From a virus (taxonomy: Duplodnaviria; Caudoviricetes): 31,867 nucleotides of DNA. The stretch spans positions 1-31,867 of IMG/VR virus record IMGVR_UViG_3300020464_000013. One strand, written 5' to 3'. Positions 1-31,867 of the stretch are shown one piece after another. Numbering within the stretch: the first letter of the stretch is position 1; each line of letters opens with the position of its first letter. Made by a program: the position numbers and the translations under genes. The notes below the pieces were generated by a model. That model was not told the origin of the DNA. It saw nothing but the letters and a program-made list of their open reading frames with translations, and ran no database searches.

Positions 1-24
1 CTATGCAGATACGGAGACAAGAAG

Positions 25-228
25 TTGTTCAACCAGCGTTTTATTAAAGATACTTTAGAACGTGCTGTCGCTACTTTTGCTCAGGCGTGGGTAGCTGCTA
101 TGGCAGTACCGGGACCAGATTGGTCTGACTCATTAAAGGTCGCCGGAGTTGCGGCCCTTGTAGCTATTGGTAAAGCTGTTGCTGCTAGAAAAGTGGGAGA
201 TCCTGAAACGGCATCAGTTACCGGCTAG
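25..228 (+). CDS. Holin, r1t-like family
   Basis: 67 aa, two hydrophobic segments, ERAVATFAQA motif typical of r1t/actinophage holins; GGAG at 13-16 before TTG start. Confidence 0.8.
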   Translation: MFNQRFIKDTLERAVATFAQAWVAAMAVPGPDWSDSLKVAGVAALVAIGKAVAARKVGDPETASVTG

Positions 229-245
229 AAAGATGAGGCTTCTCG

Positions 246-1298
246 GTGTCTTCCTCACCTGCTGTCAATCCCTACAACAAAGACGAGATTGAATACCGAG
301 AGTCGGGGTTCGACTATGCCCCACAATATCCGGGTACTTATAACTACAATCAATCAGGGATTCAATATAACGAATCTAATTTTACGTATGTAAGACGAGA
401 TGTAACAATATCTGCTAGCACGGTTGCGTGTTCAGCGGATCTGTCGCCTGTCTTTACTTATGTTTATACACCGAAACGTCCGGGCGGCGTAGGGTATAGC
501 GCAGGTTATGACTACAACAAAACAGGCTTCGATTACAACGAACGTGATGCCTCCGTTCCAGACAACCGTATCTTGGTGGATTACAGCCAGTCGGGTGTTA
601 GCTATTCTAACCCTGCTGATACTGGTTTTACTGTGGCGGCGATTGCAACGCCAGCCACAATCGGTGTTACGACGACGTTTTCGGCAAGCCCGTCGGTCCC
701 GGCAACTGCTACACCGGCAACGCTCGCCTGTCCGGTAGTAATTGTACCTTCAGCTACTGCCAACTCAATCAGCGTACACGCAGGTATAACTGCTCCAGCT
801 ACCCTCCCCAGTGCCACAATCTCTGCGATTGTTACACCGGCTACAGTGGGATGTCAGGCAACATTCCCCGGCCATTCGCTTTACATAACTGTTGATGCGA
901 CACCGGGAGTAATTGCTGCTACAGCAGCTATGCCTTCTGAAACAGCTAGCGGCAACTTTACGTTCGAAGCTACAACTATTGGAGCTACATCAACAATTGG
1001 CGCTAAACAAGTTTACCGGTTACTTATTATTCCTACAGCTAATACTCTTCCTCCTGTTGGCGTTAAAGAAGAAACGTCACCTGCTGCTTACGCATTAATG
1101 CGTCACTTCCAGCCACGTCCTAAAGGAGATAACATATTTATTGTTGATGGGACAACTGTGCAATCTTACTTACCGCATGACTGGTCAACAGTTACACGGT
1201 GGATATATGGAGGGCACGAAAGTCCAAGAGATTTAACATCTTCAGAAGAATCGTTGTTAGTAGCCGCAGGATATTCATTTAGGGTAGGTCCAGAATAA
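246..1298 (+). CDS. Virion structural protein (fibre/decoration-like) with Tyr heptads and Thr/Ala/Pro repeats
   Basis: GAGG before GTG; repeats YRESGFDY/YNQSGIQY/YNKTGFDY and ATPAT-like units; position among tail genes. Confidence 0.55.
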   Translation: MSSSPAVNPYNKDEIEYRESGFDYAPQYPGTYNYNQSGIQYNESNFTYVRRDVTISASTVACSADLSPVFTYVYTPKRPGGVGYSAGYDYNKTGFDYNERDASVPDNRILVDYSQSGVSYSNPADTGFTVAAIATPATIGVTTTFSASPSVPATATPATLACPVVIVPSATANSISVHAGITAPATLPSATISAIVTPATVGCQATFPGHSLYITVDATPGVIAATAAMPSETASGNFTFEATTIGATSTIGAKQVYRLLIIPTANTLPPVGVKEETSPAAYALMRHFQPRPKGDNIFIVDGTTVQSYLPHDWSTVTRWIYGGHESPRDLTSSEESLLVAAGYSFRVGPE

Positions 1299-1708
1299 TG
1301 CCAATTTATGTTTACCGTTGTCTCGATTGTGGGTTATCACACGAGATACGTCATGGGTTTGATGAAACTTATGACGATGTTTGCAATGCGTGTGGGGGAG
1401 TTGTGCGTAAGCATTTTGGTGCGGTACATATTTCTGCTTCTGCTACTCCGACAAGAGGGATGCATGATGGAAAAGCAATTGATTGGGCTGGAACTAAAGT
1501 TAAAGAAAGAGAAAAAGAAAGAGATATGGCAGCGTACAAACGTTTGCGGTCTGAAGGTATTCAGCCAAAAAGCATTGATGGCGCTGCCAAAATGGAACGA
1601 GAAGCTACAACCTCTCACGAAATTAAAGCTGGGACACTTCTCCAAGGGCCGAAGTCAGAAAAGAAACGTAAAGAACGTGCCCTAAATGACGTTCTTGGGA
1701 GTGGTTAA
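1298..1708 (+). CDS. FmdB-family zinc-ribbon protein
   Basis: MPIYVYRCLDCG...CNACGG matches the FmdB CxxC_CxxC N-terminus; TAATG coupling. Confidence 0.8.
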   Translation: MPIYVYRCLDCGLSHEIRHGFDETYDDVCNACGGVVRKHFGAVHISASATPTRGMHDGKAIDWAGTKVKEREKERDMAAYKRLRSEGIQPKSIDGAAKMEREATTSHEIKAGTLLQGPKSEKKRKERALNDVLGSG

Positions 1709-2610
1709 TGACTGCACAAGGATGGATTGAAGAAACAAGAGACATGCTTTTGTCTGGTTATGTTGAAGAACTACTCCAGTTAGCTTCTAATGCAACAAGT
1801 AGTGAAACGACATTAACTGTTACAGGAGCAGCAAGTTCAGGTATTACTACTGGCGTTATTGTAGAAATAAATACTGAAGCAATGTATGTCACTAGCGTAA
1901 ATGGTACTGATGTCAATGTGATACGTGGGTACGGTGGTTCGTCAGCAACGTCACATACTGCTGGTGACATTGTTCGTGTATCGCCTAAGTTTCCTGCATA
2001 CAGAATTTTAGAAGCACTTAATAATGATTTGCGAGACTTGTCGTCACCTGACAATGGGTTATTCCAAATCAAAACAACAAGTTTTATTTACAATGCATCG
2101 CAAGAAGGTTACAACTTAGCTGGTTTAACAAGCGAAGAAGTCCAATCTATTTATTCAATAACTTATGCAGACCCAATACCTGTTGAAGCAAGTGAACCAG
2201 AGATTCGTTCATGGAAATTAAAAAGAAATAGAGACACAGCTTCTTTTGCTAGTGGCATGGCATTAGTTCTTTATGGACCGGGATGGCCGGGAAAGAAAGT
2301 AACTGTAAGTTATAAATCACCACTTACACTTATCTCAACAACAACAGATGCTAAGTCTGCTACAGGTTTACCAGCTACTGCTTACGATTTACCTCCTCTT
2401 GGAGCAGCGTTAGCATTAATGACTACCGCACCTATTCGCAGAGAATTTCTTGATGCACAAGGATCTCATCGAAGAGCAGAAGAAGTACCACCCGGTGCTA
2501 TTTCTGCGTCTATGAGAGATTTAAGAATGCGTAGAGAAATGCGTGTAGCTGCTGAAGCTGGGCGTATAGCAGCAATGTATCCACAAAACTGGCATCGTAA
2601 CTCTGGTTAA
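1708..2610 (+). CDS. Probable head-tail adaptor / tail tubular A-like protein
   Basis: Helical termini with a beta-rich core; precedes a large tubular-B-like gene; TAATG coupling; call rests mainly on synteny. Confidence 0.5.
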   Translation: MTAQGWIEETRDMLLSGYVEELLQLASNATSSETTLTVTGAASSGITTGVIVEINTEAMYVTSVNGTDVNVIRGYGGSSATSHTAGDIVRVSPKFPAYRILEALNNDLRDLSSPDNGLFQIKTTSFIYNASQEGYNLAGLTSEEVQSIYSITYADPIPVEASEPEIRSWKLKRNRDTASFASGMALVLYGPGWPGKKVTVSYKSPLTLISTTTDAKSATGLPATAYDLPPLGAALALMTTAPIRREFLDAQGSHRRAEEVPPGAISASMRDLRMRREMRVAAEAGRIAAMYPQNWHRNSG

Positions 2611-2612
2611 TT

Positions 2613-4484
2613 ATGGCATTTAACTCCGAGTTTCTCCCAGTCGAATTAGACGGCGTATCATACGAAGTTGACACAACAGAGTATGGGCGTACAACTGTTC
2701 CTGCTTTGCGTCAGCAAAGAGATAACAGTAAAGAACCGGGGGAAAACGCTTTAGACACAAGTGGTGCGTGGACACGCTCACAAACAGACTGGAGTTATGG
2801 TGCTGGTCAAACGCATTTTGATTTGGATGACAGTGATCGTCGTAGGTTTCACACTTCTTCAGGCATTGATCCGTGGACTAAAGGCTCGATCACTCTCTTA
2901 CCCATAACAGAACAAAAGAAAAGTGGAGCAGGTACAACACAAAAAGTAAGACGAGTAGGCACTTATCTCTACTACACAGAATCAGAAACAGTAGCTTTTA
3001 CTAATGGCCCGACTGCTGCATCGCCTACATGGCAAGACTTTACCGCTCGTGCTGGATATTCAATTACAGATTTACATTCTGATAGCACTCATATTTTTTT
3101 AGCTTTTGGTTCAGGCGCAGCAATTGCTCGATCCACAATTAACACCACCACAATAGATGCGGCATGGCCGTCAAGTGGAACGCAAGCTGCTGATTTAATA
3201 CGAGTAGCATCAGGCCGACTAATTGGAGCGCTCGGAGCAAACATTTTTGAGATTGGCGCTAACGGAGCCAAACTTGCTAGCTCTCTTGACTATACCCCAG
3301 CGCTTTCTTCAACTACTTGGGTATCAGTATGCGGTGGACCATCAGGAATATTTGCTGCTGCTAACTCAGACAACACTGGAACTATTTACCACGTAGATGT
3401 AAACCCAACAGACGGTACATTGCAAACTCCAGTCATTGGTGGTCAGCTTCCACACGGAGAAGAAATAAACGAGATCAGTGCATACGGCGGTGTGCTGCTT
3501 ATAGCAACGTCAGTAGGGCTACGTACTGCTGCAATAGATACTTCATCTAATGCAGTATCAATCGGCCCAGTCATTGACAATGGAGGCGAAGCATTCTGTT
3601 TAGAAACAGATTCACGTTTCGTATGGTGGGGTGGCGCATCAGGCAAACTTTATCGCGGCGACCTATCTAAATTTACATCAGTGTTAGTTCCTTCGTGGGC
3701 ACCAGACATTGTGTCAGTAGCTGGAAGCGCATCAGACATTCAATCTGTAGCACGACTAGGAAACAAAACATATTTTGCAGACAAAGGCAACGGTTGTTAC
3801 GGAGAATCAGGCGCTGGAGTTAAAGTCGCAACAGGAACCTTAACTGTTGGAGAAGTATCGTGGTCAACAGTAGCTCCAAAACTATTAAGAAACGTTACTG
3901 TTCGACAAGACCGTGATCAATACACCTTTGGTGATACTGATTACAACGCTACAGCAACTGACTACCGAGACTCAGACCTCGAATACCGAGGTGACCCTAC
4001 ATCTACACTCTTAGGCACAATTTCTTTTGCAGCAACAAACGACGAAAACTCTACGTCTAGTCTTTCTTTGACTCCGAACGTTGCTAAAAACTTTACATTT
4101 GTTACTGAATCATCTGTCTCTTACAAATTTGTAATAACTATTGGACGACATACAGACACAACATCAGCACCAATAGTTGAAGACTGGTTAACCACTTGCA
4201 TAGTCACACCAAGTCGTGTGGACGAAATTATTTTGCCTGTTGTTTTACGAAGACAAGTATTGACATCACGCAACAGCGGTGCTCCTGTAGCATTTAATAC
4301 TAAAGAAGTTTTCGACACACTACGCAGTCGCATGGAATCGGGGCAAACGTTGACATACAAAGAAGGTGACCGATCAGAGAACGTAACTATTGAACGTATC
4401 TCTATGCGACCCGACCGATTATCAGACGATGGATCATGGTGGGAAGGTACCCTTTTAGTAAGGCTTCTAACAGTCCCAAGCTAG
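2613..4484 (+). CDS. Tail protein (nozzle / tubular B-like, beta-propeller-rich)
   Basis: 623 aa beta-rich Ser/Thr/Gly protein with QTDWSYGAGQ motif and propeller-like repeats; synteny. Confidence 0.55.
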   Translation: MAFNSEFLPVELDGVSYEVDTTEYGRTTVPALRQQRDNSKEPGENALDTSGAWTRSQTDWSYGAGQTHFDLDDSDRRRFHTSSGIDPWTKGSITLLPITEQKKSGAGTTQKVRRVGTYLYYTESETVAFTNGPTAASPTWQDFTARAGYSITDLHSDSTHIFLAFGSGAAIARSTINTTTIDAAWPSSGTQAADLIRVASGRLIGALGANIFEIGANGAKLASSLDYTPALSSTTWVSVCGGPSGIFAAANSDNTGTIYHVDVNPTDGTLQTPVIGGQLPHGEEINEISAYGGVLLIATSVGLRTAAIDTSSNAVSIGPVIDNGGEAFCLETDSRFVWWGGASGKLYRGDLSKFTSVLVPSWAPDIVSVAGSASDIQSVARLGNKTYFADKGNGCYGESGAGVKVATGTLTVGEVSWSTVAPKLLRNVTVRQDRDQYTFGDTDYNATATDYRDSDLEYRGDPTSTLLGTISFAATNDENSTSSLSLTPNVAKNFTFVTESSVSYKFVITIGRHTDTTSAPIVEDWLTTCIVTPSRVDEIILPVVLRRQVLTSRNSGAPVAFNTKEVFDTLRSRMESGQTLTYKEGDRSENVTIERISMRPDRLSDDGSWWEGTLLVRLLTVPS

Positions 4485-4491
4485 GGGAACC

Positions 4492-5247
4492 GTGGCTAAA
4501 ACTTTATTCTTTGATATAGAAACAGCACCTAACCTCAGCTATGTCTGGGGTCAATGGCAACAAGATGTCATCGAACACACCAGAGAGTGGTACATCATAT
4601 GTTTCTCATACAAATGGGAACACGAAAAGAAAACACACGTCGTATCTTTAGACGACTTTGATCTTTACAACGAAGAACCCGAAAACGATTTCGATGTTGC
4701 CTACAAACTCTGGGAATTATTAGACGAAGCAGACATAGTAATAGGCCACAACTCAGACGCATTCGATATCAAAAAAGCCAACGCACGTTTCGTTTACCAC
4801 AACTTTGGACCCACTGGCCCTTACCAAACCGTTGACACATTAAAGATCGCACGTAAACATTTTAAATTTAACAGCAACAGACTCGGACATCTCGGAGAAC
4901 ACCTTGGACTCGGGGGAAAAGAAGTCACAGGAGGATTCCAAACATGGGCAGGTTGTATGAAGGGTGAAGCTAAAGCATGGGGAACAATGAAAAAATACGC
5001 CAAACAAGACGTAGATCTTTTAGTAGATGTTTACGAACGACTACGACCGTGGATGACCAACCATCCAAACAGAAACGTAATTGATTCAACCTCTCGTGCA
5101 TGCCCTACATGTGGCAGCGACAGGTTACAAAAACGTGGAGTTCGATGTACCCGAACGATGAGCTATCAAACATATCAATGTCAACGCTGTCGTTCTTATT
5201 GCAGAGAAAGACTAACTAATACTTCTGCACGCCCCGAAGTAGTTTAA
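4492..5247 (+). CDS. RNase H-like / DnaQ-superfamily 3'-5' exonuclease with C-terminal Zn ribbon
   Basis: Exo motifs FFDIET, GHNSDAFD, YAKQDV; CPTCG...YQCQRC. Confidence 0.85.
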   Translation: MAKTLFFDIETAPNLSYVWGQWQQDVIEHTREWYIICFSYKWEHEKKTHVVSLDDFDLYNEEPENDFDVAYKLWELLDEADIVIGHNSDAFDIKKANARFVYHNFGPTGPYQTVDTLKIARKHFKFNSNRLGHLGEHLGLGGKEVTGGFQTWAGCMKGEAKAWGTMKKYAKQDVDLLVDVYERLRPWMTNHPNRNVIDSTSRACPTCGSDRLQKRGVRCTRTMSYQTYQCQRCRSYCRERLTNTSARPEVV

Positions 5248-5411
5248 TCAAAATTATATCGAGCACGCAAAGTACGCTCGTTATCTTCAGCCAAGATACG
5301 TGCCTTGCATTTCTTGCAACGACACTCACCAATTAAATACTTAGCTAACGTTCCATGTTTTTTGAAGTCGCCCTTGTCCCACCTAATGTGACCAAGGTCG
5401 TCTACAAACAT
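5244..5411 (-). CDS. Small HGT..Y..CRCxxC Zn-binding protein (55 aa; not in ORF track)
   Basis: Manual translation MFVDDLGHIRWDKGDFKKHGTLAKYLIGECRCKKCKARILAEDNERTLRARYNFD; TAATG-coupled to upstream ORF; stop overlaps the exonuclease stop. Confidence 0.75.
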   Translation of the reverse strand: MFVDDLGHIRWDKGDFKKHGTLAKYLIGECRCKKCKARILAEDNERTLRARYNFD

Positions 5412-5581
5412 TAGTAATCTTCAGGATTAGACGCTTCATCCTTGAAGATGGTAGCCATACGCAGAGCTTCTTCTTTAGTTCTATACCACTCACGCATCTG
5501 GCTGTCACATATCACTGCATACCCCGGAAGACTAAGACCTGCTCCCAATCGTGCAACTACTTTTTCTACTTTTACATTCAT
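5411..5581 (-). CDS. Hypothetical protein (56 aa; not in ORF track)
   Basis: MNVKVEKVVARLGAGLSLPGYAVICDSQMREWYRTKEEALRMATIFKDEASNPEDY; RBS GGAGAAAAG upstream. Confidence 0.75.
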   Translation of the reverse strand: MNVKVEKVVARLGAGLSLPGYAVICDSQMREWYRTKEEALRMATIFKDEASNPEDY

Positions 5582-5610
5582 CGCTTTTCTCCAATCACGA
5601 TGTCCCTTTT

Positions 5611-5619
5611 ATTTTACCA
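5611..5619 (-). promoter_or_regulatory. Extended -10 promoter TGgTAAAAT
   Basis: Reverse complement of attttacca; about 30 nt upstream of ATG 5581. Confidence 0.6.
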
Positions 5620-5639
5620 CGCTAGGTGAGAATTAGGGC

Positions 5640-5679
5640 GGGATGGTGAGGTAGAAAGGAGAAAACACCCCCACATCCC
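5640..5679 (-). ncRNA. Hairpin with anti-SD loop (terminator and/or sRNA)
   Basis: GGGAUG-UGGGG.../...CCUCA-C-CAUCCC stem with a G-U pair on minus; loop contains UUUUCUCCUUUCU. Confidence 0.5.
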
Positions 5680-5700
5680 ATCACCGGCAATGCAGACCGG

Positions 5701-6090
5701 CTAGCCCTTAGACCTTAGTTGCTCCTTTAACTCTCTCAATCGACGTACATTCTCTTCGATTGAAAGCGACTCCTTTTTATTCAACGCTAACGCTTGCTTA
5801 GTCTTGACAGCATCGTCAATGTTACACACTCTAGCCCCACTTTCCTCAGCGTTTCTCCTCAACGCTGTCTCAAACGCAGCTTCAGTATAACCCCACGTAA
5901 TGTTCAATGCGTTATAACACTCATCAATAGTCCAACCTGCGGCATGTGCAGTCTCAACAATATGACGTATCCGTGCAGGCTTAACACTTATAGGTTTCTT
6001 GGCAAGAGTTTTCCACCAAGCATTTAACATCTCAGTTAGATCAGTAAAAACTTGTACTCGTTGCACTTCCATCTTTATCACTTTGCCCAT
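5701..6090 (-). CDS. Hypothetical protein
   Basis: 129 aa ORF, RBS AAAGGAGAGG, C-terminal coiled coil. Confidence 0.75.
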   Translation of the reverse strand: MGKVIKMEVQRVQVFTDLTEMLNAWWKTLAKKPISVKPARIRHIVETAHAAGWTIDECYNALNITWGYTEAAFETALRRNAEESGARVCNIDDAVKTKQALALNKKESLSIEENVRRLRELKEQLRSKG

Positions 6091-6430
6091 GTATCCTCTC
6101 CTTTATTAACTGTGCAAAGTTATGCAATTCCATAACGACGTACGCTCCTCCTGTCCCAAAATTACGTCGCTTTACAATAGCTGCCCCGAAGACAGCTTCA
6201 GCATTAACTCTTTCTTGCTCTGTCTCTTTCATAATTTGAGACAAAGATGAGAGAGCATCCTTTCTATTCTTACATTCAAATACAAATTCAGGTAAGTCTA
6301 GACAACGAATGTCCCCTACATCTTTAGTCCCAACAAGAGGTAACCGCATAAACTCAGACTTCGTATAGCTTTGCAAATACCTAACACACTCAGTCTCCCA
6401 AGCGGTCCCCTTCTGTTTAGCTTTACTCAT
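6041..6430 (-). CDS. Holliday junction resolvase, Hjc-like PD-(D/E)xK
   Basis: KQKGTAWE, DVGDI and FECKN motifs. Confidence 0.8.
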   Translation of the reverse strand: MSKAKQKGTAWETECVRYLQSYTKSEFMRLPLVGTKDVGDIRCLDLPEFVFECKNRKDALSSLSQIMKETEQERVNAEAVFGAAIVKRRNFGTGGAYVVMELHNFAQLIKERIHGQSDKDGSATSTSFY

Positions 6431-6702
6431 ACATCACTTATATCAGGGGGCAAATGATCTGCCTCATCAAGATGATCTTTATAAAAGTCATACGTCGTTT
6501 GAATTAAAAACGACATAGCTTGCATAAGTTTATTATTGCTATCCATTTGTTGATCAGAAGGATGATGCTCAAACGATTCAATGATTTCTGATGCATGCAT
6601 TTCAAATCGAACTGCAAAATCCTTAGGAACTACAAACGATAATATAGTTAATTCGTCTGCTAACACTGGAACTATAACGCTTTGTGGTTCATATTCATCC
6701 AT
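6427..6702 (-). CDS. Hypothetical acidic protein
   Basis: 91 aa; coupled by TAATG and ATGA overlaps. Confidence 0.7.
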   Translation of the reverse strand: MDEYEPQSVIVPVLADELTILSFVVPKDFAVRFEMHASEIIESFEHHPSDQQMDSNNKLMQAMSFLIQTTYDFYKDHLDEADHLPPDISDV

Positions 6703-7094
6703 TAAAAAGGTTCCTGATCGTCGGCAAAAGCAGCCTGCACACTCTGTGCTGCTGCCTTGTCAACATTACCACTTGCTTCACCTTTCGGATGCCAACGATA
6801 CGACGGACCACCTTCATCTGCATACAGACAAAGCTTGCTACGTTTCTCACCTTCTTTAGTTTCCCAGTTGTCTTGTTTCATGCGACCAGTAAACATCACA
6901 CGAGAACCTTTAGACAGTTCTGAAATGCGTTCAGCAAGATCACCAAAACATTTGACATCAAACCAATGGGTCTCTTTAGAATCGTCACGACCTGTAGTTA
7001 CAGCCACAGGCACAGTGACAAACGCATTACCTGCTTGCGAGTAACGCAACGTCAAATCAGAACCAACGTTACCTGCAATAGAAATATTACTCAT
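6702..7094 (-). CDS. ssb: Single-stranded DNA-binding protein
   Basis: IAGNVGSDLTLRY, WFDVKCFGDLAE, KGSRVMFTGRM, acidic tail DDQEPF; start moved to MSNISIAG (7094). Confidence 0.92.
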   Translation of the reverse strand: MSNISIAGNVGSDLTLRYSQAGNAFVTVPVAVTTGRDDSKETHWFDVKCFGDLAERISELSKGSRVMFTGRMKQDNWETKEGEKRSKLCLYADEGGPSYRWHPKGEASGNVDKAAAQSVQAAFADDQEPF

Positions 7095-7509
7095 TACTTT
7101 CTTCCTCTCTCTTTTCAAGAATGTCAGCGAGAACATAGTTCCCGTCATGCTTATGCCAAAGATGTAGACCTAAGCCCAACCTCATAGCACATCGTTTAAT
7201 ACCGTCAGACGCACAAGCTTTTAACCGTGCACCATCCGTCTTCCAATTGTTTGGATTCTCACACTCACCAACCTCTTGAATCGAGGTAGTTCGTCCATCA
7301 ATCTCAACAGTAAGAGTGCAGAGGCAACCAGTGAGAGTACCATCAGCATCCCTAACAAGAGTATCAATAGCAAAATCATACGGACCTACAATTCCTAATA
7401 AGAATTGCGACACGATACCGTGAGGCACATACGATGCAGCAAACTTTCCCGGTTTGGTTTCAATAAACCTGTCTGAAAATGGTGTTGCTAACTTACTTAA
7501 CTGACTCAT
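7087..7509 (-). CDS. Rad52/Sak-like single-strand annealing protein
   Basis: YVPHGIV and KACASDGIKRCAMRLGLGLHLW are Rad52/Sak signatures; lies between exonuclease and ssb. Confidence 0.8.
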   Translation of the reverse strand: MSQLSKLATPFSDRFIETKPGKFAASYVPHGIVSQFLLGIVGPYDFAIDTLVRDADGTLTGCLCTLTVEIDGRTTSIQEVGECENPNNWKTDGARLKACASDGIKRCAMRLGLGLHLWHKHDGNYVLADILEKREEESNE

Positions 7510-8287
7510 TTGTCTCCTTTATTACAAGATCGATTACATCAACAATGTTTATGTCACCGTGCTGTTCGCAGATGTCGTAGTACGGGCAGTAATTACATTC
7601 CCAAGGAATTTCTGTTCCCCAATACGACCGCAAACCTTCTGGTATAACACCAGTATTCAGGTAGCTTTTAGCCATACGTGCATGGTCTTCTAAGAAATAT
7701 GTAGTAGCTACATTGATTGACGTTCCGCTTTCATCAAACGATTCGTAGATGTCATATAGCCACTCGACCATATCTCCTGCACGAGCGCTGTCTTTCCAAC
7801 GTCCCGGCGTAGCATCAGTACAAATGTAAACCAAATGTATTTTTGTTACACCTAACGCTAAAGCATACGCACATGCTTGAAACAAGTGTTCTTCTTTAGG
7901 TCCTTCGTTACGTGCTTTACGAAACCCATAGTTCCGCATCGTTTTAATTTCTAAAACGGTGTGATCGTAGACCCCATCAGCATGACCAGACGTTAAACAC
8001 TCAGGAATACTGACTTCAACTTCACACTCAAAGTTAGGCACCCGTTCCTTAAACGCTGTTTGTACATGCCCATGCATAGTGTTGCCTATTTCTTTAGCAA
8101 CAAACCCATTCACAGCATTAGGACCTGCCTCTATACGAGGCACTCCCATGCCATCGAATACCTGTTTGCGTGCACACGTAGTGACATTAGATATCCGAAG
8201 AAACGACCCATCAGCAGTCGGTTTATTCGCAGGATGACGTATGTATTCTTCCAGCACACTTTGCGCTGGACCCGTTTCGTACTGCAT
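7493..8287 (-). CDS. Cas4-like PD-(D/E)xK exonuclease with 4-Cys cluster
   Basis: TCARK...GHADG...EIKT...QACAY...ECNYCPYYDIC. Confidence 0.85.
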   Translation of the reverse strand: MQYETGPAQSVLEEYIRHPANKPTADGSFLRISNVTTCARKQVFDGMGVPRIEAGPNAVNGFVAKEIGNTMHGHVQTAFKERVPNFECEVEVSIPECLTSGHADGVYDHTVLEIKTMRNYGFRKARNEGPKEEHLFQACAYALALGVTKIHLVYICTDATPGRWKDSARAGDMVEWLYDIYESFDESGTSINVATTYFLEDHARMAKSYLNTGVIPEGLRSYWGTEIPWECNYCPYYDICEQHGDINIVDVIDLVIKETNESVK

Positions 8288-8313
8288 TATTCTCCCTTTC
8301 TACATGCAGTTTA

Positions 8314-8457
8314 TCAATTCCCTCGGGCTTCATCAATGCGGCGATCCCAATAATTTGACTCAGCAACTTCGATAGCTTCGAGCATTTCTTCGTACTCATC
8401 GTCACTCAAATCTGCATAAGGATCATCAGGCGGATCAGGGCTAATATACACATCCAT
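8314..8457 (-). CDS. Small very acidic protein (47 aa)
   Basis: Start moved to MDVYISPD with GGAG RBS; 16 D/E. Confidence 0.65.
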   Translation of the reverse strand: MDVYISPDPPDDPYADLSDDEYEEMLEAIEVAESNYWDRRIDEARGN

Positions 8458-8459
8458 TA

Positions 8460-8831
8460 TTACTCCTTCCAATATTCGTAATAGTAAGTAGCTGTTGTAC
8501 GCCACACATACTGCGGACCAGCATGACGTTTCTTACGTTTAGACAACCGAGTCTCTTGACGATTACACTCACCACAAACAACAGGCTCAATCAAACCAGC
8601 CTTCTGTGCTCGCTTCATCAATGGGCCAAGCACTCTAGCATTATCTAACTTGACACCCATACATTCCAACACAGCATGAACTTCATCAGTAGTCCACGAA
8701 TTATGTGGTGCTGTAGTACGACAGACCTTAGCTATCGCATGTTTAGCAGCAACCTTCTGGGATGGACGGGCACCTAACTCTGCCCGTGCCATCCCAATAT
8801 CACGTTGCTGCCTTCCTTCACTCTCCGACAT
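8460..8831 (-). CDS. Hypothetical protein, possible winged-helix with CxxC
   Basis: WTTDEV...LGPLMKRAQKAGLIE pattern; CGEC. Confidence 0.65.
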   Translation of the reverse strand: MSESEGRQQRDIGMARAELGARPSQKVAAKHAIAKVCRTTAPHNSWTTDEVHAVLECMGVKLDNARVLGPLMKRAQKAGLIEPVVCGECNRQETRLSKRKKRHAGPQYVWRTTATYYYEYWKE

Positions 8832-9081
8832 AGCTACGTGCCATATTCAATATGGCTTTAGCTACAGCGTTAATGAAAGCATCATCATTAGGATCTAACA
8901 CTGAACTGTCCTCCATGTGTTGCTCTATGTAATAACCAATATCACTTTCTATTGTGCTAGTGACGATTTGTTCTACCTCGCCACTATTACGTATCACATC
9001 ACCAGCTATATCACTAACGATGTCACAGAAAGTTCCATCGTCAGCTAGCTCCCGTGTATCTATATCTACAGTTATTTCCAT
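8818..9081 (-). CDS. Acidic hypothetical protein
   Basis: Strong RBS AAAGGAGAAAAG; about 20 D/E versus 4 K/R. Confidence 0.75.
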   Translation of the reverse strand: MEITVDIDTRELADDGTFCDIVSDIAGDVIRNSGEVEQIVTSTIESDIGYYIEQHMEDSSVLDPNDDAFINAVAKAILNMARSYVGE

Positions 9082-9107
9082 TTCTTTTCTCCTTTATTAT
9101 GAGTTCT

Positions 9108-10103
9108 TTAACCAACTACCAGAGTCTTAGCAGCTTTCTCTGTCACAGGCAGCTTGCCAAACATCACATTGGCTTGATGCCTACGAGTACGTTCAATACC
9201 ACTCTTAATACCTTTAAGTGATTTATCTTTCTGTTCCCATGCTTGGACAGCCATAAGCGCACCCCATCTAGTGTTACGCACTCCAGCGATGTCTTGATCT
9301 TCATAGAATCTATGATTAAGTTGCTTTTTAGTGTTTGCCCAACGAGTCAGTTTATTATAGAAACCTTGTGCAGTTAACGACTTATCCATGTTAAGTGGTC
9401 GAGGCCCAATAAGATCTGTAACTAAATTGTCCCATTGTTGATCAACAAACATTTGATTAGACATCCGCTCGATCTGAGCAGCAAACTGTGTATGACGTTC
9501 ATACCCTGCACACAACTGTTCAACAGCTTCTTGCATCATGCCCTGTGGATTACCCATCTTTTTAAACTTAAAGACAGCTTCTTTATCTAAGATGTTCCAC
9601 TTAAATGTGTTGGCACAAACAACAGCGTTCGCTGATTGAGTAGCAATTAATGGAACCTTGCGGTCATGGCCGTTACCAATGTTAAACACTGACTCAACCT
9701 TCGACCAACCCGGAATGTTTATTCCATCTTTAAATTTAAGAGAAACATAACCAACAGCACCATTGTCATACGTGCCAACTGATTCAATAGTTTCTACAAG
9801 CCCAGTATCGATAAGCAATCCAGTTAAATCATCAGCCATAAACCGATGTTGAACTATCTGATATTTGTCACTGACTTCAGCATAAGCATATGGATAATTA
9901 ACCATCTTCAAAACATTTCTGCCTTCAAGAATTACACCTATCTCATCATGCTCAATATGTATTGGGTGACGCTGAACTTCACACCAGTCGAACGCATCTC
10001 TAGCATCTTCCCAGTCAATAGGCCCGACATTACCTAGCCGATGCCAAGGTAACTCTGCGTACCAAGCATGTTGAGCATCAAGCGCTGTCATTTTATGCGA
10101 CAT
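9108..10103 (-). CDS. DUF932-family phage/plasmid protein
   Basis: LPWHRLG, VSDKYQIVQH, NGHD, VVCANT, NTRWGALMAV motifs; start moved to MSHKM. Confidence 0.8.
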   Translation of the reverse strand: MSHKMTALDAQHAWYAELPWHRLGNVGPIDWEDARDAFDWCEVQRHPIHIEHDEIGVILEGRNVLKMVNYPYAYAEVSDKYQIVQHRFMADDLTGLLIDTGLVETIESVGTYDNGAVGYVSLKFKDGINIPGWSKVESVFNIGNGHDRKVPLIATQSANAVVCANTFKWNILDKEAVFKFKKMGNPQGMMQEAVEQLCAGYERHTQFAAQIERMSNQMFVDQQWDNLVTDLIGPRPLNMDKSLTAQGFYNKLTRWANTKKQLNHRFYEDQDIAGVRNTRWGALMAVQAWEQKDKSLKGIKSGIERTRRHQANVMFGKLPVTEKAAKTLVVG

Positions 10104-10353
10104 TATTATTCTCACTTTCTTTGTTAATAGCTTGCAATAATTGCAACATTGTCTCTTGGCTAATGCCTTCTAAAGACAAACCACCAATAGATATATGCCA
10201 TCTGTTATCGCTAAAACGAGCAGCCCATACATAACTTGAACCTTCGCCATAACGCACAGTGGCTTGCAATGTTTCTTTATTTTTGAATACAAGTTCACGT
10301 TCTTCTTGACACGCTTCGTTGTACACATCTGTCCTAACACGTAAATACTTCAC
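10093..10353 (-). CDS. Hypothetical protein
   Basis: GTG start with GAAAGGGAAAA RBS, downstream of a promoter. Confidence 0.7.
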   Translation of the reverse strand: MKYLRVRTDVYNEACQEERELVFKNKETLQATVRYGEGSSYVWAARFSDNRWHISIGGLSLEGISQETMLQLLQAINKESENNNVA

Positions 10354-10381
10354 GTATTTTCCCTTTCATATTGAGATCTTC

Positions 10382-10423
10382 GGGAGAGAGGACTTTGTTT
10401 ATGGGAACGACGTCCCCTCTCCC
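10382..10423 (-). promoter_or_regulatory. 5' leader hairpin
   Basis: GGGAGAGGGGAC/GUCCUCUCUCCC 12-bp stem (G-U on minus) with 18-nt loop. Confidence 0.55.
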
Positions 10424-10446
10424 TTTCTTGCGACCTTTCAGGCAAT

Positions 10447-10455
10447 ATTATACCA
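10447..10455 (-). promoter_or_regulatory. Consensus extended -10 promoter TGgTATAAT
   Basis: Reverse complement of attatacca; preceded by inverted repeat ATAAACACAA/TTGTGTTTAT (10459-10492). Confidence 0.75.
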
Positions 10456-10514
10456 GCAATAAACACAAATACTCCGTTGAGCTTGTGTTTATGCAGGATT
10501 AAGCATCCGAAAGA

Positions 10515-10733
10515 TCACGTTCCACGAGCACGCAGAATCTCTTCACGAGTAAATGCGTCACTAAAAACAATAGGTCTATCACGACTACCCGACGGCTTTT
10601 TATCTTTACTATTCTTACGTTTCTCTTCACGTAACGCTGCCGAATGCAACCGCCAAGCGTCACGACAACCAGCACACCGACAACCATTTCCATACCAATT
10701 AGCAGACGGCTGACCCTTACATTTAACAGGCAT
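10515..10733 (-). CDS. Small CRCxxC Zn-binding protein
   Basis: WYGNGCRCAGCRDAWR; TAATG coupling. Confidence 0.75.
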   Translation of the reverse strand: MPVKCKGQPSANWYGNGCRCAGCRDAWRLHSAALREEKRKNSKDKKPSGSRDRPIVFSDAFTREEILRARGT

Positions 10734-11005
10734 TAAAACTGAGCAGCTTTCAAATCTTCAACAGTTAACCCAGCATCATCAATACGAATCTGCTGCTGCT
10801 GCGCACGCTCCTGACTCTCACGATGCATGTCATCAATCAACTCATTAAGACCCATATCAATCTCTTTATGCAACGCCAACAACTCAAAGATCACATGCTC
10901 CCAAGACTTATCGTTACTATCCAACGCTTTAATCTCAGTAACACGCTGCTCAATACGGTTTTGAATACCCCGTGCAGTTGACATATCAATATAAATACGA
11001 CGCAT
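10733..11005 (-). CDS. Hypothetical coiled-coil protein
   Basis: Start moved to MRRIYIDM, with AAAGGAGG RBS at 11013-11020. Confidence 0.75.
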   Translation of the reverse strand: MRRIYIDMSTARGIQNRIEQRVTEIKALDSNDKSWEHVIFELLALHKEIDMGLNELIDDMHRESQERAQQQQIRIDDAGLTVEDLKAAQF

Positions 11006-11028
11006 AACGTCGCCTCCTTTCAATCGAG

Positions 11029-11196
11029 ATGCGACACGACAAGCGAATCGCATGTTTAAGGATACCGTGAAAAGCGATCCGGCACCCGAACCTAGGCGGA
11101 CGTGGCGAGGGGGGGCTGACACCACGTCCACCTTGATACCACACATAAGCGGTATCTAAGGAAGCCTACCCTCCGAAGAGGATAGACAACCTTAGA
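11029..11196 (-). ncRNA. Multi-hairpin structured RNA (leader or sRNA)
   Basis: Five consecutive stems, a cUUCGg tetraloop and many G-U pairs that work only on minus. Confidence 0.65.
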
Positions 11197-11202
11197 CAAC
11201 GC

Positions 11203-11793
11203 TTACACGTACAGATTTGCTCCACGCTTAGCCTTCAACGCAGCCAAGCTAGAACCAGACTTAACGTTGTCCATATGATTATCAAGAATGTTTTGCAACA
11301 TCTCTTCTTGGTTACGCATCCAGTCAAGAGTCACACCAGACGCACGTCGATACGCCATAAGCTCCCAATTGACATACTGCCTACCGAAATGCTTACTGCT
11401 AGCACGCTCGAACAACTGCAACCTGTCTTGCCCCTCGTTATCTATGTCTAGCTTCCAAGAGTCAACGTTACCGTGATCACGTACCCATACAGCCATGTCC
11501 ACATGACCATCACCTATCGGATACAACACAACACGATACTCAATAGTCTCAACAGGCTTAGGAGCTAATCCAAAGTTCTCACAAAGCTCATTATAATCTT
11601 TAGACACAGCGTTATCGTTAGCAGCATAGTAACGCTTAATACATGAATTATCAGTATAAGAATCACTAAACTCTTCTTGCAGTAAGCCAGCTACATCTAG
11701 ATCACGCCAACCAGCAGCAACCATTCCTTGCAGATTATGACGTACATAGTTAGTAACTGAATTACCAAGTATCTCTGATTTATTAATTGACAT
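11203..11793 (-). CDS. Hypothetical early protein
   Basis: Start moved to MSINK with GGAG RBS. Confidence 0.75.
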   Translation of the reverse strand: MSINKSEILGNSVTNYVRHNLQGMVAAGWRDLDVAGLLQEEFSDSYTDNSCIKRYYAANDNAVSKDYNELCENFGLAPKPVETIEYRVVLYPIGDGHVDMAVWVRDHGNVDSWKLDIDNEGQDRLQLFERASSKHFGRQYVNWELMAYRRASGVTLDWMRNQEEMLQNILDNHMDNVKSGSSLAALKAKRGANLYV

Positions 11794-11918
11794 TTGTATT
11801 CTCCATTTCATTTATTATTTGACGACACTCAGCTATACCTTTACGGCCAAGTGTTATTGTTCGTGGATTTAGTTTCCACATCTGTTGTTTGTAGACCTCA
11901 CGGACTACACGATCTCGT

Positions 11919-12080
11919 CTAGGCATCAGCACACACCGTCCACTCACCAGTACGCTCAAAGAAAGCTATGACCTTGGAACAAGCCTCGGGCACGCCTAAC
12001 CAGCAGCTTTCACACTCACCGATTACACACGCATGGCAGCGACCACAGGTGCAGTGGTACTCGTAAGTCTCGTCTTGCAT
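11919..12080 (-). CDS. Small Cys-rich protein (53 aa; not in ORF track)
   Basis: MQDETYEYHCTCGRCHACVIGECESCWLGVPEACSKVIAFFERTGEWTVCADA; GGAGG RBS, TAATG coupling. Confidence 0.7.
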   Translation of the reverse strand: MQDETYEYHCTCGRCHACVIGECESCWLGVPEACSKVIAFFERTGEWTVCADA

Positions 12081-12319
12081 TACTGGGCCTCCATGTCACG
12101 GTAAACGATGTCAGTCTTGATCGAACCTTTGATGACGTTGTTCCCATAGTTCGGCGTACTGCCGTAGCTTTCACGGAGTTTCGCTTGTAGATCCGCAGTT
12201 TTCTTGCGGCCTGAGTCGTCCAACTTGGTGACTCGGGACTTCCAAGACTGAGTGAGTTCGGAAGCTCCCTTCAGTTCAATCCATTCGGCCCATGTGGACC
12301 GAAGCATTCTGGTTCGCAC
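12080..12319 (-). CDS. First gene of the early arm, hypothetical
   Basis: GTG start with AAAGGAGAAA RBS. Confidence 0.75.
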   Translation of the reverse strand: MRTRMLRSTWAEWIELKGASELTQSWKSRVTKLDDSGRKKTADLQAKLRESYGSTPNYGNNVIKGSIKTDIVYRDMEAQ

Positions 12320-12349
12320 AATTTCTCCTTTGCTTTGTTATTTGACAGA

Positions 12350-12515
12350 GCAGGTTCTATAAACCGGGCCAGCGGTTTGCAAATCAAGGGAAGAAAGTTT
12401 CCAAAAATTCACGCATTTGGGACAACCCGAATACTTGGAGGGTTGACCCGAAATTTTGGAAAGTTTCAGGGTTCCCTACGTTTGCAAATTGCTGGTCAGG
12501 TTTATATGGTTCTGC
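12350..12515. repeat. Long imperfect palindrome carrying divergent promoter-like arms
   Basis: Arms 12359-12384/12480-12505, 12387-12392/12472-12477, 12398-12406/12454-12462, 12423-12428/12440-12445. Confidence 0.85.
12482..12510 (+). promoter_or_regulatory. Sigma70/SigA-like promoter TTGCAA-N17-TATGGT
   Basis: 17-bp spacing, TAnnnT -10; mirror copy TTGCAA-N17-TAGAAC on minus at 12354-12382. Confidence 0.55.
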
Positions 12516-13214
12516 GGCGGCAAATCACAACGCAAAGGAAACATTGTGATCAGAAGGCTAAGTGCCACAGGGGTTGAATGGACTGACGGGAGCAGCCGAA
12601 CAGAGCGAAGGCTTGGACGTAACGAGGCACGTTGGGCGGCGAAGGACACAAGAAAACGGTGGAGATACAAGCCACCACTTGACACTTCCGCAGCACGGCG
12701 CCGAACAACGGGAACAATGTTAACAAAGGAAGACGACTGGCATCGAGCACCGAGACATGGAGGAACAGCAATGCCGAGACTCAGTGCCACAAACACAGGA
12801 ACAGCCACAGCAAACAAGAGGTACACCACCCCAACACTTTAGTCACACCGGGGGTTAGTGGGTGAACTCCACTTGTTTGGTCAGCAACGGGTGATGTGCC
12901 GAACCCCACCCCTTATATGTACGTGATTATCAGTGTTTTGGTGTGTTTGGTTCACTGTTTTGGGTGTGTGGTTTGTTTGTTTGGTGTTTGGTTGGTTATG
13001 GCCTTGGATTCCTCCGAGTGTTGAGGCCTCTCTTGCCTTGACCTAGCCGTGCTGTGCTGGTCTGCTCCGTGCCCCCCGGTTTGTGTTGGGCCGTCGTGTC
13101 TGGACACGGAGTCAGATGCCCCTCTGACGGGCGATCGAACCGTTGTTAGCGGCTGGTGCGGTTGTACTGTATCATTGGATTGTTGGGGGTGGGCACTTTT
13201 TTAAGGATTTGTTT

Positions 13215-13493
13215 ATGACTATTGAAGATGTAGCTGAAAGGGCTGATGTTTGGTCAGAATCAATTAAAAAAATTATAAAGGCTATTTCCGCTGCCGGTGT
13301 TGCTCTTGCTGGCGCTGTTATGGCCCTTTTGGCGTTGTGGCCTTCCGATAATTCGGGTGATCCTATACCGCCTACTTTGACGGGTACAGGGTATAGTCCT
13401 CAATGCTCGCAACTTTATAATACCATAGAGCACACTTGGACTGAACAGCAGTGGGCTGTTTGGGAAACACTTAAAAGAGATATGGATTGCTAA
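13215..13493 (+). CDS. Small membrane protein
   Basis: Start moved to MTIEDV (AAGGA upstream); one TM helix AAGVALAGAVMALLALW. Confidence 0.65.
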   Translation: MTIEDVAERADVWSESIKKIIKAISAAGVALAGAVMALLALWPSDNSGDPIPPTLTGTGYSPQCSQLYNTIEHTWTEQQWAVWETLKRDMDC

Positions 13494-13861
13494 TGCCTAA
13501 ACGTCGAAACCCTGCCGCTGCTCGATCAATGAAGGCTCGTACTACTCGTGGTAAGCGACGTTCACCTGCTCGGATGGAAGAACGTACTGGTCGCAAGCCC
13601 AGCGATAGGGATTATTACAATAGAGCCACTTACGAACAAGCAGATGTTTCTGGTTCTGGCCGACGCCCTACATATACGCCGCATGCTCGTGGCGGTAGAG
13701 GCGATTATGATAACCCTACTGTTCCTTTACGGAGTATGGCTGGCGGTCGCCCAAGAGCGAAGGGCGGTAGTAATGCTGTAGATGCACGAAGGCGGCGTAG
13801 AGCGTCAACGGAATCTGCTTTGCGCCGTGCTGATGCTTCGATGTTCAACTACGACGACTGA
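13493..13861 (+). CDS. Arg-rich basic protein
   Basis: TAATG coupling; low-complexity, R-rich. Confidence 0.6.
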   Translation: MPKRRNPAAARSMKARTTRGKRRSPARMEERTGRKPSDRDYYNRATYEQADVSGSGRRPTYTPHARGGRGDYDNPTVPLRSMAGGRPRAKGGSNAVDARRRRRASTESALRRADASMFNYDD

Positions 13862-13873
13862 TTAGGACGGTAA

Positions 13874-14032
13874 ATGCCTGCTAAAAAGGGTTTGTATTCA
13901 AACATTCATGCAAAACGGAAACGTATTAAAGCTGGTAGTGGTGAAAAAATGAAAAAACCCGGTGCTAAAGGGGCGCCCACTGCCAAAAATTTTAAAGATT
14001 CCGCTAAGACTGCCAAGAAACGAAAGAAGTAA
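13874..14032 (+). CDS. Lys-rich small phage protein (52 aa; not in ORF track)
   Basis: MPAKKGLYSNIHAKRKRIKAGSGEKMKKPGAKGAPTAKNFKDSAKTAKKRKK; AGGA upstream; TAATG into next gene. Confidence 0.8.
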   Translation: MPAKKGLYSNIHAKRKRIKAGSGEKMKKPGAKGAPTAKNFKDSAKTAKKRKK

Positions 14033-14322
14033 TGGCTGCTAAACCAGATCCTCGATTAAAACGTGCTGGGGTTAGTGGGTATAACAAGCCTAAACGAACT
14101 CCTAACCACCCAACTAAATCGCATGTTGTTGTAGCTAAGTCAGGTGACCAAATTAAAACAATTCGGTTTGGTGAACAAGGCGCTAAAACTGCTGGCAAAG
14201 CTAAAAAAACTGATTCAAAAGCAACAAAACAAAAACGTGCCAGCTTTAAAGCTCGTCATAGGAAAAACATAGCTAAGGGGAAAATGTCTGCCGCATACTG
14301 GGCAAACAAAGAAAAATGGTGA
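14032..14322 (+). CDS. Conserved basic phage protein
   Basis: NKPKRTP..KSHVVVAK..IRFG..SFKARH..SAAYWANKEKW, a pattern I recall from environmental phages. Confidence 0.75.
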   Translation: MAAKPDPRLKRAGVSGYNKPKRTPNHPTKSHVVVAKSGDQIKTIRFGEQGAKTAGKAKKTDSKATKQKRASFKARHRKNIAKGKMSAAYWANKEKW

Positions 14323-14325
14323 ACC

Positions 14326-14604
14326 GTGGTCATTTACGGTTGCGACTGTGAAGGGGAAGAATGTGTTTGCCATTTTTACCATTACGACTGCGCCTGTGAG
14401 TTTTGTCCTGACTGCGCTTCTGATTGCTTTTGTTTCGACTACGCAGAATTAATAGAACAACCAATGGAACCACGTACCCTTATGGAAATATTCGAAGACC
14501 ATCCTGAACTCATGGGGGAGCGCACAGACATAGATCCTTTCGACGACGACGAAATAATTGAATGTGATTTAGAAAATCCAGATATTTGCGAATCTTGCCA
14601 ATAA
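14326..14604 (+). CDS. Cys-rich acidic protein
   Basis: 13 Cys in 92 aa; fills the gap up to the terminase RBS. Confidence 0.6.
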   Translation: MVIYGCDCEGEECVCHFYHYDCACEFCPDCASDCFCFDYAELIEQPMEPRTLMEIFEDHPELMGERTDIDPFDDDEIIECDLENPDICESCQ

Positions 14605-14613
14605 GGGGACATA

Positions 14614-16539
14614 ATGCCTTCAGGTAAAGCCACGAGTGTAGAAACGTGGACAAATTACATAATGATGCGCCGTCAAGGCATGTCTGTTTACGCAGCAGCT
14701 AAAAAAGTAGGCCTGTCATACCACGCTTGCCACGACGCAGAAAACACTAAAAAACCTCGCAATTACATAACCGCTGAAGCAACACTCGGTGAAGTAGTAC
14801 CAGCAGAAGTACCCCAATACGACAACTTATCCGAAGAAGCACAAGCCGCATTTGACAATATAGAAATTTTTGCTTTGCGATATTTTGGGATTGTTCTACA
14901 ACCTTGGCAAATAGAAGCAACAGAACGAATAATGGGGCTTTTAGACACAGAATACGAAGAATACGCTGTAATAAATGCTCCTCCCGGCACCGGAAAGTCA
15001 ACATTCTTCGCTAAAGTGCTACCTGCATGGGCAACCGTGCGTAACCGAGCCATTCGTGGAATGATCGGTTCATCAACGCAGCGATTGGCTGAGTGGTATG
15101 CCCGTAGGTTGCGCGCCGAATTCGATCGAGCGCATCCAGTCAAAGCCGAATTGAACGACGTTCGACTCGGTTTAGCGGTAGACGCGAAAGCCACGCTGCA
15201 AGATGACTTCGGAATGTTTAGACCAGATTCTTCTGAAATATGGCGTGCCGATGCTTTTACTGTGCTACAAAAGGATGACGTTCCTCTTTCGCAAAAAGAA
15301 CCTACATGGTCTGCGTTCGGAATGGACTCCGGTTTTCTTGGTGGCCGTTTCGATCTAGTCATATGGGACGACGTATACGACCCACGCAAAATGCGTTCCG
15401 CAGAAGCAAGGGAAGATATGCGGCGTTGGTGGGACGAAGTAGCAGAAACCCGACTAGAACCCGGCGGTTTGCTGGTTCTACAGGGACAACGCATGTCAGC
15501 AGATGACATCTACAGATATGCGTTAGACAAAGTTGCGCCCCCTGACGATTACGAACTAGAGGAATTTGATCCAGACGATGCCCCCGACGAATGGCGTAAA
15601 TACACGCACCTTAAATATCAAGCGCATTATGAAGAACTATGTGACGGCAATCACGAAAACCACAAGCCCAGTGGGGAACCTTGGCCCGGAGGATGTTTAC
15701 TATACCCACGACGTTTACCTTGGCGACGACTACGACACATTAAGGCACAAACTCCTGATCGATTTGAGGTCTTGTACCAGCAATCAGACGTAAACCCATC
15801 GAATGTTTTAGTTGACCCACTATGGGTAACAGGCGGACAAGGCAAAGACGGAGTGCACCACCCCGGTTGTTGGGATAACGACCGAGGATTATGGGAATTA
15901 CCACCAAATGTTGGTGGCGAAATGTTTGTAGTTGCTACTGCTGACCCCTCACCAGCAAACTTTTGGGCAATACAATGCTGGGCTTATAACCCAAATACAG
16001 AGTTTAGATACCTGCTAGAATCGTATCGACGCAAAATGGATGCACCAGATTTTCTGGATTGGAGCCACGAACGTCAATGTTTTACAGGTGTAGCTGAAGA
16101 TTGGTGGCAAATTAGCAACGATCTAGGTCATCCAATTACACATTGGATTATCGAAGCTAACGCCGCACAAAAATTTATTCTTCAATACGACCACTTCCGC
16201 CGCTGGGCGGCACTACGCAATGTCCAACTTATCCCGCATTACACGCATTCTAAAAATAAAGGCGACCCCAAATATGGAGTGCAAATGCTCGCTCCGTTAT
16301 GGCGTGTTGGCCGAGTGCGTTTGCCCGGTAAGAGGGATACGGAAGCAAGACCGCATTCGCTTTTACTAGTAAATGAAGTAACACGGTGGAACCCAGAAGG
16401 GACGGGTTCACGCACAGACGACTGTGTTATGGCAGAATGGTTTTTGGAACATAATTTAGAAAAAATCTATGTACCGACTATAGTTAATAATCGACAGTGG
16501 CGGCCCTCGTGGATGGGTGACACCGCAACAACTCCGTGA
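14614..16539 (+). CDS. terL: Terminase large subunit with N-terminal HTH
   Basis: LQPWQ, Walker A APPGTGKST, Walker B LVIWDD, nuclease TADPS and DDCVMA. Confidence 0.92.
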   Translation: MPSGKATSVETWTNYIMMRRQGMSVYAAAKKVGLSYHACHDAENTKKPRNYITAEATLGEVVPAEVPQYDNLSEEAQAAFDNIEIFALRYFGIVLQPWQIEATERIMGLLDTEYEEYAVINAPPGTGKSTFFAKVLPAWATVRNRAIRGMIGSSTQRLAEWYARRLRAEFDRAHPVKAELNDVRLGLAVDAKATLQDDFGMFRPDSSEIWRADAFTVLQKDDVPLSQKEPTWSAFGMDSGFLGGRFDLVIWDDVYDPRKMRSAEAREDMRRWWDEVAETRLEPGGLLVLQGQRMSADDIYRYALDKVAPPDDYELEEFDPDDAPDEWRKYTHLKYQAHYEELCDGNHENHKPSGEPWPGGCLLYPRRLPWRRLRHIKAQTPDRFEVLYQQSDVNPSNVLVDPLWVTGGQGKDGVHHPGCWDNDRGLWELPPNVGGEMFVVATADPSPANFWAIQCWAYNPNTEFRYLLESYRRKMDAPDFLDWSHERQCFTGVAEDWWQISNDLGHPITHWIIEANAAQKFILQYDHFRRWAALRNVQLIPHYTHSKNKGDPKYGVQMLAPLWRVGRVRLPGKRDTEARPHSLLLVNEVTRWNPEGTGSRTDDCVMAEWFLEHNLEKIYVPTIVNNRQWRPSWMGDTATTP

Positions 16540-16546
16540 GGTAAAT

Positions 16547-18304
16547 GTGAAAACCGTTGAAGAGATTATTAGCATTTATACCACCCGTTCTCGAATAAAC
16601 GATGCAGCAAAAGCTCGAATGCGTAATCTCCGAGATTATTATAACGGCGATGTTGTAGTTCCGTTGCCAGAACTAGACACAGATGAAAAATCTGCTGTAG
16701 CTAATTTGTTAGCACAAGGTTTAGATCAAACTGCAATGCGAATTGCATCAACACAACCAGATATTTTTTGCCCAGCAATAGATTCTGAAACTAAACGAGC
16801 ACGAGACAATGCAACTACCCGACGTAAAGCATTATTTGGTTGGTGGGAAAACAGCCGAATGGATTTACAACTTGGCAAACGTGCACGACATCTAATCGGT
16901 TATGCAACTAGCGTCGTGCAATTACGATTTAACCCTGTAACTAAATGCCCTGAATGGCATCTTCGTGATCCACTAACTGCTTACCCTGCAAAAATGTTAG
17001 GCGTAGATGACTTACGACCACGAGATGTAATCTTTGCGTACGAACGTTCGTTAGGTTGGTTACGCCAACACTACCCAGAAGCAGCACGCCAATTTGGCAA
17101 TGACACTAATGTCACCGAAGATCAACCAATAGAAATGATTGAATACGTTGACGGTGAAGAACAAGTACTAATCGGTACACGTTCACCAATACAAACAGTT
17201 AGCTTCGGTGTTACCAACGAATCAAGTCCTTTCATGGCGCTAGAACTAGAACGTGCCCCAAACTTATTAGGCGAAACACCTGTTGTATTTTCACAACGAA
17301 TAAGTCTTGATGATGCACAAGGACAATTCGACGGCATCCTCGGCATGTACCAAATGCAAGCCCGGTTAATGGCTCTCGAAGTTATAGCCGTGCAAAAAGG
17401 AATTTTCCCAGATACATGGTTAGTTGGGCGAGCCGGAGAAACACCACAAATTGTAAACCCAGCAGATGGTTTAACTGGCGAAGTTGGAATTATCCGTGGC
17501 GGAGAACTACGAGATTTGTCGTTGCAACCCGGCTACATGACTAACCCAGCTATCGACAGACTTGAACGAGCACAGAGATTAACTGCTGGCATACCACAAG
17601 AATTTGGTGGCGAATCAACTTCAAATATTAGAACAGGTCGTCGAGGCGACGCTGTACTTTCCGCAGTTGTAGATTTTGCTGTGCAAGAAGCACAAAGAAT
17701 TTTGGCACGGTCACTGCAAGAAGAAAACAAACTTGCAATTACTATGTCTAAAAAATATGCAGGTGGACGTAAACATAGTTTTTATGTGTCAACTAAAAAC
17801 GCTAAAGGACATGTTGATTACGTTCCGAACAAAGATTTCGACTCTACAGAAAACATTGTTTCGTACTCACACCCCGGTGCAGATATAAACAATCTTGTCA
17901 TAGGGGGCGGACAGCGAGTTGGTATGGGCACTATGTCTAAACAATCGTTTATGGCATTAGACCCATTAGTAGATGATCCAGAATTTGAACACGACACAGT
18001 AATAGCGGAACAACTTGAACAAGCACTTCTTGCTTCTGTGCAACAACAAGCAGTAGCTGGTGCAATACCACCAGCAGATCTTGCACGCATAATGGAACTT
18101 GTTAAAAACAATGACATGGAACTTGCTGGTGCAATTGACAAAGTTCAAAAAGAAGCACAAGAACGACAAGCAACATTAGTTGAAGAAATGGCGCCTGAAG
18201 CACAACCCGGACTAGCAATGCCCGGAGTAGGAGCAGAATCTCCTGTAGCTCCACCGCCAATGCAACGTGAACCTTCTATTGACGAATTAATGGCGGCGCT
18301 GTAA
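16547..18304 (+). CDS. Portal protein
   Basis: Follows terL; ~585 aa; VANLLAQGLDQ...RTGRRGDAVLSA; start moved to GTG after GAGG. Confidence 0.8.
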   Translation: MKTVEEIISIYTTRSRINDAAKARMRNLRDYYNGDVVVPLPELDTDEKSAVANLLAQGLDQTAMRIASTQPDIFCPAIDSETKRARDNATTRRKALFGWWENSRMDLQLGKRARHLIGYATSVVQLRFNPVTKCPEWHLRDPLTAYPAKMLGVDDLRPRDVIFAYERSLGWLRQHYPEAARQFGNDTNVTEDQPIEMIEYVDGEEQVLIGTRSPIQTVSFGVTNESSPFMALELERAPNLLGETPVVFSQRISLDDAQGQFDGILGMYQMQARLMALEVIAVQKGIFPDTWLVGRAGETPQIVNPADGLTGEVGIIRGGELRDLSLQPGYMTNPAIDRLERAQRLTAGIPQEFGGESTSNIRTGRRGDAVLSAVVDFAVQEAQRILARSLQEENKLAITMSKKYAGGRKHSFYVSTKNAKGHVDYVPNKDFDSTENIVSYSHPGADINNLVIGGGQRVGMGTMSKQSFMALDPLVDDPEFEHDTVIAEQLEQALLASVQQQAVAGAIPPADLARIMELVKNNDMELAGAIDKVQKEAQERQATLVEEMAPEAQPGLAMPGVGAESPVAPPPMQREPSIDELMAAL

Positions 18305-18702
18305 TGCCACGTAAAGGTAAAGGCTCTAAAACACAAGCTGTGCAAACTGCTTCTGGTCAAGAATATGGTGAAGCGACTATGCAAGAACAGTCTCAACAAC
18401 TTGTGCCTTTGCCACAAAACGTTGATACGTCTGTTTCGTATGGTCCACCCCCAAAACCAAAACAACTACCCGGTCAAATGGGTGACCCTTTTCGCAACAC
18501 AGATAGACCTAACGAATCTATACAAGCTACTCCCCCAACAAACCAACCTCCTCCTTTACCGCCAGAACGAGCACGCTTATTAGGACCTGCGTTACATGTT
18601 TTGTATGCAATAAGTAATAACGCTTACGCAGACCCAGACATGCAAGCAACAGTACGGCGCATGGAAAACTTTATTCCTACTAAATATGACCAACCATTAT
18701 GA
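18304..18702 (+). CDS. Pro/Gln-rich virion-associated hypothetical protein
   Basis: Coupled on both sides; follows portal. Confidence 0.65.
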   Translation: MPRKGKGSKTQAVQTASGQEYGEATMQEQSQQLVPLPQNVDTSVSYGPPPKPKQLPGQMGDPFRNTDRPNESIQATPPTNQPPPLPPERARLLGPALHVLYAISNNAYADPDMQATVRRMENFIPTKYDQPL

Positions 18703-21700
18703 GCATTGGCAGCCGTTTATACGAAATCGCTAGAACGCCGTTTGTTTTTACGGCACAAGCTACAGATTTTGTTATTGATGCTATAACTCATTTACCAGAT
18801 TCGTATGAAATGCAAGGCGGCGGAACACAAGGAGTTATATGGGGGCCGTTTCGTTCAGTCTTTGAATCGTTTAGAGATAACGTTGCTGGTCAAGCTAGTT
18901 TAACTAACGACTATAAACCCGGTGACAGTCTTGTCGGGATGGTGTTAGGACCTAAAGGTATTATCGGAGCAACTGTAGAAGCTATTCCTGAATACGTTGG
19001 TCCAGTTCCTGTTCGTAAAGCAGCAAGTGAAGTTTTATGGACACCGTTTTTAGAAAGTATGCAACGCAGTTACAAACTGTTTATTGACAGACCAGTTGGT
19101 GCGTTAGCAACAATCGGAAATATTTACGGGTTAGAAATTATTGGTAATACAGATCCAAATAAAGCTGGTTGGTCTTCGCCGTTAAAAAGCGAATTTTGGG
19201 ATTTAGAAACCCAAGGATTAGCGCCAGAACAAATTGGGCAACGGTTGTTAAATGCAGTACCCGGCGATTTATTGCAAGATGATTATGACTCAGTTCTTTT
19301 CAACATAGACACATACAAAGATGTGTGGAATGTAACTAACTCACGCAGCGCTGGACAAGCGGTTGCGTTGTCGTTACAAAACGTAGACATATTTAATCCT
19401 GACGCTGTTCAAGAATTTGAAAACACTTTGTATTATCAAACGGTTTCAGGGCTTACAGATCTTTCTTTAAACATTATTGGTGACCCTGCGTATCTTGTGG
19501 CTAAAGGGATACGAGCAAATATAGGTTTGCGAAAAGCAAAAGAAACCTATATGGATACAGGCAAATACATTTTGCCACCAAAAACAAATCTTGCTCCTTT
19601 TGATTTTCCAGAACCACGTCCTACACGTTCAGGTACGGCACGAAAACGTGACCCTCTTTTATTCGACAAATTTTCGTATCAACCTAAATGGTTGAAAGAT
19701 TCGTCAGTTACACCAACTGTTGATGAGCTAGTTACTAGTCAAGGGTTTACAAACTTCCGTTCTGTTGTTCGTGACATTTGGTATGAAACGCTTGAACGAA
19801 CAGGTGTGCGTGCTGCTGATCTTGATGTTGATTACACAACAACTGGAGAAAAAGGCACAGAAATACGTGATGCTGCGCTTGAAGATGTAATCGAATCTCG
19901 TGTCGAATCGCAGGTTGTTCAAGATCTAATTAACGAAAAACAAACTTTGTTAGATGAGCAAAATACATCTCAACCTGATCTTGTTGGGGTAATAAACGAT
20001 CTTGCTGAGGATTCACAAGCTCCATTTTTTGACCAATATCAAGGGGCGAACCTTTATCAACTGTGGTCAGAAGATTCCCCAATGTTTATTCCTTCTACAA
20101 AAACAGAATCTTTTGTAAACGATGTAGTTTATGTAGCAGCAGGAGGCAAAGAATTTAAAGGTATGCCTGACCCAATATTTGAGGTTCCGGTATACCACGG
20201 GGCAAGAGGTCAAGCTGCTGATTCTTTGTCTAGCTATATAGACGATGATGGTTATCTTGTCTTATATGCTTCAGAAAACTTTAATGGCAGAGTTTCTTCT
20301 GTTTCTTTTACACCGTTTTTAGACACAGCAATGGATTACGGAACTCGTCTACCGGGATCAGGTGGTAAACGAGTAGATGGTGTTATTTTTGAAATTGATG
20401 CTAACGCTTTAGGCGGTCGTCAACGTATTGAATCAGCAGAAGAAGTAGCAATTACTTTTGATTTACCACACAATCGACAAAATAATGTACGGATTCCTCC
20501 TAACCAGTTTCGTGTAATTGATACTCGTAAAGGAAGTTACGCTGACGAACTAAAAAGTTTTTCTGACGAAGAGTTAGCAAAACGATGGATTGCAAAAGAA
20601 ATAGATGGAGAAATTACAGAAAATCTAGGTGTAGATGTTGGTTTTAATGCAGATTCAGCCGCATTAACTGATGAAATAGGTAGACGGTTTGCAGAATTTG
20701 AGCAACGCCAAAACAATATTCCTGCTCGACTAACAGAAATAGAAAACGCACAAATATGGGAAACAGGTGTACCACGGGTACGCCGCACTAACACCGAACA
20801 ATTCATAGACAACGTTGCATTAAACATTTTGCGTGCAGGAAACGAAGGCCGGTTAGGTCCCGGTTGGAAACGCATGGCCGACGACCAAGCTTATATGTGG
20901 GCCAAAATGATGGCGATAACTGCAAACGGAGCAGAACTTACTTCGTCAGCTTGGCTTCCTTTCGACAACTTGTGGCGATGGAATTTAGGTTCTGACGCTG
21001 CACGAAACGCTTTAGAAAACCAAGCAAACTTTGTTGTTACGTTGTTTAAAGACGCAAACCTTAGCGGTTTTAATAACTTTGTTGCCGAGTATCGTGCTTT
21101 AACAAACCAAATAAATCACATAGAACAAACAGTTCGTGACGGTTTCCCACGTGGAAGTAAACAGCAAGCAGAAGTACAAATTCAAGTTCTTAAAGAACGT
21201 CGTAATCGTGTTGCTAATTTGTTTGATGAACAAATAAGTTTAATGCTTACTAAAACTGATGAGTTTTTAGCTAAGAACACGGACAATGTTGATGATGTTG
21301 TTCCGGCTAAAGGCACACCAGAGTTTGATGAGTTTGTTAGCCAACTAGATCAACTTAAACAAATGCCGTGGAATGCAATTCTTTCTACTAAAGAAGATTT
21401 GTTAAAAACACTTGTTAAACGTGTTGATCCACCGAATGTTGGACCTGACAAAGCAGCTACAACAAGTCGTAATATTGATGGCTTTAATGACAGTGGAAGT
21501 ATTATTGAAGCAGCTACATACGAAATTTTAAATACAGCACATATTCCTACAGCGCCTACACAGATGCTTCCTTACTTGGGAGCAAGTAGTAGAGCAGGAT
21601 TTAGCGCACGCACATTTTTAGAAAAGTCAGATAAGTACAATGAACTTCGTGCTAAACGAGCAGTTCGTGTAGTTGTAGACAAAGTTGCTCAAAGCACAAT

Positions 21701-24700
21701 TAATTGGAACAATCTTCCTCATGCTTATGAGCAGATAGAACGAGCATTGCGTGATTACGGTCGAATAGAACCTCGTCAAATTGACCCTCGTAGAAGAAAA
21801 CTTATTTGGCAAGGAATAGATGCGCCACGAGATGCAAACGTTACCATGTTTGATATTGCTGGTATTAACCCAGACAAACTTATAACAGACATTCTTAACG
21901 CTAAAGATATGAATGCTAGGCGTTTGCTTTGGGATAACGCAGTAGAAACTATGAATCAAGCGTTAGTCAATGAATTTCTTAATGTTGCAGATCCAGCAAA
22001 TAAAGGCACAGTTTTAATTGCTAACGAAAAAGTAACTCAAATTTTGCGTGGGCAACTTACCGATGTTAAAGACCTCATTTTAGAATCAGGCGTTAAAACA
22101 GATAAAGCCTACACAAACGCTGACTTTACTGTCGTTAACTTTGCAGACGACGGAGCACAATTCCACCTCGGGTTACCAATATCTCCTTCACAACTAGGTG
22201 ACACATCTGTCGTACCAAGATACGACATGTACAAACAACTAACTCGTATTGCTGAAGGTGACTTCAGAGAAATAACTAACCCGGCAACAGGTATACGAGA
22301 TCAAGTACACATTGGTGCAGCACGAGCAAAAGTACGTGCTGTACGCCGTGGATTTTCTACCGTTTGGAAACGAAGTGTGCTTTTAACACCTCGATGGCAA
22401 ATGGTTGTCAACCTTGATTCTTTGTTAAGAACAGTAGCTAGCGTTGGGGCTGGCGCTACATTTGCACGTTTAGGCGGACGCTTTGACGATTTGCGTGCAA
22501 GATGGTTACGTCGAGCAGGTATTGATGTAACAGGAATAGTTGCTAGAGAACTAGACGAATGGGCAACAGAATGGCGAGCCAATAACAAAGAAGATCTCGG
22601 CATTTGGGTAGACGACCCAGTATTAATGAAAGACCCAATTGCACAATGGGCAAGAGGCGAAAACGTTACTGAACCTTTAATGGTAGAACGGTCGCCATTT
22701 GTAAAAAACGCAGACCTTTACAACAACGTAACTGACGGCGGATTTGAAGAGTTTGTCACAAACATTATCGACCGTGAATACGCTGCTTCTCGCCGTATGC
22801 GACGCACATCATTAATGACAGGTGCAGGCTTGTTTTTTGCTGGCCCAGTAGGTGCCGCTGTATCTGCTGTTACATACAACAAATATGCACGAACAAGTTT
22901 AGCTTCGGCTGCACGTAGACAAGTAGCTGAAACATATGGGCAAGCCATAATGCTTGAAGCAGCCGACAGTTTAAACAGACTAGAAACATTAGAAACTGCA
23001 ATTGTAAAAGGTTACACACCTGACCAATTCGATATACGTGATTTTGATTCGTTAACACCCGACGAAATTGGTTTGTTAGAAGACGGTGTGCCATTAGAAC
23101 AAGTAATGGCAATAGCAAAAACAAACCGTCGTGAAGCAGCACGTTTGCTTTCTGCACGAGCAGAGTTAGTAACTGAGTACCAAAAAGTTGTTGTTGATCA
23201 GTTCCGAGCAACTCAACCTGAACTTGCTGGACGTTTTGACCAAGCAGCAGAAATATTGTCTGATGTCGGTTACGACCAAAGCCAACTAGGAAACGCAGTT
23301 ATACAAAATGCGTGGGGTGACACACCACAACTACAAGAAGTATGGAAACGAGTTAACAGTTCTAATGCTTCAGCACGTCATTTGTGGAACGAAGAAAACG
23401 CTGTTTTGCGAAAATCAGAACGTTACCAAGGCGCACGACAATACGACTACACAACACCTAACGAACAATCAAACTTTATAAACGCTTACGACGATTACAT
23501 GAATCGTCATGCGTCAAGTCAAGGTGTTCCGGGTGTAGATGCACACAGAGATTTTTGGAGACAGTTCTGGTTAAACAAATCAGATAAAGAAATTTATGAG
23601 TGGATGCAAACTGAAGGCAGGCAAGTCATTGACGACATGCCTGAAGAATTCCAAACACCTGAAGGAATGCAAAACCTTATTGACAACGTGCGGTATGAAG
23701 CAAACTCGTTAGTACCTAATAGACCAGAGTTTGCTGGTGTACGAAATCAATTAGCAAAAGGCGAACGAATCACATGGCTCGGTGATGTACAGCCAGTGTT
23801 AGACGAAATTCGCAAAATCCAAGACGAAGTACTTGCTGAAATACTTACAAGTGGTGCTGACATGCGAGTGGTTGATGGTTATGTTGCACCGTTTGGTAGT
23901 GCTGGTATTTGGGCTGCTTTCGATGCAGTCAAGCAACAAAACAATATTACAAACAGCGTAAAAGCAGCACAGTATTTAGAAACGTTATCGACAGTAGAAC
24001 GTATACGACTTGGCTCAAACGTCCAACCACAAACTGCTGCATTTGCAGATATACGAACGTGGGAAGGCGGAATCGATTTCGGTAAAACTGTTAACAGTTC
24101 TGAATACGCAGATGCTTTGCAAACACGAGAATTACGCAAACGAGCAGTATCCTTGATAGACCAATTCTTTACTACACGTTTTGAAAACCTGTCACTAGTT
24201 GAAGACACAATTTCTCGTGGAACAATGTTCGAGGCTGTGTACGAACGCACAATGGCTGACAACCTGCAACGTTACAGAATGGAAGACGGGACTTATAAAG
24301 TAACCGGCGAGCAAATAAATCAAATGTCGCAGAATGCTCGCCAACAAGCGTTGTTTGAAACAAAACAAGTTCTTTACGACCTCGCAGAACGTTCACGATT
24401 TGAAGAACTAATGACTGAACTAATGCCATTCCTTGGAGCGTGGACAGAAGTTGCAACACGATGGATGGGTCTAGCAGGCCAAAACCCAGTGTTCGTTGCT
24501 AGAGCTTTACGTCCTTGGCATGTCATAACAGCTAAAGACGAAAACAACCAAACACGTTTGTTGTTCAAAATGCCTAACGTATTTGACACTGATTCACCCG
24601 GAGCGCTTAAAAGCGTTCCATTTATGGAAAAACTATTTGGTCCAGTTTCAGTATTAACAAACGAAACAGTTGATCTTAACCTTGGGTCTGCTTCAATGAT

Positions 24701-25967
24701 TGGGGCTATGCCGGGGGCAGGCCCGATTTATCAAGTACTAGCAACAGAAGCTGTGATTGCTTTACCTGAGCTAACTGAATTTCTTGACTGGTCTTTGCCT
24801 TACGGTTACGCCGAAGGCGATAACGCAGTAACAAGATTTGTAAACGCACACACTAACTCTTGGATTAAGAGTGTCGGCCAAATGGCAGGTTTAGAAACTA
24901 ATTCACGATCAGCTACAGCAGTACGTGTGTCACAAGATTACTTAGCTCAAATGCATGAGCAAGGGCAACAAATACCAAACACGCCAGCAGAAATAGCAGA
25001 ATTTGAAGCAGAAGTTGAACGGCGAGTAAAAATGATTTACGGAATGCGAATGTTCCGATCTATCGCAGTTCCAGTATCTTTCAGACAACAATCACCGTAC
25101 CAAGCAATTATCCAAAACTTTTACCGTATCGAAGACGAACACGATGCCGAAGTTGCTGATTACTGGTTGTTAGAAAACCACCCAGAACTCTGGTCATTTA
25201 CTGGCAGAAAATACGCAACCGCAGGTGTAATAGCAGGCAATCTAGAAGGACATATAAATTACGAACGCCACAAAGAAATAGCCGACGAATTCCCAGAGTT
25301 AGGTGGATTTGTTACAGGTTCTGTAGGCGCTATAGATGTTCAATTCGAACGAAACCGTGCAGTACGTGACGCAGAAATTAGAGAAGGCCGTAGAGAATAT
25401 TTAGAACCTGCTGGTATTTTAACTGAAGCAGCAGAAGCTATCGGATGGCGCGAATACCGTGTGTTCCGTAACTCTTTAGATGCTCAATTGCGTGTACGTG
25501 TTAACAGCGGTGGTTCTGCAAGTTTAAACGCTAAATCAAATCAAGATTTGCGACGAAGCAAAGATGAGTTTGTTCAACAGCTAGGTACAACTAACCCGAA
25601 TTGGTTAGCTGAGTTCAACACTATTGGGCGTGCAGATAAACAGCGACGAATTTTAGACGGGTTCAGACAAATCGTTGCAGACCCAACGTTTGCTTATCGT
25701 CCAGAGATCCCTGAAATAGAAATGTTTTTAGCGTTGCATGACAGTATTGGGTATGAGTTACAACAACGTGCTACTGCAACTGGTAATGACCAGTATCTAA
25801 GATTGTCGTACAACAAGAACGAAGATTTAGACCAACGTTGGAATGTTGGGTTGTTGCAAATACTTCAGTACCCAGACTTTGGTCCTATCTACGATAGATA
25901 TTTTAGTAAAATTGATAGTGTCTCTACCAAAAATCTTCCGGTTAGAGAATTAATAGGAGCGCCTTAA
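18699..25967 (+). CDS. Large internal virion / ejection protein with ART-like insert
   Basis: 2422 aa, mostly helical, in the structural module; ART-like motifs at ~20175-20535. Confidence 0.6.
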   Translation: MSIGSRLYEIARTPFVFTAQATDFVIDAITHLPDSYEMQGGGTQGVIWGPFRSVFESFRDNVAGQASLTNDYKPGDSLVGMVLGPKGIIGATVEAIPEYVGPVPVRKAASEVLWTPFLESMQRSYKLFIDRPVGALATIGNIYGLEIIGNTDPNKAGWSSPLKSEFWDLETQGLAPEQIGQRLLNAVPGDLLQDDYDSVLFNIDTYKDVWNVTNSRSAGQAVALSLQNVDIFNPDAVQEFENTLYYQTVSGLTDLSLNIIGDPAYLVAKGIRANIGLRKAKETYMDTGKYILPPKTNLAPFDFPEPRPTRSGTARKRDPLLFDKFSYQPKWLKDSSVTPTVDELVTSQGFTNFRSVVRDIWYETLERTGVRAADLDVDYTTTGEKGTEIRDAALEDVIESRVESQVVQDLINEKQTLLDEQNTSQPDLVGVINDLAEDSQAPFFDQYQGANLYQLWSEDSPMFIPSTKTESFVNDVVYVAAGGKEFKGMPDPIFEVPVYHGARGQAADSLSSYIDDDGYLVLYASENFNGRVSSVSFTPFLDTAMDYGTRLPGSGGKRVDGVIFEIDANALGGRQRIESAEEVAITFDLPHNRQNNVRIPPNQFRVIDTRKGSYADELKSFSDEELAKRWIAKEIDGEITENLGVDVGFNADSAALTDEIGRRFAEFEQRQNNIPARLTEIENAQIWETGVPRVRRTNTEQFIDNVALNILRAGNEGRLGPGWKRMADDQAYMWAKMMAITANGAELTSSAWLPFDNLWRWNLGSDAARNALENQANFVVTLFKDANLSGFNNFVAEYRALTNQINHIEQTVRDGFPRGSKQQAEVQIQVLKERRNRVANLFDEQISLMLTKTDEFLAKNTDNVDDVVPAKGTPEFDEFVSQLDQLKQMPWNAILSTKEDLLKTLVKRVDPPNVGPDKAATTSRNIDGFNDSGSIIEAATYEILNTAHIPTAPTQMLPYLGASSRAGFSARTFLEKSDKYNELRAKRAVRVVVDKVAQSTINWNNLPHAYEQIERALRDYGRIEPRQIDPRRRKLIWQGIDAPRDANVTMFDIAGINPDKLITDILNAKDMNARRLLWDNAVETMNQALVNEFLNVADPANKGTVLIANEKVTQILRGQLTDVKDLILESGVKTDKAYTNADFTVVNFADDGAQFHLGLPISPSQLGDTSVVPRYDMYKQLTRIAEGDFREITNPATGIRDQVHIGAARAKVRAVRRGFSTVWKRSVLLTPRWQMVVNLDSLLRTVASVGAGATFARLGGRFDDLRARWLRRAGIDVTGIVARELDEWATEWRANNKEDLGIWVDDPVLMKDPIAQWARGENVTEPLMVERSPFVKNADLYNNVTDGGFEEFVTNIIDREYAASRRMRRTSLMTGAGLFFAGPVGAAVSAVTYNKYARTSLASAARRQVAETYGQAIMLEAADSLNRLETLETAIVKGYTPDQFDIRDFDSLTPDEIGLLEDGVPLEQVMAIAKTNRREAARLLSARAELVTEYQKVVVDQFRATQPELAGRFDQAAEILSDVGYDQSQLGNAVIQNAWGDTPQLQEVWKRVNSSNASARHLWNEENAVLRKSERYQGARQYDYTTPNEQSNFINAYDDYMNRHASSQGVPGVDAHRDFWRQFWLNKSDKEIYEWMQTEGRQVIDDMPEEFQTPEGMQNLIDNVRYEANSLVPNRPEFAGVRNQLAKGERITWLGDVQPVLDEIRKIQDEVLAEILTSGADMRVVDGYVAPFGSAGIWAAFDAVKQQNNITNSVKAAQYLETLSTVERIRLGSNVQPQTAAFADIRTWEGGIDFGKTVNSSEYADALQTRELRKRAVSLIDQFFTTRFENLSLVEDTISRGTMFEAVYERTMADNLQRYRMEDGTYKVTGEQINQMSQNARQQALFETKQVLYDLAERSRFEELMTELMPFLGAWTEVATRWMGLAGQNPVFVARALRPWHVITAKDENNQTRLLFKMPNVFDTDSPGALKSVPFMEKLFGPVSVLTNETVDLNLGSASMIGAMPGAGPIYQVLATEAVIALPELTEFLDWSLPYGYAEGDNAVTRFVNAHTNSWIKSVGQMAGLETNSRSATAVRVSQDYLAQMHEQGQQIPNTPAEIAEFEAEVERRVKMIYGMRMFRSIAVPVSFRQQSPYQAIIQNFYRIEDEHDAEVADYWLLENHPELWSFTGRKYATAGVIAGNLEGHINYERHKEIADEFPELGGFVTGSVGAIDVQFERNRAVRDAEIREGRREYLEPAGILTEAAEAIGWREYRVFRNSLDAQLRVRVNSGGSASLNAKSNQDLRRSKDEFVQQLGTTNPNWLAEFNTIGRADKQRRILDGFRQIVADPTFAYRPEIPEIEMFLALHDSIGYELQQRATATGNDQYLRLSYNKNEDLDQRWNVGLLQILQYPDFGPIYDRYFSKIDSVSTKNLPVRELIGAP

Positions 25968-25968
25968 T

Positions 25969-27267
25969 ATGCCACCGTGGTTAAATAATTTTTTAAATGG
26001 GCTTGATCCTAGAGAAATGCTAATTATAAATCGTTTGTTTCTTAACAACGAAAACACACGGGAGCTTACTGAACGCATAGCGGACGAAACGCCTCGTGAG
26101 GGAGAAGAATTAGTAATTGATGCAGAAGCTGAAGATGAGTTAAAAACTGTAATTCTTGAACGAGAAGCAGAAAAAATTGAAGGCCCTATAACAGAAGCTG
26201 ACAAAGCTGAAATTGCTGCAAAAGTAGATGTTTCTGTTGATGATGCTCGGATTGCTGCTTTAGGAACTGAACAGCAACAAGCGGTAGGAACTGAGGCCCG
26301 AGAAATGGGTTTGCCTGATCCTTCAGGAAGTACAACGTGGCTTGTTAATGATGCGTATTTAAGCGCTTCTATGGACCCTGTTACTTTTTCGTTTACAACG
26401 AATGTTGTTCCTTATGGCAAAGGAACTTCTGGTCAATTTATGCGTGGTTCCCAAGATTTTCCGGGGATGCTTGGTACAACAGACATACAATTTTATGCAG
26501 CACGACCAAAAGTAGAAGGCGGTGGTCGAGGCGCTACACAAACTCCTTCGCCTACACAGTTGTCGTGGACTTACGATCAACGCAAATTAACAAATAATTA
26601 TGAGTTTATTTCTGTTAAAGAAACTGATGTGCCGTTTACTGTTAGCGACGCAATGGGGATTTACGATAAACAAGATGAACAAGGCAAACGTTTAATTGCA
26701 CAAGGTCTTGCTTTAGGCGATAACTCTAATGGTTCTTATACGTTTAAAGTTTTACAAAACGAAATGTTTACTAATCCTGAAGCTATTTATGATCGGGATG
26801 TTGTAGAAGCAGCAATTATGGAAATGAGTAATGCTGCTAGTACTAGAGCAAGATTTTTAGATAAAGGGTTTGCTGACTTAGGAGATCGTTTTAATCCAAC
26901 AACTGTGTTAGATAACCCTGATTCTTTAGGCTCGTTTCAAGATGATCTTTTTGATATGGCTGTTAACGCTAATCTTATTACTCAAATTACAGCAGACTAT
27001 GGGCGTGAACTAGCTGAACGAGCTTTGTCTAACATTACTGGATTACAAGATTTTTCTGGTTTTGCTGATTTAGTTGAAACGTGGACATCAGATATTCAAC
27101 AACAAAATATGGGGCGGTCGTTATCAGCGGCAGAAATACAAGCAGGGTTTGAAACTCGTATTGAAAATGAACCTATGTTGGAAGGCGCTATAGAAGCAAG
27201 CAATAAGTTAGTAGCGCAACAAGCATTAGGACGAGCTATTAAACGTGCGAATGCGAGGACTGCATAA
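25969..27267 (+). CDS. Probable internal virion protein
   Basis: 432 aa ORF; synteny only. Confidence 0.5.
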   Translation: MPPWLNNFLNGLDPREMLIINRLFLNNENTRELTERIADETPREGEELVIDAEAEDELKTVILEREAEKIEGPITEADKAEIAAKVDVSVDDARIAALGTEQQQAVGTEAREMGLPDPSGSTTWLVNDAYLSASMDPVTFSFTTNVVPYGKGTSGQFMRGSQDFPGMLGTTDIQFYAARPKVEGGGRGATQTPSPTQLSWTYDQRKLTNNYEFISVKETDVPFTVSDAMGIYDKQDEQGKRLIAQGLALGDNSNGSYTFKVLQNEMFTNPEAIYDRDVVEAAIMEMSNAASTRARFLDKGFADLGDRFNPTTVLDNPDSLGSFQDDLFDMAVNANLITQITADYGRELAERALSNITGLQDFSGFADLVETWTSDIQQQNMGRSLSAAEIQAGFETRIENEPMLEGAIEASNKLVAQQALGRAIKRANARTA

Positions 27268-28973
27268 TGGGACAACGTTTACAAATATCGCCTGAAACTT
27301 TAAGAGATGCTTTAGCTGCCGAAGGTTTAGACAACGAAGAAATTCGTAATCTTTTAGCTATTGCTAGAGGAGAATCTACTTACTTTTTTAATTCAGTAAA
27401 TCAAAACGCAAAGTCAGGTGATGATTCTTGGGGTCTTTTTCAAATTAACTTTAGAAAACCTGCTGGGGGAAAAAGCCGTGCAAATCAATTAGGAATACCT
27501 ATTACCGCAGCTTTTGATGGTGAAAAAGATTTGCCTTCAGAAAAAGATCTTGCAGATTATTTTTTGTTAGAAAAAAGTGGTGATGGATGGCTTGTACAAG
27601 ATGGCGTTACTGAAGAAGAGTTAATAAAACGGAACATTGATGCGCTAGCCATTATGTGGACCAATTTATCAAATGTGCGAAATAGCAGTAGACCTTTTAG
27701 TCCTTGGTCTGTGCACCCAGATAGCGAAGCATATCGAAAAGCTAGTAGAAAAGGTTTAACTGACCACGAAAATAAATGGGAAAAAAATTCGACGTTTGTT
27801 AATGAACGTTTTAGTGAGTTAGGAAACGATGGGAATACAGTTTCTGCGTCTGGACCTAGTGAACGTGAAATTCAGCTTGAAAATGAATTTGAAGCAAATA
27901 GAGGTAACCCGTTTAGACAACGGCAAATCATTAATGAAATTTTGTTAGAACGTAACCGAGAAGGTTACCCAAATCCACCGGCTGTTTCTAGTGCAGAAAA
28001 AATTGCTACAGAACAAGGGTTAATTGATGGTGATTCACAACGTGTTATAAACCCTGAATACACACAAGATTACGAGTTTTTGCGTGATAATCCAGACGCT
28101 GAAGTTGAGTTTGCTGGACAAACATTTAACATTATTGATCTTATAGAAGCTGAACGTGATCGTGAATTAGGCAATTTAGTTGACGCTGGTTTTTATTTTG
28201 ATCCTAGTGATCCACGTTATGACGCTTGGGTTCAAGGGCTATACGAACAAACAGAACATTATGCTAACAGTGCACAAGGTCGAGCCGATAGAGAAAACAA
28301 CTGGTTTAAATCTGGAGAAGGCGACGAGTTTACTGGCCGCCGTTTAGATTTAATAGAAGATACTGTTACACGAGTTGAACTGTTGTTCGATGATGCAGGA
28401 ATTATTGCGACTGAAACAGAAATTTTAGAGTTTGCTCGTGATGCTTGGCTTGCAGGTTGGTCTGATGACGCTATAAGAGATGAATTGTCTGATCGTGAAG
28501 ACATGGAGTTTGGGGCAGATGCTCCTCTTGCTAGCGAAATAAATGCTACACGACAAGACATTCGTAGTAAGTACCGTCAATATTTAGTTGACGCTGATCC
28601 TGATGTTATCGCTGAACAAAACAGACGATTGTTTCGTGGAGAAACAACTCTTGAAAATATAGAAGCTGGTTTAGCTTCGCAATCAGCAGATTTATACCCT
28701 GCTTTTGCAGATCGTATTGAAGCAGGCAGAACACCTTTAGATATATTGGGTAGTTATAGCAACATATTTAGAGGTGTTATGGGTTATTCCCCTCAATGGG
28801 ATGGGACTCATATGTCAATGGGAATAGATATGTTAAAAGACGGAAACATAACTGGCGCTAATTTTGCTACGTTTTTGCGTTCTACTGATGAGTACGACAT
28901 GACTCCAAACGCTATTAATAATGCCTATTCATTAATAAACACTATTGGGGAAACTATGGGAGTGATGCCGTAA
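27267..28973 (+). CDS. Virion protein with N-terminal lysozyme-like / lytic transglycosylase domain
   Basis: AIARGES (catalytic Glu), SWGLFQIN, FSPWS. Confidence 0.8.
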   Translation: MGQRLQISPETLRDALAAEGLDNEEIRNLLAIARGESTYFFNSVNQNAKSGDDSWGLFQINFRKPAGGKSRANQLGIPITAAFDGEKDLPSEKDLADYFLLEKSGDGWLVQDGVTEEELIKRNIDALAIMWTNLSNVRNSSRPFSPWSVHPDSEAYRKASRKGLTDHENKWEKNSTFVNERFSELGNDGNTVSASGPSEREIQLENEFEANRGNPFRQRQIINEILLERNREGYPNPPAVSSAEKIATEQGLIDGDSQRVINPEYTQDYEFLRDNPDAEVEFAGQTFNIIDLIEAERDRELGNLVDAGFYFDPSDPRYDAWVQGLYEQTEHYANSAQGRADRENNWFKSGEGDEFTGRRLDLIEDTVTRVELLFDDAGIIATETEILEFARDAWLAGWSDDAIRDELSDREDMEFGADAPLASEINATRQDIRSKYRQYLVDADPDVIAEQNRRLFRGETTLENIEAGLASQSADLYPAFADRIEAGRTPLDILGSYSNIFRGVMGYSPQWDGTHMSMGIDMLKDGNITGANFATFLRSTDEYDMTPNAINNAYSLINTIGETMGVMP

Positions 28974-30199
28974 TGGTTCTCGAAAATTATGACACTGGTG
29001 TAACCCGTAGACTAGGTAACGAAGACGACCGTAGAGAAGCACGGTTAAACGTTGATCCAACAGGCACACGCTTTGATGTAGAAACTAATCAATGGTCTGA
29101 AACGTTTATGCCTGAGTACATTGATCGAGTTTACGGAGAAGGTGGAGGTTATTACGCACCTCAAAGAAGAGGTGAAACGTTTGGAGCAGACGATTACTGG
29201 ACAGACACTAAAGAAGCATTTGGTGACACAGGGTACGCCAGCCCGTTTGGAATGCCAGTAGAAGGTCCCGGTAAACCCCCTGAATCTACAGTAAAACGTC
29301 CAGCACAAAGTGATTCGTACAAAGAGTATTTAGCGTTTTTAAAAGCCCAAGGTATAGATGGCGCTAAATCAGTAATGAAAGGTTTTTTAAACCAATTTGG
29401 TTTACAAGGTCTAACTGATTGGGCAATGGGAATGGCTGAACAAGGTTTAAGTGGCGAAGCAATCGTTACTGAATTGCGTTATGGCACCGATGCTAATGTT
29501 CGCGCAATTTACGATAAAGCGTTTCCTGCTATGAAAGCACGTCGTGAGGCAGGTTTTACGGCAATTACTGAAGGCGAATATTTACAGTTAGGTCGTGGTT
29601 ATTCTCAAATAGCTGCTGCCGCAGGCATTAGCCCAGACTTTTTGCAAGGTGCAGGTAAAACTGTAAAAGAAGATGGGGTAACTGCTTTAATAGCTGGCGA
29701 TGTTTCTTTGTCAGAATGGCGTTCTCGTGTAGCTACTGCTGAAGAAGCAGCTAATACAGCAAGCCCTGAAGTAAAAGCTATTTTAGAATCTCGGTATGGT
29801 TTTTCGTCAGGTGATCTTGTTTCTGCGTTTCTTGATCCAACAAAAACAAAAAACATTGTTGAAGCAAGGCGTCAAGTAGGTGCTGCTACGTTAGCTGGTG
29901 CAGCACAACAAGTTGTAGGTTCTACTCTTAGCGCAACTGCATCTGAAGCATTGTTTAATCAAGACGTACAAGAACGAGAAATAGTTCAAGCATTGTCGCC
30001 GTTAGGTGGGTTAACAGAAGCAACACTAACTAGCGAAGGCATGACAGCAGATCAACTTGCTGCTGGCAGATTTGGTAATGCTATGGGAAGAAAAGAATTC
30101 CAACGCAATTTGCAAGGGCGTGTAGCAGACTTTGATCGAAGTGCAGGCATAGCTATTAGTAGTCAAGGCGCTTACGGTTTAGGTACAGCCGACGCATAA
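28973..30199 (+). CDS. Probable internal virion protein
   Basis: 408 aa, Ala/Gly-rich helical; TAATG coupling. Confidence 0.5.
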   Translation: MVLENYDTGVTRRLGNEDDRREARLNVDPTGTRFDVETNQWSETFMPEYIDRVYGEGGGYYAPQRRGETFGADDYWTDTKEAFGDTGYASPFGMPVEGPGKPPESTVKRPAQSDSYKEYLAFLKAQGIDGAKSVMKGFLNQFGLQGLTDWAMGMAEQGLSGEAIVTELRYGTDANVRAIYDKAFPAMKARREAGFTAITEGEYLQLGRGYSQIAAAAGISPDFLQGAGKTVKEDGVTALIAGDVSLSEWRSRVATAEEAANTASPEVKAILESRYGFSSGDLVSAFLDPTKTKNIVEARRQVGAATLAGAAQQVVGSTLSATASEALFNQDVQEREIVQALSPLGGLTEATLTSEGMTADQLAAGRFGNAMGRKEFQRNLQGRVADFDRSAGIAISSQGAYGLGTADA

Positions 30200-30202
30200 G
30201 AC

Positions 30203-30233
30203 TTGACAATTAGTATTAATTGTTTGCTATACT
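30203..30233 (+). promoter_or_regulatory. Promoter TTGACA-N19-TATACT with TGn extension
   Basis: TTGACA 30203-30208, TGC 30225-30227, TATACT 30228-30233. Confidence 0.75.
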
Positions 30234-30326
30234 AATTACTGGTTGGCCCCAAATGGGTGAGCTAACTAAACCCCTCCATCTAAGGTTCCACCGCCGAAGA
30301 TGCGTTACAGGATAGGTGAGTGACAT

Positions 30327-30803
30327 ATGACAGATTCCGACTCCACTAATTTTGGTGAAAGCGGTGCTGCCAGTACATCTGAATCTGAGCCGAACTTTCG
30401 TCGGAAGTTAGAAAACCGTGCGACAAGCGCTGAAGCTAGAGCTGAAGTTGCTGAAGCAAAGTTAGCTTCTTACGAACGTCAAGATACTTTCCGTTCTGCG
30501 GGAATTGATCTTAACGATCCACGAGTAAAGTATTTCGTGAAAGGCTATGAAGGCGAACTCGACGTTGATGCAATCCGTATGGAAGCTGAAGCTGCTGGGT
30601 TTTTAAATAATGAAATAGAACCTTCAAGCCAATTAGTTGCTAACGATGCGTTAGTAGCTGAACAACGAATACAAGCTGCTGGAGAAGGCGGAGATCCAGT
30701 GTCACCTACTAATCTTGACGCTCAAATTAGGGCAACAACTGACCAAGATCAGTTACGAGCTTTGATGGAAAGTCAAGGAATTCATTGGGGCGCATCAGCC
30801 TAA
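30327..30803 (+). CDS. Capsid scaffolding protein
   Basis: Acidic protein with coiled coil, directly upstream of the capsid gene; AGGTGAG RBS. Confidence 0.7.
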   Translation: MTDSDSTNFGESGAASTSESEPNFRRKLENRATSAEARAEVAEAKLASYERQDTFRSAGIDLNDPRVKYFVKGYEGELDVDAIRMEAEAAGFLNNEIEPSSQLVANDALVAEQRIQAAGEGGDPVSPTNLDAQIRATTDQDQLRALMESQGIHWGASA

Positions 30804-30839
30804 TTTTAATTATTGGAGTCCTCACCATAAGGACTTCAA

Positions 30840-31778
30840 GTGGCACAAACAACCACAACCACACTTGACGATCAGGTAAAAACGGCGTTCGATCAGGTTG
30901 CGTACTTTGCTTTACGTTCGCAGCCTTTGTTTGAAATGGTCGCTGATGTCAGGTCAACTGCCCAGAGCCATAACGGTTCTGGCGTACAATTCACGTTTTA
31001 CGCTGACATGGCGCAGGCAACGAGTGCTCTTACTGAAGGCACTGACGTTACCGCTGTTGCGTTGACAGACAGCGCTGTAACCGTAACTCTTGCAGAGTAC
31101 GGTAACGCTGTTATCACTACCGCCAAGGTGCGTGGAACATCTTTCCTAAACGTAGACGCTGATGCGGCCAACATTGTTGGTTATAACATGGCTGACTCGA
31201 TGGACAAAATCGTTTCTGATGTCGCTAACGGCGGCACCAACGTAACGCATGTCGGTCAATCAAGCCGTGGCGCTATCACAGCAGGCAACGTTTACACCGC
31301 TGCTGAAGGTCGTAAAGCTGTTGCACAGCTTCGTGGCCGCAACGCTCCGGGCTGGGAAAACGGTAACTATATGGCAGTCATTCACCCTGACGTTTCCTAC
31401 GATCTTCGTGGAGACACAGCGGTAACTGACGTTATCCAGTACCAAATCCAGCAAGACGGCGCACCCGTTCGTGCAGGTTCAATCGGAACATTCAATGGCA
31501 TCATGTACATTGAAAACCCCCGTGCAGGACTTATCGAAGACGGTGGCGCTAGCAACGTCGATGTATACCAGACCTTGATTTGCGGACGCCAAGCTGTTGC
31601 AAAAGCATTCAGCCGTGCACCGGGATTTGGGCCTGAGCCAAGCATCGTTGTTGGTCCAGTAACTGACAGTCTTCGTCGGTTTAACCCAATTGGTTGGTAC
31701 CACCTTGTTGGCTATGGCCGCTTCCGTGAAGCGTGCATGCAACGAGTGGAATCATCCTCCAGCATTGGAGCTAACTAA
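30840..31778 (+). CDS. Major capsid protein (N4-gp56-like family)
   Basis: TLAEYGN, YMAVIHPDVSYDLR, GSIGTFNGIMYIE, DSLRRFNPIGW motifs. Confidence 0.9.
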   Translation: MAQTTTTTLDDQVKTAFDQVAYFALRSQPLFEMVADVRSTAQSHNGSGVQFTFYADMAQATSALTEGTDVTAVALTDSAVTVTLAEYGNAVITTAKVRGTSFLNVDADAANIVGYNMADSMDKIVSDVANGGTNVTHVGQSSRGAITAGNVYTAAEGRKAVAQLRGRNAPGWENGNYMAVIHPDVSYDLRGDTAVTDVIQYQIQQDGAPVRAGSIGTFNGIMYIENPRAGLIEDGGASNVDVYQTLICGRQAVAKAFSRAPGFGPEPSIVVGPVTDSLRRFNPIGWYHLVGYGRFREACMQRVESSSSIGAN

Positions 31779-31793
31779 TAGTTAGTTTCTAAC

Positions 31794-31843
31794 AGGAGTA
31801 GGGGGCCGGGTTTTTCCCCCTTTCCCCGGTCCCCTACACTCCT
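31794..31843 (+). terminator. GC-rich hairpin after the capsid gene with pyrimidine loop
   Basis: GUAGGGGGCCGGG/CCCGGUCCCCUAC stem plus AGGAG/CUCCU; loop UUUUUCCCCCUUUC; no U tail. Confidence 0.6.
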
Positions 31844-31844
31844 C

Positions 31845-31863
31845 TGCTATCATTTAAATCATG
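31845..31863 (+). promoter_or_regulatory. Extended -10 TGcTATCAT with ATG 7 nt downstream (leaderless start of a truncated gene)
   Basis: TATCAT 31848-31853, ATG 31861, no SD in between. Confidence 0.55.
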
Positions 31864-31867
31864 CCTA

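Follow-up and report, generated by a model that had tools for sequence, protein, structure and literature searches.

Does a hairpin that closes the replication operon of a phage, and that exposes in its loop the complement of a Shine-Dalgarno (SD) sequence, act on the ribosome-binding sites (RBSs) of the very operon whose message it ends? In this work we address this question for the window, the whole of a 31.9-kb phage contig (31,867 nucleotides), in which a leftward block running from 12319 to 5244 encodes a RusA-like resolvase, an SSB, an Erf/Rad52-like protein, a Cas4-like exonuclease and a DUF932 protein, and the terminase, virion and capsid genes form rightward blocks; the labels early (leftward) and late (rightward) were assigned from gene function alone. 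On balance, and with little more than even confidence, we favour the reading that the conserved hairpin acts as an RNA whose UCUCCUUUC loop covers early AAAGGAGA-type RBSs, damping early translation.

The host of this phage is likely actinobacterial. The best cellular matches of the SSB are from Acidimicrobiales, its top matches among annotated phages are actinophages, and one relative (1/5 related records) encodes two WhiB proteins. Two contigs of the window's phage family (L087 and L088, genome G001) were binned in one Dehalococcoidia MAG, which represents either a host link or mis-binning, and the host is therefore not settled. Two long imperfect inverted repeats, 12077-12227 versus 12628-12774 (40-45 nt, 76-80%), were also seen to flank the divergent control region.

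The operon-end hairpin and its conservation

The minus-strand hairpin proposed in a first-pass annotation folds as claimed, at -15.2 kcal/mol with a predicted loop at 5654-5665 (Table 1). Taken alone the fold is unremarkable (z = -1.67; 13/200 shuffles fold equally well), and it is the covariation and conservation of the stem across homologs that place the hairpin beyond chance. Among 29 distinct homologs, all 12 of the 12 stem pairs change on both sides and 99.4% of stem cells are paired, a value matched by none of 500 shuffles and compared with 47-55% in slid controls. The hairpin is predicted from folding to be the main arm of a three-way junction, in which the pairing of P1 is uninformative since this helix is nearly invariant; P2 is absent in some relatives and its loop is variable.

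Homologs were sought with a search model (R1) built from 31 of them, which match by construction. The element was found in 46/52 exonuclease loci of at least 75% identity, in 40/45 close Erf loci (the five misses have less than 2 kb of downstream sequence) and in 60/80 metagenome loci, three locus sets that overlap. Among the six exonuclease-set misses, two loci are cut short, two (L007 and L009) carry a hairpin in the same place with a different stem and the loop GUUCCUCUCUCC, and two (L016 and L017) are without the element. The model had no match in 20 distant Erf loci (L375-L394) or in exonuclease loci of at most 66% identity (L059-L086). Rfam returned no matches in the window, with no match to the 6C model at gathering score, and blastn of the element against annotated phages gave chance-level matches alone (E 0.3-4). 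Lack of loop conservation had been named beforehand as grounds for giving up the proposal; the loop core proved to be 90-100% conserved (alignment A1, columns 33-41) versus 48-97% for the 5' arm of the stem, and UCUCCUU is held by 43/46 distinct metagenome hairpins.

The stem also carries information on strand, with 33 G-U versus 2 A-C cells and greater stability of the minus strand in 31/31 rows, which together point to an RNA on the early strand. It could be argued that the element works instead as DNA, either as a single-strand priming hairpin or as an upstream promoter element, or else as a plus-strand RBS, and its location after the replication genes and ahead of an extended -10-like site would suit the former. 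However, the G-U cells favour one strand alone, whereas folds under DNA energies are weak and nearly equal for the two strands (-12.4 vs -11.6 kcal/mol); the spacing between hairpin and -10 site varies, and the two parts separate in relatives. Nor does the window offer a plus-strand start codon 5-13 nt after AGAAAGGAG. We rate these DNA and plus-strand readings as the least probable of those considered here, and regard the conserved, RNA-like character of the element, as judged from its sequence, as real.

In all 56 loci tabulated, the hairpin sits after the last early gene in the sense orientation (strand taken from the G-U asymmetry). The 129-aa gene of the window adjoins it in 32/56 loci, and elsewhere a different gene of 106 aa is mostly the last. 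Where the last early gene differs or the downstream module changes, the hairpin still follows whichever early gene comes last; in L040/L041, for example, the module stays with the 56-aa ORF and the hairpin lies 0.8 kb upstream with the last early gene. This constancy, despite insertions and a varying last gene, indicates that the element is a component of the early operon's 3' end. In an unaligned reading of L341, L346, L357 and L364, the 129-aa gene apparently has a C-terminal tail in common with the 106-aa gene, which suggests fusion by deletion.

Table 1. Features of the window discussed in the text
Feature	Coordinates	Strand	Basis or remark
Main hairpin P3	5640..5679	-	Fold; covariation of 12/12 pairs; G-U asymmetry
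Predicted open loop	5654..5665	-	Conserved core UCUCCUUUC at 5654-5662
Predicted three-way junction P1+P2+P3	5635..5708	-	Fold, -32.1 kcal/mol
Closing helix P1	5704-5708 with 5635-5639	-	100% paired, nearly invariant
Small hairpin P2	5683-5701	-	91% paired; 2/6 pairs compensatory (weak covariation)
Last early/replication-operon gene, 129 aa, no family match	5701..6090	-	Stop codon within the 5635-5708 element
RBS AAAGGAGA of the 129-aa gene	6097..6104	-	-14.8 kcal/mol, lowest of 38 start regions
RBS AAAGGAGA of the Erf/Rad52-like annealing-protein gene, candidate target	7513..7520	-	Predicted duplex
RBS AAAGGAGAAAA of the 87-aa gene	9085..9095	-	11-nt match, window-specific
RBS AAAGGAGAAA of the first leftward ORF (79 aa), candidate target	12322..12331	-	Predicted duplex
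RBS GGAGAAAA of the 56-aa ORF 5411-5581	5585..5592	-	Pairs solely with the 5' half of the loop
CAC-N5-GTG palindrome overlapping extended -10-like site TGGTAAAAT	5611..5628	-	Alignment A2; 43/47 loci
Extended -10-like site TGGTATAAT	10447..10455	-	Pattern scan, window alone
C/U-loop hairpin after the major capsid gene, loop UUUUUCCCCCUUUC, then TGCTATCAT and ATG	31794..31843	+	Model R1, E 1.6e-4; fold; alignment A4

Predicted loop pairing with ribosome-binding sites of phage and candidate host

All five RBS matches listed in the first-pass annotation are present at the places given (Table 1), and the loop that would meet them is predicted to be unpaired with a probability of 0.85-1.0. When the top of the stem frays, the RBS at 6097 becomes the best-pairing site of the window in predicted duplexes. 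At -9 kcal/mol or better, the loop is predicted to pair with 12/18 early and 1/20 late start regions (Fisher p = 8e-5), and with 39/376 candidate-host start regions (p = 7e-8 against early), the latter being a small sample of 20 stretches whose 376 starts were chosen for best SD, from a candidate and not an established host. The proposal of an operon-end hairpin whose conserved anti-SD loop matches early RBSs and spares late ones is thus upheld, as is the caveat attached to it that any anti-SD matches SD cores: the 16S tail itself pairs with 10/18 early and 1/20 late start regions, so that the difference between early and late starts is in large part simply one of which starts have an SD. The loop also ranks first among 715 permutations of its letters when scored on 13 early sites with an SD, a rank that is in part a trivial anti-SD match since these sites were preselected as SD-like.

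The loop has CUCCUUUCUA (10 nt) in common with the 3' end of Acidimicrobiales 16S rDNA, the tail of which is identical in 12/12 rDNA loci, and differs from that tail by a U in place of C. AAGGAG is followed by A in 85/100 early phage sites, compared with 7/44 candidate-host sites in which A follows [AG]GGAG, and the U of the loop accordingly fits the phage. The shared stretch, together with the capacity of U to pair with A or G, through which the loop can also cover AGGAGG, could be taken to mean that the element yields a stable sRNA from the 3' end, one that imitates the 16S tail and shuts down SD-led translation in the host, and 6C overexpression arrests mycobacterial growth via C-rich loops (PMC6486639, in part). 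We consider this role very improbable, although slightly less so than action as DNA. The loop fits the early sites of the phage itself and few of the candidate-host starts in the sample above, its strongest targets would be the phage's own early genes, and no promoter of its own was found. Host shut-off as the main role, one of two options originally offered, was accordingly set aside.

Late genes are SD-poor, in line with the earlier description, which had gone further in stating that they mostly use TAATG coupling. That part was overstated, as the TAATG overlap occurs in 6/19 late ORFs and also in 4/18 early ORFs; 12/19 late ORFs overlap or start within 3 nt of the previous stop. The complementarity had also been extended to A tracts flanking the match, and this turned out to be specific to the window: its closest relatives have UUUACUCUCC in place of the window's UUUUCUCC, a change involving two extra loop bases, and their homologous RBS is still AAAGGAGAAAA despite the altered loop. 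With a flank permutation among UCUCC phages giving p = 0.13, we rejected A-tract complementarity as a selected feature.

If the loop is tuned to the RBSs of each phage, loop and RBS style would be expected to shift together across lineages, and three contrasts bear on this, with start calls in the relatives made automatically and including some spurious ORFs. The two phages that have lost UCUCC (L356 and L370) have the lowest share of AAGGAG, 2/20 versus 98/215 sites (permutation p = 0.011, across the 22 phages with at least seven sites; 8/30 were dropped); these phages are sisters, so the contrast counts as one event, and in a three-taxon matrix the true pairing of loops with RBSs ranks third of six. 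Drift in A+T content was rejected as a cause of their shift, their loci being not more A+T-rich (0.472 and 0.478 vs 0.456-0.473). In the L664 clade, with the loop AUCUCC, GGAGA is followed by U in 7/16 sites compared with 10/137 in CUCUCC phages, and L346 provides a counter-example, with the loop AUCUCC and no RBS shift. The loop of the non-homologous hairpin of L009 ranks 5/462 on its own sites (mean -11.6) and 236/462 on those of the window (-7.9), while in the reverse comparison the window loop reaches -11.1 on its own sites and -10.0 on those of L009.

These contrasts (L356/L370, L664 and L009) hint at tuning to each phage's RBS style at the level of sequence. Phylogenetically controlled tests of loop against RBS were not significant. 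At the 129-aa gene, for example, the association of a CUCUCC loop with a GGAGAG RBS is concordant in 47/56 loci and resolves into just 2-5 independent pairs with support (p 0.5-1 by sign test). Of 30 gene families compared with the loop for co-variation, none was significant (lowest p 0.058 and 0.069), and the association at the 129-aa RBS failed tree control; no single dedicated target gene was found. We read this pattern as that of a general anti-SD, loosely tuned to RBS style and probably without a dedicated partner.

Transcription, termination and the capsid-operon hairpin

One RNA contig of 155 nt (depth 2.2; one sample, X1 and X2) covers 5523-5672, from the loop into the downstream ORF, and carries no strand or end information. 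No contig was found at the hairpin in X3 or X4, or on 26000-31867, the capsid region, in X1, X2, X3 or X5. The expression data are neither proof of an sRNA nor of its absence. No conserved promoter was found upstream of the hairpin, where TGnTAnnnT within 250 nt occurs in 10/47 loci at scattered places, so a free sRNA would need processing. The site at 10447-10455 may start a message of ~4.8 kb that ends at the hairpin.

Other early leader features were observed along this stretch. Between that site and ORF 10353, a hairpin at 10383-10423 (minus strand) pairs an SD-like sequence with a pyrimidine stretch. The motif GATCTCA/AACTCA (10369-10376, minus strand, in the window, and in relatives) recurs just upstream of several early RBSs and is possibly a shared leader or start-associated sequence. 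A strong hairpin with the C-rich loop UCAGCCCCCCCU lies between two early genes at ~11085-11145 (minus strand).

Downstream of the operon-end hairpin, the palindrome at 5611-5628 is invariant and precedes two small ORFs, the 56-aa ORF among them; it is a likely operator/promoter module. Its position raises the question of whether the hairpin is a cis insulator. In a read-through message its loop would then fold onto the RBS that lies 60 nt downstream and belongs to the 56-aa ORF, leaving translation of that ORF solely to messages from its own promoter. This RBS is the nearest one to the loop and forms a duplex of -12.6 kcal/mol, the module separates hairpin and ORF in 43/47 loci, and the RNA contig bridges the two. 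Yet the most invariant bases of the loop, CUUUC, meet mismatches at this RBS, displacement or absence of the module leaves the hairpin in place (L040/L648, the L664 clade and L007/L009), and nested folding, which excludes pseudoknots, gives essentially zero pairing between loop and RBS. An insulator is, in our judgement, improbable.

A more serious contender, albeit one we still think unlikely, is a terminator or 3'-stabilising hairpin whose C/U loop is recognised by a protein, of host or phage, such as a termination or decay factor, the RBS match being a by-product. The element resembles an intrinsic (Rho-independent) terminator in that a stop codon is closely followed by a strong G+C stem in the sense orientation, and differs from one in its large sequence-conserved loop and a U tract that is weak or absent in most of the clade. 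In the window, 4 U fall within the 8 nt after the stem and the hairpin is missing from the list produced by the terminator scan; at least five U follow the stem in 5/47 loci, by a rough tail call. The L664 clade, with 6/8 U, and the analogous hairpins of L080/L081, with clear U tracts, are more terminator-like. Terminators without a U tract exist in Actinobacteria, and the window hairpin could be an intrinsic terminator of this kind. Against termination, the one RNA contig spans from the loop to the downstream ORF, which is weak evidence.

The main support for a protein-read loop comes from the hairpin after the capsid gene. Both main operons end in a U4-5-C-(U/C)-CC-UUUC-loop hairpin followed by an extended -10-like site. 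The loop type of the capsid hairpin, UUUUCCCCCUUUC, is near-invariant, being kept in 57/57 distinct relatives, and is followed by an invariant TCTGCTA..T (extended -10-like site) with an ATG about 7 nt later, an arrangement from which the next gene is likely leaderless. This loop, similar to that of the early hairpin and even more invariant, fits early sites poorly (4/18 sites; rank 2847/3003), which leaves room for a protein-bound or terminator role. Its best pairings are with the starts at 8287, 10353 and 11005 and those of the terminase (14614) and exonuclease (4492). On the other hand, neither a first rank on the phage's own RBSs nor a shift with RBS style in L009 and the L664 clade would be expected of a loop that serves as a protein site, and a weak model match was found in just 9/121 Acidimicrobiales genomes (43 candidates scored per genome).

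Surveys of unrelated viral contigs bear on the same alternative. The anti-SD loop pattern between G4 and C4 occurs in ~600 stretches versus ~370 for a control of the same composition, and strong anti-SD hairpins number 22/107 against 12/107 in the control (p = 0.09, or 0.18 without the window's clade), an excess that we consider suggestive. These strong hairpins mostly follow a stop codon, 18/22 compared with 5/12 controls (p 0.026, or 0.056 without the window's clade), which favours a terminator or protein-read loop, and some unrelated anti-SD-like hairpins of distant phages carry U tracts. Unrelated stems with anti-SD-like loops after stop codons were seen at L007:5824-5863, L009:7089-7128 and L080:4965-5008, and further ones at L081:7035-7069, L088:1792-1801 and L084:6862 and 7109.

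Comparison with known RNAs and possible role

Several characterised RNAs share part of this design. The 6C sRNA of Actinobacteria has C-rich loops that pair with G-rich RBSs without a chaperone (PMC6486639, in part), and the phage element is alike in setting a pyrimidine-rich loop against purine-rich RBSs in what we infer to be an actinobacterial setting. However, 6C is chromosomal and carries C-run loops in two hairpins, whereas the phage element has one CUCC loop, UCUCCUUUC, at an operon end, with no Rfam match and no promoter of its own found. In Staphylococcus aureus, UCCCCUG in the 3'UTR of icaR mRNA pairs with the SD of its own message (PMC3868564, in part), likewise an anti-SD motif downstream of the coding region; there a single gene has one partner SD, proven by compensatory mutation, with a translation block and RNase III-dependent decay as the outcome, and here a polycistronic operon has many similar RBSs, the loop of a covarying hairpin carries the motif, and none of the RBSs stands out as its partner. 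RNAIII and RsaE pair in trans with the SDs of several mRNAs through a C-rich UCCC motif, and are described in the parts of that source covered here as Firmicute chromosomal RNAs with their own transcription units, unlike the phage element, which has no family match. The phage loop does have a conserved C/U-rich seed that is predicted to be unpaired, as in these RNAs. The element would thus be a 6C- or icaR-like anti-SD RNA in its predicted action, and a member of neither family.

Anti-SD loop hairpins at phage operon ends were not found described in the literature searched, of which supplementary tables may list the motif. The parts examined of PMC10690425 and PMC12197685 contain no such element, five motif strings were not found in 6/9 supplementary files of PMC10690425, and either this source or PMC5737381 may list an unnamed candidate.

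Long-range repression in Bacillus subtilis offers a further comparison. There, translation from an RBS is repressed by aSD-like sequences lying hundreds of nt away, pyrimidine-rich anti-SDs block translation and speed decay, and selection acts against such sequences (PMC12697547). Genes are purged of them, and enclosure by a helix takes away their effect, while the phage sequence is conserved and enclosed in a loop of 12-19 nt. Since anti-SDs are normally purged from bacterial messages, one kept near-invariant in an exposed loop throughout a phage clade is the mark of a selected function. In the same study, most of the effect of anti-RBS 8-mers disappeared when a pairing segment stood on either side of them, and such loss for a distant, enclosed aSD counts against a small loop acting in cis.

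Returning to the RNA that damps early translation, we envisage the early message as ending in a structure at its 3' end that is formed by the hairpin as part of the three-way junction. Its open UCUCCUUUC loop would pair with AAAGGAGA-type early RBSs and thereby reduce translation of replication genes, as a general anti-SD tuned to the RBS style of the phage and not as a one-gene antisense RNA. Pairing may take place in cis, where the upstream RBSs closer to the loop would be engaged, or in trans after a build-up of stable 3' fragments, two possibilities that we see as about evenly balanced, and late genes without such sites would escape. A broader extension, which we offer tentatively and think doubtful, is that operon-end hairpins of aquatic Actinobacteria phages present a copy of the 16S tail retuned to their own early RBSs, constituting a switch from early to late translation that needs no protein and has arisen anew, on unrelated stems, in many phage lineages. 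Under such a switch, accumulating stable 3' ends would silence SD-led early genes, and SD-poor, coupled or leaderless late genes would continue to be translated.

The natural variants of loop and RBS in the window, L009, L356 and L664 provide ready-made material for swaps, and the capsid-operon hairpin an internal control that would separate base pairing from protein binding. If the loop does pair with early RBSs, these phages would time their gene expression through an RNA cut from the same message combined with a division into early genes led by an SD and late genes poor in SDs.
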